Part shown: one piece after another, positions 1-64,000 of the stretch
Layout of the letters: the number at the start of each line of letters is the position of its first letter
Position numbering within the stretch: the stretch's first letter is position 1
Sequence record: NC_027349.1
Source of the DNA: Escherichia phage HY01
Length of the DNA stretch: 64,000 bases
Strand: one strand, 5' to 3'
Notes under the pieces: generated by a model
Seen by the model: the letters and a program-made list of their open reading frames with translations, nothing else
The model's database searches: none
What the model was told of the DNA's origin: nothing
Position numbers and translations under genes: made by a program

Positions 1-1150
1 GTGCTATTTCATCAGCATGGTCAATAAACTCGGATGATGCTTTTTCTATAGCCGCTTTAACTTTTTTAGCTTTATCTACCGTCGTGATTAGAGATTGCTT
101 TTTATTGCGAATATCATTTGCCAACGTCTGCTGGGTTTTAATATTATCTCGGTATTCATCAACAAGAACTTTTAAATTATCACGGTGTGTTGAAAGCTGT
201 TCAAACGAATGCGTGCATTCAGAAACTTTATCTTTAATTTTAGAAACAACTTTATCACCGGAACTTAACTGTGACAAACAAGTTGGGCATAATCCACCTT
301 CGTGATACATATTAATGACTTTATTATACGAGTCAATTTTTGATTTAATTAAAAATGCTTCTTGACCGATTTTATTAAATGCATCAGTCGGGTCTTCATC
401 CAAAACAATATTAACTAATCTTTCATTAGCTTCTTCTATTTCCGATTTTAGCGTTCTAGCTTCCTTTGCCAAATCGTCATACATATTCTGCAGACGAGTA
501 AGGTTGTCACCAGACAATTTTTTCTGGCGTTCAACATTATCGTTATATATTTTAATTTGTTGGATAATACTATCTTTTTTAACATCAAGCACTTGGTTTT
601 GTGAATTTAATTCACGTATTAGTGCTTTATTAAGCTTATCCATTTCAGCTAATGTTCCTACCTCGAGCAGGTCTTCGACGAGTTTTCTTCTTGCAGGAGT
701 GGATAGGCCCATAAAAGGGGTATATCCAGCCGTGCCGAGTACGACGATCTGTTTGAAACTGGCGTATGACATTCCGATAAGCTGTTCAAATTCTGCTTGG
801 AAATCTTTACTGCTGGCAGATTCATTAAGACGTGTACCGTTAACGGTGATTTCGAAAACATTTGGTTTTTGTCCTCTTTTGATATAGTACTTTTTCTCAT
901 CATATTCCATCCACAGTTCAACTAAAAGCTCTTTCTTATTTGTACTGTTTATTAATTGACCTTTCTTTACATCACGAAATGGCTTGCCAAAAAGCCCAAA
1001 TGTGATGGCTTCTAACATAGTAGACTTACCACCGCCATTTCGTCCAGTAATAAGAGTTTTTTGAACCTTATCTAATTGAATGTCAATAGGATTTCCACCT
1101 ACTGACATTATATTTTGATACCTAACTCGGTTTAGTTTAAAATTCTTCAC
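1..1150 (-). CDS. 46: Recombination endonuclease subunit gp46 (Rad50/SbcC-like ATPase), N-terminal part; gene continues beyond window start
   Basis: Manual minus-strand translation from apparent GTG at 1150-1148 (AAGGA 7 nt upstream): KNFKLNRVRYQNIMSVGGNPIDIQLDKVQKTLITGRNGGGKST (Walker A). Directly downstream of gene 47. Absent from ORF track because no in-window stop. Confidence 0.85.
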   Translation of the reverse strand, partial: MKNFKLNRVRYQNIMSVGGNPIDIQLDKVQKTLITGRNGGGKSTMLEAITFGLFGKPFRDVKKGQLINSTNKKELLVELWMEYDEKKYYIKRGQKPNVFEITVNGTRLNESASSKDFQAEFEQLIGMSYASFKQIVVLGTAGYTPFMGLSTPARRKLVEDLLEVGTLAEMDKLNKALIRELNSQNQVLDVKKDSIIQQIKIYNDNVERQKKLSGDNLTRLQNMYDDLAKEARTLKSEIEEANERLVNIVLDEDPTDAFNKIGQEAFLIKSKIDSYNKVINMYHEGGLCPTCLSQLSSGDKVVSKIKDKVSECTHSFEQLSTHRDNLKVLVDEYRDNIKTQQTLANDIRNKKQSLITTVDKAKKVKAAIEKASSEFIDHADEIA

Positions 1151-1410
1151 AAAAGATTCCTTTTAATGTATCTTTTAGACCATTCTATCATATCATCATA
1201 ATCTAAAAAGTATTCATCAAATTCAGCCATACAAACCACACCTTGTGCTGCTTTTGATGTGATATAAATTATTCCAACATGTCTAGAATCTTCTTCGGTG
1301 TAATCAATATTTGCTATGAATTCATCATTAATGTCAAATGTCGAAAACTTCACAGTATGCATCCTTAATACAAGATACAGCCATATCTTGTAATGATTTA
1401 GGTGTGTCAT
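1147..1410 (-). CDS. Hypothetical small protein (87 aa); overlaps next ORF by 77 nt in another frame, start uncertain
   Basis: ORF track; stop overlaps gene 46 start (GTGA). Between genes 47 and 46. Confidence 0.4.
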   Translation of the reverse strand: MTHLNHYKIWLYLVLRMHTVKFSTFDINDEFIANIDYTEEDSRHVGIIYITSKAAQGVVCMAEFDEYFLDYDDMIEWSKRYIKRNLL

Positions 1411-1597
1411 TATCTAAAATGTTGAAGTTAAAAGATACAGCCCAGTCAGTGCAGACTGTAACCTTTTTAATACAATTATCTTCAACCTCTAGTGGTTCAA
1501 ACCAGTATTCAATAATTTCTTTATGACCAATATCATCTTTTACTTCACATTCAAAATGCTGACTCATCATAACATTTTTAAATTCATCAAAAGTCAT
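1334..1597 (-). CDS. Hypothetical small protein (87 aa)
   Basis: ORF track; ATG overlaps gene 47 stop (ATGA), suggesting translational coupling. Confidence 0.55.
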   Translation of the reverse strand: MTFDEFKNVMMSQHFECEVKDDIGHKEIIEYWFEPLEVEDNCIKKVTVCTDWAVSFNFNILDNDTPKSLQDMAVSCIKDAYCEVFDI

Positions 1598-2613
1598 TGT
1601 GTTGCCTCTACATATAACTGATTTGCATATTGAATAAGTGCTTCACGGTCAGAATCAGTGATGTCTGGAATTGCATTAATGTATTCTTCCATCAACGTCT
1701 GAAGAGATTGAACTTCAACTTCTTCGCTATCATCTGACTCGACAGAGTTATCAATCTTTGACACAACTCGTAATGAATGCACAACTTTTTCTAGTTCAGA
1801 TTCGAACTTCGTTAGATTTTTGTCTACCTCAGTTACTATAACACGTACTGACAGATTTGTAAAATCTTTATAGTCAATTTTTCCCTTAAATGGATATTGA
1901 ATTCGACGATGCCAGGTAGTGTTGTTTGGAATAAATTCCATTCGTTCTGTTTCTGTATCAAACATCCAGAACCCGCGAGGGTCATTCTCGTCACCTGCAG
2001 TTAGTGTCCATGGTGTCCCAATATATTTGACGTTAGCAGCCTCAGAGATAGTATGGAAGTGACCAGACCACACTTCTTTATAAGTCTTAAGGAAATCAGG
2101 TTCAAGACCGTGAGATTTCATTCCTTTATAAAAATAAAATCCATTCAGTTCCCAGTGACCAACACAAAAGGAAGCAGATGAAGTTTTAATATGTTCAAGA
2201 ATTTCACCGGTATTTTCTTCACACATCCAAGGAATTAAATCAATCAAACATCCGTCAAAATCTACTGTAGTAGGCTTATCATATACTTTAACATTAGGAT
2301 ATTTAGCCAAAAGCTCAGTAGAAGCATTTGGAGTTAAAGTATTTTTAAAGTGCATATCATGGTTTCCTACAATAGTATGTAGGGTAATACCAGCATCATC
2401 AAGCATTTGAACTATTTCACGGGCAAACTCCATAGTTTTATGCGTAATTGCTTTTCGCACATCAAAAATATCACCATATTGAATCCATGTAGTAATTCCG
2501 TTTTTCTTAGAATATTCTATCGCTTGCTTAATTCCATCCAACTGAATGGATTGAATCCACTCATCATCAGCTTTAACGCCTAAATGCCAATCACCTAAAT
2601 TTAAAATTTTCAT
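1594..2613 (-). CDS. 47: Recombination endonuclease subunit gp47 (Mre11/SbcD-like metallophosphatase)
   Basis: 339 aa; N-terminal LNLGDWHLG and GNHD phosphoesterase motifs; same length as T4 gp47; position between a-gt and 46. Confidence 0.93.
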   Translation of the reverse strand: MKILNLGDWHLGVKADDEWIQSIQLDGIKQAIEYSKKNGITTWIQYGDIFDVRKAITHKTMEFAREIVQMLDDAGITLHTIVGNHDMHFKNTLTPNASTELLAKYPNVKVYDKPTTVDFDGCLIDLIPWMCEENTGEILEHIKTSSASFCVGHWELNGFYFYKGMKSHGLEPDFLKTYKEVWSGHFHTISEAANVKYIGTPWTLTAGDENDPRGFWMFDTETERMEFIPNNTTWHRRIQYPFKGKIDYKDFTNLSVRVIVTEVDKNLTKFESELEKVVHSLRVVSKIDNSVESDDSEEVEVQSLQTLMEEYINAIPDITDSDREALIQYANQLYVEATQ

Positions 2614-2773
2614 ATATCAAGAACCGTCATTGAAATGCAAAATAAAATTATTGAAATAAATCCATCTGGAGTACTAAAGAACCCAATCCAACACGCTCTG
2701 GTGAACAAATAAAACGCTAGAAAAAGTATCACATATCCAAGAAATATCATTATATCAAACTCCGTATAAAGCT

Positions 2774-2791
2774 AAAGGGCCGAAGCCCTTT
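2774..2791 (-). terminator. GC-rich tetraloop hairpin (AAGGGC-CGAA-GCCCTT) at 3' end of a-gt
   Basis: Perfect inverted repeat with T-rich flank; member of a hairpin family recurring at gene boundaries in this window. Confidence 0.5.
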
Positions 2792-3992
2792 ATTTTGTAA
2801 TAATGTCAAACTGCTCTTTAAAGCAGAAGCTTGAATCTTGGTGCTGATACAAAAATTCATAAGCTTTTTCACGTTCACGGTCATAAAGAGCTCGGTCAGA
2901 TGACAGTTCTTTAATACGTTCAAATGTTGATTCCATGTCATTTTCATCAAACCAAACGATACCGCTATCATGTGAAATTAATGGAGTATTATCAACACGA
3001 AATTTTAAATTTTCGCCAGTAGATTTCCAAAATACTGGAATTGTTCCGCATGCACCAAGCTCGAGATGAGTGTATTCTAAAGAACGTTGTAGATATTTTT
3101 TATCTAATTTACTCAGCTGATAACCAAATCCGGATTTACTCATGCGTTCAAGCATTTCGCTATTTACATAACGATCGAGAATTTGCGTTGGCAAATTAGG
3201 AGCAATTTTAATTTGGTCTACTTGATGAAGACGATAATACTCGTATGGAATTCCTTTTTCTTTAATAGGAATGAATGCTGGAGAACGTTCCAGACCTTCC
3301 ATAATAGTACTTAGTCCTGCAGGTTTAAGATGTTTTTCGTGAAAATCAAACATCTGATAAAAGCCTTTCCATGTAGTAGTACGACCAATCCAACGGTTGA
3401 TATTCATGTTAATTTCAGAAACATCTTTCCAGTAAGTTGATCGAACCTTCGCAATATCCATAGGAGGCTGAAAGTTATATACAGTCGGTGCTTCTTCAAT
3501 ATCATCAAACAAAGAAACAGTTTCCGGATACCATTCTTTCATTAAAACTTTATTAAAATCACCATTATCAGAATGACTAAAAATAACATCAGCTCGACGA
3601 ACAGTTTCTTCTAATCCCAAATTTCGGCGCAAAGAAAGAGAAGAATGGTCATGTTGATAAACTACAACACGAACTGAAGGTTTAATGTTATCAATAATTT
3701 TTTTATAGTTATTAATAGTGTCTTCTTCGACTGAAGTAGCAGGAACTGAATTGATAATTAGAATATCACAATCATTTACCAGCTTAAGTGTTTTATCGTA
3801 TTCTTTTGCCAATAAAACCGGAATTGAAAATGATTTATAATCATGCGCGCAATTACGGGTAAATGATTTATCTTTAGCATAAACCAAAGTTACTTCATGA
3901 CCATTTTTAATAAACCAATCACGTTGCTCAAGAGAAAATTTAGTTACACCGCAACCTTCAAGACCTCGAGCCATAAAAATGCATACTTTCAT
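2790..3992 (-). CDS. a-gt: DNA alpha-glucosyltransferase (glucosylation of hydroxymethylcytosine DNA)
   Basis: 400 aa; N-terminus M(K/R)(V/I)CIFMARGLEGCGVTKFSLEQRDWFIKNGHEVTLVYAKDKSF and C-terminus match T4 AGT as I recall it; same length. Confidence 0.93.
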   Translation of the reverse strand: MKVCIFMARGLEGCGVTKFSLEQRDWFIKNGHEVTLVYAKDKSFTRNCAHDYKSFSIPVLLAKEYDKTLKLVNDCDILIINSVPATSVEEDTINNYKKIIDNIKPSVRVVVYQHDHSSLSLRRNLGLEETVRRADVIFSHSDNGDFNKVLMKEWYPETVSLFDDIEEAPTVYNFQPPMDIAKVRSTYWKDVSEINMNINRWIGRTTTWKGFYQMFDFHEKHLKPAGLSTIMEGLERSPAFIPIKEKGIPYEYYRLHQVDQIKIAPNLPTQILDRYVNSEMLERMSKSGFGYQLSKLDKKYLQRSLEYTHLELGACGTIPVFWKSTGENLKFRVDNTPLISHDSGIVWFDENDMESTFERIKELSSDRALYDREREKAYEFLYQHQDSSFCFKEQFDIITK

Positions 3993-4045
3993 TTAATATC
4001 CTCATTGTTTTGGTTTATTTTACCAAAAATTTATAAAGCAATATA

Positions 4046-4061
4046 GGAGCCGAAGCTCCTA
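4046..4061 (-). terminator. Tetraloop hairpin AGGAGC-CGAA-GCTCCT
   Basis: Perfect inverted repeat overlapping the stop of the small ORF 4059-4232. Confidence 0.45.
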
Positions 4062-4232
4062 TCCGCACAATACGCCATACAAAGGCTCGTTAGAGCTTCT
4101 AAATTTTATACGCTTATGTGTTATAGTTCCTTCTGCTTTAGCTTTATCATGGGACTCTTTAAAGCGTCTCATCATTTCTACTTTAGAGGAACGAATTTTA
4201 TTATAATCTATTTCAGAAGTCTGGGTGTTCAT
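4059..4232 (-). CDS. Small hypothetical protein (57 aa), below ORF-track length cutoff
   Basis: Manual translation MNTQTSEIDYNKIRSSKVEMMRRFKESHDKAKAEGTITHKRIKFRSSNEPLYGVLCG; fills an otherwise empty gap. Confidence 0.3.
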   Translation of the reverse strand: MNTQTSEIDYNKIRSSKVEMMRRFKESHDKAKAEGTITHKRIKFRSSNEPLYGVLCG

Positions 4233-4235
4233 CTT

Positions 4236-4442
4236 TCACAGTTGCCACCATTTTTTGACTTGATAGGAATCAACCCACACTTTCATATTAGGGTCTGCTC
4301 TTACAATAGGAGGATTAACTTCTTTAATTGAACTATCATGGTATTCTTTTTCAGAAATTTTCACACAAAGATGACCGTTCAAAGATTCAGTAAATCCTGC
4401 ATTAATTTTAAGACGCTTGAATTTTACGTGTGTAAGCATCAA
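4236..4442 (-). CDS. Hypothetical protein (68 aa)
   Basis: ORF track; co-oriented, tightly packed downstream of gene 55. Confidence 0.5.
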   Translation of the reverse strand: MMLTHVKFKRLKINAGFTESLNGHLCVKISEKEYHDSSIKEVNPPIVRADPNMKVWVDSYQVKKWWQL

Positions 4443-4725
4443 TCATATCCTCAATCTGTGATCTAGTAGTCTTCCAAAGAATACTAATGAGTTCATCGTT
4501 ATATGGCTGTTTTAGAATATCCCGACTTTTCTTGATAGCATATTCGTATTGAGCAAAATTATTGTTTTCAGCTGCAATCTGAGCGTGTTTATAAAGACGG
4601 TTCAGTTCGCGTTTATTTTTAGACAATAACTTATTTGCTTTTCTTTCTGCTTCAAGACGGTTCTTTTCTTCAATAGAAGAAATAAGCTTTTCCACTTCAT
4701 CATTAATTTCGGGTTTATCAGTCAT
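4408..4725 (-). CDS. Hypothetical protein (105 aa), charged/helical
   Basis: ORF track; co-oriented. Confidence 0.55.
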   Translation of the reverse strand: MTDKPEINDEVEKLISSIEEKNRLEAERKANKLLSKNKRELNRLYKHAQIAAENNNFAQYEYAIKKSRDILKQPYNDELISILWKTTRSQIEDMIDAYTRKIQAS

Positions 4726-4726
4726 A

Positions 4727-4945
4727 TTATTTCTCTAATATAAAATAAAAATCATCATCTGTTAAATGATACCGATAGTTTAATTCTACACCATTAGATT
4801 TAAAAGCGGTATCATACGGATTTTCTGGATCAATATCAATGTCAAGAGCTAAAACTTCCCTGAGATACATTTTAAGTAAATAGGGAATAGCTTCAACTTC
4901 AGGTATTTCTTCCAAGAATCCGGAGAGGTTAATCGTTAGCCTCAT
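4727..4945 (-). CDS. Hypothetical protein (72 aa)
   Basis: ORF track; immediately downstream of gene 55. Confidence 0.5.
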
Positions 4946-5486
4946 ATAAAAAATCCAAACTAGGAGAATCGTCTACAACACTTTTCTTTTCAGCCCCCGG
5001 TGTTCTATAGGTTGATTCTTCGTAATGCGTCATTTTATCGTAGATGTCTTGAATAAAAGTTTCATCTACTAACGCAACCATATCGTCGTCACGACTGTCA
5101 TAGACATTGTGAACGAAGTAACTATATTTCTTTGCAACTTCCTTACGTTCTTTTTTAATACGTTGGACGAATGCATTAAAACAAGCTTGAGTTATATATG
5201 CATGTGGGTTTTTATATTTCGTTTCATCAAAATTATGAAGTCCCTTAATAGAAGCTTCTATACCATCTGCAATCATTTCTTGTTTCCAAGACTGGGTGTA
5301 TCCTGAAAAGTTGAAACGTTTAGATAAGCCTTCTGCAATAAGCATAATGGCTAATCCGATAGTATCATTCTGACGAACTACTTTATTTGGGTCTTTATTA
5401 TTTGCTAATTCTGTTTTCCAATCAATAATAGCTTGTAAAAGCTCTTTATTGTTTACGTAATTATATTTAGGCTTAGTTTCTGACAT
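4929..5486 (-). CDS. 55: Late-transcription sigma factor gp55
   Basis: Track ORF is 187 aa; start at second Met ([21 protein letters not shown]) gives 185 aa as in T4 gp55. Confidence 0.9.
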
Positions 5487-5566
5487 TTTCACCTCTTAGC
5501 TCAATTCATAGATCTATTATATCATAATATTTGAAGATCTATCTTAAAGCATAGAGGATGAATCAG

Positions 5567-5836
5567 CTATCTAAGTAAACAGTATGCTTGGAATACTTTC
5601 TCCATCATCTTTTTAAATTCATGAATATCTATATAATGACTAGTTAAATCAGCATGATATAAAAAGTCTAAAAACTTTTCATGTGTGCTAACATATTCGC
5701 TTTCATTTAATTCAGAAACATGGCTTTCCCAATATCCAACACCAGTCTTATTTGGGAAAAATGAAATTTTCATGTATTGGTCAACATAGAAAATGCCATA
5801 ATTTTCAATAGTAATAGAAATATTAATAAATTTCAT
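5567..5836 (-). CDS. Hypothetical protein (89 aa)
   Basis: ORF track; ATG overlaps stop of upstream ORF. Confidence 0.5.
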   Translation of the reverse strand: MKFINISITIENYGIFYVDQYMKISFFPNKTGVGYWESHVSELNESEYVSTHEKFLDFLYHADLTSHYIDIHEFKKMMEKVFQAYCLLR

Positions 5837-6048
5837 ACATTCATCAACTTAGCCGCTTCAAGAGCTGCATCTAGTGAATCAAATTGATCGACATATTCAA
5901 TCAGTTTGCCGTAATTAGCATATAACCACCATTGGCTAAATTCATACTCAAGGATAAATCCATTTCCTTCAATTTGAGTTAAACCACTGCCGTTTGTATT
6001 TACTTCATATCCGGCAAGACGTAAATCGTTAATAAGAGCTTCGTTCAT
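5833..6048 (-). CDS. Hypothetical protein (71 aa)
   Basis: ORF track; 2-nt gap to upstream ORF. Confidence 0.5.
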   Translation of the reverse strand: MNEALINDLRLAGYEVNTNGSGLTQIEGNGFILEYEFSQWWLYANYGKLIEYVDQFDSLDAALEAAKLMNV

Positions 6049-6050
6049 AA

Positions 6051-6377
6051 TTATGCCTTAGTAATTTTCAGGTCAGCAAATTTTTTCTTGCGTTGATTTT
6101 TCATACGACGAATAGTTTTATCGGAAATTTCATGTTTTTGATAAGCTTTAGATTCTACGCCAAAAGCTTTAACATCAAATTCTGACAAGATATATTGAAC
6201 TAACAATTCACGGACAGTATTGCGTCCAATTTTCTGATCATTCTGTTTCATCGTCTGATGAAGCTCTTTTTCCCATTTATCCAAAATTTGAGGAGTTACA
6301 ATATCGCCTTTTTCTAGCAGAGAAACTACTTTGTCATATGCGTAAGAATTGATGGCGTTTTTAATTTGAATAGTCAT
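6051..6377 (-). CDS. Hypothetical protein (108 aa), basic C-terminus
   Basis: ORF track. Confidence 0.55.
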   Translation of the reverse strand: MTIQIKNAINSYAYDKVVSLLEKGDIVTPQILDKWEKELHQTMKQNDQKIGRNTVRELLVQYILSEFDVKAFGVESKAYQKHEISDKTIRRMKNQRKKKFADLKITKA

Positions 6378-6415
6378 ACATTATCCTCAATTACGTTAAA
6401 ATTTTATTATCCAAA

Positions 6416-6431
6416 AAGGGCCGAAGCCCTT
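6416..6431 (-). terminator. Tetraloop hairpin AAGGGC-CGAA-GCCCTT
   Basis: Same 16-mer as at 2774-2791; lies between ORFs 6430-6630 and 6051-6377. Confidence 0.45.
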
Positions 6432-6630
6432 AGCTAAACTGTTTGGCGCCCTTCCAGCCTTCATACATCATTGCGGCTGATATTAATATTGCTCCTGCGC
6501 ATTTTGAATATTTGTGATTCCAAAACCAGTTCAGAAAAACTTCGTCATCAATACCTTGGGCTATCATATTTTCAAAGAACTGACGACGAGCTTCGGCAAT
6601 TCGTTGCGATAATTTAGATTCAGGATTCAT
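6430..6630 (-). CDS. Hypothetical protein (66 aa)
   Basis: ORF track. Confidence 0.45.
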   Translation of the reverse strand: MNPESKLSQRIAEARRQFFENMIAQGIDDEVFLNWFWNHKYSKCAGAILISAAMMYEGWKGAKQFS

Positions 6631-6846
6631 TTAAATTTTCCAGTTACCATTTTCATTAATGAATTTAATCCAGTCATTTACTGACCACTTGGTCGTATCG
6701 CCTTTTGGAGCAACATTTAAAGTGTATAATCCTTGTTTAAAAAGCATTCGTTTGATATTCATATTTTCCTCAGCTATAACGATAGCACTCGTTTGATTTA
6801 CGCTTAGCAACTCGTTGAGAAGTATTGTAATCAAAATCATCGTCAA
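6631..6846 (-). CDS. Hypothetical protein (71 aa); true start may be an internal Met near 6762
   Basis: ORF track; overlaps upstream ORF by 77 nt if full length. Confidence 0.4.
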   Translation of the reverse strand: MTMILITILLNELLSVNQTSAIVIAEENMNIKRMLFKQGLYTLNVAPKGDTTKWSVNDWIKFINENGNWKI

Positions 6847-7084
6847 TGTAAACTGATTTTTTCAACTTTCTTACTTCACCACGTAATTGACGATTTAACT
6901 CATCTTTAACTTCTGAATCAATGCCTTTCATTCTACGCCATTTATCAGAGCGAAAAATGTTTTCAACCATATCTTTATGACTTACACCATCAGGAGCTTT
7001 ACGCTTTCCGAAATAGTCATAATCACGAACTTTCAAGTCTTTACGACGATACGTTTTACCCATGGAGTTTAATTTCCTTAGCAA
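6770..7084 (-). CDS. Hypothetical basic protein (104 aa)
   Basis: ORF track; Lys/Arg-rich. Confidence 0.45.
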   Translation of the reverse strand: MLRKLNSMGKTYRRKDLKVRDYDYFGKRKAPDGVSHKDMVENIFRSDKWRRMKGIDSEVKDELNRQLRGEVRKLKKSVYIDDDFDYNTSQRVAKRKSNECYRYS

Positions 7085-7238
7085 CTAAACTAAATACAGC
7101 ACGGTCACAAATCATCTGTTTATGTAACTTGAGTATAAGATAATAAACTTCAAAACCGTTTACATAAGTAACACGAACAACATTACCATTAATAAAATAA
7201 TATTGTCCCTTTTTAATTTCTTTATCAACCACAACCAT
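7056..7238 (-). CDS. Hypothetical protein (60 aa)
   Basis: ORF track; preceded by an early-promoter-like element. Confidence 0.4.
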   Translation of the reverse strand: MVVVDKEIKKGQYYFINGNVVRVTYVNGFEVYYLILKLHKQMICDRAVFSLVAKEIKLHG

Positions 7239-7268
7239 ATCAATTCCTCAAAGGCAATTCATATGTTA

Positions 7269-7298
7269 ATAATACCACAGTTTGAACTTGTTGTAAAC
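7269..7298 (-). promoter_or_regulatory. T4-type early promoter (GTTTAC -35, 18-nt spacer, TATTAT -10) with upstream TTTCACAAAGTT element
   Basis: Minus-strand GTTTAC at 7298-7293 and TATTAT at 7274-7269; same extended motif recurs at least 8 times in the window. Confidence 0.5.
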
Positions 7299-7379
7299 AA
7301 CTTTGTGAAAATTATTTTAGGGAATGATAAGAAGGGAACGATAGCTTAGAATGGTAATATACAGAATGTGAGAAAGAAA

Positions 7380-7393
7380 GGCCCAAAGGGCCC
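7380..7393 (-). terminator. Hairpin GGCCC-AAAG-GGCCC
   Basis: Perfect inverted repeat 3' of nrdH. Confidence 0.4.
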
Positions 7394-7396
7394 GTC

Positions 7397-7705
7397 TTAG
7401 TCTTCTATGATATCTCTATCATATCCAAGTGAAATGAGAGTTTCTTTGAAGTGTTTAATGTTCTTTTGTCTAGAATCATTAATGAAAATGACTGGATAAC
7501 GAATGTTAAGAGATGTGAATCCAGCACGTTTAGCAAGAGATACAATCAGTGGACGATCATACTCAATCTTACCATTATTTGTAAGAACTTTATAGAAAGT
7601 AAAAGGAGCATTGAGCTCCTTTAGAAGTTTTGTAACTGATTGACATCCAGGACAACGACCTACTTCATCTGGAATTCCATAGACTTCAATCTTGTTTTGT
7701 TTCAC
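7397..7705 (-). CDS. nrdH: Glutaredoxin-like protein NrdH
   Basis: 102 aa; CPGC redox motif near N-terminus; thioredoxin-fold size; adjacent to nrdG and nrdD. Confidence 0.75.
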   Translation of the reverse strand: MKQNKIEVYGIPDEVGRCPGCQSVTKLLKELNAPFTFYKVLTNNGKIEYDRPLIVSLAKRAGFTSLNIRYPVIFINDSRQKNIKHFKETLISLGYDRDIIED

Positions 7706-7707
7706 AA

Positions 7708-7944
7708 CTATTCCTTACTAAGAGCAGCATTCAGCTTGTTAGTAATTTTATCCAGACGCTCATTGAACTCGCTAGAAGATAAGCCTTTTTCTGGAGAAAT
7801 TAAGCTAATCACGAAAAATATAGCAATAAAAGGAATAAGAAAAATAGCACCAACTGCCATAAACAAAAAGAACGTTACAGTTGTAAGAAAATCAGCTAAA
7901 CCTTTACGAAATTTATACATATTTACCCTTAATTGATTAACCAA
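7708..7944 (-). CDS. Small membrane protein (78 aa)
   Basis: Hydrophobic helix VTFFLFMAVGAIFLIPFIAIFFVISLI. Confidence 0.5.
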   Translation of the reverse strand: MVNQLRVNMYKFRKGLADFLTTVTFFLFMAVGAIFLIPFIAIFFVISLISPEKGLSSSEFNERLDKITNKLNAALSKE

Positions 7945-8034
7945 GCATTGATAAGTACTAAACTATACTGCGAATAAAATTCTGGACCAAAATGAAAAAT
8001 CATATCATTTATAGTATCAATAATATAATTCAGT

Positions 8035-8505
8035 TTAATCATGTTTCCACACCCCATCGGTATTTGACCAAAGTCGCTGATTATCTGAACCTCGCCACAG
8101 CTTTTTGGTCGGAAGATTTTTCTCATACTTCCCATCAATAATAACATCAACATATTTAAGCATTTCTAGTTGTTTAATATCTTCAAACTTATATCCTGTC
8201 CACAACCAAATGCTTTTATTCGGATAAAGATTTTTTACCGTTTGAACAATGCAATGAACATCATCTCGGTTATCAGGATAAAGAGGGTCTCCTCCAGTTA
8301 TAGTTAATCCTTCTATATAATCATTATTCAAACATTCAATTAATTGTTCTAGTGTTTCACCAGTAAATGGAACGCCATTTCTAGCATTCCATGTTGATTT
8401 ATTATAACACCCTTCACATTTATGCAAACACCCCGTAACGAAAAGAACGACCCTGCATCCAGGGCCATTCACAAAATCACAGGGATAAAATCTATCGTAA
8501 TTCAT
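8035..8505 (-). CDS. nrdG: Anaerobic ribonucleotide reductase activating protein (radical SAM)
   Basis: 156 aa; CxxxCxxC motif (CLHKCEGC); immediately downstream of nrdD with 4-nt overlap. Confidence 0.9.
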   Translation of the reverse strand: MNYDRFYPCDFVNGPGCRVVLFVTGCLHKCEGCYNKSTWNARNGVPFTGETLEQLIECLNNDYIEGLTITGGDPLYPDNRDDVHCIVQTVKNLYPNKSIWLWTGYKFEDIKQLEMLKYVDVIIDGKYEKNLPTKKLWRGSDNQRLWSNTDGVWKHD

Positions 8506-10319
8506 TGGTGTTTAACCCTATGCATGATTTCTTTATTTTTGCCAAGATTAAATCCGCGTTCGTTCGGATTTCCCAAATAGCCACATGTTCTTCTTATTGT
8601 GTTCATCTTTTTAGGATCAGTTTCTCCACAAATAGAACAAACAAATCCGTTTTCAGTAGGAGTCATTTCATGGGTACTTCCACACGTAAAACATTTATCT
8701 ACTGGCATATTAACACCAAAATAATCTAAATGTTGTGCAGCATAATCCCATACAGCCTCAAGGCCTTTTAAGTTATTTTTCATATCAGGAAGTTCAACAT
8801 AAGAAATGTGACCACCTGTCGCAATGAAATGATACGGTGCTTCGCGAGAAATCTTTTCAAATGGAGTAATATTTTCTTCTACTGAAACGTGGAAACTGTT
8901 AGTGTACCAGCCTTTATCAGTAACATCTTTTACACTTCCATATTTTTCGGTATCAAGTTTACAGAAGCGATAGCACAGGTTTTCAGCAGGAGTAGAATAC
9001 AAACTAAAAGCAAATCCGGTTCTTTCTGTCCATTGTTTAAGATGAGTATTCATTTTAGTTAAAATTTCTTGCCCAATATCACGACCGACAAGAATATTCA
9101 ATTCGTGAATACCAATGTATCCTAGGGACACTGAACTTCTACCGTTTTTAAATAACTCAATTATATCGTCATCAGGTTTAAGACGAACCCCGAATGCACC
9201 TTCTTGGTAAAGAATAGGAGCAACAGTAGCTTTAACTCCTTTTAAGGAACTAATTCTACACATCAATGCTTCAAAACATAAATCCATTCGCTCATTGAAC
9301 AATTCGGCAAATTTCTGTTCATTGAACTGTGTTCCAATATAAGAATCTAGCGCAATGCGAGGAAGATTCAGTGTTACAACACCAAGATTATTACGTCCAT
9401 CAAGAATTTCATTACCAGTCGAATCTTTCCATACACTCAAGAAACTACGACAACCCATTGGAGAAACAGGAATAGATGAACCGGTGATAGCTTTATTGTT
9501 CTTAGCCGAAATGATGTCAGGATACATTCTTTTACTTGCACACTCTAGAGCAAGCTGCTTAATATCATAGTTCGGATCGTCTTTATAAAGATTAACACCT
9601 TCTTCAACGAACATAACAAGTTTAGGGAAAATAGGAGTTATCCCGTCACGACCAAGGCCTTTAATACGATTTTTCAGAATTGCTTTCTGAATCATTCGTT
9701 CAGTCCAGTCAGTTCCCGTACCAAATGTAATTGTTACAAAAGGCGTTTGTCCGTTTGAACTAAAGAGAGTATTTACTTCATATTCATAAGCTTGGAATGC
9801 ATCGTATACGTCTTTTTCTGTTTTAGATTGGGCATAATTCAACGCATCAGCGATTTGCCATTTTTCTGCATCCTCAATATGTTTTGCATAGGTGCGTTTA
9901 ACATAAGGAGAAAGTACTTTATCTACATTCGCAAAAGTCGTTCCACCGTATTGATGGGAAGCAACCTGTGCAGTAATTTGTGCCATAATTGCAGTAGCAA
10001 CGCCGATTGATTTAGGAGTTTCAATCTGTGCATTACCGAGCTTAAATCCGTTCTCAAGCATTCCTTTTAAATCTACTAAACAGCAATTAGTAAATGGAAG
10101 AGCAGGGGAATAATCAATATCATGGAAATGAATAATTCCGCTTTCATGCGCTTTCATAATAAAAGACGGGACCATATTTTTGGCAATGTGTTTAGACACA
10201 ATACCAGCCATAAGGTCCCGTTGAGTTGGAAAAACACGAGAATCTTTATTAGCATTCTCGTTTAAAAGGTCTTTATTAGTTTTATGAATCAATCCTTCAA
10301 TTTCTTTTTCAATTGTCAT
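8502..10319 (-). CDS. nrdD: Anaerobic ribonucleoside-triphosphate reductase (glycyl radical enzyme), uninterrupted
   Basis: 605 aa continuous ORF; C-terminal Zn ribbon CFTCGSTHE...CSICG and glycyl-radical motif RTCGYLG. Confidence 0.95.
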   Translation of the reverse strand: MTIEKEIEGLIHKTNKDLLNENANKDSRVFPTQRDLMAGIVSKHIAKNMVPSFIMKAHESGIIHFHDIDYSPALPFTNCCLVDLKGMLENGFKLGNAQIETPKSIGVATAIMAQITAQVASHQYGGTTFANVDKVLSPYVKRTYAKHIEDAEKWQIADALNYAQSKTEKDVYDAFQAYEYEVNTLFSSNGQTPFVTITFGTGTDWTERMIQKAILKNRIKGLGRDGITPIFPKLVMFVEEGVNLYKDDPNYDIKQLALECASKRMYPDIISAKNNKAITGSSIPVSPMGCRSFLSVWKDSTGNEILDGRNNLGVVTLNLPRIALDSYIGTQFNEQKFAELFNERMDLCFEALMCRISSLKGVKATVAPILYQEGAFGVRLKPDDDIIELFKNGRSSVSLGYIGIHELNILVGRDIGQEILTKMNTHLKQWTERTGFAFSLYSTPAENLCYRFCKLDTEKYGSVKDVTDKGWYTNSFHVSVEENITPFEKISREAPYHFIATGGHISYVELPDMKNNLKGLEAVWDYAAQHLDYFGVNMPVDKCFTCGSTHEMTPTENGFVCSICGETDPKKMNTIRRTCGYLGNPNERGFNLGKNKEIMHRVKHQ

Positions 10320-10789
10320 TTTAAACTCTTTCTAAGCTGCTTCTTAAATGAAGCTATTAATTGTGTTTTAGTGTCAGATTCATTATATTCAAATCCTCTT
10401 TGAAGCATCTCAGCCATCATTTCCTCTTTTCCTAAACGAGAAAATTCCTTTGATTTATCTCCAACGAAGTTAGGGTGAATATTATTTTGGGTGTAATCGG
10501 ATTTTAAATAAGTAAGTAAATTTTCTAACCATTCAAGATAATCAACACCTTGTCCCTTTAAGCCAGAACGATTAAATTTATGCTTCATTTGACCTTCTGC
10601 AGCATTACAGAGATTACACAGCAACCCACGTACCTTTCCTGCTTTTGGTCCATTTAATTCATGGTCATGGTCAAGGTGATTAGCTTGAACATCAGGATTT
10701 AGTTCTCGTTGGCAAATTAAGCATTTACCGTTTTGTGCATTATAAAATTTTTGTTTTTCTTCTTTGTACAATTTGCCAGTCAATAACAT
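10316..10789 (-). CDS. 49: Endonuclease VII (Holliday junction resolvase) gp49
   Basis: 157 aa; Cys cluster CLICQ...CNLCN and HLDHDH motif; length as in T4 gp49; 4-nt overlap with nrdD. Confidence 0.92.
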   Translation of the reverse strand: MLLTGKLYKEEKQKFYNAQNGKCLICQRELNPDVQANHLDHDHELNGPKAGKVRGLLCNLCNAAEGQMKHKFNRSGLKGQGVDYLEWLENLLTYLKSDYTQNNIHPNFVGDKSKEFSRLGKEEMMAEMLQRGFEYNESDTKTQLIASFKKQLRKSLK

Positions 10790-10795
10790 AATAAA

Positions 10796-10826
10796 ACCCT
10801 TACCTTGAATAGATAAGGGTATTTAT
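10796..10826 (-). promoter_or_regulatory. Hairpin (ACCCTTA...TAAGGGT) with U-run immediately upstream of gene 49 start
   Basis: Inverted repeat within 10 nt of the gene 49 ATG; could be a terminator for upstream transcripts or a structure affecting gene 49 translation. Confidence 0.35.
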
Positions 10827-10831
10827 TATTT

Positions 10832-11008
10832 TCAAGTATTGTAAAACATTCGATGCAATCGCTTATATTGTCGAATCATCTTTTTAGTAGGACGAGAATA
10901 AGTTCCTATACAAGTGGTCATATTAGGGTCAGTAGGACTTCCTTTAATAAAAAGTTTCCAAACCTTACCACCATTTAACTTTTCAGTATAAACCAATTCA
11001 GTTTTCAT
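10832..11008 (-). CDS. Small hypothetical protein (58 aa), below ORF-track cutoff
   Basis: Manual translation MKTELVYTEKLNGGKVWKLFIKGSPTDPNMTTCIGTYSRPTKKMIRQYKRLHRMFYNT; ATG overlaps upstream stop (TAATG). Confidence 0.3.
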   Translation of the reverse strand: MKTELVYTEKLNGGKVWKLFIKGSPTDPNMTTCIGTYSRPTKKMIRQYKRLHRMFYNT

Positions 11009-11472
11009 TAAAATGCTCGGTCAGAAAAAGAAATTTGAGTTTCAAGCCATTCAATATATTCTGCCGCAGCTTGCATCAAATTTCCTTCATAGCCATCGTT
11101 GTTTTCTTGCGCAGCTAATTTAGCTAATGCATATGAAATGCGTTCACCTTGAAAAGCGGCTTTAGGTTTATGAATAGCTTGATCAACTCGTTCTACAACT
11201 TCTTCAATTTCGCCATTTTCTACTGATTCAGTATTCCATAAGCACCAATACGTAATTGGCTTATCGTAGATGTTAATAATCTTTCCATCAGAAAGTTCAA
11301 TTTCAATAATTCCAGTATCAGGTTCTATATCATCTTCGCATTCTTTTGCGAGTTCACGAACTTTAAAGACAGTACCTGCACTAAGTTCTGGCCAATAATT
11401 ACATAGCCCTTTATCAGCACGATTAATTCTAAACCACTTATCTACTGTAATCATGTCCCATCTCCATATCAA
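11008..11472 (-). CDS. Hypothetical acidic protein (154 aa); in the position where T4 carries pin
   Basis: ORF track; assignment to pin is by synteny and size only. Confidence 0.5.
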   Translation of the reverse strand: MIWRWDMITVDKWFRINRADKGLCNYWPELSAGTVFKVRELAKECEDDIEPDTGIIEIELSDGKIINIYDKPITYWCLWNTESVENGEIEEVVERVDQAIHKPKAAFQGERISYALAKLAAQENNDGYEGNLMQAAAEYIEWLETQISFSDRAF

Positions 11473-11577
11473 TTAAGTCATTTATCGTAGGTTCATTATA
11501 TACTGTTTCTTCATCAGTGTAAACCGGTTCTTCCGGCTCTGGCTCTACTGTTTCCCATCTAGCCGCCCACCAGGGTT

Positions 11578-11898
11578 TTATAGCGTAATCCATTCTCGTA
11601 TTGTCTGAATTACTACACGTTCACGGGGCTCGACTAGTTCAACAGTCGGAACTGCATAATACCAGTCAGAATGGTAAGAACCTGAGCGAGTTTCATTTAC
11701 AGACACATGAACGTTATGTTTTGGACTAAAATAAACGCACTGCCGATATTGGCATTTGCCGTCTTGTACCCAATCTTCTATTTCGATAGGTTTAAGATAA
11801 TCCGAAAAATCGAAATCATAATTTTCTGAAAATGCATCATGGTCTTCGATGATTTCACTCAGAACTGCATCAACATCTAATTTATTTTCAGTATTCAT
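11578..11898 (-). CDS. Hypothetical protein (106 aa)
   Basis: ORF track. Confidence 0.5.
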   Translation of the reverse strand: MNTENKLDVDAVLSEIIEDHDAFSENYDFDFSDYLKPIEIEDWVQDGKCQYRQCVYFSPKHNVHVSVNETRSGSYHSDWYYAVPTVELVEPRERVVIQTIREWITL

Positions 11899-11908
11899 TT
11901 GTCACCAC

Positions 11909-12118
11909 TTAATTTCGCAATTTATTAAGTTCTTCATAATCAATCCAGGATTCTAATCCTGATGGCAAATCAGATTCAATTTCCCAAAGAAGTTCTTCAA
12001 TTTTCTGAAGACGATCTAGTTCTTCAGCAGAAATAGTAACCATTGACGGAGTTCTTGATGCACTAATATCATAAATCATATTTACCCCAGTTTGACCATA
12101 CAATCGCCATATTTCCAT
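11909..12118 (-). CDS. Hypothetical protein (69 aa)
   Basis: ORF track. Confidence 0.45.
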   Translation of the reverse strand: MEIWRLYGQTGVNMIYDISASRTPSMVTISAEELDRLQKIEELLWEIESDLPSGLESWIDYEELNKLRN

Positions 12119-12297
12119 TTAGAAATAGACTTTTCACCGTTAGAATAATAAACTTCGAGTTTAGCGCGGCCATTTTTAATTTGAATAACCTTTGCTGTCA
12201 TCAAAGTTCCATACCCATAGTAAACTGCAACCCCATCACCTACATATACCGCGCTTCCGCGGTAGTCATGGATATAATCAGTTCCTTCGAGCATCAT
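12082..12297 (-). CDS. Hypothetical protein (71 aa)
   Basis: ORF track; downstream of nrdC with 4-nt overlap. Confidence 0.45.
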   Translation of the reverse strand: MMLEGTDYIHDYRGSAVYVGDGVAVYYGYGTLMTAKVIQIKNGRAKLEVYYSNGEKSISKWKYGDCMVKLG

Positions 12298-12557
12298 TTA
12301 AAGTATTCCCGCAATTGGTCAAATCCACCAATATGACTTCCATCAGGAGCAAATACTTGTGGCATCGTCAAACCAATTTGAGTATCACGACCTAGTTTCG
12401 TCAGAAGCTCAGCGATTTTCTCATCATCAAAAACACCTTTTTCCGGCATAATGTTGATAAATTCAAACGGCTGTTTCTTCACAGTCAAAAGACGTTTTGC
12501 ATTATCGCAATACACACATTTATGAATGTTGCTATCATAACCATATACTTTAAACAT
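12294..12557 (-). CDS. nrdC: Phage thioredoxin/glutaredoxin NrdC
   Basis: 87 aa; CVYC active site; length as T4 NrdC. Confidence 0.9.
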   Translation of the reverse strand: MFKVYGYDSNIHKCVYCDNAKRLLTVKKQPFEFINIMPEKGVFDDEKIAELLTKLGRDTQIGLTMPQVFAPDGSHIGGFDQLREYFK

Positions 12558-12558
12558 A

Positions 12559-12816
12559 TTATTCCTTAATTCCTAGTACTTGTTTAAAAGTCTCGTCGTA
12601 ATCAAGACTTTGACCTGTTTGTTCTTTATGTTTGTATATAATATCACTTACTTCTGATAGCATATTTTTATATGAACGAGTTAAAGCAGATTTAAGCACG
12701 CTGTATCTATCAGGAAATTTACCATGTTCATTATAATACGCTATTGCTAATTCACGGACTGCCTTTTCAGCAATCTCCATATATTCTTTACGCTTTTTCA
12801 TTTTCTTCTCGGTCAA
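12559..12816 (-). CDS. Hypothetical protein (85 aa)
   Basis: ORF track. Confidence 0.5.
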
Positions 12817-13105
12817 ATCGGTGTTTGCAATGACGACATTTATAACGAAGAATACTAGTCTGCCAATGAACTAATTGTACCTGTTCAGTACCGCATTCAG
12901 GACAACTAGGAACGTTTTTAGAAGCCCTTTCACGACGTTCAACCATAACCATAATGGCATCCCAAGCTGGAGGTTTAAAGTCTAAATCATCGCAACCATG
13001 AATCTTTCCACGCATTTCTAAATCGTCTTCTTCACCAGCCATAATAATTTTAATTAGACTGGAATTACTTGAAGCTGCAATATCTTCTAATAGACGCTTT
13101 TTCAT
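12788..13105 (-). CDS. Zinc-ribbon-containing small protein (105 aa)
   Basis: CPECG...CRHCKH (CxxC-x17-CxxC) at C-terminus. Confidence 0.5.
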
Positions 13106-14031
13106 TTCAATACCTCAATAGCATTACGTAAACCATTTGCTTTTGCATTAAGAGCTTTTAACAATTTAGTGTGTTCGGCAATCTGAGCTTCAACTTCAAC
13201 TAGTCGAGATTTGAGGTATTCACGTTCTTCGCTCAAGTTATCAACCTTTTCTACTTTAGGTTCTTTTACAACTGGCTTATATGTATTAGGGTTCTTCAGT
13301 TTAATTAGAATGCGTGAACTGTATAACATTGAACCATTATCTTCGGTTTCGTCATACATTTCTACTACGTCCATGATTTTTAACATCATGCGGAGTTTAT
13401 AAGATAACGAACGAATAGTTTTGTTGTGCTTATTAATTTCTCTAGAGTTCATGGTGCCGAGATTACGTGAGTAATAATAAGGAACCTGGATATTAATTAA
13501 TACTGATGAACCACCTGGCTTATGTGTTACTTCATCAGCAATAACCCAATCCTTAACATGAACTGTATTTGTACGGTCATCGCCCGCGGTAAATAGTTTG
13601 CGAGCATGCTTAAAAAGCATATTCACTTGGTCATTGAATTGACAAGTAAATTTATCAGCAAATTTAGTTTCAGGAATGGTAGATAACCAATCAGCCAAAT
13701 GGGTCTTTTTAACATCGTTAACAATAGTAAATTCAACCAAATCAGTTATAGATGTCTCAGATTTAATAAAGCTCGGCTTCATAAAGTTTTTAATGTTATC
13801 GCGAGCTACAGTAGAAGATAACATACGAGAACGTTTAAACCATTGAAGCAAATTGCCTAATGAATGAGAATAGGCGTTCTGAGTATCTTTACAGATATGA
13901 TTTTCCTGCCCAACATATTGAAGGAAATCACGAAGAATATTATTGATTACTGCTCTGTGCCCGATTTGATAATTACGGTGTTTAGTAATAAGACTGTCAA
14001 AATAATCAATATAATGTTTACGAGTTTTCAT
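13102..14031 (-). CDS. Hypothetical protein (309 aa) with C-terminal coiled coil; first of four tandem genes of similar architecture
   Basis: C-terminal heptad-like segment ...[44 protein letters not shown]. Confidence 0.6.
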   Translation of the reverse strand: MKTRKHYIDYFDSLITKHRNYQIGHRAVINNILRDFLQYVGQENHICKDTQNAYSHSLGNLLQWFKRSRMLSSTVARDNIKNFMKPSFIKSETSITDLVEFTIVNDVKKTHLADWLSTIPETKFADKFTCQFNDQVNMLFKHARKLFTAGDDRTNTVHVKDWVIADEVTHKPGGSSVLINIQVPYYYSRNLGTMNSREINKHNKTIRSLSYKLRMMLKIMDVVEMYDETEDNGSMLYSSRILIKLKNPNTYKPVVKEPKVEKVDNLSEEREYLKSRLVEVEAQIAEHTKLLKALNAKANGLRNAIEVLK

Positions 14032-14083
14032 GTTCTTCTCACTTGGTTAATGATTTATACTCCGAGCCATCCTTGGCTTTAAA

Positions 14084-15085
14084 TTACTTAATTAACTGTA
14101 AAGCTTGTTCAAGACGATCCAGGCGATTAACAGATTCTTCCCAAATCCTTTTAGCCTGCTCATATTCTTTCTGCGCTTTATTAGAAATTTCTAGAGCTTC
14201 TTTATAAGCTTTTTCTAATGCAATAACTTCTGGACGAATTTCTACCGATTCAGGTGAATCATCAAGATTATCCATTAGTTCCTCAAGGGTAGTTTCTTCT
14301 TTAGGGGTATTCACAATTTCCTCACATTTTTGTTGGTAAATTTCTTTATCAGTAAGTGAGTACGCACATTTCACTTCACGAAGACTAACTACAATTTTAT
14401 ATCCTTCCCAACCGCACATATTCTTAAAAGGATAAGTATGAATATTTTCTACTGTTTCCATACAAAGTAATGCGGTTTCTAATTGACGAGTTATAGTGCT
14501 AGCAATTGAGAAAAATTTATTAATATTCTTTTGGTTAGTTTCTGGTGTAAAAAATCCATAATTCACAAAAATAGATACTTTATTTTTATCAAGTTCATAT
14601 TCTTTTATGATAATCATATCAGAAGCCAAAGGATGAATTTGACGATAATCGCCATAACATAATTTAGAAGCTGATTTTAGAATCTGTCCTTTGAAAAGTC
14701 TGAAATTACTAATCCAACGACGAGTAAAAATATTCTCAGGGTCTTCTTTATTATTAAGATGATAAGAATTAACATCACCGAACCAATTATATCCTACTAC
14801 ATCTTTAGTTCGTTTAATTTCTTTCCCAAATTTACCAAGAATATCCCGATTAACCAAATATGAAAGAAGACGAGACTCTTTAAAGGTTTTCTTGATAACA
14901 TCTTTATCTACACGGCTAGAAATTTTACGAATTTCATGAATAAATTTAGTAGAAGAAACAATACTTGCATCAACACTATTGAGCCATTGATTGATAATAG
15001 AAAGAACGATATTTTGGCCAAACATCGGTATAGCTTTATCATCAATAACGCTATTAAATGATTTGATATATTCGTCACGAGTCAT
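14084..15085 (-). CDS. Hypothetical protein (about 333 aa) with C-terminal coiled coil
   Basis: Track ORF extends to 15136, but a GAGGAG site precedes the Met at 15085 (MTRDEYIKSF) and a promoter-like element overlaps the longer N-terminus. Confidence 0.6.
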   Translation of the reverse strand: MTRDEYIKSFNSVIDDKAIPMFGQNIVLSIINQWLNSVDASIVSSTKFIHEIRKISSRVDKDVIKKTFKESRLLSYLVNRDILGKFGKEIKRTKDVVGYNWFGDVNSYHLNNKEDPENIFTRRWISNFRLFKGQILKSASKLCYGDYRQIHPLASDMIIIKEYELDKNKVSIFVNYGFFTPETNQKNINKFFSIASTITRQLETALLCMETVENIHTYPFKNMCGWEGYKIVVSLREVKCAYSLTDKEIYQQKCEEIVNTPKEETTLEELMDNLDDSPESVEIRPEVIALEKAYKEALEISNKAQKEYEQAKRIWEESVNRLDRLEQALQLIK

Positions 15086-15113
15086 ATTAATCTCCTCAGT
15101 AGAAAGTAAGAAC

Positions 15114-15143
15114 ATTATACCACATCCTTGTGGCAAAGTAAAC
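15114..15143 (-). promoter_or_regulatory. T4-type early promoter-like element (GTTTAC...TATAAT)
   Basis: Minus-strand GTTTAC at 15143-15138, TATAAT at 15119-15114, 18-nt spacer. Confidence 0.4.
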
Positions 15144-16159
15144 TAGTTTAGTGCATTTAGTGCATTGTTCAGTTTAGAACGTTGCTTCGTAAGATTTTTG
15201 ACTTTTTCTTGAGCTTTTTCTAGCATCTTTTCAGCTTCTAACACTTCATTAGTTGCTTTAACTAGTTCATCATCTACTGCTTTAAGAGAATTCTCAATCG
15301 CATCTGCATGCCATTTTTCAACAGGTTTAAGACTCGGATTTTCAACAGGAAGAAAATTCACTTTATTGAATTTCCATGCATCCTTATTACCTGAACTATA
15401 CATCCAAAATTTAGGATCGTTTGATGAGTAATTGGATAAATTTAAATTTAAGTTATCTTGCACTTCTTGCTTTTTCTCTTGCGTGACTTCATCCTTTCTC
15501 AAAAAATCGTATTTAAATGAAACGATCATATCAAGTTCATATGTTGTTGTGTCTAATAAACGAGGTAAAATCTTAGACTGAACAGCGGCAACAACATCCA
15601 TATACTTAAATGCTTCTGTCAACTGCGATTTAAGGCATTCGCAAATTGAAAGAGAATTTTTTGTATTAGGTTTAAAGCTAATTCGTGCAGTTCTGTTATT
15701 TTCTTTTAATGGTCTTACTTCCATCTGAAGAGTATAACCATCAAATTTCAAGTTCTTTAAGTTAATATCAGAACCTTTTAATCGACTCGCAGTTGATAAA
15801 ATTTGCTTTAATTGTCTACGGAACAGAGCAATAAATCTCCATTCAATACGATAATGATTTGGATTGAAAAATCCAGATGATAAATCGACCTTACTTTGAC
15901 CAACGCCTTGAACAAATAAAGGATTTTTATAATCAATAGTTTTACAGAAATCGGTGAGTTGCTCACGAGCAGTCATTTGTGTAATATATCCCGCTTTACT
16001 AAAATTACGCACCCATTCACTGCTATTCGTATACTTAAAGTGATGAATAACACGATTAACTTTATCAGGGTCTAAATTATTTTCACACAAAAATGTCATA
16101 ACATCACAAGTATAACTGGCATTACGAACCATATCTTCAATTTGAGAACGAGTTTTCAT
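15143..16159 (-). CDS. Hypothetical protein (338 aa) with C-terminal coiled coil
   Basis: C-terminus ...ENSLKAVDDELVKATNEVLEAEKMLEKAQEKVKNLTKQRSKLNNALNALN. Confidence 0.6.
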   Translation of the reverse strand: MKTRSQIEDMVRNASYTCDVMTFLCENNLDPDKVNRVIHHFKYTNSSEWVRNFSKAGYITQMTAREQLTDFCKTIDYKNPLFVQGVGQSKVDLSSGFFNPNHYRIEWRFIALFRRQLKQILSTASRLKGSDINLKNLKFDGYTLQMEVRPLKENNRTARISFKPNTKNSLSICECLKSQLTEAFKYMDVVAAVQSKILPRLLDTTTYELDMIVSFKYDFLRKDEVTQEKKQEVQDNLNLNLSNYSSNDPKFWMYSSGNKDAWKFNKVNFLPVENPSLKPVEKWHADAIENSLKAVDDELVKATNEVLEAEKMLEKAQEKVKNLTKQRSKLNNALNALN

Positions 16160-16167
16160 AGTGTTCC

Positions 16168-17094
16168 TTAAGATTTAAGTAAATCAACAATTTTAATTAA
16201 TTTTTCACGCTCAGATTTAGCTTTATTACTCAATCCAGATAGTCTGAAAATTTCATCGTCATACTGTTGAATAGAAATATTCAGCTCTTCAATTTGCTTA
16301 TTAAAATAATCAATTTGTTCAGAATGTTTTTCATTACTACGAACTGGTACAGGTTTTGTAGGCAATTTAGTTGAACTGGATTCATCCGGGCGATAAATTA
16401 AAATACAACTTGAACCAATCGGGCATTTAGCACCAGACGTATATTCTAATGTTCCAGCTTCTTTTAAAACTTCAAAAGCTAAACAGAGATGATGCCCCAT
16501 ATTAGCATAATCTGTAGAGTGAGCTCTGATGTAATAATCATCTCCACGAATACTAAATTTAAAGCATTTAAGGTCTTCTGTATTATTGGTCTTAAAAATC
16601 ATTTGTTTATCTAGACCTTTAGCTAATCGAGCGCCTAATGCTAATAATCGTCTTTGATTTTCCCACAAATCCGCTATCATTTGATCGAATGATAATTTTG
16701 GCATCAGTCGACCATAAAGGTCATATCCTTTATTATAATTACGAAGGATTTCACTCGCGTTAATACGAGACAATGCTCCAATTTTATTAAGGGCTTTCAT
16801 AATGCGATTAGATAAACTCATTCCAGATCCGCTTGTTCGCTGCAAATGTTTTTCTAATCCAAATCCAATATCAACTTTAAACTTATCTAAAATTTCGGCA
16901 TGAACATCTTTATCAATAACATTCAAATCCAAAGTTGGGTTAAATCTATGAAAAAATTTATCTGGCTCTCCACGACGAAGTACAGTCCATTCATTCATCA
17001 TTTTTTTATTAACTAAAGATTTAATTACTGCATTGACATTATTAATTACTACTGACATATTTTCCTCACTCAATTTCAATTTTACTAAATACAC
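16168..17094 (-). CDS. Hypothetical protein (308 aa) with C-terminal coiled coil
   Basis: C-terminus ...QIDYFNKQIEELNISIQQYDDEIFRLSGLSNKAKSEREKLIKIVDLLKS. Confidence 0.6.
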   Translation of the reverse strand: MYLVKLKLSEENMSVVINNVNAVIKSLVNKKMMNEWTVLRRGEPDKFFHRFNPTLDLNVIDKDVHAEILDKFKVDIGFGLEKHLQRTSGSGMSLSNRIMKALNKIGALSRINASEILRNYNKGYDLYGRLMPKLSFDQMIADLWENQRRLLALGARLAKGLDKQMIFKTNNTEDLKCFKFSIRGDDYYIRAHSTDYANMGHHLCLAFEVLKEAGTLEYTSGAKCPIGSSCILIYRPDESSSTKLPTKPVPVRSNEKHSEQIDYFNKQIEELNISIQQYDDEIFRLSGLSNKAKSEREKLIKIVDLLKS

Positions 17095-17473
17095 AGAATA
17101 TGATTGAACAGACTACATAAGCACCGCACACAGATTGAACTAATACCATCCCAAAGAACCAAACAATATTATCAAACAATGTCTGTTTTACGTCGAAAGG
17201 ACGTAAACTTACAGTAATATTATCACCTTTTTCTATTGAAGAATACATCTCTGGGGAAATATATTCACTAAATCTATAACCGTCTTTGAGTTCATATACG
17301 GCAATAAACGATAAACTAGACCCTTTTCCTTGTGTTCCTGTAATAGTATTAACTACAGTAACATCATAATCTTTATAATGCATATAATCATTAATTGCGT
17401 AATAACCATATGCAACTACTACACATAAACAACATATCAATAAATTCAATCTTTTAATTATCAACTGTTTCAT
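17066..17473 (-). CDS. Membrane protein (135 aa), N- and C-terminal hydrophobic helices
   Basis: LLICCLCVVVAYGYYAI and FFGMVLVQSVCGAYVVCSIIFCVF segments. Confidence 0.55.
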   Translation of the reverse strand: MKQLIIKRLNLLICCLCVVVAYGYYAINDYMHYKDYDVTVVNTITGTQGKGSSLSFIAVYELKDGYRFSEYISPEMYSSIEKGDNITVSLRPFDVKQTLFDNIVWFFGMVLVQSVCGAYVVCSIIFCVFSKIEIE

Positions 17474-17528
17474 AATAATCTCAATTAAAAGGGCTTAGAA
17501 CCATTATACCATCCTTGGTATAAAGCGG

Positions 17529-18056
17529 TTATGCGAGTACCGTCTTTAACCGTTCTTCAAACTTCCGAAGAGTATTTTGGCGTTCAGCTCTTTGCTTTTT
17601 GTAAGTTTCAATACGCTCTGAAATGAGAGTGTATCGTTCATTTACTGATTCTTTCATAAAATCAGGAATTTCACGAGAAGCTTTAATCTCATCAAATTTA
17701 TCAATAACAGCTTGCTCTTCAGCAATTAAGTTATCATACATTAAAATATCTTTCTTGATGAACTCAATATCTTCTTGAGTTACACGAGATAATTTAGATG
17801 CTTTATCCTTTTTGTACTGTTCGTTAGTATCACGAGACCAATGTAATGTACGATTTTTATTCGTATTCTTGTAAATTTCTACAATACCAATCTCATCGAT
17901 AATAACGATCCAATTCCAACGGGATTTATAAATTTGTCCTCCATCAACTGTGATTTCACCTCCGATTGAGATGTCATTAAAGAACTTGCTTTGTGCTTCA
18001 GATTTAAATTTACCATCGTTGTAATTTACCAAGTTGAAAATATCTTTAGCATTCAT
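17529..18056 (-). CDS. Hypothetical protein (175 aa) with C-terminal coiled coil
   Basis: ORF track; preceded by a consensus early promoter and RBS GGAGGAAC. Confidence 0.55.
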   Translation of the reverse strand: MNAKDIFNLVNYNDGKFKSEAQSKFFNDISIGGEITVDGGQIYKSRWNWIVIIDEIGIVEIYKNTNKNRTLHWSRDTNEQYKKDKASKLSRVTQEDIEFIKKDILMYDNLIAEEQAVIDKFDEIKASREIPDFMKESVNERYTLISERIETYKKQRAERQNTLRKFEERLKTVLA

Positions 18057-18084
18057 TTTGTGTTCCTCCGTAGTTGATAGTTGT

Positions 18085-18114
18085 ATAGTACCACAGAGGA
18101 ACAGTCTTGTAAAC
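18085..18114 (-). promoter_or_regulatory. T4-type early promoter (GTTTAC -35, TACTAT -10) followed by conserved leader ACAACTATCAACTAC
   Basis: Minus-strand GTTTAC 18114-18109, TACTAT 18090-18085. Confidence 0.55.
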
Positions 18115-18116
18115 CA

Positions 18117-18431
18117 CTAAAAGAAACTTCTTTCACAATTTTTTCCACTGAACCATGCGCTTACCGCTTTCTTAGTCTCAGGAGCAGTGTTATCCATAAA
18201 CCATTCAAAGGCAGCCTTTTTATGATTCTGGAGGGCTTCTCGGGCTTTAATCTGCTCACGGTCTATTAACACTAACATATGAGCCTTTCTTGTCACCATG
18301 GGCTTCTTATGATTTTTTGAATACTCCCAGTCATTTGTCCATCGCATTGTCGTTGCGAATTGAAATACTGCTTCTTTAATCTTAGTTTCGTAAATTTCAC
18401 GAGCCTTTGAGTATAACATCACTACCTCCAT
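18117..18431 (-). CDS. Hypothetical protein (104 aa)
   Basis: ORF track. Confidence 0.5.
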   Translation of the reverse strand: MEVVMLYSKAREIYETKIKEAVFQFATTMRWTNDWEYSKNHKKPMVTRKAHMLVLIDREQIKAREALQNHKKAAFEWFMDNTAPETKKAVSAWFSGKNCERSFF

Positions 18432-18520
18432 TCACCAGTTTAATTCTAGTCATCTTTTTAATGGCAGTCCATATAATCTATTTCTGAACTGCCTTTTTGT
18501 CATAGAAGTCCTCTTATGAA

Positions 18521-19501
18521 TTATTTCAGAAGAGTAACCTCAGCAATTTCTTCCCAACCGTTTTTGTCGGTCATAATAAAGTCAGCAAGATAAAGAGCAG
18601 TACGCAGTGAAACATTGCGTAAACGATTAACATTAACTTTCATCCATGATAATGCTTTATAAGTTTCTTCATCAGAAAGACCGCGCTTTTGCATCATGTC
18701 AGTTGAAAGAATAACATCTTCAACCCTGACCATAATTTCTTCATTAGTATGAACACCCAAATCCAAATAAACTGAGCGGGACACTAATGCTTGTAAGTGT
18801 GGAGCAAGTTTAGTACCACGGTCTAATTCGCGGTCAATGTCAACGTTTGTGATAAAAACAATCGTTCCTTTAAATTCAAACTCACGCTCAATGCCTTTTT
18901 CTTCTAAGTAAGAAGATGCAGTGCTCCAGCAGACTTTACGGGTTTCTCCGGTGTCCAGAGCGGCTTTTAGAAGATTAAGAATGTCCATATCAGAGAAAAC
19001 ATCCACATCATCAATCAAAAGGACAGAATTCTCTTCACGATTATTCCAAAGCTGTTCATAAAGACCAATACCAGAGATTTTACCATTAATGCTTTTATAT
19101 TCAATGTATCCAATATCATTTGCTTTATTTAAAGCTTTATCTAAAGAATACGTTTTACCAATACCTGCTGCGCCAGAGATAATTAATGAACGAATATTTC
19201 CATTAATAATACCGTTCGTCATCATTCCCATAACATTAAATCTTTTATTAATGCGGGTTTTCATATCTTCATATGATTCTTTAACTTCTTCAACTTTTAC
19301 ACCATCATATGAAATATCTGATTTGTAAACCCAAACACCGCGACGTTTACCGTCAATTTCAACAAAAACTTTACCATCTCCTTGTGCATCTACCGGAGCA
19401 TTATCTGGGAACCATTCGCCTAAGAGCTCAAAAGTTCCAGAGATTTCTTTACCAAAGTAGATACCCTTATTGATAGTTACAGTTTTCATTTTATTCTCCA
19501 A
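18521..19501 (-). CDS. P-loop NTPase (AAA-like ATPase), 326 aa
   Basis: Walker A SGAAGIGKT and Walker B VLLIDDVD. Confidence 0.7.
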   Translation of the reverse strand: MENKMKTVTINKGIYFGKEISGTFELLGEWFPDNAPVDAQGDGKVFVEIDGKRRGVWVYKSDISYDGVKVEEVKESYEDMKTRINKRFNVMGMMTNGIINGNIRSLIISGAAGIGKTYSLDKALNKANDIGYIEYKSINGKISGIGLYEQLWNNREENSVLLIDDVDVFSDMDILNLLKAALDTGETRKVCWSTASSYLEEKGIEREFEFKGTIVFITNVDIDRELDRGTKLAPHLQALVSRSVYLDLGVHTNEEIMVRVEDVILSTDMMQKRGLSDEETYKALSWMKVNVNRLRNVSLRTALYLADFIMTDKNGWEEIAEVTLLK

Positions 19502-19526
19502 ATCTGTATCAGTAGTTGATAGTTGT

Positions 19527-19556
19527 ATAGTACCATAAAGCTTTATGCTTGTAAAC
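19527..19556 (-). promoter_or_regulatory. T4-type early promoter (GTTTAC / TACTAT)
   Basis: The 32-mer 19504-19536 is identical to 35343-35374. Confidence 0.55.
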
Positions 19557-19584
19557 TGTTTTGTGAAAAAATTTTTGAAATAAA

Positions 19585-19607
19585 AAGGGGCCTTTAGGGC
19601 CCCCTTT
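19585..19607 (-). terminator. GC-rich hairpin (AGGGGCC-TTTA-GGGCCCCCT) with flanking T/A runs
   Basis: Perfect stem; lies just upstream of the early promoter, giving a terminator-then-promoter unit. Confidence 0.5.
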
Positions 19608-19615
19608 GTGTTGAT

Positions 19616-20101
19616 TTATTCCATTTCTACTATATGCATGTTCTTTTTGCTATCAAAATATATGTTTTTAACTATTAACTCAGAATTAATTGGCAGTAAA
19701 AACTCTCTTTCATAATCTACCATACAAAGATTATCATAAAGCTTGTTAAGCTTATCATCGTCAGTTTGGCCAGATTCTTCAATTGCGATTAAATTTTCTA
19801 AAATGTCAATCATGGCAGTCGAATAGTCGAAAACGTTTGCATTTTTTAACACTACTAAAACATTAGTCATATAGCGTTCTGCCGCAAACGTTTCAGCTAT
19901 ATGAGACTCACTGCTAAAGGAAGTTATTCTTTTAAATTTGATTCTCCTATTAACTTCAAACTTATAAGATAGCACTTCCTCTATTGTAAGTCCTCTAAAA
20001 AGTATGTCTTTAATCTCAAGTTTGTCTTTAATGTAATCATTAACACGCTTATGATTAAAATCACTAATTTTGTTGCCAAGGCATTGCATTAAAATATGCA
20101 T
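19616..20101 (-). CDS. Hypothetical protein (161 aa)
   Basis: ORF track. Confidence 0.55.
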   Translation of the reverse strand: MHILMQCLGNKISDFNHKRVNDYIKDKLEIKDILFRGLTIEEVLSYKFEVNRRIKFKRITSFSSESHIAETFAAERYMTNVLVVLKNANVFDYSTAMIDILENLIAIEESGQTDDDKLNKLYDNLCMVDYEREFLLPINSELIVKNIYFDSKKNMHIVEME

Positions 20102-20147
20102 TGTATTCTCCTCAATTTTTAAAGAGCAATTAATTAACTACACATAT

Positions 20148-20177
20148 ATTATAATATGCTTTGTGATAGAAGTAAAC
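20148..20177 (-). promoter_or_regulatory. T4-type early promoter (GTTTAC / TATAAT)
   Basis: Minus-strand GTTTAC 20177-20172, TATAAT 20153-20148; upstream TTTCACAAAGTT element. Confidence 0.5.
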
Positions 20178-20206
20178 AACTTTGTGACGTCATTTTAAAC
20201 AAAAAA

Positions 20207-20225
20207 GGGGAGCCCGAAGGCTCCC
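20207..20225 (-). terminator. Tetraloop hairpin GGGGAGCC-CGAA-GGCTCCC plus T-run
   Basis: Perfect inverted repeat directly 3' of ORF 20229-21242. Confidence 0.5.
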
Positions 20226-20228
20226 TTA

Positions 20229-21242
20229 TCATTTATAATAACTTCGGTGGTTTTCAAGATAAACCCTCTCAAGGAAGTCATCCCAGAAACTCATGTCTAC
20301 TTTTTGCTGCATACCGTTCTTAGAAGCTTCAATGGATGCTGCTTCTACTTGATCGACCACATCTTCCAAAAACTCTTGAACAGTTTTAAATGGGTGTTTA
20401 CCCAGCTTCACGTCGAGAATAAATGGAGCGTCTTGAAGTGGATAAACCAAGTCACCAGTTTTGTAAATTTCCAATAGTTGGAGTCCACCACGACAAGCAT
20501 GACTTAGAGCTTTCCAGTCAATGCCCTCATTCGCTTCAGCCTTACGAGCACGTTCGCCATATTCAGCATCAAGTTTATTCAAAGACTGCTTAAGCTCAAT
20601 AAGAGAAAGTGTTGTCTGATATTTACGACCCAACACGGTATAGAACGTTTGCGGGCCTGTTTTCTCATGGTTATGGAATACCCATTCACAGAACTCGTTT
20701 TCAGGGAGTCTGTGTTTGATATCTTCTACCTTAGTACGACGAAGTCTATCAGGAATTCCTTCTTGATAGTCGACCCACTGGTCAGGGATTTGATTAACTA
20801 CTTTCAATACATCACGTAATGCGGCCAAACGAGAACCCTTGACACCGTATTTAGAAGCTTGCTTGCGGACATATCCTAAATAGGATTTCATGTTAGTTGT
20901 ATAAAACCGTGAACGATTGTCTTGGATAAATTTCCATACATCAGGCAAATCAGATTTAACCACTAGTTCAGGCGGAGTGTGAAGCATATCCAATGCTACA
21001 GTTTCACCATCTGCTGCTAATTTAAAGAAATACTTAAGACTGTACAGTTCATGGTCAATATCATCTTTGGTGTTTTTAGATGATGTGTTGTTAGTGTTTT
21101 TACTCATATGCTCTTTAACATTTCCGATAAGAATATCGCGAGCAGGAGGAACAAAGATTTCTTTAAAATCTACATCAGATTCTGGAGTAGAAGTTCCATA
21201 AAGATGACTACCAAAATAGCTTTTCATTACTGTTTTCATCAT
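20229..21242 (-). CDS. Pol-beta-superfamily nucleotidyltransferase-like protein (337 aa)
   Basis: N-terminal motif YFGSHLYGTSTPESDVDF fits the G[SG]x9-13Dh[DE] NTase signature; remainder has no motif I recognise. Confidence 0.55.
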   Translation of the reverse strand: MMKTVMKSYFGSHLYGTSTPESDVDFKEIFVPPARDILIGNVKEHMSKNTNNTSSKNTKDDIDHELYSLKYFFKLAADGETVALDMLHTPPELVVKSDLPDVWKFIQDNRSRFYTTNMKSYLGYVRKQASKYGVKGSRLAALRDVLKVVNQIPDQWVDYQEGIPDRLRRTKVEDIKHRLPENEFCEWVFHNHEKTGPQTFYTVLGRKYQTTLSLIELKQSLNKLDAEYGERARKAEANEGIDWKALSHACRGGLQLLEIYKTGDLVYPLQDAPFILDVKLGKHPFKTVQEFLEDVVDQVEAASIEASKNGMQQKVDMSFWDDFLERVYLENHRSYYK

Positions 21243-21700
21243 TCAGCCTTATATTCAATAACAGGACATACTTTAGCTTTACGCGCTTTTAAAAATTCGA
21301 CGATAATAGATTTCTTGGGTTGAATAGGAGGTAAACCTTTATACGCCCTATCAATATTTTCTACATGTAAAGCATAATCCTTTTTCCATTTATAATCTTT
21401 ATATTTTTCATGCAATTGTGCAGGAATAACAAATGAACCGATAATAAGTAAAACAAGCAAAATGGCAAGTATAAATGCTGCTGGAATAAGAGTCCATAAA
21501 CTACCAAAAATAAGCCATTTCTGTATGATTTCTGCACAGATGATAGTTAGACCTGCGAGTATAGTACATCCGAAAAAAGAAACGAAAAATGTAGGAATAA
21601 CAATAGACCAAAAATACGCGCATAGTGTCTTAGGTCGTTTCCATTCATCATTAAACATTTTGAATAATTTATAGTGCCAAGAGCTTTCATTAATAATCAT
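21239..21700 (-). CDS. Multi-pass membrane protein (153 aa)
   Basis: Three hydrophobic helices (PTFFVSFFGCTILAGLTIICA, LIFGSLWTLIPAAFILAILLVLLIIGSFVIP). Confidence 0.55.
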   Translation of the reverse strand: MIINESSWHYKLFKMFNDEWKRPKTLCAYFWSIVIPTFFVSFFGCTILAGLTIICAEIIQKWLIFGSLWTLIPAAFILAILLVLLIIGSFVIPAQLHEKYKDYKWKKDYALHVENIDRAYKGLPPIQPKKSIIVEFLKARKAKVCPVIEYKAE

Positions 21701-21702
21701 AA

Positions 21703-22224
21703 TTATCCTTTCATTGAAGGTGTAACAGTTGTTAAATACTTAATCATAGCTTCAGCTTCTGATTTTGATAATGAAATTTCTCCATTGTTTTGACGAATAG
21801 AAATAAAATCCGGATGACGGTCACCACCAGCTTTCAAAACACACATATAAGTATCAGTTTCATCTTCAATATTTGAAATGATTGAAGCAGTTCCACATGA
21901 ATGTGGTTTTTGATAAATCAATACGGCTTTTCTTCCACCGTTTGACTGTTCATAAACTTTTAACACATCAAACAAATCAATTCTTTTATCAATAGCTAAG
22001 ATGTTGTTTTCATCTTCAATGTTAAATCCTTCGGATACTTCATAAAGTGTCACCCATAAATCACCGATGTCAATAACAACATTTACTTTTCCATGACTTT
22101 CAAGAGCATTACAAATTTTCTTGATTTCGTCATAACTCATTTTAATAATATCATCTCCTTGAATAAGGAAGATGTCATTTTTAAATTCAACACGAATTAA
22201 ACCACTTCCACTTGAAATAAACAT
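21703..22224 (-). CDS. Hypothetical protein (173 aa); paralog of 22231-22788
   Basis: C-terminus SKSEAEAMIKYLTTVTPSM resembles TKDEAIALKTYLDSVIPTM of the neighbour. Confidence 0.55.
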   Translation of the reverse strand: MFISSGSGLIRVEFKNDIFLIQGDDIIKMSYDEIKKICNALESHGKVNVVIDIGDLWVTLYEVSEGFNIEDENNILAIDKRIDLFDVLKVYEQSNGGRKAVLIYQKPHSCGTASIISNIEDETDTYMCVLKAGGDRHPDFISIRQNNGEISLSKSEAEAMIKYLTTVTPSMKG

Positions 22225-22230
22225 ATTTCC

Positions 22231-22788
22231 TCACTTTGAAATCATAGTTGGAATGACAGAATCAAGATAAGTCTTTAGCGCAATAGCTTCGTCTTTGGTA
22301 AATGTGACAATATGTGATCGAAAATCGTCAATTTGGCGAATAGTTAAGACATCTCCCTCTTCATAACATTTTGATACATTTAAAAGAGTTTCATCATTCT
22401 GATTGTAAGAGTTAGTAATAATAGCATTGCAATTTTTGAGCCATTTTAAACTATGTTTTCTTTCATTAGAATAATAAAAATATTTAATCTTAGCTATAAA
22501 ACTATCCCAATGGATAACTGATAAACACATTGACTCACTTTTAATATTAAATCCTGGGCATGAAGAATAAAAATGAATTTTGTGCTCATCATTGATGCTT
22601 ACTATTTTATCAGTATAAGGATATTCAATTTGGGTTAAATGAATAATTTCGCTAGGCGTAAAATATAGCATATCGTCTTCTTGCGTCAAACGATACATGT
22701 TATTTACTTTTTCTATAGCCAATTCACCAAAAAGCGGACTAACTTCTAATACTAATCGTTTCATATTGATTCTCTTCGACTCACTCAC
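22231..22788 (-). CDS. Hypothetical protein (185 aa); paralog of 21703-22224
   Basis: Shared C-terminal motif with the neighbour. Confidence 0.55.
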   Translation of the reverse strand: MSESKRINMKRLVLEVSPLFGELAIEKVNNMYRLTQEDDMLYFTPSEIIHLTQIEYPYTDKIVSINDEHKIHFYSSCPGFNIKSESMCLSVIHWDSFIAKIKYFYYSNERKHSLKWLKNCNAIITNSYNQNDETLLNVSKCYEEGDVLTIRQIDDFRSHIVTFTKDEAIALKTYLDSVIPTMISK

Positions 22789-22955
22789 AATTACATACTC
22801 CTTTGAATAATATCAATAATGTTGTTCACTAGATTATAAGTAAACATTGGGTAATTATATTGAATCATCACATACACAACAAACAAAACTTTCATTCTCT
22901 TCTCCTTGGCAGTTGGCAAGATTACTATACCATAACCTTGCCAACTTGTAAACCA

Positions 22956-23129
22956 TTAAATGACGTTTTCAATAAAATTCTGAAGCTTTGTGTGAGCATC
23001 AACCATGATTTTCATTTCTTCCTTTGCGAAAGCTGTACCTCTTTCTCGAGAAGAATACTCATAGTCAGAAACTGCATTAGCATATTCTTCAATTAGCTTC
23101 ATTAAAAACATCTGCTTTTCAGTTTTCAT
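22956..23129 (-). CDS. Small hypothetical protein (57 aa), below ORF-track cutoff
   Basis: Manual translation MKTEKQMFLMKLIEEYANAVSDYEYSSRERGTAFAKEEMKIMVDAHTKLQNFIENVI; AGGTGG 5 nt upstream; 11-nt overlap with upstream ORF. Confidence 0.3.
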   Translation of the reverse strand: MKTEKQMFLMKLIEEYANAVSDYEYSSRERGTAFAKEEMKIMVDAHTKLQNFIENVI

Positions 23130-23313
23130 TATTCCACCTAATCATTTCAAGATATTGAACTAACTTAGCTTTGGATTTATCCAAATCCTTTTTAGCTGCT
23201 TCTATACCATCGTACGAATATCCTTCACAATGTTCAACTGCCAATTGGTATGAATCTATTTCAATATCACGTGCTAATTTAATGATTTTTTCAAACTGTT
23301 CACGTGTCAGCAT
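23119..23313 (-). CDS. Hypothetical protein (64 aa)
   Basis: ORF track. Confidence 0.45.
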   Translation of the reverse strand: MLTREQFEKIIKLARDIEIDSYQLAVEHCEGYSYDGIEAAKKDLDKSKAKLVQYLEMIRWNNEN

Positions 23314-23315
23314 AC

Positions 23316-23534
23316 TTAAACTCTCGTATTGTGATCGATAATTTCATCAAGAAACATATCTAAAGCTTCTAAAGCATTATCAACTTTAGCTTCAAATTCT
23401 TCAATACCTGATAAGGCAAAGTTAATGCGTTCCTCATCTGCTTTGCGAATTAAAGCTACCAATTCTTTAATTTTATCTGCTTGTTCGATATTAATCATTA
23501 TTCCACCACATATGAAAGAGAGAATATTGCACAC
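23316..23534 (-). CDS. Hypothetical acidic protein (72 aa)
   Basis: ORF track. Confidence 0.45.
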
Positions 23535-23731
23535 GCCATGTGAGTTGCAGCTTCATCACACATATCATAACGTTTCTTAAGAAGTTCTTCAAGTTCTTCA
23601 CTGGTAACTTCATCCATGTCGACGAAAAAATCACCATTAATGATGACGTAGATATTTCCTTCTTGATTAAGTGCTTCAATTTTCATGATGTTCTCCTCTT
23701 TATCCGATGGTTGTATAGTATCACAGCTCAA
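23498..23731 (-). CDS. Hypothetical acidic protein (77 aa)
   Basis: ORF track; preceded by early promoter and RBS. Confidence 0.45.
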
Positions 23732-23744
23732 ATGGAAAGTAAAC
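23715..23744 (-). promoter_or_regulatory. T4-type early promoter (GTTTAC / TACTAT)
   Basis: Minus-strand GTTTAC 23744-23739, TACTAT 23720-23715. Confidence 0.5.
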
Positions 23745-23759
23745 CGGTAAAATGAAAAA

Positions 23760-23777
23760 AGTCTCCCGAAGGAGACT
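23760..23777 (-). terminator. Tetraloop hairpin AGTCTCC-CGAA-GGAGACT plus T-run
   Basis: Perfect inverted repeat 3' of ORF 23782-24168. Confidence 0.5.
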
Positions 23778-23781
23778 AATG

Positions 23782-24168
23782 TTATTCGAGGGAAAGAAGA
23801 TACTTACTCTGGTAAAACATTCCAGTAATATCATCTATCGTGCTTTGAATGGCTGGAGGCATTTCTTTGTAAATGCTGTTAGATTGGTCTAGTATACGAT
23901 CAATCATTTTAATTGTGTCGGTAGGAAGTTTACTAGCATCTGGAATTGAAGGTGTGTATTTTCTACCAGAATACCCCAAATACTGCTCACCAAATTTATC
24001 AATCAAATCTGGCAACTCAGAGAAAATAAAATCGTATGCCTTGTGTCTAGCATAACTTTTAGTTTCAAAATGCGCAGAATGAAAATAAGCTTGTGCAGCC
24101 ATTAATAAACCTAAGTATTCATCTGCCTTTGAAGGTTTTCCACTTTGTGAAAAGTCGCTGAATTTCAT
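23782..24168 (-). CDS. Hypothetical protein (128 aa)
   Basis: ORF track; 4-nt overlap with rI. Confidence 0.55.
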
Positions 24169-24458
24169 TCAGTCTCCAATTTAATGTTCATAATTCTAGC
24201 GTATGATTGTGCCATCTCCGCGCCTCGTTCTATACATTCAAAATCGGAAGAGCACGGGTCATTTTTATAGGTCGTTCGCATAAAACTATAGAACTGTTCA
24301 GATGATTCTACGCTTTTATTTTCAAAAAGCATATAAACATGTCTAATACCAGATTCCATAAATTTATCAAAATGAGGATCGACATTCGCTTCAATCGGTG
24401 GAGATAAAGCAAACGCTAATCCTAGCATGGCAAATAGTGCCGTTGCTTTTAAGGCCAT
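24165..24458 (-). CDS. rI: Lysis inhibition regulator RI (periplasmic antiholin)
   Basis: 97 aa; N-terminal signal-anchor MALKATALFAMLGLAFA; length as T4 RI; position upstream of tk. Confidence 0.85.
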   Translation of the reverse strand: MALKATALFAMLGLAFALSPPIEANVDPHFDKFMESGIRHVYMLFENKSVESSEQFYSFMRTTYKNDPCSSDFECIERGAEMAQSYARIMNIKLETE

Positions 24459-24470
24459 AAAGGCCTCCTA

Positions 24471-24683
24471 TCATTTTTGTCCTGTATTTACTTTATGCCG
24501 ATGCACGGCCTTAACTTTATCAAGGTATTTTTCAAAATTTCGCAATCTAGTATAGTCTGCCGGAGATTGGTTGAGTGATACTTCTCGACGCAAAGCTGAA
24601 ATGATATTTCCAACTTCCCTACGAATTTCATCTAATTGAAGAACAGTAAGATTGCGAAGTTGCTTTTCAGTTAATTGTAGCAT
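24471..24683 (-). CDS. Hypothetical protein (70 aa)
   Basis: ORF track. Confidence 0.5.
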
Positions 24684-24725
24684 ATATACCCCTTTAGTTA
24701 GATAAACCTATTTATAACTTTTGCA

Positions 24726-25307
24726 CTAACCGAGCTTTTTAGTTAATTCATTCCAATGTTTTCTGCACAAAGAAACATAAATTTCATCACCAATACAGAT
24801 TTGATTACCTTCTTTAACTGGTGTTCCATCTTCCATTAATCGAGCCGTCATAATCGCTTTTTTACCGCAATGACAAACTGCCTTTAGTTCAATAAGTTTA
24901 TCTGCAATCGCCAAAAGTTCTTTAGAACCTTCAAATAATTTTCCAGCGAAATCAGTCCTTAGACCATAAGCCATAACAGGAACATTGTATGTATCGACAA
25001 TTCGGCTTAATTGATGCACCTGTTCAGTTTTTAAAAACTGAGCTTCATCTACAAATACGCAATGAATATCTTTTTGTGCTTCAGCCCATTTATAGAACTC
25101 AAAAATATCCATATCATCCGTAATAATATTCGCTTCCTGCTTAATTCCAATGCGAGAAACGACTTCACAGACAGAATCGCGAGTATCAATAGCAGGCTTA
25201 AGAACTAATACACCCATTCCGCGTTCTTTATAATTATGCGCAGCAGTCAAAAGAGAAGCAGATTTTCCAGCATTCATTGCTGCATAAGTAAAAATTAAAC
25301 TCGCCAT
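24726..25307 (-). CDS. tk: Thymidine kinase
   Basis: 193 aa; P-loop AAMNAGKS; C-terminal Zn-binding cysteines; length as T4 Tk. Confidence 0.93.
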   Translation of the reverse strand: MASLIFTYAAMNAGKSASLLTAAHNYKERGMGVLVLKPAIDTRDSVCEVVSRIGIKQEANIITDDMDIFEFYKWAEAQKDIHCVFVDEAQFLKTEQVHQLSRIVDTYNVPVMAYGLRTDFAGKLFEGSKELLAIADKLIELKAVCHCGKKAIMTARLMEDGTPVKEGNQICIGDEIYVSLCRKHWNELTKKLG

Positions 25308-25316
25308 ATCACCTTC

Positions 25317-25502
25317 TTAAAGCGTATTCACATAAGCTATTAATTCGTTTTCTTTCTTATCAAACCGGTCAGCAAATTCTTCTTGTTGTTCGGGAGATAG
25401 CGGGCCGTATTCATCATAAAAGGTGTTTGCTTCTGCATTCTCATCTAGAAGTTCATGGATAAGCTCAAACAATTTATCTTTTTGTTCTTTACTCAGACTC
25501 AT
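25317..25502 (-). CDS. Hypothetical acidic protein (61 aa)
   Basis: ORF track. Confidence 0.45.
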   Translation of the reverse strand: MSLSKEQKDKLFELIHELLDENAEANTFYDEYGPLSPEQQEEFADRFDKKENELIAYVNTL

Positions 25503-25668
25503 ATATTAATTTCCAGGAGTTTTAAAATAATTCGCTTTTGCTTAAATATTTCCGTAGTTAAATGGTCAGTATCTTTTTGACCGATTCCAACGGCAAAACC
25601 TTTATTAACAGCGAGTTCAATTAAATTATCAAGCTCACGTAACACTTCATATTGTAACTCAAAATTAT

Positions 25669-25896
25669 TCATTTTGGTTTACCTTCTTTAACGAAATCAG
25701 GATAAGGATAAAATCCTGAATAAAATCCTTCACCTTTATGATTGATGCATCCTTTATTAGAACAATAGCACCAATAGTCGAAATCACAGGCCATTTCATC
25801 ATTACATAAAGCAAAAACAACAGGCCATTTACACTTTTCACAATGGGCATTTTTAAGAATACTAGTTTGGCTCATAACCATGTAACCTTTAAGCAA
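25669..25896 (-). CDS. Cys-rich small protein (75 aa), possible zinc binding
   Basis: Nine Cys including CEKCKW and CYCSNKGC. Confidence 0.45.
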   Translation of the reverse strand: MLKGYMVMSQTSILKNAHCEKCKWPVVFALCNDEMACDFDYWCYCSNKGCINHKGEGFYSGFYPYPDFVKEGKPK

Positions 25897-26084
25897 TATT
25901 CTTCTACATGTTGTTTACGACCTTTCCTATCAATGAAGGTATATTCAACGAATGTTCCAATATAGTCTTTATCTACATCATGAGGACTATTAATTGGGCA
26001 TTTAGTACGGCAAATGCGTTTCCATTGACGAATAATTTCCACTTTGTTTTTAGGATCAAACGGATGCGGGCAATGTACTTTCAT
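25872..26084 (-). CDS. Cys/His-containing small protein (70 aa)
   Basis: ORF track; CPHPFD...CRTKCP. Confidence 0.45.
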   Translation of the reverse strand: MKVHCPHPFDPKNKVEIIRQWKRICRTKCPINSPHDVDKDYIGTFVEYTFIDRKGRKQHVEEYCLKVTWL

Positions 26085-26535
26085 AATCCACCACTATTAA
26101 ATCAATATCAGGAGTAAACATGTCGATTAATTTAGAAACCTTATCCCAATCACCGCCAGCAATACCACAACCTATGCGTGGAATGTAAATTACTGGTTTA
26201 AACAGAAGGGTCTCTGCCTGTAGATTTAATTCTATCATGCAGTTTACTAAAGCACCATAATCAAGATTAGGACCCGGTTCGTATTGCGTATACAGGTTAT
26301 AGCATATACCAAATCCCGTAGGACTATGTTTAAAAACAATAGACATATCGCCTAATTTATCGCGAGAACCGTACTCGGTAGTAGTTTTATCTATTTCTAA
26401 AATTTTAGGATAGGCCCTCGCTAATTGACCCGCTACACCTGAACCCATAGTATGAAAGCAGTTGCACCCGTGCGCAATAATATTACCTTGAAGAAATAGG
26501 GCGACAATATCGCCCTTGATATATTTTACAATCAT
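26056..26535 (-). CDS. Macro-domain protein (ADP-ribose binding/hydrolase fold), 159 aa
   Basis: GDI...NIIAHGCNC...GSGVAGQLA...IGCGIAGG motifs typical of macro domains. Confidence 0.7.
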   Translation of the reverse strand: MIVKYIKGDIVALFLQGNIIAHGCNCFHTMGSGVAGQLARAYPKILEIDKTTTEYGSRDKLGDMSIVFKHSPTGFGICYNLYTQYEPGPNLDYGALVNCMIELNLQAETLLFKPVIYIPRIGCGIAGGDWDKVSKLIDMFTPDIDLIVVDYESTLPASV

Positions 26536-26873
26536 CTAGTACTCAATCCTCGATTATAAGAATCTACCAAACGGTCAACCATTGAATGACAAGCGGCTTT
26601 ATCTTTCTCCTCCGCAACTGAACATTCTAAGGTATTCCACTTTTTAGCATATCGTTTTAATAAAGTATCGTTCTTGTATCTACTTGATTTATCTCTTTCT
26701 CCGTCTTTATATGCATATATTAATTTCTGCGCAAATTCAGCTTGACATGCTTTATTTTTCCCACAATAATCCGCGGCAGTACGGTTTACATACTCTCTAA
26801 TTTCAGTGTATGATGTATTTGCTAACGCAGAAAATGAAATTAATCCTACACATAAAACCAAAATTTTAGTCAT
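26532..26873 (-). CDS. Secreted Cys-containing protein (113 aa)
   Basis: Signal-peptide-like N-terminus MTKILVLCVGLISFSALA; four Cys. Confidence 0.55.
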   Translation of the reverse strand: MTKILVLCVGLISFSALANTSYTEIREYVNRTAADYCGKNKACQAEFAQKLIYAYKDGERDKSSRYKNDTLLKRYAKKWNTLECSVAEEKDKAACHSMVDRLVDSYNRGLSTR

Positions 26874-27411
26874 TTACTATTTCCAACAGTTTATTATTTT
26901 TAAGGTAGTTAGCCTTTTCTAGGACTTCAGAAGCATATTTAGAACCTGCTTTAACATTCCATCCCGAATTATAAGAGGATATTGCCTTTCTTATATCGCC
27001 CTTATGTATATTTAACCAATAAGAAAGTTCAATGTACGCCCAGGAAGCTGAATTGGACCGTTTATTCAACATTCTTTTTATTTCAGCATCGGTCATATTA
27101 TAACCAAGTTCCTTAACTCTTGCTCGCATGGTCGGCAAATAATTTTGGAACATTCCATAGGCATGATGCTTTGGTTTAGATTTTAAATTAACTCCGGCAG
27201 AGCTTTCTTGCCATAAAATAGCAGCCATTATATGACCTAATCCACTCTTGTGGATATTTTTGTGTGTTTTATATTTTCCATCCTTAGAAAATTGTTCCCC
27301 GAATTGATATGCGTAACGCATGTTATCGAGTTGGACATTACTGAAAGTATGCTCGGAGCTATGTGCCATCATTGAAATGGCCAATAGACCAGCGAGTAGT
27401 GCTTTTCTCAT
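26866..27411 (-). CDS. Secreted lytic-transglycosylase-like protein (SLT domain), 181 aa
   Basis: Signal peptide MRKALLAGLLAISMMAHS; catalytic-region motif ILWQESS and YNSG. Confidence 0.6.
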   Translation of the reverse strand: MRKALLAGLLAISMMAHSSEHTFSNVQLDNMRYAYQFGEQFSKDGKYKTHKNIHKSGLGHIMAAILWQESSAGVNLKSKPKHHAYGMFQNYLPTMRARVKELGYNMTDAEIKRMLNKRSNSASWAYIELSYWLNIHKGDIRKAISSYNSGWNVKAGSKYASEVLEKANYLKNNKLLEIVND

Positions 27412-27418
27412 GCTTACC

Positions 27419-27880
27419 TCATTGAGTTTTAATTACTGCTTTAGAAGCCTTTCCTGGTAAACGACGACTGTTAATAATTGCCATCCTGCACTGAAGCGAC
27501 GGGTCTTTGAACTTCGCATTAGGTTTACAAACTGTAAATCCAAGCCAAAGATTTCCATCTGTGATTTCTAAACGCCCAGGACGATATTCAACCCCATCAA
27601 TAAAATCCTCGTCAATGTCAGGACGCGGAGGCATACTCAGGAATTCATTAACTTCTAAAACATGGTCTTTTATTTTGTGGAATAATTCAAAAACATATGT
27701 CTCATCAATCTCCCGTTGAATTGCACGATCAAGAAGATGTTGAGAATATTTTAGATGAAACGATGAGACCCCTGCTGCTTTTGATGCCTCACGAATCTCA
27801 TTGTTAATTTGACGAAACTCCGACTCAAAGTGACGACGGAGCTTATTTCGACGGATAAAAACTTCTGTGTTGATAGTCAT
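27419..27880 (-). CDS. regB: Endoribonuclease RegB
   Basis: 153 aa, length as T4 RegB; position between tk region and denV; sequence matches my recollection of RegB. Confidence 0.8.
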   Translation of the reverse strand: MTINTEVFIRRNKLRRHFESEFRQINNEIREASKAAGVSSFHLKYSQHLLDRAIQREIDETYVFELFHKIKDHVLEVNEFLSMPPRPDIDEDFIDGVEYRPGRLEITDGNLWLGFTVCKPNAKFKDPSLQCRMAIINSRRLPGKASKAVIKTQ

Positions 27881-27907
27881 GTTATTCTCCTCTTAACTGA
27901 TAGAAAA

Positions 27908-27937
27908 ATTATACCACAGTCAAGAGGAAAAGTAAAC
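27908..27937 (-). promoter_or_regulatory. T4-type early promoter-like element (GTTTAC / TATAAT) upstream of regB
   Basis: Minus-strand GTTTAC 27937-27932, TATAAT 27913-27908. Confidence 0.45.
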
Positions 27938-27939
27938 AG

Positions 27940-28260
27940 TTATTCTTTAAATCTAATCAATTTATTCATAGACTTTGAAACTTCTGCACGAACCTCATGT
28001 AGGTTTTTGAGCTGTTCAAGACGCTGCTCATAGTAAGCAATTTCATCTTCTTCGAGACAGTCCTGTGAATCTTCTTTAAGATAACGTGCATAGTCCTGGA
28101 AAGCTTTACGGACTACTTCCTGGAAGTCATCAAGACTTTGAATTTTCTTAGGAGCAACAGATACACGACGAGGGGCAGTATAATACTCATAACCAAACCC
28201 TACGCTTAATTGAGCCATTAATATTTTTCCTCTGGTTGGAACACAGCACGACAAGCCCAC
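27940..28260 (-). CDS. Hypothetical protein (106 aa)
   Basis: ORF track. Confidence 0.5.
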
Positions 28261-28484
28261 ATACTGGCTTCTTTGAGTTTCGTTTTAGCAATAGTTAACT
28301 GATCGAGGCTTTCAGCATAATTCTTTGCGAATTCACAGTCTTCACAATTATCCAGTGCTTCCCAGAATTCATCATATAAAGCATCAAAGATAAGTCCTAA
28401 ACGAACTTCAGCGTCTTTGATAGCATTCACTTTACCGATTTTCTCTTCAGTGTGCGGCTTATAACCTTTAATGTCTTCAATCAT
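28218..28484 (-). CDS. Small helical protein (88 aa); in the position of T4 vs.4 (Acb2 anti-CBASS cyclic-nucleotide sponge)
   Basis: Assignment by synteny (second ORF after regB, two before the GrcA-like gene) and size only. Confidence 0.45.
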
Positions 28485-28698
28485 ATTCTACTTCCTCACC
28501 TGTTCCCAAATCATATTCAACTAAACGAATAGGCTCATGAATGCCATATCCTTGAACAGAAATTTCTGTCGTAGGATAAATTCCATTAATATCACCCATG
28601 TTCCACGCTTCATTAAATTGCTGTTCGCCTGAATTACTAAACCACTCGGCGAAAGCATTTAGCACATCTTTAGAACCTTCAATAATTATCTTTGCCAT
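28477..28698 (-). CDS. Hypothetical protein (73 aa)
   Basis: ORF track. Confidence 0.45.
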   Translation of the reverse strand: MAKIIIEGSKDVLNAFAEWFSNSGEQQFNEAWNMGDINGIYPTTEISVQGYGIHEPIRLVEYDLGTGEEVEYD

Positions 28699-29060
28699 TA
28701 CAAACTCTCAGTAAAGGTACGAGCGATAACGTCGCGCTGCTGTTCCGGAGTCAGAGAGTTAAAGCGAACTGCATATCCGGATACACGGATGGTCAGCTGC
28801 GGATATTTTTCCGGATGCTTAACTGCATCTTCCAGAGTTTCACGACGCAGAACGTTTACGTTCAGGTGTTGACCACCCTCAATTTTAACTGTAGGCTGTG
28901 TTTCAATTTCAATTTCACGGGCATGCAAACCATAGAAAATTTCTGGGTCTACAAAAGAGTCCTCTTTAAAAGTTTTAGAGACAATAATTCGTGCTTGAAT
29001 ACCGTCTTCAAAATAAATAGTACCTTTATGCGTGCCTTCAAGAATTTGATATGCTTTCAT
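28698..29060 (-). CDS. Autonomous glycyl radical cofactor GrcA/YfiD-like protein
   Basis: C-terminal [60 protein letters not shown] matches the glycyl-radical domain of E. coli GrcA as I recall it; N-terminal about 50 aa differ. Confidence 0.85.
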
Positions 29061-29070
29061 ATAACCCCTC

Positions 29071-29451
29071 TCAATTAGAAAATAAATTTATCCAAGATTG
29101 CTCTTTAATTAAAAATGGCTCAGAATCATATGCCATTAAACTTTGGGTAATTAGTCCTTTAAAAGGCCCATCAATAAATTCCATGGTAAAATATGGAATT
29201 TTATTCATTAATCTTGCATTAGGAGCAGTGCATAAAACTCTGCATCCTTTGAATACACCTTTTTGTAATTTGTATTGCTTAGGATAAAATTCACTCAAGA
29301 CGTTGTTATTTGCCAAAATTTCAAAATGATTCACCAATTTATTTTTAATAGTTTTTGGCGAAAAATAAAGATATTCGAAAAGTTGCGTGTCTGTCATCAT
29401 TGCATTCCGATTATGAAAAACTGTGGACGAGTAATACCACCAATGCAACAT
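29071..29451 (-). CDS. Hypothetical protein (126 aa; likely starts near 29397)
   Basis: ORF track; overlaps upstream ORF unless an internal Met is used. Confidence 0.45.
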
Positions 29452-29984
29452 TTACTATTGCAACAGTGGTGCACAGTTTCAATATGAATATCGTAAATTT
29501 TATCCATATCAGGAGATTTAACAGGCTCATCAATTATATACAAAATCCGCGAAAGCGATAAACCTCTGAACTTGCTTCCTTTATTACCGATAAAACTACG
29601 GACAGAATCGGTAAATAAGCGGAATCGAATATCATCGCCAGAATAACGAGAAAATTCTTTTTTAATGTGGCCCGCAGAAATTTTAGCGTAAGCTGAAGTA
29701 TTAGAAAGAACAATAACTGTTCCACCATCATACAGCCAATTAGCAGCAAAGTTAGTCACAGCAGTTGATTTACCGGATTGTCTGCCACCATCTAATCGAA
29801 GTGTGCAATACTGCTTGAGTAAGTCTTCAAATGGTGGGATATAATCGTTTTTACAAATTTCTTCTACTCTAGCATCAGAATGGTGTGTAAAAGCATTCAT
29901 CAGGGATAGATAAGGACCAGTTAAAAATGTTCTCATTTTATTCTCTCTAAATTTGGGCCATTCCATGGCGCATGAATTGTCCAT
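29397..29984 (-). CDS. Small P-loop NTPase (195 aa)
   Basis: Walker A GGRQSGKST and Walker B-like LYIIDEP. Confidence 0.6.
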   Translation of the reverse strand: MDNSCAMEWPKFRENKMRTFLTGPYLSLMNAFTHHSDARVEEICKNDYIPPFEDLLKQYCTLRLDGGRQSGKSTAVTNFAANWLYDGGTVIVLSNTSAYAKISAGHIKKEFSRYSGDDIRFRLFTDSVRSFIGNKGSKFRGLSLSRILYIIDEPVKSPDMDKIYDIHIETVHHCCNSKCCIGGITRPQFFIIGMQ

Positions 29985-30089
29985 TTCTGTATTTACCCAT
30001 TACCGCACTTGGGCTCGACCTTATTACAGGTTGGCGGGAATCCCTCACAGAATCATGAGGTCCAGGTTGTTCCCATATTTCTTATTTGC

Positions 30090-30563
30090 TTATTTGAATG
30101 ATTTAACGTACTGAATAGAACCTTTACTATTTACAAAGGCAATTTTACCATTTTTATTGTACATAGTAGCAGTACGCTGATAACCATAAGTTTGTTTACC
30201 AGATTGATAACCAACTAATGCGAAATTATCTTCGCCCATTTTATTCTGTTTAGCGCGGATGCGTTCATGACCGTGTGCCATAAGAACCTTAGCATCACCA
30301 GTTGAAATTGATCTACGAGTTTTTTCATCTTCAACTGTATTAACAAAGTCGTCAAATGAATCAAATTTAGCATGGGATTTATTATACAGTTTTCCATCTA
30401 CTGCATAATTATATCCCTGTACATCCATCTCAACTTCTGTACCATCATCCAATACAGCAGTGATTTTTTGACCTTTTTTAAATTTCAAAAGATCAGTAAA
30501 AGATTCAGCAATAATTTGAGAATTAATAGCTGCTTCAGTGATAAATTCTTGATATGTTTTCAT
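30090..30563 (-). CDS. Internal-protein-like capsid-targeted protein (157 aa)
   Basis: N-terminal capsid-targeting sequence MKTYQEFITEAAINSQIIAE with prohead-protease-type L/I-x-E sites. Confidence 0.65.
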   Translation of the reverse strand: MKTYQEFITEAAINSQIIAESFTDLLKFKKGQKITAVLDDGTEVEMDVQGYNYAVDGKLYNKSHAKFDSFDDFVNTVEDEKTRRSISTGDAKVLMAHGHERIRAKQNKMGEDNFALVGYQSGKQTYGYQRTATMYNKNGKIAFVNSKGSIQYVKSFK

Positions 30564-30572
30564 ATGTTTCCT

Positions 30573-30989
30573 TTAAATGTAAATATTTTTGCCGTAATAC
30601 TTGTACCAGTGTGGCTTCATTAAAATTTTTTTATCGAGTCGTTGTTGACTCAATTTAATAGCTGATTTGCATGGATTATAATCATTTTTCCATTCTGCTG
30701 GAATATCGCTGATGTCAGGAACTTCAGTATCTTTTATACTAAACCCACGTTTTAAGCATTCCATTATAATGTCTGATTGACGCTTTCGCAAAAATTCTAA
30801 CTTGTCGTAAAAGAACGTAACATGACCAGAACCTAAAATAAACTCGGAAGATATTTTAAAATCTTTAACCCGCTTACCATTTGCCACGTGTTTACGAACT
30901 ATACCAAAAACGCGTGGCAATTCACGGTATTCTGCGATTAAATGTTGATCAGCAAGTTCAGATACTAAAGTCAAATTAATACGAGTCAT
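30573..30989 (-). CDS. denV: Endonuclease V (pyrimidine-dimer DNA glycosylase)
   Basis: 138 aa; [17 protein letters not shown]...WYKYYGK matches T4 endo V. Confidence 0.93.
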
Positions 30990-31012
30990 TTTATCCCTCC
31001 AAGTAACTGTGA

Positions 31013-31044
31013 ATATACTATCACAATTCTAGGAGAAAGTAAAC
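31013..31044 (-). promoter_or_regulatory. T4-type early promoter-like element upstream of denV
   Basis: Minus-strand GTTTAC 31044-31039 with AT-rich -10. Confidence 0.4.
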
Positions 31045-31048
31045 CACT

Positions 31049-31579
<531 letters not shown>

Positions 31580-32035
31580 TTAAAAGAGGCTGTTCATTAT
31601 TCGGTAAAGTGAAGGACCCATCACATATTGCCACTGGGTACGAGGAATAAGAGCAAAAGCGTCCATCTCTGGAATCATAATGCCATCTTTATTTTCAAAA
31701 TAAGACTCACAATGGCAATTTCTAAACATCTCATGCTCTACTGGAATCGTATAATAAAATAACTGTAAGTCTTTATTACTAGAATATTTAAATACACCTA
31801 GGTCTTCTAGAAGGTCTGGATTATAATTGCTAAAACCAGTCTCTTCTAAACATTCTCTTCGTGCTGCATCTAGTGCGTTTAAATCAGAATTTTCTACGCG
31901 GCCCTTTGGGATATCCCAGCGATGTGCCATCATTCCAGGCTTACGAGAACCAGTAACCCGACCCATAAATAAATCTTTATCTTCTGTCATAAAGATAATA
32001 CCAGCCGATAATGTTTTCATTTTAATTTCCTGCAT
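31580..32035 (-). CDS. nudE: Nudix hydrolase NudE
   Basis: 151 aa; Nudix box GRVENSDLNALDAARRECLEETGF. Confidence 0.85.
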   Translation of the reverse strand: MQEIKMKTLSAGIIFMTEDKDLFMGRVTGSRKPGMMAHRWDIPKGRVENSDLNALDAARRECLEETGFSNYNPDLLEDLGVFKYSSNKDLQLFYYTIPVEHEMFRNCHCESYFENKDGIMIPEMDAFALIPRTQWQYVMGPSLYRIMNSLF

Positions 32036-32505
32036 TCAGTGATAAAGTTATTTAAATTTTGAGTATATTTCTTTTCATCAAAAATCTTTTGTTGTCTGCG
32101 TAGCCGCCATGGCATTTCAATGAACGTGTACCATATCCCAGATAATATTGCTGCTGTAAAAATATTAACAAGTATGGTTAAAAGAATCCAATCTCCTATT
32201 CTGTCCATTGGATTTTTTATAAAAAAGTAAAATACGAATGATGTCACAGGAAGACTAATAATATACCACAGAATCATAATCTTATCTGTGAACCAATCAG
32301 CGTTCGTTAACTTAGCGCGACCATTATAAATACACACGAATTTATCATCTGTTGCAGTAGATGGCTTAACTGGTTGATATCCCATTCTAAACTCCCTAAT
32401 CAACAAATTTTTCATATCTTCGGAACAGCCATTCCAGTCAACTCTATCAACTGAAATGCCATCATCCCCATCATCTAAATCATACCAGCGAGTTTTTAAA
32501 ATCAT
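32017..32505 (-). CDS. Membrane protein (162 aa) with C-terminal F-I-x-E-C-R-K motif
   Basis: Two hydrophobic helices; C-terminus NNFITECRKLK. Confidence 0.55.
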   Translation of the reverse strand: MILKTRWYDLDDGDDGISVDRVDWNGCSEDMKNLLIREFRMGYQPVKPSTATDDKFVCIYNGRAKLTNADWFTDKIMILWYIISLPVTSFVFYFFIKNPMDRIGDWILLTILVNIFTAAILSGIWYTFIEMPWRLRRQQKIFDEKKYTQNLNNFITECRKLK

Positions 32506-32864
32506 TTAATTTTCCTGCAATCGCTCACAAACTCTTTCATTGATTCATTTTCAATATAAGACATGTAGCTATTGTATTCTTTTAATTGTATTTTGTAATC
32601 CTTTTTTCTTTGCCAATTTATTTTAAAATTATCATAATGAAAATATAGTATAGTGCCAAAGAATGAAAATAATGAAATCGCTATAGTAAAACGAAGTTCA
32701 CTCCAAACCTCTGTTATAATTGCTGAACCATCGATGTTTAAAATAATACAGTCAATCATTAATCCAATAAGACTACCAGCAAGAGCTGCAAATACTGACA
32801 CGGCAAGAATTAATAGTGCCTCGGGAAACGAATATTTGACTTTATTTAGTTTTGGCTTTTGCAT
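32502..32864 (-). CDS. Membrane protein (120 aa), paralog-like
   Basis: Two hydrophobic helices; C-terminus KEFVSDCRKIK. Confidence 0.55.
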   Translation of the reverse strand: MQKPKLNKVKYSFPEALLILAVSVFAALAGSLIGLMIDCIILNIDGSAIITEVWSELRFTIAISLFSFFGTILYFHYDNFKINWQRKKDYKIQLKEYNSYMSYIENESMKEFVSDCRKIK

Positions 32865-33247
32865 CGTGATTCCTTAACAAATTTCATAATTTCGTTAAAT
32901 TCATACATATCTAGTTTAAGCTGGTGTTCCTTTTTAATCTTTTTACACTGAGCTTTCCATTCACGTACGCGTTTACGATAATGTCTTCCTTGATACCAGT
33001 ATCCTACCCAATTTACAGGTACTAATAAAAATGGAACTATCATTGGAAGAATTAGTGTTGACACAAATATTACATCAAATTTATTAGCAGTCATAACGTC
33101 TATAACCATTCCAGCTATAAATGATACAACTACAACAGGACCCATTAATACATCGGTAGAAATTATCTGGCGCTTTAATTCATACTTCAAAGGTTTACTT
33201 GGAAGGTATAGTGATGGCTTTGACATATTCTCTACATTCCTTAACAA
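32846..33247 (-). CDS. Membrane protein (133 aa by track; track start codon is TTG, probable ATG at about 33226)
   Basis: Two hydrophobic helices; C-terminus MKFVKESRCKSQN. Confidence 0.5.
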   Translation of the reverse strand: MLRNVENMSKPSLYLPSKPLKYELKRQIISTDVLMGPVVVVSFIAGMVIDVMTANKFDVIFVSTLILPMIVPFLLVPVNWVGYWYQGRHYRKRVREWKAQCKKIKKEHQLKLDMYEFNEIMKFVKESRCKSQN

Positions 33248-33809
33248 ATTTTTCTAGTAATAAATCGCTTTCAAAATTAGGATTTTCTACGAATTTATCA
33301 AAAAGATCATCAACAACAGTCAAGATATTCTTTTTACTAAGAATACGCTTATTTTCATATTTTGTTTCAGAGTCAACTATAAGAGTAAAGAAATATTTCT
33401 TTCCCTGAAATTTTACCGTAGTATCAATATAAAATAAATTTGACTTTTGTAAATTACGTTTAAACCCTGCGTCACTTAAACTGTAAACGCCAAGATAATC
33501 ATAATCGTCGTTTAAATAACAAACTGTCCATTCAGGGGAAACGAAATCAGTAAATTCAACATCAAAATCACACGTCAATGAATGAATTGATTCAATACTT
33601 TTAATAAGTATTCCAGGGCGTATTAAAGACTTTTTACCTCTATAAAATCTTCCAGAAAGACTTTCATCAGTTTCATATGAAGACCCCCAATAGTAATTAC
33701 GTCCTTCTGCCATACGTTTAAGAGCATTTAGTAATTGGTCTGGAACATCAACCTGTCTTTGGAACTCTTCAAACATTGAATTGAAATCACTTTGCATTTT
33801 CATTTTCAT
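33195..33809 (-). CDS. Hypothetical protein (204 aa)
   Basis: ORF track; C-terminal EKFVKECREYVKA resembles the motif of the three downstream membrane proteins. Confidence 0.55.
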   Translation of the reverse strand: MKMKMQSDFNSMFEEFQRQVDVPDQLLNALKRMAEGRNYYWGSSYETDESLSGRFYRGKKSLIRPGILIKSIESIHSLTCDFDVEFTDFVSPEWTVCYLNDDYDYLGVYSLSDAGFKRNLQKSNLFYIDTTVKFQGKKYFFTLIVDSETKYENKRILSKKNILTVVDDLFDKFVENPNFESDLLLEKFVKECREYVKAITIPSK

Positions 33810-33828
33810 TCCTATTTACTCCAAGTAT

Positions 33829-33846
33829 AAGGGGCCGAAGCCCCTT
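33829..33846 (-). terminator. Tetraloop hairpin AAGGGGC-CGAA-GCCCCTT
   Basis: Perfect inverted repeat between ORFs 33851-34444 and 33195-33809. Confidence 0.5.
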
Positions 33847-33850
33847 ATCA

Positions 33851-34444
33851 TTATTTCAGAGAATTAATGTATTCCTGAACATCGGCAGAGGTAGTTTCAA
33901 CCCCGGAAATATTACCGTTAAAGGTTTCAACTCGAGCAAGAGTATCTTCAATATCAACCTTAGTTAGCGCTGCGATTTCAACTACATCATCAGCAGTACT
34001 AATTCCAAGGGCATTTGCCGCACGAGTTTCACGGATATATTCCAATTTAACTGCAAGTTCTTGACGAGCATCATCTAACTCAACTACTTTCTTGGCGATT
34101 TCAATTCGCATTTCAGCATAACCATCAGCTTTAGTAGTCAACTGCTCAGCTGTTCGACGATATAGTAAACCGAGCTTAGCATGCATTGTTACATCTTGAC
34201 CTTCGGAAAGAAGTTTGCGAATTTCACGCTCTTTTGATTCGGCTTGTCGATTCTTTTCGATAACAAGTTCACGAATACGTTTTTCTTCATTAATAGATTT
34301 AACAGAAGCAGTTTTTAGGTCTTTAATTTTATCAAGAAGTTTTGCTGCTGCAGCAGTATACTGTTCTTCAACAGATAGATTTTTAGCCATAGCAGAACCA
34401 AGTTTAGTGCGAATAAACTCAACAATTTTCTTCAGTGTGTTCAT
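33851..34444 (-). CDS. Coiled-coil protein (197 aa), PspA/IM30-like architecture
   Basis: Predominantly helical, charged heptad-like sequence; similarity to PspA is architectural only. Confidence 0.5.
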
Positions 34445-34487
34445 AGTATTTCCTTAGGTTGATTAAAAATTAAAATCTATGGAAGAA

Positions 34488-35003
34488 TTATATCATGCTA
34501 TTTAAGAGATGTAAACTATTTTTAATTTTACAAATTCGTTCAGCTTCTTCAACAGCGGCGATAATGCTTTTAGCTATAGGAGTACTAATACTAGTAGCTT
34601 TTACACTTAACACGATTTCTTTATCTTTACCAGGCCAACCCCACGATTTTTCACCGTGAGTGCCTTTAATTACAGCAGACACCTCAAGTGAGCATCCATT
34701 ATCATATGTTTTTACATTGACAACCCAAGGTTCACTTTTCTCAATCGGTTTATCCCAGTAAATATTAAGAATACGTGGGACATCAAATTTGGCAGGACAA
34801 ATCTTAACCGTAAGACCTTCGCTTTCTAGCCAATTAATAAGAGGGCGTTCATACAGGCGACGATGTGGGCTTGGGATTCGACAAGCCTTATGTCCGTTGC
34901 TTGCGGCTTCACTAAGCTGTTCTAATACCTGCTTTTGCATTATTGATAAGATACCATCAAAAGATTTTTCGGAAGTTTCATTCAGTTCGGTATAAAGAGA
35001 CAT
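34488..35003 (-). CDS. Hypothetical protein (171 aa)
   Basis: ORF track. Confidence 0.55.
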   Translation of the reverse strand: MSLYTELNETSEKSFDGILSIMQKQVLEQLSEAASNGHKACRIPSPHRRLYERPLINWLESEGLTVKICPAKFDVPRILNIYWDKPIEKSEPWVVNVKTYDNGCSLEVSAVIKGTHGEKSWGWPGKDKEIVLSVKATSISTPIAKSIIAAVEEAERICKIKNSLHLLNSMI

Positions 35004-35058
35004 AACAGTTTCCTCAAATTATAGGCTCATAATATCTCAATCATGAGCCTATGTAAAC

Positions 35059-35334
35059 TTATTTCATATTATTAAAATATTCTTCTGCGATTTCGTCGTT
35101 ATCATGGTAAACTTTAGAAGACAGTTTAACATAACCTTCAGCAGTGAACATGTTAATCACAACCTTTACAGTATACCACTGACCGTCTTCATTACCCATT
35201 ACTGCGTAAGTTTCAAACATCGGATGGTCAGGACCGATAACTTTAATATCATTCACTGTACGACCGAAATCTTCTGAAACGCATTTCATAAAGAAGTTGA
35301 ACAGTTCGCCGTAATTATCCATTTCATTCTCCAA
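35059..35334 (-). CDS. Hypothetical protein (91 aa)
   Basis: ORF track; preceded by consensus early promoter. Confidence 0.5.
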   Translation of the reverse strand: MENEMDNYGELFNFFMKCVSEDFGRTVNDIKVIGPDHPMFETYAVMGNEDGQWYTVKVVINMFTAEGYVKLSSKVYHDNDEIAEEYFNNMK

Positions 35335-35365
35335 GTTGTTTTCTGTATCAGTAGTTGATAGTTGT

Positions 35366-35395
35366 ATAGTACCATGGAAAAACGGGGATGTAAAC
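35366..35395 (-). promoter_or_regulatory. T4-type early promoter (GTTTAC / TACTAT)
   Basis: 32-mer 35343-35374 identical to 19504-19536. Confidence 0.55.
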
Positions 35396-35530
35396 AGTTT
35401 TGTGAAAAATTTTTTAAAAAGTTTTAGGGAATTCTAGGGTGGGAAGGGGCAATTAAAGGATAGGATAATATATTATAAAGGGTAGAAACTAAATGGTGCC
35501 TAGAGAGGTCCAGAAAGGTCTAGATACCAA

Positions 35531-35560
35531 AAAGCCCCAACCTTTTGGTCGGGGCTAAAA
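35531..35560 (-). terminator. Rho-independent terminator hairpin (GCCCCGACC-AAAA-GGTTGGGGC) plus U-run
   Basis: Near-identical copy of the hairpin at 36090-36117; 3' of the ip-like gene. Confidence 0.55.
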
Positions 35561-35562
35561 TG

Positions 35563-36036
35563 TTATTTGATTTGTTTAGCAGACCAAATGCGGTCTTTAA
35601 TAATTTTTTGGATGTCTTCAACATACTCAAGAGAGTGAGCATGTGGATTATCTTTGAAACTATAAGCGCGGGCTAACTTTTGGCCTTCGGTTTTGATTAC
35701 TAAAAGCTCTTTAAGGATAGCTTCATATTTAGCGATAATTCCTTTAACGATATTTTTTTCTTGTGCAGCTTTAGGATCTGCTTTAGGAGCAGGTTTACCT
35801 GAAGCCTTTGCAAAAGCAGCGCCAGTAGCAACTAAACTTTTCCAGGCCATACTAACTGCATTTCCCGTAAATCCTTCTGCTTTCATGTCGCGAGCAAACT
35901 GGAATCGTGATTCGTCAGAAGCATCTTTATAGGAATATTTACCCGCTGCAATGGCTGCTTTTGCGACAGCTTGAATTTCGGTGCTAGATGCTTCATTTAA
36001 CACCGCTTCATTTAAAAATTGAGCATATGATTTCAT
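35563..36036 (-). CDS. Internal-protein-like capsid-targeted protein (157 aa)
   Basis: N-terminal MKSYAQFLNEAVLNEASSTE with L-x-E protease-type sites, resembling IP capsid-targeting sequences. Confidence 0.6.
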   Translation of the reverse strand: MKSYAQFLNEAVLNEASSTEIQAVAKAAIAAGKYSYKDASDESRFQFARDMKAEGFTGNAVSMAWKSLVATGAAFAKASGKPAPKADPKAAQEKNIVKGIIAKYEAILKELLVIKTEGQKLARAYSFKDNPHAHSLEYVEDIQKIIKDRIWSAKQIK

Positions 36037-36076
36037 CTTATTTCCTGTTTTAATTCGTGGATTTAATATACTACTA

Positions 36077-36084
36077 TATTTATA
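36077..36084 (-). promoter_or_regulatory. Late-promoter box TATAAATA upstream of the ip-like gene
   Basis: Plus-strand tatttata at 36077-36084, about 40 nt upstream of the ATG at 36036. Confidence 0.4.
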
Positions 36085-36089
36085 CTAAA

Positions 36090-36117
36090 AAGCCCCAACC
36101 TTTCGGTCGGGGCTAAG
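36090..36117 (-). terminator. Rho-independent terminator hairpin (GCCCCGACC-GAAA-GGTTGGGGC) plus U5
   Basis: Strong GC stem followed by TTTTT on the minus strand; ends the small-RNA/tRNA transcription unit. Confidence 0.55.
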
Positions 36118-36122
36118 CCTTG

Positions 36123-36420
36123 CGGCAACCTTGTCGGGGTTCCACCTGCTAAGGCAAGTGTTTGTACGAAACGCCGGGATTCGAACCCGGTTATTAAGCA
36201 GTTGACGCTACTCAATATTTTTAAAAGGCCATATCTCGACCATATCCGAACGTTCCGTCAAAAACGCTACTCGGCTTACGGCAAAGATATTTCCTCGAAT
36301 CGATAATTCGGTGCGCCGTTTCTGTTGTGATAGTAAAGAATCAGAACACAGTAAAACTGTGGGAGAAACTATACTCCAGGGAACATCAGTCCGACGACTT
36401 ACCGGTAGCGACCCGGTTTC
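36123..36420 (-). ncRNA. Putative small stable RNA(s) with tRNA-like acceptor/T-arm (resembling T4 species 1/2 RNAs)
   Basis: No credible ORF. Minus-strand sequence has a canonical T-arm CCGGGTTCGAATCCCGG flanked by a 7-bp acceptor-like stem (CGGAACG/CGTTTCG), but the internal region is too long for a canonical tRNA. Confidence 0.35.
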
Positions 36421-36771
36421 TTAGTATTCTTTTAAAGCATCAACCTGTTCACGACGTTTACGCCATAAATCAATTACTTCATACGCAGATTCAGCATTTC
36501 GAATTGGACGGCATTTATATAAAGACTTATGATTTTGATATTGTGTAGATAACGGAATTTTATCTAAAAGGTCTTTACGTTCAAAATATTCGTAACCATC
36601 TAAACCAAATGAACGATTTTTGAGAAATTGCCAATGACCATATTCGTTTTCGACATAAACATAATCTGCATGCTGATAAAGTAAATTAATTACACGTTCA
36701 GAAATAACAGTGTCATTATGATTAAAATAGAATGTTAAATCATGAACTACTAAATAAACATTACCTTTCAT
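36421..36771 (-). CDS. Hypothetical protein (116 aa) embedded in the tRNA/small-RNA region
   Basis: ORF track. Confidence 0.5.
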   Translation of the reverse strand: MKGNVYLVVHDLTFYFNHNDTVISERVINLLYQHADYVYVENEYGHWQFLKNRSFGLDGYEYFERKDLLDKIPLSTQYQNHKSLYKCRPIRNAESAYEVIDLWRKRREQVDALKEY

Positions 36772-36787
36772 ATTTTCCTCACTTAAT

Positions 36788-36863
36788 TGGTCGAGGCAGT
36801 AGGGATCGAACCTACGACCTAGGACTTAGAAGGTCCTTGCTCTTCCTTCTGAGCTATGCCTCG
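36788..36863 (-). tRNA. tRNA-Arg (anticodon UCU)
   Basis: Manual fold of reverse complement: 7-bp acceptor, anticodon loop CUUCUAA, T-loop GGTTCGATCC, encoded CCA. Confidence 0.8.
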
Positions 36864-36867
36864 GATT

Positions 36868-36942
36868 TGGCGGACGTGATAGGATTCGAACCTATAACCA
36901 ATCGCTTAACAGGCGATCGCTCTGCCATTGAGCTACACATCC
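36868..36942 (-). tRNA. tRNA-Asn (anticodon GUU)
   Basis: Manual fold: acceptor GGATGTG/CACGTCC, anticodon stem ATCGC/GCGAT, loop CUGUUAA, T-loop TTCGAAT, CCA. Confidence 0.75.
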
Positions 36943-36946
36943 AAAT

Positions 36947-37033
36947 TGGTGGGGAGTGATGGAGTCGAACCACCCGAGTCGCAATGACAATGGATTTACA
37001 GTCCACACCGCTACCTCTACGGAATAACTCCCC
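36947..37033 (-). tRNA. tRNA-Tyr (anticodon GUA), long variable arm
   Basis: Manual fold: acceptor GGGGAGT/ACTCCCC, anticodon loop CUGUAAA, long variable arm, T-loop TTCGACT, CCA. Confidence 0.7.
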
Positions 37034-37042
37034 AAATTAATT

Positions 37043-37117
37043 TGGTGGCCCTGGGTGGAATTGAACCACCATCTGGCGATTATGAGTCGCTTGCTTGAAC
37101 CTTCCAGCTACAGGGCC
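37043..37117 (-). tRNA. tRNA with anticodon CAU (Ile-lysidine or Met)
   Basis: Manual fold: acceptor GGCCCTG/CAGGGCC, anticodon loop CUCAUAA, CCA; T4 tRNA-Ile also carries a CAU-derived anticodon. Confidence 0.7.
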
Positions 37118-37118
37118 T

Positions 37119-37195
37119 TGGTGCTGATTGACGGAATCGAACCGCCGACCTTCTCATTACAAGTGAGTTGCTCTACCTACTGAGCTAAATCAGCA
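37119..37195 (-). tRNA. tRNA-Thr (anticodon UGU)
   Basis: Manual fold: anticodon loop CUUGUAA, T-loop GGTTCGATTCC, CCA. Confidence 0.75.
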
Positions 37196-37199
37196 AAAC

Positions 37200-37289
37200 T
37201 GGCGGAGGCGATAGGATTCGAACCTATGAGTCGCCGGAGCGACTGCCGGTTTTCAAGACCGGTGCATTAAACCACTCTGCCACGCCTCC
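37200..37289 (-). tRNA. tRNA-Ser (anticodon UGA), long variable arm
   Basis: Manual fold: acceptor GGAGGCG/CGCCTCC, anticodon loop CUUGAAA, long variable arm, CCA. Confidence 0.75.
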
Positions 37290-37295
37290 AAATAT

Positions 37296-37946
37296 TTATA
37301 TATTGTTAATTTGATTTAGAATTCTTTTTGCTTGAGTATGACTTACGCCAATATGCTTAGCATATTTAGATAATTCACCACGCTTAGAAAAATCATATAA
37401 TTTAGAAATTTCTATTCTTCTTTTTCTTTCATCCGCAGAAACTTTTGCTTCGTTTGCTTTTGCTATTTTACGTTTAGCTTCTTGAGAATGAGTTTTACCA
37501 GCAAAGCCATTCTTCATTAATCCATTTGAAGACCATCCTTTTAATTTTCCGTTAGAATGTGCCTTTTTAACACCCAATGAAATTAATTCGCGTTGCTGAT
37601 CTGTCATAGGATAATTATTTATATGGTCCCATCCACCTTCACCTCCAAGTTTTAAATTATACACATCTGGTCTATTTAAAAACTCTTCTGTGACAATATT
37701 TTTCTCGGCTTCAAGCATAGATTCTTTATCATCAAAATACTCTAATATTTCTTTAGAAAAATTTTCTATACCATATTTATCTTGGGCTCTTTTTAATAAT
37801 TTACCAGAACCCATATATCCATCATCTAAATTTTCGGTAGAATGCACACCAATATAAATTTTATTATTAATTTTATTTGTTATTTTATAAAGATAAAAAT
37901 GCATATCAGTCCCTAATAAAGAACTGAGCGTCTCACGACGAGTCAT
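37296..37946 (-). CDS. segB: GIY-YIG homing endonuclease SegB-like
   Basis: 216 aa; GIY-YIG module YLYKITNKINNKIYIGVHS...GYMGSG; embedded in the tRNA cluster, as reported for T4 segB. Confidence 0.8.
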   Translation of the reverse strand: MTRRETLSSLLGTDMHFYLYKITNKINNKIYIGVHSTENLDDGYMGSGKLLKRAQDKYGIENFSKEILEYFDDKESMLEAEKNIVTEEFLNRPDVYNLKLGGEGGWDHINNYPMTDQQRELISLGVKKAHSNGKLKGWSSNGLMKNGFAGKTHSQEAKRKIAKANEAKVSADERKRRIEISKLYDFSKRGELSKYAKHIGVSHTQAKRILNQINNI

Positions 37947-37949
37947 AAA

Positions 37950-38024
<75 letters not shown>

Positions 38025-38029
38025 AAATT

Positions 38030-38118
38030 TGGTGCGAGAAGTGGGACTCGAACCCACAAGGAAATCATTCCGCAGCATTTTAAGTGCTGTGCCTTTACCA
38101 ATTTGACCATTCTCGCGC
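38030..38118 (-). tRNA. tRNA-Leu (anticodon UAA), long variable arm
   Basis: Manual fold: anticodon stem CAGCA/TGCTG, loop CUUAAAA, long variable arm, CCA. Confidence 0.75.
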
Positions 38119-38190
38119 TGGGAATAAAGGACTTGAACCTTTGCATCCTGGAATCAAAATCCAGTGCCTTACCAACTTGGCTAATTCCCA
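38119..38190 (-). tRNA. tRNA-Gln (anticodon UUG); 3' CCA not encoded, directly abuts tRNA-Leu
   Basis: Manual fold: acceptor TGGGAAT/ATTCCCA, anticodon stem CTGGA/TCCAG, loop UUUUGAU; matches the T4 Gln-Leu dimeric precursor arrangement. Confidence 0.75.
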
Positions 38191-38287
38191 ATTATTAACA
38201 AAGGCTCTCAAACAAGAACCCTTGATGATAGAGGGTATTAATCAGTGCGGTATGAGTTAATAATAACAAATAATTCTTAAAGCATAT

Positions 38288-38575
38288 TTACCATTTATGA
38301 TAATACATATTTACGATGCAGTCAAGACCTAAAGGATTCTTGAAAATATCATATTCAAGAGGACCTTTTTCCGTTTCAATAAAGAAATCAAAGTTAACTG
38401 TGTTAAATTTACGGTCTTCCTTCACTAATTTAACTTGAGAAGATGAACGGTCAATGTAAACCTTTTCAACTTCAAAATATGTTAAAATGCCGTAATCATC
38501 AATCAAGGCTTTAGCTGCTTCTTGATCATATTTATATCCATTTTCAATGGATGATACTTTCGCATAAAGAATCAT
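38288..38575 (-). CDS. Hypothetical protein (95 aa)
   Basis: ORF track. Confidence 0.5.
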   Translation of the reverse strand: MILYAKVSSIENGYKYDQEAAKALIDDYGILTYFEVEKVYIDRSSSQVKLVKEDRKFNTVNFDFFIETEKGPLEYDIFKNPLGLDCIVNMYYHKW

Positions 38576-38577
38576 TA

Positions 38578-39000
38578 TCAGCCTTCATCAACAATAGTAT
38601 GAGTATGGGCATTTACAATTTGCCACCAGTCAAAACGATTAGAACCATACATCGGTTTATTTTCATTTTCTTTAATAATATCACGAAGTTCATCTTCGGT
38701 AGCGGCTTTCGCGATTAAATCAGCATATCCACCACGAGGATAATAATTATCACCTGCAAAAAGTAAAAAGTTTGGTTTAATATTATTGAACTCTTCAAGA
38801 GTAATAACTGTTCCTGATGGGAGTTGAACAATCTCTACATATTTATATCCCAATTTTTGAGCAGCATCTACTGCTTCAAGCAAAGTATCATGAGCCCGTC
38901 CTATTTGACAATTCGGCTTTTTAGATGGATTAGCCTGATAATCCGCATACACTTTATACATTCTATTCACCTTTAGAAATTTTATCCATAACGATAGCAA
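38578..39000 (-). CDS. Hypothetical protein (140 aa by track; probable start at internal Met near 38961)
   Basis: ORF track. Confidence 0.5.
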   Translation of the reverse strand: MLSLWIKFLKVNRMYKVYADYQANPSKKPNCQIGRAHDTLLEAVDAAQKLGYKYVEIVQLPSGTVITLEEFNNIKPNFLLFAGDNYYPRGGYADLIAKAATEDELRDIIKENENKPMYGSNRFDWWQIVNAHTHTIVDEG

Positions 39001-39148
39001 TTAAACCAATTAAAAATGCTACTACAAGTGAAAACACATTTTCTGCTGTAGTTAATAATCCGCATATAAATCCAGCAAACATTGAAAAACTAAAAGCGGA
39101 AGCAGAAATTGCAATAGCAACATTTCGAATTAATTCACAACGTTTCAT
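38963..39148 (-). CDS. Small membrane protein (about 61 aa)
   Basis: Track ORF 38963-39352 overlaps ipI and a promoter; trimmed to internal Met MKRCELIRNVAIAISASAFSFSMFAGFICGLL, which follows promoter and RBS GAGGAG. Confidence 0.4.
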   Translation of the reverse strand: MKRCELIRNVAIAISASAFSFSMFAGFICGLLTTAENVFSLVVAFLIGLIAIVMDKISKGE

Positions 39149-39176
39149 TTTATTCTCCTCGGTAGTTGATAGGGTA

Positions 39177-39206
39177 ATAGTATCACTACTAAAACCCTGT
39201 GTAAAC
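39177..39206 (-). promoter_or_regulatory. T4-type early promoter (GTTTAC / TACTAT)
   Basis: Minus-strand GTTTAC 39206-39201, TACTAT 39182-39177, conserved leader and upstream element. Confidence 0.5.
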
Positions 39207-39224
39207 AACTTTGTGAAATATTTA

Positions 39225-39512
39225 TTACAAAAGATTTTTAGCAATAATCTTGAGATGTGCCGCAGAAATGTGTTTAGCTTTAAACAACGCAGTTTCTTCA
39301 GCAGGAGAGATAATGATTGTAGCACCATCCTTTTTAGCAGACCACCCATCACCTAGGTAAACAGTACCTTTGATTTCTTCGCCATCAACCAAGCTAATCA
39401 TTGGTTTACCTTCTCGTCCTTTATTTGCTTTAATAACTTCAGAAGTAAGAGTAGCTTCGGTAATGGTAGAAACCGGGGTAGTTGTAGAAGTAAACTCTTT
39501 GAAAGTTTTCAT
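39225..39512 (-). CDS. ipI: Internal protein I-like capsid-targeted protein
   Basis: 95 aa (length of T4 IPI precursor); N-terminal capsid-targeting sequence MKTFKEFTSTTTPVSTITEATLTSE with L/I-x-E sites; position upstream of 57B. Confidence 0.7.
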   Translation of the reverse strand: MKTFKEFTSTTTPVSTITEATLTSEVIKANKGREGKPMISLVDGEEIKGTVYLGDGWSAKKDGATIIISPAEETALFKAKHISAAHLKIIAKNLL

Positions 39513-39542
39513 TTTATTTTCCTAATTAATTTTGATGAGATA

Positions 39543-39572
39543 ATAGTATCACTACCTCATCAGCATGTAAAC
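39543..39572 (-). promoter_or_regulatory. T4-type early promoter upstream of ipI
   Basis: Minus-strand GTTTAC 39572-39567, TACTAT 39548-39543. Confidence 0.5.
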
Positions 39573-39584
39573 AACTTTGTGAAA

Positions 39585-40281
<697 letters not shown>

Positions 40282-40282
<1 letters not shown>

Positions 40283-40995
40283 TATAGTACCTTTAGTGTA
40301 TTTTTAATTTTAGAAAAAAGTTCTTCAAGAGAACCATCGTTTGTAATTACTAAATCGCCATCACGAATTGGCAATCCAGCTTCTGTAATGTGTGTATCAT
40401 TGGATTTTTGACCAGGACGAACTACATGAATTACTGTAGCACCCATCGCCCTAGCCGCATCCATTTCATGATCTTGACGAGTATCAGGAACGATATAATA
40501 ATCATAACCTGAGTTAAATTTATCAAGATAATCTAAAGCAAATAATTTTACCCAATACATGCGGTCGAAGTTATTAACAATCAAATCCGTACCTAGGGCT
40601 TGCATCAGACGACGGACTGACCATTGATCTTCAATAGTATTTATAACGTCAGCAATCTTGTTAAATGCTACGAAATTAACTGCGTCATCAAAAACAAACA
40701 CACCTTTAATTGGGCTTTTACTATTAAGATAGCAAAATGCTTGTTCCATAATCGTAATTACTTCTAATTTAGTCAGATTTAAATTAGTTTCACGATCATA
40801 GTCAATTCCTTCAAACTCTTTACGAGTTAAACAAGGATAGTCAGTGTTTGCTGCAAATACGCCCCATGCATAAGCCAATGCATCCTTAATAGGACCAGCA
40901 AGTTGATATTTAACTGCAGAATAATTATTCATGATAAAATCTGCAGTAGTATCTTTTCCACTACGCTTTACACCACTTAAAAAGATTAGTTTCAT
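40282..40995 (-). CDS. 1: Deoxynucleoside monophosphate kinase gp1
   Basis: 237 aa; P-loop GVKRSGKDT; position. Confidence 0.92.
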
Positions 40996-41044
40996 ATGTT
41001 TCTCCTCAAATTTAGTTAAGATTATAACACATGAAACTGAAGCA

Positions 41045-41575
41045 TTAAACTTCTGCTATAATTTTACCATCTTTTTCTACTTGAAAATACGTATAAGGAA
41101 TCGTTGCTGTACATACTAAAGCTGGGTCTGAATCTTCAGTGTAGCTAAATTCTACTTCAGACAGGTCAGAAACCCAAGGCTTATAAAAGTTTATTGACAT
41201 CACGATTTCAGTTTTACTATTATCTAAAATGTAAAGCGTAATGTATTCAGGACCTGTTTTTTGGGCAGTATTTTCGCCTGTAAGATAGTTACTAGTTCCT
41301 AGCATCCATTCATACATTCCTATCCACGACTTAAGCTCTTCATCAACTATAAATCTCACGATGAGTGGATCGTACTCAAATGTAACTCCTGGACGTTGTG
41401 CTCGGCCTAGTCCAAACGGCCCAGTCACGGTATCAGTAACAGGTATTCTAATTCCCGGAATAGGAACTGATTGAGCATTTAAAGTAAAAGCAGATGTAGT
41501 ATTACTATGTGGTATTGATACTACAAAGTTAGTTGTATTTGCTTGGTTAAAAATTTGTTGTAGTGCTTGCGACAT
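41045..41575 (-). CDS. 3: Tail completion / sheath stabiliser gp3
   Basis: Track ORF is 203 aa; start at internal Met MSQALQQIF gives 176 aa as in T4 gp3. Confidence 0.85.
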   Translation of the reverse strand: MSQALQQIFNQANTTNFVVSIPHSNTTSAFTLNAQSVPIPGIRIPVTDTVTGPFGLGRAQRPGVTFEYDPLIVRFIVDEELKSWIGMYEWMLGTSNYLTGENTAQKTGPEYITLYILDNSKTEIVMSINFYKPWVSDLSEVEFSYTEDSDPALVCTATIPYTYFQVEKDGKIIAEV

Positions 41576-41681
41576 ATATTCCTCATAATGCTTTATAAAT
41601 GTTGGTGGTATAATGGGTCTAAGTCCCTTCCATTCAATTCCAATTAGAATAAACAATAGAAAAGAATGGAAGATAATAGAA

Positions 41682-42506
41682 TTAGATATTTGACCAGACT
41701 TTGTTTGCAGAGAAACGTTTTCCTTTTGAAACGAACTGCTGAAGTGGCATTAACACAACGTTCGCCCAGTCTTTCGGGGCGATTTCAACAAGGCTACCCA
41801 TAATATTACCGGGTATATATGCCTTAATCATTTGGTCTGCACCCCTAAATCCTTTCACTTGACTCCAATCAATTTTTAATTTCGTTTTATTAGTAATAGT
41901 AGGTGTATTTGAATATTGCTTTAAAAGCTCTTCTAAAAATTGCTGACGAGCTTTAGGTGGAATATAGTGCAAGTTCAATCCGTACATTAAATTATGTTTA
42001 CCTAAACCAAGGTAAATTATCAAAGGAAATTTATCCCAGTAAGGAAGAGTTTCCTTGTGTTTAGCATCATAAGCAAAAGCATATATTCGTCCCGGCTGCG
42101 GGCGAACAACTTTATGTCCTTTTACTTGCTTAATAGTTTCAGCAAACCACTTTCTGGTTTTATTATTAATTGCTGCGCCTTCATTACGAATTTTATCACG
42201 CAATGTTTGCCTGAATGAATTTATCATAAGCAGTTGTCTTTCTTGCTTATTGAGTTTATTCATTGGTTTTGATTCAAGCTTTTGAATCTTTTCAGCTGTT
42301 TTAATTCCTGAAGCATATTTTGACATTGCTGAAGTAAACGTAGAGTATTTGATTCCTCTTTCTTCGGCAAATTGCTTTCCTGTCATTCCTTTTGCTTTGG
42401 CCTTTCTGTATTCAAGACCTATCTGAATCCATTTCTTTTCGTTTAATGATTGCTTAACCTTTGGAACTTGGGGAGTGCTTTCATTAATTATTTGAAAAAT
42501 AGCCAT
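41682..42506 (-). CDS. 2: DNA end protector gp2
   Basis: 274 aa as T4 gp2; position. Confidence 0.9.
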
Positions 42507-42958
42507 TATGCCCCCTTAAAGCCAAGAGCTCGTAATCCATCTTCTGTTAGAATTCTAAATTTTATTCCACGCTTTTCAGCTAAAGCTTGTGCTGCTTTCC
42601 ATTTGTCAGTATTAACGGAATATGTATAAATTTCATTCATAAATCTTTTCTTCGCTGCAGTTGTTAGATGTGCTGGTTTAACTGGTGGTTGTGTTTCTTT
42701 TTTAGGTTTTATTTCAATAAAAAATTCTTGACCAGAAGAATCTTTCATCCAAATATCCATGAAGTATCTACGTTTTTTCCCTTCTGCATTACAAAAATAA
42801 GGAATTACTGCTGTTTCACTACCCCATGCAATAATTTCTGGATTTTTATCTAACCATTCAAAAAAGAATTTTTCCCAATTTGATCTATACGTAATTTTTT
42901 TAGGGTCACCTCTATATTTTGATATATTTTTAGGAACCCATTTTCCAGAATATGCCAT
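42506..42958 (-). CDS. 4: Head completion protein gp4
   Basis: 150 aa as T4 gp4; position. Confidence 0.9.
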
Positions 42959-42969
42959 TGGATTCTCCT

Positions 42970-42977
42970 TATAAATA
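42970..42977 (+). promoter_or_regulatory. Late promoter box TATAAATA for gene 53
   Basis: Exact TATAAATA about 29 nt upstream of the gene 53 ATG at 43006. Confidence 0.5.
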
Positions 42978-42984
42978 GATAATA

Positions 42985-42992
42985 TATTTATA
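42985..42992 (-). promoter_or_regulatory. Late promoter box TATAAATA for gene 4
   Basis: Plus-strand tatttata, about 27 nt upstream of the gene 4 ATG. Confidence 0.5.
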
Positions 42993-43005
42993 AACAGGAG
43001 GGCCC

Positions 43006-43596
43006 ATGCTCTTTACATTTTTTGATCCGATTGAATATGCGGCCAAAACGGTGAATAAAAACGCGCCGACTATTCCTATGACAGATATTTTTAGAAACTA
43101 TAAAGACTATTTCAAACGTGCTCTTGCGGGATACCGCTTACGTACTTATTATATTAAAGGTTCACCACGCCCGGAAGAATTAGCAAATGCTATATATGGA
43201 AATCCGCAGTTGTATTGGGTTTTATTGATGTGTAATGATAATTATGATCCGTATTATGGATGGATTACTTCGCAAGAAGCTGCTTATCAAGCATCTATAC
43301 AAAAATATAAAAACGTAGGTGGAGACCAAATAGTATATCATGTGAATGAGAACGGTGAAAAATTTTATAATTTAATATCATATGATGATAATCCATATGT
43401 TTGGTATGACAAAGGTGATAAAGCTAGAAAATATCCTCAATATGAAGGAGCACTTGCTGCGGTCGATACGTATGAAGCTGCTGTTCTTGAAAATGAAAAA
43501 CTTCGTCAAATAAAAATAATAGCAAAATCAGACATCAATTCATTTATGAACGACCTTATACGTATAATGGAGAAATCTTATGGAAATGATAAGTAA
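43006..43596 (+). CDS. 53: Baseplate wedge protein gp53
   Basis: 196 aa as T4 gp53; first plus-strand late gene. Confidence 0.9.
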   Translation: MLFTFFDPIEYAAKTVNKNAPTIPMTDIFRNYKDYFKRALAGYRLRTYYIKGSPRPEELANAIYGNPQLYWVLLMCNDNYDPYYGWITSQEAAYQASIQKYKNVGGDQIVYHVNENGEKFYNLISYDDNPYVWYDKGDKARKYPQYEGALAAVDTYEAAVLENEKLRQIKIIAKSDINSFMNDLIRIMEKSYGNDK

Positions 43597-45307
43597 TAAC
43601 CTTAATTGGTTTGTTGGTGTTGTTGAAGATAGAATGGACCCATTAAAATTAGGTCGTGTTCGTGTTCGTGTGGTTGGTCTGCATCCACCTCAAAGAGCAC
43701 AAGGCGACGTAATGGGTATTCCAACTGATAAATTACCATGGATGTCAGTTATTCAACCTATAACTTCTGCAGCAATGTCTGGAATTGGAGGCTCCGTTAC
43801 TGGTCCGGTAGAAGGAACTAGAGTTTATGGTCATTTTTTGGACAAATGGAAAACTAACGGAATTGTCCTTGGCACGTATGGTGGAATAGTTCGCGAAAAG
43901 CCTAATAGACTTGAAGGATTTTCTGACCCGACTGGACAGTATCCTAGACGTCTAGGAAATGATACTAACGTATTAAACCAAGGTGGAGAAGTAGGATATG
44001 ATTCGTCTTCTAATATTATTCAAGATAGTAATCTAGACACTGCGATAAATCCTGATGATAGACCGCTATCAGAGATTCCAACTGATGATAATCCAAATAT
44101 GTCAATGGCTGAAATGCTTCGCCGTGATGAAGGATTAAGACTAAAAGTTTATTGGGATACTGAAGGATATCCGACAATTGGCATTGGTCATCTTATCATG
44201 AAGCAGCCAGTTCGTGATATGACTCAAATTAATAAAGTTTTATCAAAACAAGTTGGTCGTGAAATTACCGGAAATCCAGGTTCTATTACAATGGAAGAAG
44301 CGGTAACTTTATTTGAACGCGATTTGGCTGATATGCAACGTGACATTAAATCACATTCTAAAGTTGGCCCAGTTTGGCAAGCAGTTAATCGTTCTCGTCA
44401 AATGGCATTAGAAAATATGGCATTTCAGATGGGTGTTGGCGGTGTAGCTAAATTTAACACAATGTTAACTGCTATGTTAGCCGGAGATTGGGAAAAGGCA
44501 TATAAAGCTGGTCGTGATTCATTGTGGTATCAACAAACAAAAGGCCGTGCATCCCGTGTTACCATGATTATTCTTACCGGGAATTTGGAATCATATGGTA
44601 TTGAAGTCAAAACACCGGCTAGGTCTTTGTCAGCAATGGCTGCTACTGTAGCAAAGTCTTCTGATCCAGCTGATCCTCCTATTCCGAATGATTCGAGAAT
44701 TTTATTTAAAGAACCTGTTTCTTCATATAAAGGTGAATATCCGTATGTTCACACAATGGAAACTGAAAGCGGTCATATTCAGGAATTTGATGATACCCCT
44801 GGGCAAGAACGATACAGATTAGTTCATCCGACTGGAACATATGAGGAAGTATCGCCTTCAGGAAGAAGAACAAGAAAAACTGTTGATAATTTGTATGATA
44901 TAACAAATGCTGATGGTAATTTTTTGGTAGCTGGCGATAAAAAGACTAACGTCGGTGGATCAGAAATTTATTACAACATGGATAATCGTCTTCACCAAAT
45001 AGATGGAAGCAATACAATATTTGTACGTGGCGATGAAACTAAGACGGTTGAAGGTAATGGAACTATCCTAGTCAAAGGTAATGTTACTATTGTAGTTGAA
45101 GGTAATGCTGACATTACAGTTAAAGGAGATGCTACCACTTTAGTTGAAGGAAATCAGACTAATACAGTAAATGGAAATCTTTCTTGGAAAGTTGCTGGGA
45201 CAGTTGATTGGGACGTTGGTGGTGATTGGACAGAAAAAATGGCATCTATGAGTTCTATTTCATCTGGTCAATACACAATTGATGGATCGAGGATTGACAT
45301 TGGCTAA
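43580..45307 (+). CDS. 5: Baseplate hub/central spike with lysozyme domain gp5
   Basis: 575 aa; internal lysozyme motif LRLKVYWDTEGYPTIGIGHL; C-terminal beta-helix VxGxxxxx repeats. Confidence 0.95.
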   Translation: MEMISNNLNWFVGVVEDRMDPLKLGRVRVRVVGLHPPQRAQGDVMGIPTDKLPWMSVIQPITSAAMSGIGGSVTGPVEGTRVYGHFLDKWKTNGIVLGTYGGIVREKPNRLEGFSDPTGQYPRRLGNDTNVLNQGGEVGYDSSSNIIQDSNLDTAINPDDRPLSEIPTDDNPNMSMAEMLRRDEGLRLKVYWDTEGYPTIGIGHLIMKQPVRDMTQINKVLSKQVGREITGNPGSITMEEAVTLFERDLADMQRDIKSHSKVGPVWQAVNRSRQMALENMAFQMGVGGVAKFNTMLTAMLAGDWEKAYKAGRDSLWYQQTKGRASRVTMIILTGNLESYGIEVKTPARSLSAMAATVAKSSDPADPPIPNDSRILFKEPVSSYKGEYPYVHTMETESGHIQEFDDTPGQERYRLVHPTGTYEEVSPSGRRTRKTVDNLYDITNADGNFLVAGDKKTNVGGSEIYYNMDNRLHQIDGSNTIFVRGDETKTVEGNGTILVKGNVTIVVEGNADITVKGDATTLVEGNQTNTVNGNLSWKVAGTVDWDVGGDWTEKMASMSSISSGQYTIDGSRIDIG

Positions 45308-45836
45308 TATACTTCCAATGAGCGCTGATTTAGGAGAATCCATGGAAGGTTCTTCTATCGACGTCACCTTTACCGCTCAATTAGAAACAGGTGAAACGTT
45401 AGTATCTATAAATATAACTAGTTACGAAGAAACTCCTGGGGTTTTAGTAGAAGAAAATCGTTTATATGGAACGTATGAATCTGTATTTGGATTTGGAAAT
45501 GATGCGTTGAAATATCGTTTAGATAATGAATTTAAAACTGCTGCTTCATGGGAAGAACTTCCAACTGATTCTAACACTCAGTTATATTTATGGAAAGCTC
45601 CTCAAAACCTCCAGAAGACATTCACTTACGAAGTAACATTAATATATGACTATCAAGAACAAGGTGAATCTGGAGGTTCTGGCAGTAATTCTAGGTCATC
45701 TTCTGATACTACTGAACCGACGAATCCTCCAGCTCCAATAAGAAAAACTCTTGTTAAAAATTATACAAAAACTATAGTTGGAAATTGGAGTCGTTGGGCT
45801 AATAAATTGAGAAGCTACGTGTATGAGAGGCCATAA
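45279..45836 (+). CDS. gp5.1-like baseplate-region protein (start uncertain)
   Basis: Track ORF 185 aa overlapping the gp5 3' end; likely starts at an internal Met (45315 or 45339). Confidence 0.6.
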
Positions 45837-46130
45837 ATGTCAGGATTAAGTTATGATAAGTGTGTTACTGCCGGCCATGAAGCATGGCCTCCAACAGTTG
45901 TGAATGCTACGCAAAGTAAAGTATTCACTGGAGGAATTGCTGTTCTCGTAGCAGGTGATCCAATTACAGAACATACAGAAATTAAAAAGCCATATGAAAC
46001 ACATGGCGGAGTGACACAACCTAGAACTTCTAAGGTATATGTCACTGGAAAGAAAGCTGTTCAAATGGCTGATCCAATATCATGCGGTGATACAGTGGCT
46101 CAGGCATCATCTAAAGTATTCATTAAATAG
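45837..46130 (+). CDS. 5.4: PAAR-repeat spike-tip protein gp5.4
   Basis: 97 aa; sequence and length match T4 gp5.4 as recalled. Confidence 0.85.
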
Positions 46131-46138
46131 GATTTAAA

Positions 46139-48121
46139 ATGGCAAATACCCCTGTAAATTATCAATTAACAAGAACAGCAAATGCTATTCCCGAGATATT
46201 CGTCGGGGGTACATTTGCTGAAATAAAACAAAACCTCATTGAATGGCTTAATGGCCAAAATGAATTTTTGGATTATGATTTTGAAGGCTCAAGATTAAAC
46301 GTTCTGTGCGACCTTTTGGCTTATAATACATTATACATTCAGCAGTTTGGTAATGCTGCCTTGTATGAAAGCTTTATGCGTACTGCTAATTTGCGTAGTT
46401 CAGTAGTTCAAGCTGCACAAGATAATGGATATTTACCTACTTCAAAATCAGCTGCTCAAACTGAAATTATGCTAACTTGTACAGATGCATTGAATAGAAA
46501 TTACATTACTATTCCTCGCGGTACTCGCTTTTTAGCATATGCAAAAGATACTTCCGTTAATCCTTACAACTTTGTATCTACCGAAGATGTTATTGCTATT
46601 CGCGATAAAAATAACCAATATTTTCCACGTTTAAAATTAGCCCAGGGGCGTATAGTAAGAACTGAAATCATTTATGATAAATTAACACCTATTATCATTT
46701 ATGACAAAAATATAGATAGAAACCAAGTTAAACTATACGTTGATGGAGCAGAATGGATTAACTGGACAAGAAAGTCAATGGTTCATGCTGGTTCTACATC
46801 AACAATTTACTACATGCGTGAAACTATTGATGGAAATACTGAGTTTTATTTTGGTGAAGGCGAGATTTCTGTTAATGCGGCAGAAGGAGCATTGACTGCT
46901 AATTATATTGGAGGTCTTAAACCTACCCAGAACTCTACGATTGTTATTGAGTACATCAGTACTAACGGTGCAGATGCGAATGGCGCAGTCGGATTTTCAT
47001 ATGCAGATACATTAACAAATATAACTGTCATCAACATTAATGAAAATCCAAACGATGACCCAGATTTTGTTGGGGCAGATGGCGGCGGCGATCCAGAAGA
47101 TATTGAACGTATTCGCGAATTGGGTACTATTAAACGTGAAACCCAGCAACGCTGCGTAACTGCGACTGACTATGATACATTCGTTTCAGAGAGATTTGGT
47201 TCTATTATTCAAGCAGTTCAGACGTTCACTGATTCTACTAAACCTGGTTATGCATTTATTGCTGCTAAACCTAAATCAGGTCTGTATTTAACTACCGTAC
47301 AGCGTGAAGATATTAAAAATTATCTCAAAGACTATAATTTAGCTCCTATTACACCGTCAATTATTTCTCCTAATTATCTTTTTATTAAGACTAATTTAAA
47401 AGTCACATATGCTTTAAATAAGCTGCAAGAATCCGAACAGTGGCTTGAAGGTCAAATAATTGATAAAATTGATCGCTATTATACCGAAGATGTAGAAATT
47501 TTTAACTCATCTTTCGCTAAATCTAAGATGTTGACATATGTAGATGATGCAGATCATTCTATCATTGGCTCATCAGCGACAATTCAAATTGTTCGTGAAG
47601 TACAAAACTTCTATAAAACGCCTGAAGCAGGTATTAAATACAATAATCAAATAAAAGATCGTTCTATGGAATCTAATACGTTTTCATTTAATTCTGGACG
47701 AAAGGTTGTAAATCCTGATACTGGTTTAGAAGAAGATGTATTATATGACGTTCGCATAGTATCAACAGACCGAGATTCTAAAGGAATTGGTAAAGTTATT
47801 ATTGGTCCATTTGCTTCTGGCGATGTTACAGAAAATGAAAACATTCAGCCATATACAGGCAACGATTTTAACAAATTAGCAAATTCTGATGGACGCGACA
47901 AATACTATGTTATCGGTGAAATAAATTATCCAGCTGATGTGATTTATTGGAATATCGCTAAAATTAATTTAACATCTGAAAAATTTGAAGTTCAGACCAT
48001 CGAATTATATTCTGACCCAACCGATGATGTTATCTTTACTCGCGACGGTTCACTGATTGTATTTGAAAATGACTTACGTCCACAATACTTAACTATCGAT
48101 TTGGAGCCTATATCACAATGA
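46139..48121 (+). CDS. 6: Baseplate wedge protein gp6
   Basis: 660 aa as T4 gp6. Confidence 0.93.
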   Translation: MANTPVNYQLTRTANAIPEIFVGGTFAEIKQNLIEWLNGQNEFLDYDFEGSRLNVLCDLLAYNTLYIQQFGNAALYESFMRTANLRSSVVQAAQDNGYLPTSKSAAQTEIMLTCTDALNRNYITIPRGTRFLAYAKDTSVNPYNFVSTEDVIAIRDKNNQYFPRLKLAQGRIVRTEIIYDKLTPIIIYDKNIDRNQVKLYVDGAEWINWTRKSMVHAGSTSTIYYMRETIDGNTEFYFGEGEISVNAAEGALTANYIGGLKPTQNSTIVIEYISTNGADANGAVGFSYADTLTNITVININENPNDDPDFVGADGGGDPEDIERIRELGTIKRETQQRCVTATDYDTFVSERFGSIIQAVQTFTDSTKPGYAFIAAKPKSGLYLTTVQREDIKNYLKDYNLAPITPSIISPNYLFIKTNLKVTYALNKLQESEQWLEGQIIDKIDRYYTEDVEIFNSSFAKSKMLTYVDDADHSIIGSSATIQIVREVQNFYKTPEAGIKYNNQIKDRSMESNTFSFNSGRKVVNPDTGLEEDVLYDVRIVSTDRDSKGIGKVIIGPFASGDVTENENIQPYTGNDFNKLANSDGRDKYYVIGEINYPADVIYWNIAKINLTSEKFEVQTIELYSDPTDDVIFTRDGSLIVFENDLRPQYLTIDLEPISQ

Positions 48122-51100
48122 CAGTAAAAGCACCTTCAGTCACTAGTCTCAGAATTTCCAAGTTATCCGCAAATCAGGTGCAAGTACGCTGGGATGACGT
48201 TGGTGCTAATTTCTACTATTTTGTAGAAATCGCTGAGACAAAAACGAACTCGGGGGAAAATCTCCCGAGTAATCAATACAGATGGATTAACTTAGGATAT
48301 ACTGCAAATAACAGCTTCTTTTTTGATGATGCTGACCCATTGACATCATACATTATCAGAGTAGCTACAGCTGCGCAAGATTTTGAGCAGTCTGATTGGA
48401 TTTATACTGAAGAGTTTGAAACTTTTGCTACAAATGCTTATACATTTCAAAACATGATTGAAATGCAATTAGCCAATAAATTCATTCAGGAAAAATTTAC
48501 TCTTAATAATTCTGATTATGTCAATTTTAATAATGACACTATAATGGCTGCATTGATGAATGAATCTTTTCAATTCAGTCCATCATATGTTGATGTTTCA
48601 TCAATAAGCAATTTTATTATTGGTGAAAATGAGTATCATGAAATACAAGGTTCTATTCAGCAAGTATGTAAGGATATTAACCGAGTTTATTTGATGGAAT
48701 CAGAAGGGATTTTATACCTTTTTGAGCGTTATCAACCTGTAGTTAAAGTATCCAATGATAAAGGACAAACATGGAAAGCTGTAAAGCTCTTCAATGACCG
48801 CGTAGGATATCCTTTATCTAAGACAGTATATTACCAATCTGCGAACACAACATACGTTCTAGGATACGACAAGATTTTCTATGGCCGCAAATCGACTGAT
48901 GTTAGATGGTCAGCTGATGATGTCAGATTTAGTTCTCAGGATATAACATTCGCTAAACTTGGCGACCAATTACATTTAGGATTTGATGTAGAAATTTTTG
49001 CCACTTACGCGACTTTACCAGCGAATGTATATCGCATTGCAGAAGCTATTACTTGCACCGATGATTACATTTACGTTGTCGCCAGAGACAAAGTTAGATA
49101 CATAAAAACGAGCAATGCACCTATAGATTCTGATCCATTATCTCCAACATATTCGGAAAGGCTTTTTGAACCTGATATAATGACTATAACCGGAAATCCT
49201 AAAGCAGTATGCTATAAAATGGATTCTATCGGTGATAAAGTTTTTGCTCTTATTATTGGTGAAGTTGAAACATTAAATGCTAATCCTAGAACATCAAAAA
49301 TAATTGATTCTGCTGATAAAGGAATATATGTTTTAAATCACGACACAAAAACGTGGAAAAGAGTTTTTGGCAACACTGAAGAAGAAAGAAGACGTATTCA
49401 ACCAGGGTACGCGAATATGTCAACTGACGGTAAATTAGTTTCTCTATCATCGAGTAATTTTAAATTTTTAAGTGATAATGTTGTTAATGACCCTGAAACT
49501 GCAGCAAAATATCAGTTAATCGGTGCTGTTAAATATGAATTTCCTCGTGAATGGTTAGCTGATAAGCATTATCATATGATGGCATTTATAGCAGATGAAA
49601 AGTCTGACTGGGAAACTTTTGCTCCTCAGCCGATGAAATACTACGCAGAACCGTTCTTTAACTGGTCTAAAAAATCTAACACACGTTGTTGGATAAACAA
49701 CTCCGATAGGGTTGTAGTAGTTTATGCTGATTTAAAATACACTAAAGTTATAGAAAATATTCCGGAAACATCACCAGATAGATTAGTTCATGAATACTGG
49801 GATGATGGCGATTGTACTATAGTAATGCCAAATGTTAAATTCACTGGATTTAAAAAATATGCATCTGGGATGCTTTTCTATAAAGCCTCTGGCGAAATAA
49901 TTTCTTACTATGATTTTAACTATCGTGTTAGAGACACTGTCGAAATTATTTGGAAGCCAACTGAAGTATTTTTAAAAGCATTTTTACAAAACCAAGAGCA
50001 TGAAACTCCTTGGTCGCCTGAAGAAGAGCGTGGATTAGCTGACCCTGATTTAAGACCATTGATTGGCACAATGATGCCTGATTCTTATTTGTTGCAGGAT
50101 TCGAATTTTGAGGCATTTTGCGAAGCATATATTCAATATCTTTCTGATGGATATGGAACTCAGTATAACAATTTACGAAATTTAATTCGTAACAAATATC
50201 CACGAGAAGAGCATGCGTGGGAGTATTTGTGGTCAGAGATATATAAAAGAAACATTTATTTAAATGCTGACAAACGTGATGCTGTTGCAAGATTTTTCGA
50301 ATCACGTAGCTATGATTTTTATTCTACTAAAGGAATTGAAGCATCATACAAATTTCTTTTTAAAGTTCTTTATAATGAAGAGGTTGAAATTGAAATTGAA
50401 TCTGGGGCTGGTACTGAATATGATATAATCGTTCAATCTGATTCTTTGACTGAAGACTTAGTAGGACAAACGATTTATACAGCTACAGGAAGATGTAATG
50501 TTACTTATATAGAAAGAAGCTATTCTAATGGTAAATTGCAATGGACCGTAACTATTCATAATCTTTTGGGAAGATTGATTGCTGGTCAAGAAGTTAAAGC
50601 AGAAAGACTTCCTAGTTTTGAAGGCGAAATTATTCGTGGGGTTAAAGGAAAGGATTTGCTTCAAAATAATATAGACTATATTAATAGAAGTCGATCATAT
50701 TATGTAATGAAAATTAAATCCAATTTACCTTCTTCCCGCTGGAAATCTGACGTTATTCGTTTTGTTCATCCAGTAGGATTTGGATTTATAGCAATTACCC
50801 TTTTAACGATGTTTATTAATGTTGGTTTAACTCTTAAACATACAGAGACCATAATTAATAAATACAAAAACTATAAATGGGATTCTGGATTGCCTACTGA
50901 ATATGCTGATAGAGTAGCTAAATTGACTCCGACTGGTGAAATTGAGCATGATTCGGTAACAGGCGAAGCAATTTATGAGCCTGGCCCAATGGCTGGTGTA
51001 GAATATCCTCTTCCTGATGACTATAATACTGAAAATAACAATTCAATATTTCAAGGTCAATTGCCTTCTGAACGACGCAAATTAATGAGTCCTCTATTTG

Positions 51101-51216
51101 ACGCATCTGGAACAACGTTTGCGCAATTTAGAGATTTAGTTAATAAACGTCTAAAAGATAATATAGAAAATCCAAGAGACCCTGAAAATCCAACACAGGT
51201 TAAAATAGATGAATGA
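48118..51216 (+). CDS. 7: Baseplate wedge protein gp7
   Basis: 1032 aa as T4 gp7. Confidence 0.93.
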   Translation: MTVKAPSVTSLRISKLSANQVQVRWDDVGANFYYFVEIAETKTNSGENLPSNQYRWINLGYTANNSFFFDDADPLTSYIIRVATAAQDFEQSDWIYTEEFETFATNAYTFQNMIEMQLANKFIQEKFTLNNSDYVNFNNDTIMAALMNESFQFSPSYVDVSSISNFIIGENEYHEIQGSIQQVCKDINRVYLMESEGILYLFERYQPVVKVSNDKGQTWKAVKLFNDRVGYPLSKTVYYQSANTTYVLGYDKIFYGRKSTDVRWSADDVRFSSQDITFAKLGDQLHLGFDVEIFATYATLPANVYRIAEAITCTDDYIYVVARDKVRYIKTSNAPIDSDPLSPTYSERLFEPDIMTITGNPKAVCYKMDSIGDKVFALIIGEVETLNANPRTSKIIDSADKGIYVLNHDTKTWKRVFGNTEEERRRIQPGYANMSTDGKLVSLSSSNFKFLSDNVVNDPETAAKYQLIGAVKYEFPREWLADKHYHMMAFIADEKSDWETFAPQPMKYYAEPFFNWSKKSNTRCWINNSDRVVVVYADLKYTKVIENIPETSPDRLVHEYWDDGDCTIVMPNVKFTGFKKYASGMLFYKASGEIISYYDFNYRVRDTVEIIWKPTEVFLKAFLQNQEHETPWSPEEERGLADPDLRPLIGTMMPDSYLLQDSNFEAFCEAYIQYLSDGYGTQYNNLRNLIRNKYPREEHAWEYLWSEIYKRNIYLNADKRDAVARFFESRSYDFYSTKGIEASYKFLFKVLYNEEVEIEIESGAGTEYDIIVQSDSLTEDLVGQTIYTATGRCNVTYIERSYSNGKLQWTVTIHNLLGRLIAGQEVKAERLPSFEGEIIRGVKGKDLLQNNIDYINRSRSYYVMKIKSNLPSSRWKSDVIRFVHPVGFGFIAITLLTMFINVGLTLKHTETIINKYKNYKWDSGLPTEYADRVAKLTPTGEIEHDSVTGEAIYEPGPMAGVEYPLPDDYNTENNNSIFQGQLPSERRKLMSPLFDASGTTFAQFRDLVNKRLKDNIENPRDPENPTQVKIDE

Positions 51217-52213
51217 TTCAAGTGTTATCTATCGTGCGATAGTTACTTCAAAATTTAGAACAGAAAAAATGTTGAATTTTTATAATTCAATTGGAAGTGG
51301 TCCGGATAAAAACACTATCTTTATCACATTTGGAAGATCAGAACCGTGGTCATCAAATGAAAATGAGGTGGGCTTTGCTCCACCTTATCCAACTGATTCT
51401 GTATTGGGTGTAACTGACATGTGGACTCATATGATGGGAACCGTAAAGGTTCTTCCATCTATGCTTGATGCGGTTATTCCTCGTAGAGATTGGGGAGATA
51501 CTAGATATCCGGATCCATACACATTTAGAATTAACGATATTGTGGTGTGTAACTCAGCTCCTTACAATGCTACTGAATCAGGCGCAGGCTGGTTAGTATA
51601 TCGTTGTTTAGATGTTCCTGATACCGGAACGTGTTCAATAGCATCTTTAACTAATAAGGATGAATGTCTTAAGTTAGGTGGAAAATGGACTCCTTCTGTT
51701 AGGTCAATGACTCCTCCTGAAGGTCGAGGAGACGCTGAAGGAACAATCGAACCCGGCGACGGTTATGTTTGGGAATATCTTTTTGAGATTCCGCCTGATG
51801 TATCTATAAATAGATGCACGAATGAATATATCGTAGTTCCTTGGCCTGAGGAATTAAAAGAAGACCCTGCTAGATGGGGGTATGAAGATAATCTCACTTG
51901 GCAACAAGATGATTTTGGATTAATTTACCGTGTTAAGGCAAATACTATCCGTTTTAAAGCATATTTAGATTCAGTTTACTTTCCTGATGCTGCATTACCG
52001 GGAAATAAAGGATTTAGACAAATATCAATAATCACCAATCCTCTTGAAGCTAAAGTTCATCCAAATGACCCAAACGTTAAAGCTGAAAAGGATTATTATG
52101 ATCCGGAAGATTTAATGAGGCATTCGGGCGAAATGATTTATATGGAAAATAGGCCACCTATTATCATGGCAATGGATCAAACAGAAGAAATCAATATTCT
52201 GTTTACATTTTAA
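51209..52213 (+). CDS. 8: Baseplate wedge protein gp8
   Basis: 334 aa as T4 gp8. Confidence 0.93.
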   Translation: MNDSSVIYRAIVTSKFRTEKMLNFYNSIGSGPDKNTIFITFGRSEPWSSNENEVGFAPPYPTDSVLGVTDMWTHMMGTVKVLPSMLDAVIPRRDWGDTRYPDPYTFRINDIVVCNSAPYNATESGAGWLVYRCLDVPDTGTCSIASLTNKDECLKLGGKWTPSVRSMTPPEGRGDAEGTIEPGDGYVWEYLFEIPPDVSINRCTNEYIVVPWPEELKEDPARWGYEDNLTWQQDDFGLIYRVKANTIRFKAYLDSVYFPDAALPGNKGFRQISIITNPLEAKVHPNDPNVKAEKDYYDPEDLMRHSGEMIYMENRPPIIMAMDQTEEINILFTF

Positions 52214-52218
52214 ATTAA

Positions 52219-52241
52219 GGGAGCCCATGGGCTCCCTTTTT
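52219..52241 (+). terminator. Hairpin GGGAGCCC-ATGGGCTCCC plus T5 after gene 8
   Basis: Perfect palindrome followed by TTTTT. Confidence 0.55.
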
Positions 52242-52244
52242 CTT

Positions 52245-52252
52245 TATAAATA
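52245..52252 (+). promoter_or_regulatory. Late promoter box TATAAATA for gene 9
   Basis: Exact TATAAATA about 25 nt upstream of the ATG at 52277; RBS AAGGAAA. Confidence 0.55.
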
Positions 52253-52276
52253 CTATAAACTCATAAGGAAACCGCT

Positions 52277-53143
52277 ATGTTCATTCAAGAACCAAAGAAA
52301 TTGATTGATACCGGCGAAATTGGTAACGCTTCTACTGGTGATATCTTATTCGACGGTGGTAATAAAATTAATAGTGATTTTAACGCAATTTATAATGCGT
52401 TTGGCGATCAGCGTAAAATGGCAGTAGCAAATGGCACTGGAGCAGATGGCCAAATTATTCATGCTACTGGATATTATCAAAAACACTCTATTGCAGAGTA
52501 CGCAACTCCAGTAAAAGTTGGCACTAGGCATGATATTGATACCTCTACTGTAGGTGTTAAAGTTATCATTGAAAGAGGCGAACTTGGTGACTGCGTTGAA
52601 TTTATTAACTCAAATGGATCTATATCAGTTACTAATCCTTTAACGATTCAAGCGATTGATTCAATAAAAGGTGTTTCAGGTAATTTAGTAGTAACTAGTC
52701 CATATAGTAAAGTAACTTTACGCTGTATTTCATCTGATAATTCTACGTCTGTTTGGAATTATTCTATTGAAAGTATGTTTGGACAAAAGGAATCACCAGC
52801 TGAAGGTACATGGAATATTTCTACATCCGGGTCAGTTGATATTCCACTATTTCATCGTACTGAATACAATATGGCTAAATTGCTAGTTACATGCCAATCG
52901 GTAGATGGAAGAAAAATTAAAACAGCAGAAATAAATATTCTTGTAGATACTGTTAATTCAGAGGTAATTTCTTCTGAATATGCTGTCATGCGGGTTGGAA
53001 ATGAAACCGAAGAAGACGAAATCGCTAATATTGCATTTAGTATTAAAACAAATTATGTAACAGCGACTGTAAGTTCTTCTATTGTTGGCATGAGAGCGGC
53101 AGTTAAAGTTATCGCTACGCAGAAAATCGGGGTGGCTCAATAA
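52277..53143 (+). CDS. 9: Baseplate protein gp9 (long tail fibre socket)
   Basis: 288 aa as T4 gp9. Confidence 0.92.
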   Translation: MFIQEPKKLIDTGEIGNASTGDILFDGGNKINSDFNAIYNAFGDQRKMAVANGTGADGQIIHATGYYQKHSIAEYATPVKVGTRHDIDTSTVGVKVIIERGELGDCVEFINSNGSISVTNPLTIQAIDSIKGVSGNLVVTSPYSKVTLRCISSDNSTSVWNYSIESMFGQKESPAEGTWNISTSGSVDIPLFHRTEYNMAKLLVTCQSVDGRKIKTAEINILVDTVNSEVISSEYAVMRVGNETEEDEIANIAFSIKTNYVTATVSSSIVGMRAAVKVIATQKIGVAQ

Positions 53144-54948
53144 TGAAACAAAATATTAATATCGGTAATGTTGTAGATGATGGTACCGGTGACTACCTGC
53201 GTAAAGGTGGTATAAAAATAAATGAAAACTTTGATGAGCTTTATTATGAACTCGGTGATGGTGATGTTCCATATTCAGCCGGTGCCTGGAAAACTTATAA
53301 CGCTTCATCTGGGCAAACATTAACAGCAGAATGGGGAAAATCATACGCTATTAATACTTCGTCTGGGAGAGTAACACTACAACTTCCTAAAGGAACTGTT
53401 AATGATTATAATAAAGTAATTAGAGCCAGGGATGTATTTGCAACATGGAACATTAATCCAGTTACACTAGTAGCTGCTTCTGGCGATACAATTAAAGGGT
53501 CGTCATCATCGGTTGAAATTAATATTCAATTTAGTGATTTGGAGCTAGTTTATTGTGCTCCAGGACGTTGGGAATATGTCAAAAATAAGCAAATTGACAA
53601 AATTACCAGTTCAGACATTAGTAATGTAGCTCGTAAAGAATTTTTAGTTGAAGTTCAAGGACAAACTGACTTTTTAGATATTTTCCATGGAACTAGTTAT
53701 AATGTCAATAACATCAGAGTAAAACATCGTGGTAACGAATTGTATTACGGCGATGTATTTAGCGAAAACAGTGACTTTGGTTCTCCAGGGGAAAATGAAG
53801 GAGAATTAATTCCTCTCGATGGATTTAATATTAGGCTAAGACAGCCTTGTAATATTGGTGATACTGTTCAAATTGAAACATTTATGGATGGTGTATCACA
53901 ATGGAGAAGTTCATATACAAGACGCCAAATAAAAGTACTAGATTCAAAACTAACATCAAAGACTTCTTTAGAAGGAAGCATTTATGTTACTGATTTATCG
54001 GCGATGAAATCAATTCCATTTTCTGCATTTGGATTAATTCCTGGTGAACCCATTAATCCTAACTCTCTTGAGGTTCGTTTTAATGGAATTTTACAGCAGC
54101 AGGCTGGAACAGCTGGATATCCTCTGTTTTTGTGTGAAGGCGCTAGTTCAGATACACAAGAAGGATGTATATCTCTTGGTGGCGAATGGAAAGAATCAAA
54201 CACAGATTATTCTATAGAATATGAAGATGGAAAACCTACCAGTCTTTTATTTGATAGAAAATTTGAATCAGGTGACATTATCGTTATAACATGGTTCAAT
54301 AACGATTTAGGAACTCTTTTAGAAAAAGATGACATTATTGAATTGACTGATGACCGCTATGTTAGCAAAGGATCATCTACTGAAGTTACTGGTGATGTGG
54401 CCTTAACAGATTTCGATAAAATCGGTTGGCCAAATGTTGAAAAAGTTGATTCTTATACTAGAACGTATAATTCAATATCATCTATTTTCGATAGCATTTA
54501 TCCTGTAGGTTCAATTTATGAAAATGCTATAAATCCAAATAATCCGGTGACTTATATGGGATTTGGTTCATGGAAATTATTTGGTAAAGGACAAGTTTTA
54601 GTAGGATGGAATGATGATGTTACGGATCCAAACTTTGCTTTAAACAATAATGATTTAGATTCTAGTGGAAATCCTTCACATACTGCCGGTGGAACGGTTG
54701 GAACAACATCAGTAACGCTTGAAAACGCAAATCTTCCTGCAACTAAAACCGACGAAAGAGTTTTAATTGAAGACGAAAATGGATCGGTTATTATTGGAGG
54801 TTGCCAATATGACCCAGATGAAACTGGTCCTATATATACAAAATACCGTGAAGATTACGCAACAACAAACTCTTCACATACTCCTCCTGCTAATATTAGT
54901 AATATTCAACCGTCTATTACTGTATACCGTTGGATAAGGATTGCATAA
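53143..54948 (+). CDS. 10: Baseplate wedge protein gp10
   Basis: 601 aa (T4 gp10 is 602). Confidence 0.92.
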
Positions 54949-55607
54949 TGAGTTTACTTAATAATAAAGCGGGAGTTATTTCCCGCTTAGCAGATTTTCT
55001 TGGTTTTAGAACTAAGAAAAATGATATTTCGGTTATGAATAATCAGCCAGTAGGCGCTGTAACAATTTCACAAATAGCAAAGGGTTTTTATGACCCAAAT
55101 GTAGAATCTGCTATCAATGATGTTAGAAATATGGCAGAGCAACAAGTTGGAGCTGTATTAGTTAATATAAGCGGCGTATCTCCTACTGGCGTGCAGCAAA
55201 CAGACTATTGGTCATTTGACGGAACTGTTACTGATACTTCAGCTAAACCGGGTGACCCAGTTATTGTTAACATGTTTGGCATTCCTGTTAAAGCTACTAA
55301 CGGAATGACTTCAATCGAATTTACCAGTGCCGTTAGAACAGCTCTACAGGAAATGGTTGCAAAATTTATTGCAATTGATTCATTTGAAGACCATCCTACC
55401 ATAGGAAATAAAATACAAGTTAAGTATTTAGATAACCAAGAACATATCTTAGAACAATACTCTGATAAAGGAATTACTTTCAAACAGGAAATAATTTCTC
55501 CTTCTAAACCTGGATACGGAACTTGGCAATTATTAGGTGCGCAAACTGTCACGCTAGATAGTCACACACAACCTACAGTATTTTATTATTTTGAGAGAAT
55601 AGCATGA
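54948..55607 (+). CDS. 11: Baseplate protein gp11 (short tail fibre attachment)
   Basis: Start at Met overlapping the gp10 stop (TAATG) gives 219 aa as in T4 gp11; track ORF begins 18 nt earlier. Confidence 0.9.
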
Positions 55608-57154
55608 GTAACAATACATATCAGCACGTATCAAATGAATCAAAATATGTTAAATTCGATCCTACTGGATCGAATTTTCCTGACACTGTCACGACAGTGC
55701 AGTCTGCATTATCAAAAATAAGTAATATCGGCGTAAATGGTATTCCTGATGCAACTATGGAAGTTAAAGGAATAGCAATGATTGCGTCAGAGCAAGAGGT
55801 TTTAGATGGAACTAATAATTCTAAAATCGTTACACCAGCTACATTAGCAACAAGATTATTGTATCCAAATGCTACTGAAACTAAGTATGGTTTAACGCGC
55901 TATTCAACAAATGAAGAAACATTAGAAGGCTCAGATAATAATTCATCAATAACGCCGCAAAAACTGAAATACCATACTGACGATGTGTTCCAAAATAGAT
56001 ATTCGTCTGAGTCATCAAACGGGGTTATTAAAATATCATCTACACCTGCAGCTTTAGCTGGAGTTGATGATACTACGGCAATGACTCCATTAAAAACGCA
56101 AAAACTTGCAATAAAATTAATTTCACAAATAGCTCCTTCCGAAGATACTGCATCAGAATCTGTGAGAGGTGTAGTTCAATTATCTACTGTTGCGCAAACT
56201 CGTCAAGGAACTCTCCGCGAAGGATATGCAATTTCTCCGTATACCTTTATGAATTCTGTTGCAACACAAGAATATAAGGGTGTTATACGTTTAGGAACAC
56301 AATCGGAAATTAACAGTAATTTGGGAGATGTTGCAGTAACGGGTGAAACACTAAATGGTCGAGGAGCTACTGGTTCTATGCGTGGAGTAGTTAAATTAAC
56401 GACGCAAGCCGGTATTGCCCCTGAAGGTGATAGCTCTGGTGCATTAGCATGGAACGCAGATGTAATTAATACTCGTGGTGGACAAACTATTAATGGTTCT
56501 TTAAATTTAGACCATCTTACAGCAAACGGAATTTGGTCGCGCGGCGGAATGTGGAAAAATGGCGATCAACCTGTTGCCACTGAAAGATATGCGTCCGAAA
56601 GGGTTCCAGTCGGAACTATTATGATGTTTGCGGGAGATTCGGCACCTCCGGGTTGGATTATGTGCCACGGTGGAACAGTGTCAGGAGATCAATATCCTGA
56701 TTATAGAAACACAGTTGGAACAAGATTTGGTGGTGATTGGAATAACCCTGGCATTCCTGATATGCGAGGTCTTTTCGTCAGAGGAGCTGGCACGGGAGGT
56801 CATATTTTAAATCAACGAGGACAAGATGGCTATGGGAAGGATAGACTTGGTGTAGGATGTGACGGAATGCATGTTGGTGGTGTTCAGGCACAACAAATGT
56901 CATACCATAAACATGCTGGTGGTTGGGGAGAATACCAAAGACATGAAGCTCCATTTGGCGCGTCCGTTTATCAAGGATATCTTGGAACTAGAAAATATGC
57001 CGACTGGGATAATGCTTCATACTTCACTAATGATGGATTTGAATTGGGTGGACCGAGAGATGCCCTTGGTACACTTAATCGTGAAGGATTAATTGGTTAT
57101 GAAACTAGACCATGGAATATATCATTAAACTATATTATTAAAATTCATTACTAA
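55604..57154 (+). CDS. 12: Short tail fibre protein gp12
   Basis: 516 aa; position after gene 11. Confidence 0.9.
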
Positions 57155-57163
57155 GGATTACAA

Positions 57164-58621
57164 ATGATTGAATTAAAAGAGTTACCTTTTGTTGATAGCG
57201 TTCCTGGCGAAGGTCAGGAACGTATTTCATGGATTAAAAATGGTGAAGAAATATTAGGAGCTAGTACTAAGTATGGAAACGATGGGTCAATGAATAGACC
57301 AACTGTTTCCGTGTTTAAAAATGTCGAGGTTCTCGACGAAAATGTAGGAATTCTTAAAACTGCCATTGAAACGTCTCAGGAAGATATTAAAACCATTCAA
57401 GGCATTTTAGATGTATCAGGAGATATAGAAGCGCTATCACAGATCAGCATTAATAAAAATGATATATCAAATTTAAAGACACTCACGAATGAACACACTG
57501 ATATATTAAATGGTACAAATACCACGGTTGACAATATTCTTTCTGATATTGGTCCATTTAATTCGCAAGCAAATTCAGTTTATAGAACGATTAGAAATGA
57601 TTTGTTATGGATTAAAAGGGAATTAGGACAATATGCTGGACAAGACATTAATGGTCTTCCTGTTGTAGGAAATAGCAGCACGGGGATGAAGCACCGTATC
57701 ATTAATAATACAGATGCTATAACTTCCCAAGGAATACGTCTAAGCGATTTGGAAGAAAAATTTATTGAATCTGATGTAGGTTCACTGACAATTGAAGTCG
57801 GAAATCTTAGACAAGAACTTGGACAAAGACCATCTTCATTCAGTGAAAGCATATATTCACGTGTTCATAATTTAGATCAATCGCAGATTAATCTTAGTTC
57901 CGAAATTAAATCTATCAAAACTTCTATTGGATATCCAGGAAATACTTCAATAATCACAGATGTTAACACTAATACACGAGAAATTTCAGCTTTAAATGAT
58001 GAACTAAATAAAAGCGGAGGTATTAAACAACGATTGACTGTCATTGAAACATCAATTGGCTCAGATGATATTCCTTCTAGTATTAAAGGTCAAATTAAAG
58101 ATAATACCACATCAATTGAGTTTTTAAATGGAATTGTTGGTGAAAACACTTCATCTGGACTACGAGCAAACGTTTCATGGCTAAACCAAATCGTTGGAAC
58201 TGATTCTAGTGGAGGTCAGCCTTCTCCTCCTGGGTCTCTTTTAAATAGAGTTTCAACAGTTGAAACTTCAGTTAATAGACTGAACAATGATGTTCAAAAC
58301 TTACAAGTTGAAATTGGTAATAACACTACTGGAATTAAAGGCCAAGTTGTTGCATTAAATAAACTAGTAAGCGGCACAAATCCAAATGGTTCAACAGTAG
58401 AAGAACGCGGATTAACTAATTCAATAAAAGCTAATGAAACTAACATTTCTTCTATTAATCAAGAAATGCGTAGTATTAAAAGTAATGTATCTTCATTACA
58501 GGGGGATGTTCAGACTTTACAGGAAGCAGGTTATATTCCTGAAGCTCCAAAAGATGGTCAAGCTTACGTTCGTAAAGACGGCGAATGGGTATTACTTTCT
58601 ACCTTTTTATCACCAGCATAA
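57164..58621 (+). CDS. wac: Fibritin (whisker antigen control, Wac)
   Basis: 485 aa coiled-coil protein; C-terminal foldon-like [27 protein letters not shown]. Confidence 0.9.
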
Positions 58622-58624
58622 CAT

Positions 58625-58640
58625 GGGGCCGCAAGGCCCC
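58625..58640 (+). terminator. Hairpin GGGGCC-GCAA-GGCCCC after wac
   Basis: Perfect inverted repeat between wac and gene 13. Confidence 0.5.
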
Positions 58641-58653
58641 AAAGGATTTTTAA

Positions 58654-60355
<1,702 letters not shown>

Positions 60356-60396
60356 TAAATATTATAAACTAATTAAAGCCCAGATTAGGAGAAATC

Positions 60397-63537
<3,141 letters not shown>

Positions 63538-63565
63538 TATTAAAGCATATTAAAGAGGATTAAAA

Positions 63566-64000
63566 ATGACTTTATTATCTCCGGGCATTGAGCTCAAAGA
63601 AACTACGGTTCAAAGCACCGTGGTTAATAACTCTACTGGTACAGCAGCTTTGGCCGGTAAATTCCAGTGGGGTCCTGCTTTTCAGATTAAACAGGTTACA
63701 AATGAAGTAGATTTAGTTAATACTTTTGGTCAACCTACAGCTGAAACTGCTGATTATTTTATGTCTGCAATGAATTTCTTACAATATGGAAATGATTTGC
63801 GAGTTGTGCGCGCTGTCGATAGAGATACCGCTAAAAACTCATCTCCGATTGCTGGTAATATTGAATACACTATTTCTACCCCAGGTAGTAACTACGCGGT
63901 TGGAGATAAAATCACGGTTAAGTATGTTTCAGAAGATGTTGAAACAGAATGTAAAGTTACCGAAGTAGATGCTGATGGAAAAATTAAGAAAATTAATATT
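63566..64000 (+). CDS. 18: Tail sheath protein gp18, N-terminal part (continues beyond window end)
   Basis: Manual translation MTLLSPGIELKETTVQSTVVNNSTGTAALAGKFQWGPAFQIKQV matches the T4 gp18 N-terminus; no stop in window. Confidence 0.9.
   Translation, partial: MTLLSPGIELKETTVQSTVVNNSTGTAALAGKFQWGPAFQIKQVTNEVDLVNTFGQPTAETADYFMSAMNFLQYGNDLRVVRAVDRDTAKNSSPIAGNIEYTISTPGSNYAVGDKITVKYVSEDVETECKVTEVDADGKIKKINI

Follow-up and report, generated by a model that had tools for sequence, protein, structure and literature searches.

The product of vs, a small gene of T4-type phages, is labelled 'valyl-tRNA synthetase modifier' throughout databases. Classical genetic and biochemical work linked vs to an effect on valyl-tRNA synthetase (ValRS) in the cytoplasm, and T4 infection has classical in vivo effects on temperature-sensitive ValRS. 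Does this name fit the gene that bears it? The question is raised by a 64,000-nucleotide stretch of Escherichia phage HY01 (sequence record NC_027349.1; hereafter the window), which comes from a T4-type phage and is 100% identical to phage PEC04. A preliminary description of the window had pointed to two adjacent genes for secreted proteins, one of them lytic-transglycosylase-like, and did not recognise the second as vs, long annotated as a cytoplasmic ValRS modifier. We propose, with a probability of about 0.5, that vs.1 and vs constitute an early periplasmic module, conserved and translationally coupled, which combines an SLT-like enzyme with a disulfide-bonded partner.

vs.1 and vs belong to a tightly packed early unit

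The open reading frames that the preliminary description had placed at 26866-27411 and 26532-26873 are real and lie exactly there, on the minus strand. The former is vs.1 (99% identical to T4 Vs.1). The latter is vs (96% identical to T4 Vs, NC_000866), which holds its T4 position between vs.1 and tk.4. The following features define the locus.

27908..27937, minus strand: T4-type early promoter, GTTTAC–17 nt–TGgTATAAT, upstream of regB (promoter scan and GTTTAC motif search)
27419..27880, minus strand: regB, endoribonuclease gene, first gene of the unit (Pfam REGB_T4, E = 1.4e-68; annotated regB in PP01 and T4)
27417..27420, minus strand: Shine-Dalgarno sequence GAGG of vs.1, overlapping the regB stop codon TGA at 27419-27421 (read from the sequence)
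26866..27411, minus strand: vs.1, coding sequence of 181 aa for a predicted exported GH23/SLT-type lytic-transglycosylase-like precursor (ORF list)
26532..26873, minus strand: vs, coding sequence of 113 aa for a predicted small exported four-helix precursor (ORF list)
26056..26535, minus strand: tk.4, macro-domain gene, next gene after vs (Pfam Macro, E = 1.3e-7)

The two-gene module of the preliminary description is thus a real pair but not a free-standing one: vs.1 and vs are the second and third genes of the unit regB, vs.1, vs, tk.4. The vs.1 and vs reading frames overlap by 8 nt (ATGACTAA, read from the sequence), and the tk.4 start overlaps the vs stop (ATGA). The early promoter upstream of regB has 10/12 matches and an extended -10 TG in the promoter scan, and the transcript carrying vs.1 and vs likely starts there. 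Motif searches found no late promoter (TATAAATA) or full MotA-box consensus from the early promoter to tk.4, and no terminator or further promoter consensus was found between the genes of the unit. Early co-transcription of vs.1 and vs, as previously suggested, is supported in silico by this arrangement. T4 omics data detect both Vs and Vs.1 in infected cells and class them as early RNA and middle protein. The T4 tk.4 product has been named AdfM, an anti-DarTG2 factor (preprint 10.1101/2025.11.20.689424).

Vs.1 resembles family-1 lytic transglycosylases

Vs.1 passes the Pfam SLT model (Pfam accession PF01464, residues 61-154, E = 4.8e-5) with 23.4 bits, only marginally above the gathering cut-off of 21.3 bits. 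The same domain is present in many Vs.1 homologues (precomputed tables). The SLT-type motifs ILWQESS (E69) and YNSG (Y147-G150), which the preliminary description had read from the sequence, are accompanied by GMFQ (G86-Q89). Within these motifs, 33 homologues share E69-S70, G86-x-F88-Q89 and Y147-N148-x-G150 without exception. Motif II departs from the family-1 form G-L-M-Q (GMFQ here), and motif III reads S146-Y147-N148-S-G150 against family-1 A-Y-N-x-G. The putative catalytic residue maps as follows.

27205..27207, minus strand: codon of E69, putative catalytic glutamate of Vs.1, in W-Q-E-S-S (invariant in 33 homologues; hhalign)

hhalign pairs E69 with the Glu in the 'ARQESAWNP' segment of E. 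coli Slt70 (E = 0.07), the position of the Slt70 catalytic residue; the glutamate on which the earlier enzymatic assignment depended is therefore in place. The AlphaFold model of Vs.1 (pLDDT 88, pTM 0.82) has as its best approximately 40 Foldseek matches in the PDB exclusively lysozyme-superfamily folds, mostly GH23. They include MltD, GH23 chitinase, g-type lysozyme, Slt70, phi6 P5 and T7 gp16; the best reach probabilities of 0.9-1.0, with E values of only ~1e-2 and TM scores of 0.45-0.54. The SLT-domain matches are modest in structure and in profile alike (Foldseek TM ~0.5; hhalign E = 0.07). Mature Vs.1 would be a minimal single domain of about 163 aa (~18.8 kDa, pI ~9.7) with a family-specific N-terminal helix (residues 25-38), in which Q27, N30, A34 and G38 are invariant. 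An NCBIfam scan gave no match for Vs.1 or Vs, and a PDB sequence search with profiles of both families returned nothing meaningful.

It is very improbable, in our judgement, that Vs.1 is instead a peptidoglycan or glycan binder that lacks activity, or a hydrolytic muramidase or chitinase-like GH23 protein for which the transglycosylase label is overstated. Such a protein would suit the Pfam score barely over the cut-off, the GH23 chitinase and g-type lysozymes that stand beside transglycosylases among the best fold matches, and GMFQ in place of GLMQ; a phage would also seem to run a risk in exporting an active wall-cutting enzyme early and constitutively. Against this, every one of the three family-1 SLT motifs, the catalytic Glu-Ser among them, is invariant throughout the family, which argues for retained catalysis. 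Sequence and model support in silico a lytic-transglycosylase-like enzyme with its catalytic glutamate in place, and Vs.1 may be muralytic.

Vs.1 shares E-S, G-x-x-Q and Y-N-x-G, with similar spacing, with family-1 lytic transglycosylases (E. coli Slt70 and MltE, Pseudomonas aeruginosa MltD), and is predicted to have the same goose-lysozyme-like alpha fold and a signal peptide to the periplasm. It differs in its size (~163 aa), in having no superhelical or LysM accessory domains, and in being phage-encoded and early, with its own N-terminal helix and a small partner gene; sequence similarity to these enzymes is only borderline. Virion transglycosylases (the N-terminal domain of T7 gp16, phi6 P5 and PRD1 P7) have a GH23 fold like that predicted for Vs.1. 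They are, however, structural or late proteins delivered by the virion and have no Sec signal, whereas Vs.1 is early, bears a predicted signal peptide and is non-essential in T4. Secreted and SAR endolysins are muralytic enzymes exported by the host Sec pathway independently of holin. These are late lysis genes; vs.1 is early and its product does not cause lysis. For lysis, T4-type phages already have the cytoplasmic endolysin e and the holin t.

The SLT similarity of vs.1 has been published previously (PMC1524935). A literature text search found no functional work on vs.1 beyond this similarity and the T4 screen and omics data cited here.

Both proteins are predicted to be exported

Signal peptides, previously proposed for both proteins, were assessed with a rule-based test that looks for a positively charged n-region, an uncharged hydrophobic h-region of 10-15 residues and small residues at -3/-1.

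27358..27411, minus strand: predicted signal peptide of Vs.1, residues 1-18, MRKALLAGLLAISMMAHS, followed by SEHTF (rule-based n/h/c analysis)
26820..26873, minus strand: predicted signal peptide of Vs, residues 1-18, MTKILVLCVGLISFSALA, followed by NTSYT (rule-based n/h/c analysis)

Both N-termini have a Sec n/h/c layout, MRK-ALLAGLLAISMMA-HS/S in Vs.1 and MTK-ILVLCVGLISF-SALA/N in Vs (the slash marks the predicted cleavage site), and residues 1-20 of the Vs.1 model have low pLDDT. Cleaved Vs.1 is predicted to begin with the peptide SEHTFSNVQLDNMR. Of the 110 non-nested ORFs in the window, just three (Vs, Vs.1 and RI) pass the test, so two adjacent positives are well beyond chance, and the claim that both proteins carry signal peptides held up. 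The third positive is the lysis-inhibition protein RI, at 24165-24458.

The N-terminal sequence itself is unconserved, yet signal-peptide character is retained by 51/53 Vs-like, 25/26 Vs and 32/33 Vs.1 homologues. We infer from these sequence features that Vs.1 and Vs are exported through Sec. In one lineage, the Vs-like proteins of four loci (L029, L030, L033 and L048) carry a lipobox, LSGC, at the signal-peptide site. Vs of the window was considered as a lipoprotein and this was ruled out, as its 'LVLC' is not a lipobox. The lipobox variants and the invariant cysteines described below give indirect support to a periplasmic location of Vs.

Vs is a small, predicted helical protein with four invariant cysteines

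Vs matches phrog_1256 (E = 7.5e-40), a family also represented as PF26829. It departs from T4 Vs only in residues 1-19, where a 2-aa indel is among the changes; the mature part (~11.0 kDa) is 100% identical. The AlphaFold model is a four-helix bundle (pLDDT 84) with helices at residues 20-37, 41-61, 68-84 and 89-111. The four cysteines reported in the preliminary description are those of the mature protein (C37, C43, C84 and C95). The precursor has five, the fifth being C8 inside the signal peptide.

26589..26765, minus strand: codons of the four invariant cysteines of Vs, C37 at 26763-26765, C43 at 26745-26747, C84 at 26622-26624 and C95 at 26589-26591 (alignment and model)

Across 24 homologues with 19-69% identity to the window Vs, the only invariant residues are these four cysteines, G58 and G109. 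In the model, a helix-helix turn lies between the two cysteines of each pair, suggesting that C37-C43 and C84-C95 form two disulfides that staple the hairpins.

A Pfam scan of 24 Vs-like members with E values up to 10 gave no family common to them and no match resembling LprI, Ivy or MliC. GH22 and GH23 enzymes are controlled in bacteria by Ivy, MliC/PliC, PliG and LprI-type proteins, which are small, are periplasmic or lipoproteins, and in many cases have conserved cysteines. Comparison of Vs with Ivy, MliC/PliC, PliG and LprI gave no Pfam, PDB-sequence or fold similarity, and Vs differs from such bacterial inhibitors of lysozymes and transglycosylases in being all-helical and in belonging to a family confined to T4-like phages.

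vs.1 and vs are a near-obligate pair

In approximately 50 of 67 loci, the ORF immediately after vs.1, at a distance of -8 to +7 nt, is Vs-like; among them are loci whose Vs.1 is only ~39-45% identical to that of the window. Nine more loci have a Vs-like gene 0.5-1.2 kb downstream of vs.1. Conversely, vs.1 lies directly upstream of vs in 27/27 loci retrieved through Vs, using as query the closer Vs alignment rather than the diverse one. A small group of loci with Vs.1 ~41-42% identical lacks a neighbouring Vs-like gene, which shows that Vs.1 can occur on its own. An exhaustive search of 1.84 billion representatives gave only 28 matches to the Vs family, all of them proteins of ~77-134 aa except two repeat-like matches. 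The family is confined to T4-like phages, and this search returned no bacterial homologues. Vs.1 is always basic (median pI 9.6), and most Vs-like proteins have an acidic or neutral pI (median 6.5). The Vs of T4-type phages is basic as well (pI ~9), so charge complementarity with Vs.1 breaks down in this very lineage.

The near-obligate pairing of vs.1 and vs, and the conflict with the annotation of Vs described below, are new here; the SLT similarity is not.

Published T4 data indicate a shared fitness role

Transposon data for T4 (HIDEN-SEQ preprint supplement, mean insertion counts) give 26.6 vs insertions in LB and 5.0 in M9 (log2FC -2.19, adjusted p ~0). The corresponding figures for vs.1 are 22.6 and 11.9 (log2FC -0.87, p = 0.0055), an M9 effect that is non-significant once corrected (adjusted p = 0.155). 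Neighbouring genes have far higher counts in LB (regB 179, vs.3 652, tk.4 290 and tk.3 767; same supplement). The fitness defect is thus common to vs and vs.1, specific to the pair relative to its neighbours, and worse in minimal medium. The effect of vs.1 insertions could be partly polar on vs. A clean T4 vs deletion impairs plaques on M9 glucose, and a 2025 transposon screen singled out vs as the gene that T4 needs most in minimal medium, a result read there through the tRNA-synthetase label.

These data also bear on the idea that Vs is purely an inhibitor, akin to an immunity protein, of Vs.1 or of host or foreign muralytic enzymes, with the module serving superinfection exclusion or resistance to lysis from without. 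We consider it decidedly unlikely. A small helical protein predicted to be periplasmic, encoded beside a predicted muralytic enzyme, is what such an inhibitor should look like, and the greater M9 cost of losing vs than vs.1 (log2FC -2.19 against -0.87) would be expected if unrestrained enzyme were harmful. The mostly acidic Vs-like proteins and basic Vs.1 point the same way. In T4, Spackle (gp61.3) provides a precedent: it is early, small, helical and periplasmic, has a signal peptide, and acts on the gp5 tail lysozyme, showing that T4 uses small exported helical proteins against muralytic enzymes. However, sp lies apart from gene 5, and its product targets the enzyme of an incoming phage, whereas vs overlaps the gene of its presumed partner. 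Comparison of Vs with Spackle gave no sequence or fold match, nor does Vs resemble any known lysozyme or transglycosylase inhibitor in sequence or fold. Insertions in vs.1 are ~10-fold under-represented relative to neighbours in LB, indicating that the enzyme is useful and not merely a liability, and Imm and Sp already serve exclusion in T4. A superinfection-exclusion role for the vs.1–vs pair, raised in the preliminary description, is unsupported.

The valyl-tRNA synthetase label conflicts with the predicted location of Vs

The T4 'ValRS modifier', the tau peptide, is orthologous to the window Vs, but its name requires a cytoplasmic protein, and family-wide sequence features point to a disulfide-bonded protein that is exported and tied to vs.1. 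Vs as predicted from sequence and model does not look like a cytoplasmic protein able to meet ValRS. It is possible, at somewhat less than even odds, that the 'valyl-tRNA synthetase modifier' is really the exported, disulfide-bonded periplasmic partner of Vs.1. The classical vs locus would then have been misassigned, or the effect on ValRS would be indirect or post-lysis, and the minimal-medium defect of T4 vs would be an envelope rather than a translation phenotype, produced by a new module of two proteins that remodels peptidoglycan. Concerning the origin of the vs ORF assignment, a literature text search outside the primary papers by Marchin and co-workers turned up no more than the sources cited here.

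The established view would hold that Vs is a cytoplasmic tau peptide that binds host ValRS, that its N-terminus is no working export signal or supports partial export only, that adjacency to vs.1 is synteny without a functional link, and that Vs.1 alone is periplasmic. Several observations speak for it. First, the database label is universal, and the in vivo effect of T4 infection on temperature-sensitive ValRS agrees with it. Second, the defect of the vs deletion is specific to minimal medium, in which amino-acid supply and the charging of tRNAs are important. Third, mature Vs, at 11.0 kDa, is near the reported size of tau, roughly 10 kDa; a tau of mature size, however, itself implies cleavage of the signal peptide. 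Finally, PMC8076793 cites literature according to which Vs binds host ValRS.

Other features of the family make this view unlikely. Signal-peptide character is kept at 19-27% identity to the window Vs while the sequence drifts freely, and lipobox variants occur. Besides two glycines, the only invariant side chains are the four cysteines predicted to staple the hairpins, which is typical of an oxidising compartment. The gene adjoins, and often overlaps, that of a secreted enzyme, whose insertions show a phenotype in the same direction. There is also no internal start for a signal-less form: a shorter cytoplasmic Vs is ruled out, as no in-frame start codon occurs between codon 5 and M98, the next Met. 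Vs may nevertheless have a dual localisation.

A possible early periplasmic module

In the module that we favour, vs.1 and vs would be transcribed early and translationally coupled, and the Sec pathway would carry both products to the host periplasm. Vs.1, as a GH23/SLT-type protein, would cut, or at least bind, host peptidoglycan before lysis. Vs, stabilised by its two predicted disulfides, would act together with Vs.1; its most likely task would be to regulate or target the enzyme, either holding it back or directing it, and the lipoprotein Vs of one lineage would be membrane-tethered. A physical or functional interaction between Vs and Vs.1 is suggested by their pairing. Early peptidoglycan remodelling by the module is a reasonable expectation from sequence, and the module would bring a fitness gain that is larger on slow-growing cells in minimal medium.

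What the ValRS 'modification' does for T4, the reference phage, has been an open question since the 1960s, and vs.1 has had no assigned function. If Vs is periplasmic and works with a wall-cutting enzyme, the minimal-medium phenotype and the annotation of many phage genomes need re-reading. T4-like phages would then have an unrecognised early peptidoglycan-remodelling step, and the small Vs fold would represent a new type of GH23 partner or regulator.

Organization and transcription of the vs.1-vs locus

Across bases 26000-27900, the window matches Escherichia phage PEC04 at 100% identity and many Tequatrovirus genomes at 98%. The two secreted-protein ORFs of the preliminary description are present on the minus strand with exactly the boundaries assigned to them. 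Records with T4 gene names (PP01; T4, NC_000866) identify the pair as vs.1 and vs, placed between regB and tk.4. The window proteins are 99% (Vs.1) and 96% (Vs) identical to their T4 counterparts. Pfam matches the upstream flank to REGB_T4 (E = 1.4e-68) and the downstream flank, tk.4, to a macro domain. The overlaps and ribosome-binding motif listed here were read from the sequence:

27937-27908, minus strand: T4-type early promoter (GTTTAC, 17 nt, TGgTATAAT) upstream of regB, from a promoter scan and motif search
27419-27880, minus strand: regB
26866-27411, minus strand: vs.1, 181 aa; its Shine-Dalgarno GAGG overlaps the regB stop
26532-26873, minus strand: vs, 113 aa; overlaps vs.1 by 8 nt (ATGACTAA)
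26056-26535, minus strand: tk.4; its start overlaps the vs stop (ATGA)

Sequence scans of the regB-to-tk.4 interval found no late-promoter consensus, full MotA-box consensus or terminator. With an early promoter before regB, vs.1 and vs are thus likely co-transcribed. The proposed shared transcript is therefore upheld as an early one, but the pair forms only part of a longer early unit. In T4, vs.1 and vs are classed as ‘early RNA, middle protein’, and the products of both have been detected (supplement, PMC9697503).

A perfect GC-rich hairpin (AGGGCGATATTGTCGCCCT; 26498-26516, both strands) lies 16 nt past the vs stop, within tk.4 codons 7-13, and is followed by ATTTCTTCAA. The scan scored it as terminator-like, and its effect on the transcript between vs and tk.4 could be either attenuation or stabilisation.

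The macro-domain protein Tk.4 has a weak NCBIfam match to the DarG antitoxin, and its T4 orthologue has been named AdfM, an anti-DarTG2 factor (10.1101/2025.11.20.689424). The ATGA overlap thus places an anti-defence gene in translational coupling with the last gene of the predicted periplasmic pair. Downstream of tk.4 are small overlapping Cys/His-rich ORFs (25669-25896 and 25872-26084, both minus strand; for example CEKCKWP...CYCSNKGCINH and CPHP...CRTKCP), annotated in relatives only as hypothetical (tk.3-like), whose sequences suggest zinc-binding mini-proteins. The vs.6 counterpart (28698-29060, minus strand) has a C-terminal glycyl-radical motif; vs.6 is annotated in T4 as autonomous glycyl radical cofactor GrcA, and its Gly_radical match has been noted (PMC1524935).

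Predicted export signals

The N-termini of Vs and Vs.1 have the classical n/h/c pattern with small residues at -3 and -1. Of 110 non-nested ORFs in the window, just three passed a rule-based signal-peptide test. Two were Vs and Vs.1, as the preliminary description had anticipated. The third was the lysis-inhibition protein RI (24165-24458, minus strand; N-terminus MALKATALFAMLGLAFALSPPIEA), a periplasmic protein that served as internal positive control.

By the same test, a signal-like N-terminus is retained in 32 of 33 Vs.1 homologues. Among Vs-like proteins the sequence of the first 18-22 residues drifts, yet in 51 of 53 it retains the features of a signal peptide; of the two that fail, one is plainly a false negative and one is no homologue of Vs. 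One lineage of related viral loci (L029, L030, L033, L048) carries a lipoprotein lipobox (MKKLFVLLVVFALSGC) at this N-terminus. We found no in-frame start codon between codon 5 and M98 that could give a Vs form without the signal peptide.

Vs.1 resembles GH23 transglycosylases

Vs.1 scores just above the Pfam SLT gathering threshold (23.4 versus 21.3 bits). Its PHROGs family is phrog_600 (unknown function), and its matches to lytic tail and endolysin families are weak. Among 33 homologues, down to 43% identity, the invariant positions comprise all three family-1 SLT motifs: E69 (WQES), G86/F88/Q89/N90/Y91 and Y147/N148/G150. Profile-sequence comparison with the E. coli Slt70 catalytic domain gave a weak alignment (E = 0.07) that pairs E69 with the Glu of ‘ARQESAWNP’ and GMFQ with GLMQ. 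The SLT-type motifs and catalytic glutamate described earlier are thus borne out.

AlphaFold models Vs.1 with confidence (pLDDT 88). The model's top ~40 Foldseek PDB matches are lysozyme-superfamily folds throughout, for the most part GH23, and include MltD, a GH23 chitinase, g-type lysozymes, Slt70 and relatives, phi6 P5 and T7 gp16. The best matches have probabilities of 0.9-1.0, yet E ~1e-2 and TM ~0.5. Mature Vs.1 is strongly basic in every homologue (median pI 9.6). A 2006 paper, with reference to earlier PSI-BLAST results, had already described this SLT similarity in T4 vs.1 and its orthologues (PMC1524935).

Vs is a small cysteine-conserving protein encoded next to vs.1

PHROGs and all other databases label Vs ‘valyl tRNA synthetase modifier’. 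Our Pfam scan of the window protein matched no model; precomputed domain tables give PF26829. The predicted structure (pLDDT 84) is a four-helix bundle (helices 20-37, 41-61, 68-84 and 89-111) with a low-confidence N-terminus. From 67 viral loci we gathered the ORFs next after vs.1, then aligned a diverse set of 24 (19-69% identity to the window's Vs). Only C37, C43, C84, C95, G58 and G109 are invariant. In the model, the two cysteines of each pair sit on either side of a turn between helices, suggesting two hairpin-stapling disulfides. The four cysteines first reported are those of mature Vs; the precursor has five, one of them within the signal peptide. Every difference from T4 Vs, including a 2-aa indel, lies within residues 1-19, and the other 94 residues are identical.

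When 1.84 billion representatives were searched exhaustively by HMM, only 28 Vs matches were returned, ~77-134 aa long apart from two repeat-like matches. All named matches come from T4-like phages (of Escherichia, Serratia, Acinetobacter, Proteus and Erwinia).

Of the 67 loci found via Vs.1, about 50 have a Vs-like ORF directly after vs.1 (gap -8 to +7 nt), including some whose Vs.1 is only ~39-45% identical to the window's. The Vs-like ORF lies 0.5-1.2 kb downstream in nine more, and is absent only from a few loci with ~41-42% identical Vs.1 and two jumbo-phage contigs. Conversely, vs.1 is immediately upstream in 27/27 loci found via Vs.

Two kinds of damaged vs-like gene indicate that vs can decay with vs.1 intact. 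In L032 (3549-3876) a lipobox-type vs is broken into two ORFs that overlap, pointing to a frameshift or sequencing error, and L015 (3541-3798) and L096 (2402-2659) encode an 85-aa version without the segment bearing the first cysteine pair. Several relatives have a third ORF (139-152 aa) just before the macro-domain gene, with a signal peptide or lipobox-like N-terminus (for example MKKSIATLIAIGMYGC):

L032, 3873-4292
L039, 3808-4266
L044, 3857-4303
L055, 3856-4296
L056, 4109-4549
L057, 4375-4797
L063, 4031-4471

This ORF also occurs in Aeromonas-phage-like loci without a Vs-like gene and is absent from the window; the periplasm-directed cluster thus appears larger in other T4-like phages.

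vs.1 and vs share a fitness pattern

In a published HIDEN-SEQ screen, T4 vs and vs.1 were both non-essential on LB plates. In liquid competition their insertions were ~10-fold rarer than those in neighbours and dropped further in M9 glucose, and a clean vs deletion gave poor plaques on M9 glucose (10.1101/2025.11.20.689424).

Mean reads per TA site in T4 genes (Extended Data Table 6, sheet S8; 10.1101/2025.11.20.689424)
Gene; LB; M9; log2FC; significance
vs; 26.6; 5.0; -2.19; adjusted p ~0, strongest hit of the screen
vs.1; 22.6; 11.9; -0.87; p = 0.0055, adjusted 0.155
regB; 179; 403; +1.17; p = 0.049, adjusted 0.80
vs.3; 652; 626; -0.06; not significant
tk.4; 290; 275; -0.07; not significant
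tk.3; 767; 754; -0.03; not significant

The authors read the vs defect through the label of valyl-tRNA synthetase (ValRS) modifier (10.1101/2025.11.20.689424). A joint function fits the shared, pair-specific pattern at least as well, and the vs.1 effect could partly reflect polarity on vs. The gene just upstream of vs.1, regB, went in the opposite direction to vs.1 and vs: its insertions were enriched in M9 glucose, though not significantly after correction (10.1101/2025.11.20.689424); altered expression of the downstream pair could account for this.

A candidate early periplasmic module

The best-supported reading is that vs.1 and vs form an early periplasmic module. Vs.1, a minimal transglycosylase-like enzyme of the GH23 type, would be exported and act on the host's peptidoglycan. 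Vs would be co-exported and disulfide-bonded, and would work as a partner of Vs.1 by restraining or directing the enzyme. Either loss is costly, and loss of vs costs more than loss of vs.1 in minimal medium, which favours such a partner over a protein that purely inhibits or one with no link to Vs.1. Judging from the lipoprotein variants, the role of Vs may include tethering to a membrane. A more cross-linked wall may plausibly be why slow-growing cells would need the module more. No result here supports the role in superinfection exclusion raised initially.

T4 has classical in vivo effects on temperature-sensitive ValRS, and the tau peptide ascribed to vs is roughly 10 kDa. The predicted mass of mature Vs (11.0 kDa) is nearer this value than that of the precursor (12.9 kDa), and a tau of mature-Vs size would itself imply signal-peptide cleavage. 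The name Vs implies a cytoplasmic ValRS-binding protein (PMC8076793, citing Marchin's work). We take this annotated function as a serious rival, in keeping with the in vivo effects and at odds with the export signature, and consider it rather unlikely. Vs may also have a dual localisation, or the vs locus may have been assigned to the wrong ORF.

The vs.1 and vs genes, their order and the SLT match were already known. The family-wide Vs export signature, invariance limited to cysteines and two glycines, the obligate vs-vs.1 coupling and the shared phenotype appear to be unstated in the literature searched. As predicted here, Vs.1 joins phage GH23 enzymes and Vs the small periplasmic partners of muralytic enzymes. 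Phage genomes may carry a long-standing misannotation of Vs.

Follow-up and report, generated by a model that had tools for sequence, protein, structure and literature searches.

Two known anti-CBASS genes of T4, vs.4 (acb2) and 57B (acb1), are present with unchanged proteins in a T4-like phage of Escherichia coli

Does the small open reading frame located two genes away from regB in this T4-like genome encode a sponge for cyclic-oligonucleotide signals, and does it make, together with gene 57B, a pair of factors directed against CBASS? The preliminary description of this DNA proposed such a pair, assigning the first frame to Acb2 by synteny and size only and the second one to Acb1. Both were reconsidered here in the context of the whole analysed stretch of 64,000 nucleotides (hereafter, the window). 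Two stretches of 1.7–1.8 kb surrounding the two frames were 100% identical over their full length to the DNA of PEC04 (KR233165.1), a T4-like Tequatrovirus (species hy01) that infects E. coli O157:H7. The window reads along the opposite strand of this record and crosses its start at positions 37294/37295. The same two stretches are shared, at 95–99% DNA identity, with hundreds of further T4-like phages. The features discussed below are collected in Table 1. According to the data obtained, we consider it about 97% probable that the window carries two known anti-CBASS genes of T4, unchanged at the protein level, whose products act together against the CBASS signal.

Table 1. Features of the window discussed in the text (positions are those of the window)
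Feature	Assignment	Position	Strand	Length and remarks
a-gt	DNA alpha-glucosyltransferase	2790–3992	-	400 aa; Pfam PF11440 AGT, 783.9 bits
Tk.4-position gene	macro-domain protein, homologue of T4 Tk.4/AdfM	26056–26535	-	Pfam Macro, 32 bits (cut-off 22)
vs.3	Vs.3	27940–28218		92 aa; overlaps vs.4 stop
vs.4 / acb2	cyclic-oligonucleotide sponge (anti-CBASS protein 2)	28218–28484	-	88 aa; ATG start
vs.5	Vs.5	28477–28698	-	73 aa; end overlaps vs.4 start by 8 nt
DUF7412 gene	internal-virion-protein homologue	30090–30563	-	157 aa; phrog_3155 'internal virion protein', E = 1e-101; Pfam DUF7412, 318 bits
ipI	internal protein I (nuclease inhibitor)	39225–39512	-	94/95 residues (99%) identical to T4 IPI; PF11634 IPI_T4, 178.7 bits
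57B / acb1	2H-type phosphodiesterase cleaving cyclic-oligonucleotide signals (anti-CBASS protein 1)	39585–40040	-	151 aa; ATG start

The position of the first frame was described properly: it is present where T4 has vs.4, and the order of genes around it (vs.1, regB, vs.3, vs.4, vs.5, vs.6) agrees with the reference annotation of T4. Its assignment now rests on sequence identity, since all 88 residues coincide with those of T4 Vs.4 (NP_049728.1) and with the protein crystallized as 'Vs.4' (PDB 7UQ2, chain 7UQ2_A; 88/88, E = 1.9e-57). The Pfam family PF24729 Acb2_Tad1_hairpin, with a curated cut-off of 27 bits, matches residues 7–83 with its full profile (1–58 of 58) at 71.4 bits (E = 7e-20), and the ligand-binding residues Y8 and F82 are kept. 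Thus, the alignment to Acb2, on which the preliminary assignment had been made dependent, was obtained with T4 Vs.4 and with the family profile, and in a weak form also with the structures 8H2J and 8IXZ. The frame as a product of chance, or as a mere positional analogue of vs.4, was ruled out by the 100% identity to T4 Vs.4.

At the level of DNA the genes of the two phages are not the same. In vs.4 substitutions were found at 13 of 267 nucleotides (95.1% identity), and all 13 are synonymous, although just 18.7% of all single-base changes that vs.4 could undergo would be silent. By a simple independence estimate such an outcome has a chance of about 3e-10. The six differences registered in 57B are also all synonymous (chance about 1.5e-4), while the neighbours vs.3, regB, 57A and vs.6 each carry 1–3 amino-acid changes relative to T4. 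Both Vs.4 and gp57B are, therefore, under purifying selection, and the full conservation of amino acids beside 13 synonymous changes speaks for a strong one in the case of Vs.4.

Since the proteins are identical, published work on T4 may be carried over to the window, and the biochemical properties and phenotypes ascribed below to Vs.4 and gp57B should be understood in this sense. Jenson et al. 2023 found T4 Vs.4 as the factor antagonising type II CBASS (summary in PMC10449767); according to the same summary, binding of cGAMP was registered by calorimetry (ITC), the structure is a hexamer with three bound cGAMP molecules, and 198 homologues were counted. The sponge activity is described both in vitro and in cells, and the name Acb2 as given to the Vs.4 family by a parallel study (PMC10449767; PMC10419184). 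For T4 Acb2 the Y8A substitution disrupted binding of cyclic dinucleotides, and the escaper substitution F82C diminished binding of 2',3'-c-di-AMP (PMC12657218). By analogy with the identical T4 protein, Vs.4 of the window would be a homo-hexamer that binds cyclic dinucleotides and does not cleave them.

A further question is whether CBASS is the chief target of this sponge. It may be assumed that Vs.4/Acb2 is directed chiefly at other defences based on nucleotide signals, or even that it is a net liability for the phage. T4 Acb2 binds 2',3'-c-di-AMP as well and is required, and by itself enough, to activate the Panoptes defence (guard) system; among 15 T4 mutants that escaped Panoptes, 14 had mutations exclusively in acb2/vs.4 (PMC12657218). 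For the Acb2 family, Cao et al. 2024 report in their title the binding of cyclic trinucleotides. We find both versions unlikely. Additional ligands extend the sponge mechanism but do not replace it, anti-CBASS activity of the identical T4 protein was demonstrated genetically, biochemically and structurally (PMC10449767), and the preservation of the whole amino-acid sequence of Vs.4 beside 13 synonymous changes argues for retention of the gene rather than for its loss.

The second member of the pair was recognized by two H-x-T/S motifs, and exactly two were found in the predicted protein: HST at residues 43–45 (H43, T45) and HIT at residues 112–114 (H112, T114). Its 151 residues are all identical to residues 2–152 of T4 gp57B (Acb1, NP_049750.1), so that the numbering used here equals T4 numbering minus 1 and the four residues correspond to H44, T46, H113 and T115 of T4. 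The Pfam family PF23474 Acb1 (curated cut-off 27 bits) is matched by the whole profile, 1–144 of 144, with 202.7 bits (E = 2.6e-60). Identification of gp57B as Acb1 is thereby borne out, its 100% identity to the T4 product rules out a chance frame here as well, and loss of catalytic residues, which was considered separately, was ruled out: both histidines are retained on alignment, and both HxT motifs are intact.

A different name for this protein is, nevertheless, widespread. RefSeq calls T4 57B and many of its homologues 'RNA ligase', and phrog_755, to which 57B belongs, bears the same label. The two HxT/S motifs are common to the whole 2H phosphoesterase superfamily, LigT included, and one could suppose on these grounds that gp57B is a LigT-type 2'-5' RNA ligase or an RNA-repair enzyme rather than an anti-CBASS nuclease. 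Against this supposition stand the end-to-end fit of gp57B to the dedicated Acb1 family of Pfam and direct experiments. T4 57B was identified by activity-guided fractionation of T4 lysate as the activity cleaving 3'3'-cGAMP, and deletion of acb1 abolished this activity and made the phage sensitive to CBASS (Hobbs et al. 2022, PMC9117128). The recombinant enzyme accepted cGAMP, cUA and cAAA, its chemistry depended on the HxT/HxT tetrad H44, T46, H113, T115 and was metal-independent, and the H44A/H113A protein was catalytically dead (PMC9117128). In a transposon screen of 2025 57B/acb1 was depleted, i.e. conditionally needed, only on the host with CBASS (bioRxiv 10.1101/2025.11.20.689424). A ligase or repair function of gp57B is, thus, extremely improbable, and the label 'RNA ligase', passed on among 2H proteins on the level of the fold, is contradicted by experimental data.

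The start of 57B deserves a separate remark. In T4 the annotated gene begins one codon earlier (ATGATG, 152 aa), while here the corresponding letters are ATAATG and the product has 151 aa. At the junction of 57A and 57B (window 40036–40046) T4 has GAATGATGG, which contains the TGA stop of 57A and two tandem ATG codons of 57B, whereas the window has GAATAATGG. A single change of G to A converts the 57A stop to TAA and eliminates the first ATG of T4 57B. The comparison suggests that the second ATG of T4 57B is the real start of Acb1.

Taken together, the two proteins would act on one signal in two ways. In a host with CBASS the infection is sensed, a CD-NTase produces a cyclic oligonucleotide, and this product switches on a cell-killing effector. 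Acb1 (gp57B), as a metal-independent phosphodiesterase of 2H type, would hydrolyse the signal, while Vs.4/Acb2, a small helical protein assembling into a hexamer, would bind cyclic dinucleotides tightly, three per hexamer, without their degradation, and such sequestration would raise the signal threshold for effector activation. With one protein destroying the signal and the other sequestering it, the effector may be kept below its activation threshold. On the strength of the sequences we infer that both genes are probably expressed in this phage and act as they do in T4. No evidence contradicting the anti-CBASS identity of vs.4 and 57B was found.

That vs.4 is expressed is made probable by the layout of its operon, which resembles that of T4. 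The scan for promoters and terminators revealed no enrichment of promoters around vs.4 (13 sites against 11.7 expected in shuffled sequence), and terminators were likewise not enriched. The scan turned out to be uninformative for expression of vs.4, because its sole strong site precedes regB. This site, the best sigma-70-like one of the region, is located at positions 27908–27936 on the minus strand, just upstream of regB and downstream of vs.3, and combines TTTACT, a spacer of 17 nt, TATAAT and the TG of an extended -10 element. Its location fits with regB having its own early promoter, apart from the vs.8–vs.3 transcription unit.

The close packing of vs.4 with its neighbours makes it necessary to consider whether Acb2 operates alone. 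The last 8 nt of vs.5 belong also to vs.4 (ATGATTGA), and at the opposite end the stop of vs.4 overlaps the start of vs.3 (TAATG). Such arrangement is typical of translational coupling, and since neither Vs.5 nor Vs.3 has a known function in Pfam or PHROGs, one can imagine that they are functional partners of Acb2 and make up with it a single anti-defence module. Other phages speak against this. In two straboviruses of greater distance, phiEap-3 (Slopekvirus) and KpnM6E1 (Jiaodavirus) vs.4/acb2 homologues with 51–64% identity (positions 1995–2264 and 1995–2276 of the compared stretches, respectively) follow directly after an ORF of 363 nt, with an overlap of 1 nt and without any ORF of vs.5 size between them, and in KpnM6E1 vs.4 is then followed directly by regB, with vs.3 missing. 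The T4 reference itself has a frameshifted vs.5 that stops 36 nt short of vs.4, and still its Vs.4 is active on its own, both in vitro and when expressed singly (PMC10449767, PMC12657218). Partnership of the three proteins within one module is, therefore, highly improbable, and Vs.5 and Vs.3 as obligatory partners of Acb2 were rejected on the comparative grounds provided by phiEap-3 and KpnM6E1. We also find it very doubtful that Vs.5 and Vs.3 are further anti-defence factors co-translated with Acb2, that is, members of a small counter-defence cassette specific for Tequatrovirus: neither frame adjoins vs.4 in the Slopekvirus and Jiaodavirus phages, and the T4 reference has Vs.5 in a frameshifted form. 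The 363-nt ORF is annotated in KpnM6E1 as a glycyl-radical cofactor (vs.6), and from its adjacency to vs.4 in both phages it follows that the pair vs.6 and vs.4 is what is conserved at this locus, whereas vs.5 and vs.3 may be present or absent.

The reference Vs.5 of T4 has 58 aa (5382–5558 of the compared T4 stretch) and shares only its first ~16 residues with the form of 73 aa present here. The difference in length comes from a single-base indel: the window has TTTCGCCGAG, and T4 has TTTCG-CGAG, with 1 nt deleted. The 73-aa form agrees over its whole length with phrog_1986 (76 positions), and for this reason we suspect that vs.5 of the T4 reference represents either a variant with a frameshift or an error of sequencing.

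Some labels of the PEC04 record in this region also need attention. Homologues of vs.1, vs.3, vs.7 and vs.8 (window about 26866–29984) are all named there 'endoribonuclease RegB domain-containing protein'. These labels seem to have spread from the true regB next to them, since in the gene tables no alignment with regB was found for any of the four. No RegB domain was detected by the Pfam scan in vs.3, the one of the four that was scanned. The protein of vs.1 reads like a secreted transglycosylase.

A dense anti-defence repertoire was ascribed to the window as a whole, and it was found in place with one caveat, which concerns the internal proteins and the macro-domain protein. The gene a-gt is present and is labelled in the PEC04 record 'putative alpha-glucosyl-transferase'; ipI was found as well. 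The T4 genes ipII and ipIII are absent from the window. The internal-virion-protein homologue listed in Table 1 begins with MKTYQEFI, which we take to resemble the capsid-targeting leader of T4 internal proteins. Its gene is found near the T4 site of ipII/ipIII, but adjoins denV from the direction of vs.8, while ipII and ipIII of T4 occupy the interval from denV to e, on the opposite side. All this points to a set of injected internal proteins different from that of T4. The macro-domain protein has only 58% identity to T4 Tk.4 over 155 aa, while genes flanking it are 97–100% identical to their T4 counterparts, so that this gene looks like a local mosaic replacement. T4 Tk.4 (AdfM) was recently reported to be an anti-DarTG2 factor (bioRxiv 10.1101/2025.11.20.689424). 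The NCBIfam model of the DarG antitoxin gave a weak match to the macro-domain protein, 27.7 bits, far below its cut-off of 250, which fits with the role reported for the T4 protein. By analogy, an anti-DarTG2 function may be carried over to the protein of the window, which is plausible, but weaker than in the case of the two anti-CBASS proteins.

Between the two loci the window contains a cluster of 9 tRNA genes (36788–38190), including those for Asn and Tyr, both of which are missing from the T4 annotation of the cluster; tRNA-Pro was not found in it. Exactly at the T4 site of tRNA-Pro, between tRNA-Ser and tRNA-Gly, there is a gene for a GIY-YIG homing endonuclease (37296–37946, minus strand, 216 aa) recognized by the Pfam models GIY-YIG and SegE_GIY-YIG and by phrog_314. 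A stretch of 275 nt within this gene is 98.5% identical to segB of T4, which is located elsewhere in the T4 cluster.

The functions of Acb1 (2022) and of Vs.4/Acb2 (2023) were established on these exact T4 proteins, therefore the finding as such is already known. Its discovery value is small: by tblastn homologues of Vs.4 were registered in 1,234 phage records and those of Acb1 in 1,484, so that each is known from over a thousand sequenced phages, and most carriers are straboviruses of enterobacteria. What can be improved is annotation. In the PEC04 record both vs.4 and 57B are named 'hypothetical protein', and RefSeq keeps 'RNA ligase' for 57B. The first name of vs.4 is no assignment at all and the second one, given to 57B, denotes a fold family, so that neither is a conflicting result. 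PHROGs labels Vs.4 as 'unknown function', and its labels on both Vs.4 and 57B are outdated; no NCBIfam model was found for either protein. In practical terms, a phage of E. coli O157:H7 that is equipped both to degrade and to sequester the signal should withstand CBASS well. Owing to Acb2, the same phage should be vulnerable to guard systems of Panoptes type. Both expectations are relevant for the choice of therapeutic or biocontrol phages.

Beyond T4 the closest systems with resolved structures are more distant. Acb2 of Pseudomonas phage ('p26'; 8H2J, 8IXZ and related entries) belongs to the same PF24729 family and aligns with Vs.4 end to end (residues 4–85), but this alignment is marginal (E about 0.03). 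The N-terminal IKGY and the C-terminal RA..QP motifs are common to both, and the two proteins are distant members of one family. For gp57B the structures 7T26/7T27 represent an orthologue from a different phage, which is clearly related, though not identical: residues 8–148 align with E = 4e-62, and both HxT motifs coincide. With T4 itself the correspondence extends from proteins to their genomic places. The order ipI, 57B, 57A, gene 1 agrees with the reference annotation, 57B being situated in both phages between 57A and ipI and encoding in both the HxT/HxT catalytic tetrad, while vs.4 of T4 occupies the identical place between vs.5 and vs.3, upstream of regB, and overlaps vs.3 likewise by 1 nt.

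Follow-up and report, generated by a model that had tools for sequence, protein, structure and literature searches.

The window, that is, the whole 64-kb stretch of DNA that was analysed, contains a block of genes on the minus strand, in which a promoter-like site is followed by e.6, a hairpin, e.5, e.4, e.3, e.2, and nudE; from e.5 to nudE, the end of each gene overlaps the start of the next. By comparison with the T4 and PEC04 annotations, the gene order equals that of T4 (e.6, e.5, e.4, e.3, e.2, nudE, e), and 496 phage records span at least 80% of the 3-kb region. Four of these genes encode proteins that end in a common short tail, and they are the T4 accessory genes e.5, e.4, e.3, and e.2. 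Their products are 78–100% identical to the T4 orthologues, and their order between e.6 and nudE is kept. Profile matches run end to end for all four, namely e.2 with phrog_2203 (3.2e-79; labelled 'membrane protein'), e.3 with phrog_2330 (1.8e-57), e.4 with phrog_2604 (1.1e-63), and e.5 with phrog_2607 (4.5e-109). In addition, PF26876 is assigned to e.5 homologues in precomputed annotation, and a search of PDB sequences with e.5 found nothing.

All of the following features lie on the minus strand. The block is always headed by e.6 (33851..34444), which encodes a conserved protein of 197 aa that is predicted to form a coiled-coil hairpin. The first tail carrier, e.5 (33195..33803), encodes a soluble protein of 202 aa with the C terminus EKFVKECREYVKAITIPSK, the motif of which, FVKECR (33231..33248), is located within a predicted C-terminal helix (175–196). 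The product of e.4 (32846..33226) is a two-helix membrane protein of 126 aa ending in KFVKESRCKSQN; by hydropathy, its helices are encoded at about 33095–33151 and 33011–33073, its tail FVKESR at 32864–32881, and an additional internal tail-like stretch, EWKAQCKKIK, at 32933–32959. Gene e.3 (32502..32864) likewise encodes a two-helix membrane protein, of 120 aa, with helices at about 32742–32816 and 32640–32696 and the C terminus KEFVSDCRKIK (tail FVSDCRK, 32511–32531). In the 162-aa product of e.2 (32017..32505), the hairpin (about 32218–32274 and 32119–32190) follows an N-terminal soluble domain of 77 aa, and the C terminus is NNFITECRKLK (tail FITECRK, 32026–32046). The gene is intact in PEC04 and frameshifted in reference T4, and a homologue in phage 212 (29–34% identical) ends in NSFIEECRK. 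The last gene, nudE (e.1; 31580..32020), encodes a Nudix hydrolase and is coupled translationally to e.2 via an ATGA overlap.

All four minus-strand open reading frames of the preliminary description are present, with the C-terminal ends that it gave, and its coordinates for e.2 and e.3 hold. For e.4, the start is most likely the ATG at 33226 instead of the TTG at 33247, as the T4 and PEC04 annotations agree on it and the PHROG profile begins at residue 8 of the TTG frame; e.5 is annotated from 33803. With the corrected start, e.5 and e.4 overlap by 32 nt, not 52, so that only the lower end of the proposed range of 4 to 52 nt stands; the other overlaps are 19 nt (e.4/e.3), 4 nt (e.3/e.2), and 4 nt (e.2/nudE). 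By Kyte–Doolittle windows, e.2, e.3, and e.4 have two hydrophobic helices each, whereas e.5 and e.6 have none; this agrees with what had been proposed for e.2–e.5, and the soluble e.5 indeed bears the same tail as the membrane proteins. By the positive-inside rule, the charge distribution fits N-in/C-in hairpins for e.2, e.3, and e.4 with the tail on the cytoplasmic side, in line with the cytoplasmic placement suggested earlier; for e.4, the net charges of N terminus, loop, and C terminus are +3, 0, and +9.

The motif is specific for this block. The pattern F[VI]x[ED]CR has three six-frame matches in the 64 kb, all within the cluster, against 0.13 expected from shuffles. Searching the C termini of long open reading frames for [FW][IV]xxC[RK] likewise gives three matches in the window, again all within the cluster (0.08 expected), and none in T4 at 1–50 kb and 100–169 kb, which amounts to 119 kb outside the cluster. 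The consensus comprises about 12 residues, [LIVF]-[EDN]-x-F-[IV]-x-[ED]-C-[RK], in which the hydrophobic positions −3, 0/+1, +4, and +8 share one face of a helix. Of the instances, 91–100% have a hydrophobic residue at position −3, and position −2 is mostly acidic or Asn, both positions lying outside the search pattern. In the membrane carriers, 0–7 residues follow C[RK], so that the tail is found at or near the extreme C terminus.

In e.5, F186 and C190 are the sole invariant columns across 11 genera. The e.5-like family, which occurs directly after e.6, is small: 1.84 billion proteins yield just 10 representative clusters at E<1e-3, and F-[IV]-x-x-C-R is retained in each full-length representative. 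In an alignment of 37 e.3 sequences (PEC04 e.3 and 36 cluster representatives), conservation is highest in the C-terminal, cytoplasmic half, with F, D, C, R, and K among the conserved residues, and the helices vary. The tail of e.4 is degenerate: in its orthologues, which come from five genera, the Cys position is occupied by S, I, or V. The e.3 and e.4 families can be aligned over their C-terminal 39 columns (hhalign probability 90%, E 1.6e-6), and the likeness between e.5 and e.3 is limited to 15 tail columns. The structure model of e.5 is poor (pLDDT 54) and hence does not distinguish a free tail helix from one packed onto the domain.

The preliminary description had also offered a nucleotide-level source of the similarity, namely an RBS or a signal that couples translation to the next gene; an RNA structure would be a further element of this kind. 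A codon survey of 28 motif instances from 12 phages speaks against such an element: all six Arg codons, TGT and TGC, TTT and TTC, and six Ile/Val codons are in use, so that synonymous codons vary at every conserved residue. The next start codon is located 17–32 nt past the Phe codon in 17 of the 28 instances, and in the membrane genes, the tail codons include the correctly spaced Shine–Dalgarno sequence of the following gene (AAGGA or AGGA, 6–11 nt before the ATG); for nudE, the AGGA sits within the e.2 codons for C-R-K. In the other 11 instances, however, the start lies 35–276 nt downstream, which is too distant for a role in ribosome binding, and a Shine–Dalgarno sequence can account neither for F, I/V, and C nor for the hydrophobic residue at −3. 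An Rfam scan of 30–38 kb matched the tRNA cluster alone, with nothing in the region of the tails. Tail conservation thus acts at the protein level; a nucleotide element is essentially refuted as its cause, very improbable as an explanation, and stands as a secondary, overlapping constraint on codons that serve two purposes.

The junctions themselves are nonetheless alike. Those of e.5/e.4 and e.4/e.3 share 16 identical nt, AAATTTGTTAAGGAAT, those of e.3/e.2 and e.2/nudE are 77% identical over 30 nt, the N termini MQKPKL and MSKPSL of e.3 and e.4 fall in the overlapping frame, and phage UFV10 carries a natural e.4::e.2 chimera. Judging from these sequences, the recurrent tail/start junctions can provide short homologies at which cassettes are duplicated, fused, or lost. 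The tail might then be an evolutionary leftover, produced by tandem duplication of gene-junction cassettes (3′ end, Shine–Dalgarno sequence, and next start) and kept by dual coding and gene conversion. This is improbable, as the 16-nt identity is confined to Tequatrovirus and absent in Mosigvirus, whereas the motif persists across genera with every synonymous codon and also without an overlapping gene. Moreover, the bodies of the proteins have diverged beyond recognition and the tail has not, the pattern left by purifying selection acting on this peptide.

The spread of the tail was followed in a metagenomic survey anchored on e.6, covering 39 loci from many genera of Straboviridae. Herein, 91 of the 452 open reading frames downstream of e.6 carry the tail, compared with 1 of the 395 upstream. 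The 88 distinct carriers comprise 39 membrane and 49 soluble proteins. Small membrane proteins with two helices and a conserved tail, predicted to be cytoplasmic, do form a family, as had been proposed, and one far larger than the window alone could reveal. Soluble and membrane carriers occur together in nearly every locus; the 44RR2-type loci L053, L054, and L060 seemingly have soluble carriers alone within 4 kb of e.6. In 37 of 41 IMG/VR loci, the open reading frame immediately after e.6 bears the motif; in the other four, it is a frameshifted e.5 gene (two loci) or has an F[IV]NYCI variant (two loci). When named T4-like phages were inspected (18, covering Tequatro-, Mosig-, Gapriver-, Kanagawa-, Jiaoda-, Karam-, Biquarta-, Ishiguro-, Pseudoteven-, Braga-, Gualtar-, and Muldoonvirus), the tail was found after e.6 in every one, allowing for near matches (Y for F, K for R, A for C). 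A set of 51 membrane proteins, made up of the 39 membrane carriers and homologues from reference phages, some with degenerate tails, forms 6 BLAST clusters, and 15 once the last 16 residues are masked. The motif hence behaves as a modular tag that ends many otherwise unrecognisably different small membrane proteins, mostly with two helices, and several soluble families, the genes of all these carriers lying in the block that follows e.6 directly. In practice, it can serve as a marker for finding and grouping small phage membrane proteins of about 15 or more families, which ordinary homology searches do not link. Bragavirus has Y for F in all three carriers; a concerted change of the motif within a genome was considered as a general rule and rejected, as Morganella phage MP1 mixes Y and F tails.

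The gene at the head of the block codes for a candidate tail partner. The AF2 model of e.6 is a hairpin with pLDDT >90, and in Foldseek searches, Vipp1 or ESCRT-III structures account for 13 of the 14 best matches, most of the alignments being near full length; the depositors of phage KLB31 independently remarked 'shock protein A' on this gene. At the sequence level, e.6 has no Pfam match at E<=1, PspA_IM30 included. Both an eight-sequence profile and a single sequence searched against PDB sequences retrieved no member of the PspA/Vipp1/ESCRT-III family, and hhalign of the profile with E. coli PspA gave a probability of 0.2%. Ackermannviridae also have a true e.6 homologue (hhalign 98%), but the membrane proteins encoded next to it are without the canonical C-terminal tail; the neighbour of e.6 there was tried as a membrane-anchored e.5 domain and discarded (hhalign E 0.19).

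Two putative control elements frame e.6, both on the minus strand. Directly upstream, at 34487..34515, an early-type promoter-like site comprises TTTACA, a 17-nt spacer, and TG-TATAAT (11 of 12 positions, a consensus match only). Between e.6 and e.5, a GC-rich hairpin with a UUCG loop and without a T-run is found at 33827..33848 (−15.6 kcal/mol, z −2.7). KAW3E185 and MP1 have terminators annotated at the equivalent sites, and the hairpin could set the expression ratio of e.6 to the downstream genes.

Since the same helical peptide is carried by diverse membrane and soluble proteins after e.6, a docking tag is likelier than a DNA signal. We tentatively favour the tail as a cytoplasmic docking helix for one common partner, most likely e.6. 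Through the tail, a fast-diversifying and dispensable set of proteins, membrane-anchored or soluble, would attach to this partner on the cytoplasmic side of the inner membrane. That the partner would be e.6, with its predicted Vipp1/PspA/ESCRT-III-like coiled-coil hairpin, is suggested by synteny, and the module would affect the integrity or the remodelling of the membrane at an early stage of infection. Such docking would parallel the Psp system, in which PspB and PspC bind PspA through their cytoplasmic parts. The arrangement would be similar here: e.6, with its Vipp1/PspA-like predicted fold, adjoins small cytoplasmic-membrane proteins with predicted cytoplasmic C-terminal regions. The PspB and PspC families themselves gave no Pfam or NCBIfam match above threshold for e.2, e.3, or e.4.

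The tails may, as a less probable but possible arrangement, pair with each other rather than with e.6, with soluble e.5-like proteins tethered to the membrane through the tails of e.4, e.3, or e.2 and the single Cys of each chain perhaps helping to bind a common metal or to form a link that responds to redox state. The heptad-like hydrophobic spacing would suit helix–helix packing, there is a single invariant Cys per tail, nearly every locus has both soluble and membrane carriers, and overlapping stop and start codons favour co-translation. However, the 44RR2-type loci with seemingly no membrane carrier and the e.4 tails without Cys at the motif position fit poorly with this arrangement, and the strict position after e.6 is left unexplained by it.

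Docking to e.6 can be extended into a more specific proposal, which is rather doubtful at present: e.6 might be the phage's own ESCRT-III/PspA-like membrane remodelling or repair protein, into which diversifying adaptors plug by the C-terminal docking helix. It would then be a Psp counterpart managing the host membrane, with adaptor bodies in an arms race with hosts or rival phages. Should e.6 both bind the tag and prove to be of the Vipp1/PspA type, the block would represent a virus-encoded module of bacterial membrane maintenance or remodelling with a mutable peptide interface. The docking helix, if true, would already give the uncharacterised genes e.2–e.6 of the best-studied phage a testable organising principle, namely one conserved handle and many variable bodies beside a conserved, predicted coiled-coil protein. 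In T4, knock-downs of e.2–e.6 had no fitness effect in the laboratory, and the genes are listed as unknown and neutral (CRISPRi-ART supplement, PMC11879866). Taken together with the frameshift in reference T4 e.2, any function would be conditional. The main text of two T4 functional-genomics papers does not mention e.2–e.6, and literature searched by gene names and by phage PspA/Vipp1 contained nothing relevant and no function for e.2–e.5. While e.2–e.5 are already known as T4 orthologue groups, we found no description of the shared tail or of its spread across genera in the literature searched.

Another function of the tail, which we regard as unlikely, is recognition by a host factor, for example, a protease (the tail being a timing degron for early proteins) or another hub, the bodies acting as effectors for superinfection exclusion, lysis timing, or counter-defence, roles of the kind that the preliminary description had suggested for the small membrane proteins. 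Its terminal location would suit such a signal, and rapidly diverging bodies on a constant tail are what would be seen for arms-race effectors with a fixed handle. The depositors of phage Muldoon, moreover, named two such proteins 'putative holin or antiholin'. However, scans of e.2–e.7 gave no significant family in Pfam, NCBIfam, or PADLOC (for known defence and exclusion proteins, no PADLOC-DB match at E<=1), and no holin family was matched in Pfam, PHROGs, or NCBIfam. The T4 holin t, the antiholins, and the antiholin accessory rIII are annotated elsewhere in the genome, and the early-type promoter-like site upstream of e.6 is a weak argument against a holin, which would be expressed late. 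A host target would also have to be very conserved, as the hosts comprise Escherichia, Klebsiella, Aeromonas, Proteus, and Serratia. We know of no degron class that the tail resembles.

Two further T4 systems invite comparison. Imm, which has two membrane helices, and Sp bring about superinfection exclusion; like the membrane carriers of the tail, they are small, non-essential membrane proteins with genes in the early region of this phage group, and an annotated imm is present in T4. Imm differs in having no detectable similarity and no shared tail, and it is encoded elsewhere and not in a multi-copy array. The capsid targeting sequence (CTS) of T4 internal proteins, which routes them into the head and is removed by the prohead protease, sets a precedent for a modular address tag: here, too, a short terminal peptide is common to otherwise unrelated proteins of the same plastic genome region. 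It is, however, N-terminal, whereas the present tail is C-terminal and found on membrane proteins that cannot be packaged. The tail as a look-alike of the capsid targeting sequence (EFIxE) was rejected, as the Glu is not conserved across genera. Two genes of the CTS type (MKTYQEFITEA... and MKSYAQFLNEA...) flank the block in the window.

The window matches Escherichia phage PEC04 (Tequatrovirus) with 100% identity. Judged by position and profile match, the four minus-strand ORFs flagged in the preliminary description are the T4 genes e.2 (32017–32505, 162 aa), e.3 (32502–32864, 120 aa), e.4 (32846–33226, 126 aa), and e.5 (33195–33803, 202 aa), all of them already known and annotated. Rereading the window returned the same C-terminal sequences for the four ORFs, and the common tail proposed for them holds overall, with the e.4 end (FVKESRC) being a variant. 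The boundaries of e.2 and e.3 were also reproduced, but those of the other two were revised: e.5 is annotated from 33803, and the start of e.4 is most probably the ATG at 33226, which reduces the e.5/e.4 overlap from 52 to 32 nt. Stop-to-start overlaps run through e.5, e.4, e.3, e.2, and nudE, the latter being followed by the lysozyme gene e and denV as further downstream neighbors. Upstream of e.5 lies e.6 (33851–34444, minus strand), which is itself preceded by a strong promoter-like site of the early type. Between e.6 and e.5 lies a hairpin (33827–33848) whose GC-rich stem of 9 bp pairs perfectly and whose loop is UUCG; it lacks a T-run (−15.6 kcal/mol). Equivalent sites carry a terminator annotation in other genera, and the hairpin may set the expression ratio of e.6 versus e.5–e.2 or stabilize the e.6 mRNA. 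The e.2–e.5 region has no significant match in Pfam, NCBIfam, or PADLOC, and no matching Rfam family.

With the Phe of the motif numbered 0 and the Cys +4, the tail follows the consensus [LIVF]-[EDN]-x-F-[IV]-x-[ED]-C-[RK]. Herein, two positions outside the search pattern are constrained in the motif-aligned carriers: −3 is hydrophobic in 91–100% of instances, and most have Glu, Asp, or Asn at −2. Position +8 is hydrophobic in 70% of soluble carriers. If the tail is helical, −3, 0/+1, +4, and +8 form one face; a low-confidence model predicts a helix for residues 175–196 of e.5. The motif cannot be put down to chance. The six frames of the 64 kb contain F[VI]x[ED]CR three times (0.13 expected from shuffles), and long ORFs contain C-terminal [FW][IV]xxC[RK] three times (0.08 expected), all within the cluster; the latter pattern was absent from long ORFs in T4 1–50 kb and 100–169 kb, the parts judged to lie outside the window.

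The spread of the motif was surveyed with e.6, homologues of which are present in 1105 phage records, as the anchor. The named phages cover 12 genera (including Tequatro-, Mosig-, Karam-, Pseudoteven-, and Muldoonvirus) and unclassified Straboviridae. In every one inspected, the first gene after e.6 ends in the motif itself or in one close to it (Y for F, K for R, A for C), and in most of them small membrane proteins with the same tail come next, the array holding one to three or more membrane-protein genes, with canonical or degenerate tails, depending on the genus. Among 41 IMG/VR loci, the first ORF after e.6 carries the strict motif in 37; of the other four, two have a frameshifted e.5 gene and two the variant F[IV]NYCI. 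Full flanks were available for 39 of the loci, and in the 4 kb downstream of e.6 the motif is borne there by 91 of 452 plus-strand ORFs, compared with 1 of 395 upstream. The motif is modular and confined to the e.6-headed block. Outside Straboviridae, a true e.6 homologue exists in Ackermannviridae (hhalign 98%). In Salmonella phage aagejoakim of this family (L062 3399–4787), two membrane proteins are encoded after it: one has an internal FIESCE, and the other, of 55 aa, ends in ...LQIVDKARKRRSK; the canonical C-terminal tail was not found on either. In several other genera, a second tandem array of small soluble proteins (65–106 aa), all ending in G-x-W-[VIL]-S-S-S-x-x-C or a related -SSC end and likewise defined by a C-terminal motif, lies downstream of the membrane genes (L004 3231–4025, L006 3191–4459, L008 4716–5790, L010 4302–4828, and L064 5438–6240); it was not found at the corresponding position of PEC04 or T4.

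A nucleotide element, such as a coupling signal for the next gene, had been considered as the source of the conservation. In 28 instances of the tail, taken from 12 phages that represent 11 or more genera, Phe is encoded by TTT (16) or TTC (10), Cys by TGT (13) or TGC (9), the Ile/Val position by six different codons, and Arg by all six, with Lys instead in five cases. The next gene starts 17–32 nt after the Phe codon in 17 of the 28 and 35–276 nt after it in the remaining 11. Because codon usage is diverse and the distance to the next start varies, the tail is conserved as a peptide, and the nucleotide element is essentially refuted as the cause. It persists as a secondary constraint, since in the membrane-protein genes the codons of the tail contain the Shine–Dalgarno sequence of the next gene, with AAGGA falling in K-E or AGGA in C-R-K. 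In Tequatrovirus, 16 identical bases are common to the e.5/e.4 and e.4/e.3 junctions, an identity not found in Mosigvirus. The motif is real and specific, and its conservation lies at the protein level.

The carriers are small hairpin membrane proteins (predicted N-in/C-in) and soluble proteins. By hydropathy, e.2, e.3, and e.4 each have two membrane helices, as first described, and e.5 and e.6 have none. The net charge is +3 to +9 after the second helix, +3 at the N termini of e.3 and e.4, and 0 to −3 in the short loops; this distribution places the tails in the cytoplasm, as the preliminary description had supposed. The 39 loci contain 88 distinct motif-bearing proteins: 39 with membrane helices (84–179 aa, mostly two helices, 0–7 residues beyond C[RK]) and 49 soluble ones, comprising e.5-like proteins of about 150–290 aa and a family of about 95 aa.

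Sequence comparison describes the carriers as a constant tail on fast-diverging bodies. A pool of 51 membrane proteins (tail-bearing carriers and reference-phage homologues, some with degenerate tails) forms 6 BLAST clusters, and 15 when the last 16 residues are masked. In e.3, the cytoplasmic tail half is most conserved and the helices are variable. The family of e.5-like proteins is a small one, a search of 1.84 billion proteins yielding 10 representative clusters at E<1e-3. F-[IV]-x-x-C-R is retained by all of its full-length members, and across 11 genera F186 and C190 of e.5 are the only invariant residues. Profile comparison matches the e.4 and e.3 families over their C-terminal 39 columns (probability 90%, E 1.6e-6); with M-x-[KR]-P-x-L also common to their N termini, the two are probably tandem paralogues; the likeness of e.5 to e.3 is limited to 15 tail columns. 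That the tail is an inert remnant of duplication is highly improbable. Within e.4, a tail-like segment REWKAQCKKIK (32933–32959, minus strand), about 28 residues ahead of the true end, is similar to the ends of e.3 (CRKIK) and e.2 (CRKLK), and its Trp does not vary among e.4 orthologues; e.4 may go back to an older protein with one tail, to which a second was added. The e.3 homologues P0005, P0010, P0011, and P0028 bear public names including "sulfurtransferase" and "DNA primase"; as no profile search herein backs them, these are probably annotation errors spread between records.

We propose that the tail would serve as a cytoplasmic docking helix for a common partner, for which e.6 is the candidate. 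By analogy with PspA and PspB/PspC, the module may act on the cytoplasmic membrane early in infection. Hetero-oligomerization between tails, tethering e.5 to the membrane, is a possible but rather unlikely alternative, and a host-read signal such as a degron is improbable. The finding is akin to modular terminal tags and to the small phage membrane proteins of plastic genome regions; it would gain in interest should the link to e.6 hold. In the open-access papers searched, no description was found of the common tag, its breadth in Straboviridae, the strict e.6 linkage, or the ESCRT-III-like model of e.6.

The array is also plastic. In phage UFV10 (L005 2501–2821), a single 106-aa gene replaces e.4, e.3, and e.2, in which the N terminus of e.4, together with the beginning of its helix 1, runs on into the rest of e.2 at the junction GPV|TSF; the gene is hence a natural in-frame deletion chimera of two array members. 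The reference T4 e.2 (102 aa; L003 3480–3965, T4 67.5–68.0 kb) is shortened by a frameshift; its sequence regains frame further on, so that the tail NNFITECRK is still readable. PEC04 and most relatives have an intact 162-aa e.2. The break in T4 reflects either a lesion of the laboratory strain or an error from early sequencing. The genes e.2–e.6 are dispensable under laboratory conditions; the CRISPRi-ART study (PMC11879866) enters them for T4, in its supplementary files 8 and 15, as of unknown function and unknown essentiality, with knock-down "Not Fit".

Two 157-aa genes at 30090–30563 and 35563–36036 (both minus strand) have capsid-targeting-type N termini (MKTYQEFITEA... and MKSYAQFLNEA...) and probably encode internal head proteins, unlike T4 ipII and ipIII at the corresponding positions. 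The latter gene is flanked by two near-identical terminator hairpins (AGCCCCGACC-loop-GGTTGGGGCT, then TTTT; 35533–35556 and 36091–36114, minus strand), an arrangement that resembles a gene cassette with a repeated terminator at either end.

Follow-up and report, generated by a model that had tools for sequence, protein, structure and literature searches.

A hairpin-bordered gene cassette encoding a candidate internal protein in the e.8–rnaC interval of T4-like phages

Introduction

Between the stable-RNA gene rnaC and gene e.8, where phage T4 has an interval of 241 bp with a single hairpin and no open reading frame (ORF), Escherichia phage HY01 carries a gene for a small protein enclosed by two nearly identical hairpins. 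What kind of gene this is, how it came to occupy this place and what its product may do are the questions considered here for a stretch of 64,000 nucleotides of the HY01 genome (NC_027349.1), referred to below as the window. An earlier note, made from the letters of this stretch, had described the gene as one for an internal-protein-like product, and had taken the repeats on its two sides as a sign of cassette exchange by recombination.

Of the effectors of a phage, internal proteins (IPs) arrive in the host first. Those of T4, Ip1, Ip2 and Ip3, are all specific inhibitors of type IV restriction enzymes of the GmrSD family, each acting on a different GmrSD variant (PMC12373910); the view of IPs as anti-restriction factors, also put forward in the earlier note, is the published one. 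The proteins of "the two Ip loci" are expected by the same authors to inhibit GmrSD likewise (PMC12373910). IPIII is needed on ECOR17 (PMC9391042), and Bas37_0260, a protein of the ipI locus, blocks the type IV systems of E. coli K-12 (bioRxiv 10.1101/2025.11.20.689424). [quoted passage not shown] (1994, EMBO J 13:4181), as presented in PMC12373910 and PMC9026906, scrambled sets of ip genes share the leader only and differ between phages in number and identity, which is attributed to recombinational shuffling. Recombination at regulatory stem-loops, in turn, shuffles ORFans (PMC2839356). Variable ip genes with a common leader, their shuffling, the action of IPs against type IV restriction and stem-loops as recombination joints are all established.

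The cassette and its genomic setting

In this region of the window every gene lies on the minus strand. In the sense of transcription they follow one another as gene 1, 57A, 57B, ipI, trna.4–.2, the tRNA cluster, rnaD and rnaC, and then the gene for a protein of 157 aa, e.8 to e.2, nudE, e, denV, an ip gene and vs.8. The order in the T4 reference is 57B, ipI, trna.4, ..., the tRNAs, rnaD, rnaC, e.8, ..., e, ipIII, ipII, denV and vs.8; as the earlier note had it, ipII and ipIII stand between denV and e in T4, and denV and e are adjacent here. The slot holding the 157-aa gene is bordered upstream by a homologue of rnaC (species 1 stable RNA; 36164–36302, minus strand) and downstream by one of e.8 (35059–35322, minus strand). 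Over the 851 bases around the gene the sequence is that of Escherichia phage PEC04 (KR233165, Tequatrovirus hy01), with 100% identity; most of these bases are also matched in over 440 records of T4-like phages.

The gene itself, PEC04_0002, extends from 36036 down to 35563 on the minus strand. A Shine-Dalgarno sequence, AGGAA (36042–36046, minus strand), can be read 5 nt before the ATG. As had been claimed, the gene has a late-promoter box of its own, the T4-type TATAAATA at 36077–36084 (minus strand), which follows directly on the proximal hairpin and precedes the ATG by 41 nt. The position of this box is shared by most related loci; as a sequence match only, TATAAATA occurs 16 times in the window against 11 expected, which is no overall enrichment.

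The gene is indeed bracketed by two near-identical GC-rich hairpins. The proximal one, AGCCCCGACC GAAA GGUUGGGGCU with a U-tail (36091–36114, minus strand), stands some 50 nt beyond the 3' end of rnaC, and the distal one, AGCCCCGACC AAAA GGUUGGGGCU with a U-tail (35533–35556, minus strand), lies before the e.8 promoter region; read on the minus strand, both have the form AGCCCCGACC-AAAA/GAAA-GGTTGGGGCU followed by UUUU. The folding energy of each is about −20 kcal/mol, a value reached by none of the shuffled sequences, and the two are the top terminator-like sites within 29–41 kb. They form the core of a 35-nt direct repeat (repeat finder, family D4), whose left copy is at 35524–35558 and whose right copy, consisting of the hairpin and a T/A tail, is at 36082–36116, with 33 of 35 positions identical (94%) and a spacing of 558 nt. 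In the whole window the hairpin pattern has these two sites only, against 0.00 expected. The 38-mer around the hairpin was found at 1136 places in 690 phage records, one or two per genome. Because of this low copy number, in the window as well as across the records, the hairpin is considered a locus-specific element, and the idea that it is a generic terminator, of a kind standing at most gene ends in related genomes, was discarded.

The stretch 35524–36116 thus reads as a self-contained late-gene cassette, composed of hairpin, TATAAATA, Shine-Dalgarno sequence, 157-aa ORF and hairpin, in the e.8–rnaC intergenic slot. Within it, the proximal hairpin would end the stable-RNA (tRNA/rnaC) transcript, the late promoter would restart transcription late in infection, and the distal hairpin would end the cassette transcript, shielding the e.8 promoter region.

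The slot in related phages

Comparison of the hairpins across related phages, which the earlier note had suggested, revealed four states of the slot: empty, with the 157-aa gene only, with a 187-aa gene only, and with both. In T4 and T2 there is one hairpin and the gene is absent; this T4-type empty junction is intact in 78 phage records, that of T2 among them. In PEC04 the slot holds a hairpin, the 157-aa gene and a hairpin, and the e.8–rnaC interval of PEC04-type phages measures 799 bp. IME340 has a hairpin, the 187-aa gene and a different hairpin, and ECML-134 combines the two arrangements into hairpin, 157-aa gene, hairpin, 187-aa leader-bearing gene (MKTYAEFLTEA...) and different hairpin. 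The box of the 187-aa paralogue is the near-consensus AATAAATA only. Of the phage records, 510 contain the 157-aa gene, nearly complete in 466 cases, and 165 contain the 187-aa gene.

The junctions between these states are all located exactly at the hairpin. In an alignment of six copies of it with their flanks, the sequence on the upstream side belonged to the rnaC flank or to the 3' end of the 157-aa gene; downstream there followed the e.8 flank or the head of the 157-aa or the 187-aa cassette, and all six had in common only the hairpin with its tail (about 35 nt). The proposal that the flanking repeats reflect cassette exchange is thereby strengthened, the hairpins being the exact borders of a cassette that some relatives have, others lack and others again have together with a paralogue.

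In more distant T4-like contigs (L008–L013) the slot contains one or two of four gene types, namely the 157-aa gene in a variant form of 154–157 aa, the 187-aa gene, a gene for a leader-bearing protein of 205 aa that has a separate TATAAATA, and a leaderless gene for a 184-aa membrane protein. The last of these, a predicted membrane protein of phrog_2143 (unknown function) without a capsid-targeting leader, was seen in L010 (2136–2690), L011, L012 and L013, so that ip-type genes do not have the slot to themselves.

Broken copies of the 157-aa gene also occur. In vB_EcoM-G28 (L002, 2845–3138) it is frameshifted and annotated as 97 aa, and in AUBRB02 and PsgM02F the match to it is in two pieces with 88% coverage. 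Such copies are consistent with a dispensable gene, and presence varies among close relatives, in which empty slots, intact genes and frameshifted ones are all encountered.

Gain and loss of the cassette

Since every junction falls exactly at the hairpin, gain and loss of the cassette by recombination at this element is well supported. The hairpin would serve as a crossover site of homologous recombination; a crossover between two direct copies would delete the gene and may release a circle made of one hairpin and the gene. Such a circle could insert again where a genome has a lone hairpin, in the manner proposed for the PeSL mini-circles (PMC2839356). One hairpin in the empty slot and two in the occupied one is the pattern expected of a single crossover with such a hairpin-plus-gene circle. 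A homology of 35 nt is short for recombination, which counts against a crossover at the hairpin.

The arrangement recalls the PeSL cassettes of phages RB49 and phi1 (Arbiol et al. 2010, PMC2839356), in which, as here, a non-essential ORF stands between copies of a regulatory element with a terminator stem-loop, only one copy is present in a related phage that lacks the ORF, and both gain and loss are explained by recombination between the flanking elements. The promoter of a PeSL, however, is of the sigma-70 early type and lies inside the repeat, whereas the cassette described here has a late TATAAATA box outside the repeat; the listing of promoter and terminator sites contained no sigma-70-like site at the cassette promoter. 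Further differences are that PeSLs share about 100 bp of homology and form a dispersed family, in contrast to the roughly 35 nt (hairpin and tail) of a locus-specific hairpin present once or twice per genome. The element would accordingly be described as PeSL-like in behaviour but lacking one defining feature, as its apparent promoter is late and external to the repeat. With the morons of lambdoid phages, which are promoter-gene-terminator units, the cassette has in common that it is an autonomous transcription unit between two genes of the conserved backbone and that its benefit to the phage is probably limited to some hosts. Unlike morons, it has its regulatory element in two copies, one on each side, at which the recombination joint lies, and its expression would be late and lytic rather than from a prophage.

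The 157-aa protein and its family

By profile comparison the 157-aa protein belongs, over residues 1–157, to phrog_2280, a family of "unknown function" (E = 4e-60); the other leader-bearing products of the slot, of 187 and 205 aa, are members too (E = 1e-53 and 6e-60, respectively). In pairwise comparison the 157-aa and 205-aa proteins match with E = 4e-9 and the 205-aa and 187-aa proteins with E = 2e-4, and the three appear to be distant paralogues. Neither the 157-aa protein nor the family profile has a match in Pfam, NCBIfam or the PDB sequences. Among 1.84 billion representative proteins, searched with a profile, there were 13 relatives only, all small and phage-like, with no cellular protein among them, and about 500 phage records hold a member of phrog_2280. 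The clusters to which the 157-, 187- and 205-aa proteins belong are named "hypothetical", "uncharacterized" or similar, except for one odd automated label, and none of these names contains "internal protein".

An AF2 model (pLDDT 75) depicts a four-helix N-terminal region and, after a linker (PAPKADPK) that is disordered, a long helical hairpin at the C-terminus; structure searches with the protein gave nothing informative. The two parts differ in their evolution. In codon comparisons with divergent relatives the C-terminal half (73 codons) has 4–6 amino-acid changes and 20–25 synonymous-only codons, and the N-terminal half (about 80 codons) has 21–29 amino-acid changes and 21–28 synonymous-only codons, so that change at the protein level is about 5 times greater in the N-terminal domain at equal synonymous divergence. 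This pattern indicates that the gene is truly coding. The C-terminal part is strongly constrained and the N-terminal part is fast-evolving, and the rapid change of the latter fits an arms-race interface. Two plus-strand ORFs that overlap the gene (35545–35676 and 35693–35932) were set aside because it is the minus-strand frame that shows purifying selection.

The capsid-targeting leader

The first 15 codons (35992–36036, minus strand) encode a leader of the capsid-targeting type, MKSYAQFLNE/AVLNE/A, in which the slashes mark two (L)-x-E sites that fit the motif of the prohead protease gp21; the motif LNE/A is read at residues 8–10 and again at 13–15, and cleavage there is predicted. Mutational work on IPIII has assigned targeting to the aromatic position 4 of the capsid-targeting sequence (CTS) and to F7, and processing to I/L8 and E10 (PMC9026906). 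By these criteria the leader, with Y4, F7, L8 and E10, matches four of the four mapped positions, in agreement with the T4-type leader that the earlier note had recognised. It is kept in the paralogues and in distant relatives that are otherwise 27–44% identical: all seven relatives examined, taken from both homologue searches, have a start of the type M-x-x-(Y/F)-x-x-F-(L/V)-x-E or a close variant of it, one of them with extra N-terminal residues.

A scan for the leader motif in all six frames of the window returned three genes, at 35563–36036, 30090–30563 and 39225–39512, the last two of which had already been proposed to be capsid-targeted, making three in all. A relaxed six-frame scan found the motif at the starts of these ip-type genes and of one 51-aa antisense ORF, and nowhere else. 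Aligned with known IPs, the 157-aa protein shares the leader alone. Alignment and Pfam searches found no homology of the mature part to Ip1 (PF11634), Ip4 (DUF7412), IPII or IPIII, and the PHROG families are also separate, 2280 for the 157-aa protein and 4363, 3155 and 2667 for the known IPs. A recent copying of the ipII or ipIII leader into the 157-aa gene was considered and rejected, as the leader codons differ.

From these sequence features the 157-aa protein is likely to be an internal protein, packaged in the capsid and injected. The leader MKSYAQFLNE would direct it into the prohead core, gp21 would remove the leader after E10 and/or E15, and the basic mature protein, which would have 142–147 aa, a mass of about 15.5–16 kDa and a pI of about 9.5, would be injected together with the DNA. 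The literature searched, the supplements of Silas et al. included, contained no virion proteomics for a carrier phage and no published mention of the leader variants as such; MKTYQEF was met only in an unrelated paper on a T4 vaccine platform.

Possible function

Taken as a whole, the observations are best explained by a late-gene cassette exchanged at the hairpin, the product of which would be packaged, trimmed by gp21, injected and directed against a host defence; we regard this explanation as probable. Against it count the lack of similarity to Ip1–4 outside the leader, the number of TATAAATA boxes in the window, which is no higher than chance would give, and the imperfect box of the 187-aa paralogue. 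The anti-defence role of the 157-aa protein is plausible by analogy with Ip1–3. The fast-evolving N-terminal domain would neutralise a first-line defence of the host, its target most likely being a modification-dependent (type IV, GmrSD-like) restriction enzyme, and the conserved C-terminal helical hairpin would have a common role such as oligomerisation or the binding of DNA or of the core.

Other readings of the locus account for some of the same facts. If the hairpins were two ordinary intrinsic terminators of independent origin, and the gene a vertically inherited late gene without cassette behaviour, their resemblance to canonical rho-independent terminators and their positions after rnaC and after the 157-aa gene would be just as expected. 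Yet the 33/35 identity extends to bases of the tail and flank that are dispensable for folding, there is no further copy in 64 kb and no more than one or two per genome across 690 genomes, and the breakpoints of the four presence/absence/combination states coincide with the hairpin, so that this reading, already contradicted by the data, is scarcely credible. The product might instead be a late protein that remains unpackaged in the cytoplasm, such as a regulator or a helper in assembly, with a leader resemblance that is non-functional. Positions 3, 5 and 6 are S, A and Q where the IPII/III leader has T, Q and E, and the codons are unlike those of ipII, ipIII and ip4, as this would predict; all the determinants mapped in PMC9026906 (Y4, F7, L8 and E10) are nevertheless present, and in a family whose N-terminal region is otherwise variable they persist to identities as low as about 30%; the motif is restricted window-wide to the three ip-type starts and one 51-aa antisense ORF. 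A protein that stays in the cytoplasm is for these reasons very unlikely.

Another possibility accepts packaging by way of the leader but sees in the product a bulk internal protein that neutralises the charge of the DNA or aids packaging or ejection, with no specific inhibition. It draws support from the basic, Lys-rich nature of the mature form with its Pro/Ala/Lys-rich linker, from the strong conservation of the C-terminal helical hairpin, and from the contacts that lysines of T4 internal proteins make with packaged DNA (PMC3012670). A bulk role is less easily reconciled with a gene that is dispensable, being missing in T4 and T2 and frameshifted in vB_EcoM-G28, or with the roughly fivefold faster, arms-race-like protein change of the N-terminal domain at equal synonymous divergence, and the T4 IPs of known function are all specific inhibitors (PMC12373910). 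We consider it unlikely, and retain the packaged and injected anti-defence protein as the preferred explanation.

Relation to known internal proteins

The 157-aa protein resembles T4-type IPs in its N-terminal leader MK(T/S)Y-x-(E/Q)-F-(I/L)-x-E with a predicted cleavage site after it, in being small, basic and preceded by a putative late-promoter box, in being non-essential with a presence that varies between close relatives, and in lying within the 10-kb segment of the genome that also contains the known ip loci. It differs from them in forming the separate family phrog_2280, which has no Pfam match and whose similarity to them ends at the leader, and in fold, IPI* being compact with a β-sheet (PMC3012670) and the 157-aa protein being modelled as all-helical with two domains. 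The locus, too, is a different one: the literature speaks of two Ip loci (PMC12373910), and those of Repoila et al. (1994), as far as the accounts of that work go, are ipI and ipII/ipIII, whereas the gene described here occupies a third, e.8–rnaC. At the T-even IP loci the block of homology is the shared leader and 5' region (about 50 nt between ip4 and T4 ipII), and here it is the terminator hairpin.

What is new is the assignment of the family as an IP candidate and the third IP locus, e.8–rnaC. In the literature searched, phrog_2280 was not found as an IP candidate nor e.8–rnaC as an ip locus, and Petrov et al. (2010) do not discuss IPs; the locus may already have been sampled by Repoila et al. 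(1994). Tentatively, and with somewhat less assurance than the explanation of the cassette itself, it may be suggested that the proteins of phrog_2280 are packaged in the capsid and injected, forming a family so far unrecognised as such, that e.8–rnaC is a third IP locus of Tequatrovirus and related genera in which the 157-, 187- and 205-aa paralogues assort combinatorially by means of the hairpin joint, and that their N-terminal domains each disarm a different host defence, possibly outside the GmrSD variants inhibited by Ip1–3.

Carried by about 500 T4-like phages, recorded as "hypothetical" and absent from T4 and T2, the family offers a ready set of candidates for orphan defence variants. 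Its leader-bearing members are also candidates for explaining host-range differences among therapeutic Tequatrovirus phages, and the e.8–rnaC slot of T4 is a natural empty site for the cassette. The four clean states of the slot provide a compact natural example of a transcription terminator acting as a homology patch for the gain and loss of cassettes. If the protein is packaged and injected as predicted, the known class of counter-defence genes of phages gains with this cassette one more member and a third location.

Other ip genes and variable features of the window

The statement that the window has three IP genes in places different from those of T4 holds for the gene in the e.8–rnaC slot, which is empty in T4, but not for ipI, which is at its T4 locus. 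The gene at 30090–30563 (minus strand), directly after denV and without flanking hairpins, does encode an internal protein, as had been supposed, but not a new one: it is the gene for the internal head protein Ip4/IpIV (DUF7412/phrog_3155), a known family with names from several sources. It starts 9 nt after denV. About 50 nt at its 5' end, comprising the leader region and the first CTS codons (30564–30600 junction), are identical to the 5' region of T4 ipII, and the sequence that follows ip4 is the one found directly after denV in T4. The joint falls within the final codons of denV, the product of which consequently ends in ...YYGKNIYI here and in ...YYGKAIYA in T4. Expression of ip4 probably depends on two late promoters upstream of e (31557–31577).

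The ipI gene (PF11634; 39225–39512, minus strand), located between 57B and trna.4 as in T4, encodes a protein with one residue different from that of T4. It is bracketed by a 54-nt direct repeat (39166–39219 and 39532–39585, 80% identical, spacing 366), each copy of which contains an early-promoter-like site, TTTACA-17-TACTAT, with a TG extension. Together with the repeat around the 157-aa gene, two of the six families of local direct repeats in the 64-kb window flank ip genes. A 48-nt direct repeat (18067–18114 and 19509–19556, 81% identical) brackets two other genes, of 104 and 326 aa, and is likewise early-promoter-like, with TTTACAAG ... TACTATAC on the minus strand.

Several differences from T4 were noted in the tRNA region. 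A 116-aa ORF, PEC04_0001 (phrog_3355, unknown function; 36421–36771, minus strand), is present between rnaD and tRNA-Arg, which are adjacent in T4. The set and order of tRNA genes at 36788–38190 (minus strand) are unlike those of T4, with tRNA-Asn and tRNA-Tyr present and tRNA-Pro absent, and a gene for a GIY-YIG homing endonuclease (37296–37946) lies between tRNA-Ser and tRNA-Gly, whereas segB of T4 adjoins tRNA-Arg. The stretch of the backbone with e.2 and e.7 is likewise variable: the e.2 homologue (32017–32505) encodes 162 aa as against 102 aa in the T4 annotation, and the e.7 homologue (34488–35003) encodes 171 aa as against 111 aa, the G28 genome having only a 58-aa ORF at e.7.

Follow-up and report, generated by a model that had tools for sequence, protein, structure and literature searches.

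What is encoded by the ~340 nt of minus-strand sequence that run from the stop codon of a 116-aa ORF to the end of the next terminator (36424..36087) in the 64,000-nucleotide window of Escherichia phage HY01 DNA analysed here? The preliminary description of this locus, made from the sequence alone, had found no credible ORF in the stretch and had placed a strong terminator beyond it. Both statements were borne out: the only ORFs are three short, overlapping ones of 34, 37 and 50 aa, and a GC-rich hairpin followed by a U-run lies at 36114..36091. On the same strand, tRNA scanners identified a cluster of nine tRNA genes upstream (36788..38190; Gln, Leu, Gly, Ser, Thr, Met(CAU), Tyr, Asn and Arg), and CCA is genomically encoded in all true tRNAs of the window. 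When positions 36050-36800 were used as a megablast query, 761 phage records were matched, almost all of them T4-like, with Escherichia phage PEC04 at 100% identity; judged by its sequence, the window genome is that of a Tequatrovirus (T4-like). Together, the nine-tRNA cluster and the T4-like matches place the stretch at the downstream edge of a tRNA cluster of the T4 type.

Predicted orthologues of T4 rnaD and rnaC at the end of the tRNA cluster

Two small RNAs, rnaD and rnaC, have been known since the 1970s and are located at the end of the T4 tRNA operon. In the annotated T4 genome (NC_000866) they appear as misc_RNA features, with rnaD (‘species 2 RNA’, 119 nt) directly 3' of tRNA-Arg and rnaC (‘species 1 RNA’, 139 nt) after it. 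Pairwise alignment showed that the window stretch aligns to both, so that the resemblance to the T4 species 1 and 2 RNAs suspected in the preliminary description proved well founded, and this direct alignment to the annotated T4 RNAs identifies the window RNAs as their orthologues. The stretch is thus best explained as encoding orthologues of rnaD and rnaC, behind which come a conserved trailer and the terminator that ends the transcript of the tRNA cluster: two RNAs and a trailer, rather than a single element. We put the probability of this reading at about 85%, a figure that covers identity, structure and biogenesis jointly and excludes the functions proposed below.

The two RNAs differ in how closely they follow T4. 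The rnaC orthologue (36165..36303, minus strand; 139 nt, tRNA-like) is identical to T4 rnaC (NC_000866 70908-71046) at 137 of 139 positions, leaving two substitutions as the only differences, and has the same strand, order after rnaD, trailer and terminator. The rnaD orthologue (~36310..36424, minus strand; ~115 nt) was delimited by pairwise alignment to T4 rnaD (NC_000866 71053-71171); the local alignment spans T4 rnaD nt 4-119, with near-identical end blocks (the 5' 45 nt and the 3' 22 nt are almost identical) and a divergent centre. The 5' boundary of rnaD, placed only to within a few nt, overlaps the stop codon (TAA) of the 116-aa ORF. Between the two RNAs lies a 6-nt spacer, GAAUUA (36304..36309, minus strand; AAAUUA in T4). 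Each RNA therefore joins its T4 counterpart by homology, by a common fold, described below, and by position, which for rnaC means the strand of the tRNA cluster with rnaD upstream and the trailer and terminator downstream, and for rnaD means tRNAs upstream and rnaC immediately downstream. This is what emerged from the comparison with T4 RNA C and D that the preliminary description had proposed.

The sole architectural difference from T4 is the 116-aa ORF (36421-36771, minus strand; phrog_3355), which is inserted here between tRNA-Arg and rnaD; T4 lacks it, and G4507, BW-1 and other phages possess it. Given this insertion, the 5' end of rnaD cannot come from 3' processing of tRNA-Arg, unlike in T4. 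Since rnaC and rnaD are a textbook part of the T4 tRNA region, a T4-like genome is expected to carry them; both are already known and nothing unusual among such phages. On the RNA strand, the whole 346-nt region folds more stably than shuffled controls (z = -5.42).

A tRNA-like acceptor end and two loop-paired hairpins in the predicted rnaC fold

To describe the fold of rnaC, we aligned 17 distinct homologues from nine named genera (a count that includes Ursula, an unassigned member of the Straboviridae) and one unclassified phage. The sources were Tequatrovirus, Gaprivervirus (VR7), Kagamiyamavirus (EcS1), Moonvirus (KM16), Karamvirus (KMB17 and KMB20), Tegunavirus (phiR1-RT), Kanagawavirus (KLB31), Marfavirus (PWKp18 and Clarke) and the unclassified Enterobacter phage Ecl4496; two Citrobacter phages were checked after the set had been assembled. 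A covariance model built from the 17 homologues (R1) scored 165.8 bits at 36158..36304, its sole strong match in the window. The same model matched genuine tRNAs weakly (11-28 bits), as would fit a tRNA-derived frame in rnaC.

Several measures indicate that this fold is under selection. The minimum free energy of rnaC is -50.2 kcal/mol (z = -4.55), and none of 200 shuffles was equally stable. RNAalifold predicted 43 pairs from the homologues, 28 of them with compensatory changes. With the acceptor stem drawn at its full length and a helix between the loops added, the fold comprised 49 pairs, with 93.2% of cells paired across the 17 homologues and compensatory changes, in which both sides had changed, at 29 pairs; on no measure was the observed value reached by any of 500 shuffles, and register-shifted controls, in which the fold was slid along the alignment, left 35-47% of cells paired.

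The ends of rnaC are closed by a 7-bp acceptor stem in which the 3' strand pairs with the RNA's own 5' end (CGAUUCG, 36296..36302, with CGUUUCG, 36173..36167; minus strand). Two central U.U mismatches are present in this stem here and in most lineages; A-U is replaced by G-C in 11 sequences, and in phiR1-RT the stem is fully Watson-Crick (CAGUCCG/CGGACUG). Directly abutting its 3' strand is the T-arm, CCGGG-UUCGAAU-CCCGG (CCGGGTTCGAATCCCGG; 36174..36190, minus strand), which the preliminary description had recognised as canonical. The 7-bp acceptor-like stem that it had drawn over this T-arm fared differently. That stem, ACGGAACG (36258..36251) with CGUUUCGU (36173..36166), can be drawn and closes a 93-nt element, the one that GenBank records MK327946 and PQ824230 label as a tRNA, but it shows no compensatory change in the 17 homologues and falls apart in step with changes in the true acceptor stem. 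The description of the region as tRNA-like accordingly holds for rnaC in its acceptor stem and T-arm, and fails in the cloverleaf-like closure that was proposed for it.

Between these ends, the predicted body of the RNA consists of two hairpins joined by an A-rich linker. The longer, P2 (36231..36290, minus strand), carries the apical loop UUGACG (36261..36256), has compensatory changes in most or all pairs of all four of its helices and stands on a 3-bp helix at its base (AGG, 36295..36293, with CCU, 36228..36226; minus strand). The shorter, P3 (36192..36217, minus strand; 10 bp), shows compensatory change at 8 of its 10 pairs and carries a conserved loop, CGUCAA (36207..36202), that is perfectly complementary to the P2 loop over 6 bp. 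All cells of this loop-loop helix are paired, and two double changes have arisen in it independently, UUGAUG/CAUCAA in phiR1-RT (Tegunavirus) and UUGGCG/CGCCAA in Marfavirus. These two independent co-changes support a 6-bp loop-loop (kissing) interaction, which may form within one molecule or between two.

At the 3' end, CGUUUCG is followed by a discriminator-like U (36166) and then by ACA-A (36162..36173 in all, minus strand). Across the rnaC alignment (A3) this reads U-N-C-A, where most sequences have A at the N position, Marfavirus has C and phiR1-RT has U. Thus, rnaC encodes U-ACA-A where phage tRNAs encode CCA-A, and CCA occurs in Marfavirus only. Taken as a whole, the covarying fold describes rnaC as a predicted tRNA mimic, in which an acceptor stem is stacked on a T-arm and two loop-paired hairpins stand in for the D and anticodon arms. 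It resembles tRNA (RF00005) in its 7-bp acceptor stem abutting a 5-bp T-stem, its UUCGAAU T-loop, its single discriminator-like base and its setting within a tRNA gene cluster, and differs from tRNA in its length of 139 nt, in having neither a D-arm nor the 5-bp stem and 7-nt loop of an anticodon arm, and in its encoded ACA end.

Could rnaC nevertheless be a real but unusual tRNA, such as a tRNA-Lys(UUU) or a tRNA-Met with a long insertion? Two GenBank records label it in this way, MK327946 with a 94-nt ‘tRNA-Lys’ and PQ824230 with a 95-nt ‘tRNA-Met’, both over the 3' two-thirds of rnaC, and the sequence CUUUUAA in the P2-P3 linker is identical to the anticodon loop of tRNA-Lys. However, the stem on which a tRNA-Lys or tRNA-Met fold depends has no compensatory changes and is broken where the true acceptor stem varies, no 5-bp stem carries a 7-nt anticodon loop, and the encoded 3' end is ACA rather than CCA. 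Across 36087-36424, moreover, ARAGORN called no tRNA or tmRNA, and no Rfam tRNA-clan family was matched even at E <= 10. We therefore consider an unusual tRNA very improbable. The related idea of a tRNA-Lys decoy for PrrC was rejected, as CUUUUAA is not conserved outside Tequatrovirus.

The Infernal/Rfam scan that had been suggested as a check was equally blank, with no family matched in the region at the gathering threshold or at E <= 10; Rfam 15 holds no family for rnaC or rnaD. Two further families were considered. In the tRNA-like domain of tmRNA, both ends of the molecule form an acceptor stem beside a T-arm, a non-tRNA body takes up the remainder, and tRNA enzymes carry out processing; the full tmRNA also has pseudoknots and a tag-peptide frame inside it. 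rnaC resembles this domain in having an acceptor stem and T-arm with a non-tRNA body in place of the anticodon half, and differs in being much smaller, in lacking a tag-peptide frame and the G3.U70 alanine identity pair, and in possessing two loop-paired hairpins; membership of the tmRNA family was rejected, as there was neither an ARAGORN call nor a tmRNA-family match inside the region. YrlA / bacterial Y RNA-like RNAs (RF02553), which combine a tRNA-like module with a Ro-binding helix, were likewise set aside, since their weak matches fell only on true tRNAs (36837-36901 and 37136-37252) and none on rnaC or rnaD.

A different view would take the region to be a decaying tRNA pseudogene or a functionless spacer, and a degenerate tRNA was among the identities first suggested for it. 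A tRNA-derived acceptor stem and T-arm are indeed present. Deletions of the whole tRNA region of T4 are also viable on laboratory hosts, so that any function of rnaC or rnaD must be dispensable on those hosts. Decay is nevertheless contradicted by the strong conservation of structure across genera: the fold is held by many compensatory substitutions across the nine named genera and the unclassified Enterobacter phage, its loop sequences are invariant or co-vary, and the RNA is stable in T4 (PMC9697503). Selection on structure of this strength and breadth implies that rnaC and rnaD are not junk, and we regard the pseudogene or spacer reading as highly unlikely.

rnaD has conserved ends and an exchangeable centre

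A second, separate structure was recovered for rnaD. Among 19 distinct rnaD sequences, we observed a near-invariant 5' block, AAGAAACCGGGUCGCUACCGGUAAGUCGUCGGACUGAUGUUCCCUG, and a near-invariant 3' block, AUCACAGCWGAAACGGCGCAC, on either side of a central domain that exists in at least four unrelated versions among phages. The ~45-nt central domain of the window is of the type found in G4507, whereas T4 has a different type; H1, S1, S2 and S3 are common to both. Divergent copies from Karamvirus PG7, Raoultella phage M21a and the Vequintavirinae phage W70 were added for the analysis of the fold, which comprises 20 pairs over 14 homologues, with 96% of cells paired, 10 of the 20 pairs compensatory and none of 500 shuffles reaching the observed values.

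The 5' hairpin H1 (ACCGG-GUCGCUA-CCGGU; 36401..36417, minus strand) is retained with quite different sequences elsewhere: UCGGG/CCCGA in W70, AUCAGAA/UUCUGAU in PG7 and M21a, and GCCGG/CCGGC in L027. It is followed by the closing stem S1 (36311..36398, minus strand), which pairs GUCGUCG (36398..36392) with CGGCG(C)AC (36318..36311). Inside S1 lies S2, which pairs U.GUU (36385..36382) with AACA (36326..36323) on the minus strand and in which U-A is swapped for A-U in 6 sequences; relative to T4, a G-to-A change in the window S2 turns a U.G pair into U-A. Also within S1, alongside the variable central domain, is a central hairpin, CACAG-UUUUA-CUGUG (36361..36347, minus strand), and the consensus fold further includes a stem that closes the variable domain.

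These patterns bear on whether the stretch might encode small proteins. The ORFs of 34, 37 and 50 aa do overlap it, and many GenBank records carry ‘hypothetical protein’ features under the match. Against this, substitutions follow RNA helices with paired compensatory changes, the central domain of rnaD is exchanged as a whole, with indels, from phage to phage, the 50-aa ORF continues across the terminator, and the T4 annotation is misc_RNA. A coding role for the stretch thus seems vanishingly improbable.

Experimental evolution provides one further observation on rnaD. When phage BW-1 was evolved on the host ECOR34, a convergent T-to-C SNP arose in rnaD in all ECOR34-adapted lines (PMC12685909). 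We mapped this SNP to window position 36349, in the central hairpin of rnaD, where it converts a C.A mismatch into a C-G pair (CACAG-UUUUA-CUAUG to CUGUG); the window already has G at this position. The restoration of a hairpin pair in ECOR34-adapted lines suggests a host-dependent role for rnaD, with the SNP pointing to an effect of its structure on fitness that depends on the host.

rnaC, rnaD and the trailer are found in varied combinations

The genomic setting of these RNAs was found to vary between phages. rnaD usually lies directly after a tRNA, as in T4, W70, PG7 and M21a, following tRNA-Asn in PG7 and M21a and tRNA-Met in W70. It is found without rnaC in JS98-like phages, in which the R1 covariance model found no rnaC, and in one Vequintavirinae phage. 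Its 3' neighbour is rnaC in T4 and in the window, the trailer in JS98 and in L041, L042 and L044, and other sequence in VR20 and W70; in JS98-like phages the trailer directly follows rnaD on the 3' side. These varied neighbours indicate that rnaD, rnaC and the trailer are independent modules. For its part, rnaC is found inside tRNA clusters, a few nt from the flanking tRNAs, in EcS1 (where it is placed between tRNA-Phe and tRNA-Trp), Ecl4496 and Ursula.

This modularity also informs the reading in which the RNAs act in cis only, as structured 3' sequences that lend stability to the tRNA-operon transcript, or to the mRNA of the 116-aa ORF, or steer its processing. In T4 and in the window the transcript does carry the RNAs at its 3' end, ahead of the terminator, and the trailer is highly conserved. 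Yet rnaC sits in mid-cluster rather than at the 3' end in EcS1, Ecl4496, Ursula and phiR1-RT; rnaD, rnaC and the 116-aa ORF occur independently of one another; and the excised RNAs are stable (PMC9697503). An exclusively cis-acting role is therefore unlikely, if less so than the coding, tRNA and pseudogene readings.

A cellular origin or broader occurrence of rnaC was rejected: when 185,579 species-representative genomes were scanned with a structure-aware pattern, only two chance matches came back, without resemblance to rnaC, and scans of IMG/VR returned T4-like contigs only, together with unrelated sequences.

The transcript and its likely processing

A conserved 3' trailer of ~50 nt (36115..36164, minus strand), with the predicted hairpins CACUUGC-CUUA-GCAGGUG, AACC-CCGACAA-GGUU and GCC-GCAA-GGC, leads from rnaC to the intrinsic terminator AGCCCCGACC-GAAA-GGUUGGGGCU, a 10-bp GC-rich hairpin (36114..36091) that is followed by UUUUU (36087..36114 in all, minus strand). 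The trailer and terminator are common to T4, where the trailer is near-invariant. A late-promoter motif, TATAAATA (37300..37293, minus strand), is located just upstream of tRNA-Ser, and the terminator at 36114..36091 is the first strong one downstream of it.

In E. coli, an sRNA sponge is formed by the 3' external transcribed spacer of the glyW-cysT-leuZ tRNA operon. Like that spacer, the trailer is conserved between the last RNA gene and a terminator hairpin; in sequence, the two show no similarity. With this precedent beside it, we considered whether rnaD and/or the trailer-terminator might be base-pairing regulators of the Hfq type, targeting or sponging host or phage RNAs. Near-invariance across genera is seen in single-stranded parts of rnaD and over ~40 nt of trailer sequence, while the neighbouring sequence diverges, the trailer ends in a terminator hairpin and U-tail, and an A-rich AAGAAA precedes rnaD. 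On the other side, blastn with rnaD, rnaC and the trailer against 5,426 complete E. coli genomes returned nothing at E <= 10, and thus no match of at least ~21 nt on either strand. We hold a role of this kind to be doubtful.

For the orthology reading, the question becomes how the two RNAs would be released. The 12-bp stack of acceptor stem and T-stem has the geometry on which RNase P and the other enzymes that process tRNA ends normally act. In the classical literature, species 1 RNA is a molecule of ~140 nt with tRNA-like ends and a long hairpin that is an RNase III substrate, processed from a dimeric precursor with species 2. We envisage that the host tRNA-processing machinery would excise rnaD and rnaC from the polycistronic tRNA transcript, with RNase P cutting the 5' end of rnaC and endo- or exonucleolytic trimming acting elsewhere, and that both would accumulate late in infection as stable RNAs. 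Counting against our overall reading are the T4 annotation, which starts rnaC one nt 5' of the predicted RNase P site, the U.U mismatches of the acceptor stem and the 116-aa ORF that lies between tRNA-Arg and rnaD here. In T4, RNAC has been confirmed by Northern blot, RNAC and RNAD are classed as late RNAs of unknown function, and the excised RNAs accumulate stably (PMC9697503); the late-promoter motif and the terminator downstream of it fit this published class (PMC9697503).

Possible functions of rnaC and rnaD

The biological roles of RNAC and RNAD have been stated to be unknown (PMC3014915), as has the function of these RNAs in the study of BW-1 (PMC12685909), and we found no reported function in the searchable literature. 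Some features of the predicted structures are nonetheless suggestive. rnaC keeps those parts of a tRNA that are recognised by processing and modification enzymes and by acceptor-end-binding proteins. Having neither an anticodon arm nor an encoded CCA end, it should be neither decodable nor efficiently chargeable. In addition, the modules have been gained and lost between related phages, including a transfer of rnaD into a Vequintavirinae phage, a pattern typical of accessory functions.

We therefore put forward, as a tentative proposal that is more probably wrong than right, that rnaC is a trans-acting, non-chargeable and anticodon-less mimic of the tRNA ‘top half’, and that rnaD is an independent accessory RNA with a host-dependent effect on fitness. 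On this proposal, the partner of rnaC would be a protein able to recognise the acceptor, T-arm or elbow of tRNA, which rnaC would occupy or recruit; enzymes that process or modify tRNA are candidates, as are host defence factors directed at tRNA. For its part, rnaD would act separately as a structured accessory RNA whose effect on fitness depends on the host. The covariation-backed architecture of rnaC itself narrows the set of proteins that it could engage.

A more specific version, to which we attach considerably less weight and in which the tRNA-like decoy of the preliminary description may hold, would have T4-like phages use rnaC, locked by its paired loops, as an adaptor or decoy directed at some host factor specific for the acceptor/T-arm end of tRNA, for instance a tRNA-directed defence nuclease or an acceptor-end-modifying toxin, with rnaD and/or the trailer as further trans-acting RNAs of host range. 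If true, this would provide a function for RNAs that have been without one for 50 years.

The structure derived by comparison may be new, above all the pairing between the loops and the N-C-A 3' end, as may the taxonomic spread, the modular occurrence and our interpretation of the BW-1 SNP. Most public T4-like genomes leave the stretch without annotation or mislabel it (as hypothetical protein, tRNA-Lys, tRNA-Met or tRNA-Phe), and alignments A3 and A4 could seed two Rfam families.

Conserved and variable features of the small RNA region

The 3' trailer, a stretch of about 50 nt that leads from the last small RNA to the terminator (36115-36164, minus strand in the window; also L007:1320-1400), was found to be nearly unchanged between genera, with either rnaC or rnaD as its upstream neighbour depending on the phage. 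Its fold consists of three small hairpins; together with the terminator it gives a z of -4.33. The trailer could be an RNA of the 3' external transcribed spacer type, or a processing signal. Within rnaC itself, the T-loop of phage BW-1 (OR125554) reads UUCAAAU in place of UUCGAAU, a purine-to-purine substitution at the counterpart of tRNA nucleotide 57.

In most GenBank records of T4-like phages, rnaC and rnaD are either unannotated or lie under 'hypothetical protein' coding sequences or spurious tRNA features (tRNA-Lys, tRNA-Met or tRNA-Phe), and only a few records, such as those of T4, RB3, RB27 and ATK47, carry a label for rnaC or rnaD.

Open reading frames within and around the tRNA cluster

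Compared with T4, the window has a 116-aa ORF to which no function was assigned (36421-36771, minus strand; phrog_3355) inserted in the interval between tRNA-Arg and rnaD, the TAA stop of which (36423..36421) falls inside the equivalent of the annotated 5' end of T4 rnaD. Further upstream, a 216-aa ORF for a GIY-YIG/Seg-like homing endonuclease (37296-37946, minus strand; phrog_314, E = 1.5e-55) starts 5 nt after the end of tRNA-Gly. This slot is occupied by tRNA-Pro in the related phage G4507, and no remnant of tRNA-Pro or tRNA-His was found in the window. T4 segB has a different site in the cluster, the interval from tRNA-Ile to tRNA-Arg.

Beyond the trailer, near-identical terminator hairpins, AGCCCCGACC-RAAA-GGTTGGGGCT, at 36114..36091 and 35556..35533 flank a 157-aa ORF, again without an assigned function (35563-36036; phrog_2280). 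Because only one hairpin is present in T4 and the ORF is missing, 35533-36114 looks like an insertion/deletion cassette with a duplicated stem-loop at its borders. A late-promoter motif, TATAAATA, is present at 36084..36077.

rnaD and other small elements in more distant phages

An rnaD homologue was clearly recognizable directly 3' of tRNA-Met in Escherichia phage W70 (L035:1493-1593), an rV5-like member of the Vequintavirinae that is unrelated to T4; the 5' and 3' blocks of this homologue are conserved, and its 5' hairpin covaries. Records of this kind number only about five, which suggests horizontal transfer. W70 also possesses a further tRNA-like element (L035:1318-1405), with a 13-bp terminal stem and a T-arm, GAAGGTTCGAGTCCTTC, for which ARAGORN made no tRNA call.

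In phages PG7 (L066:480-620) and M21a (L067:480-606), a divergent rnaD is followed by a hairpin, about 130 nt of further non-coding sequence and tRNA-Asp. The hairpin covaries (CCGAAAG-UUUA-CUUUCGG in PG7 versus UGAAAG-UUCG-CUUUCA in M21a), and this non-coding region may be another small RNA.
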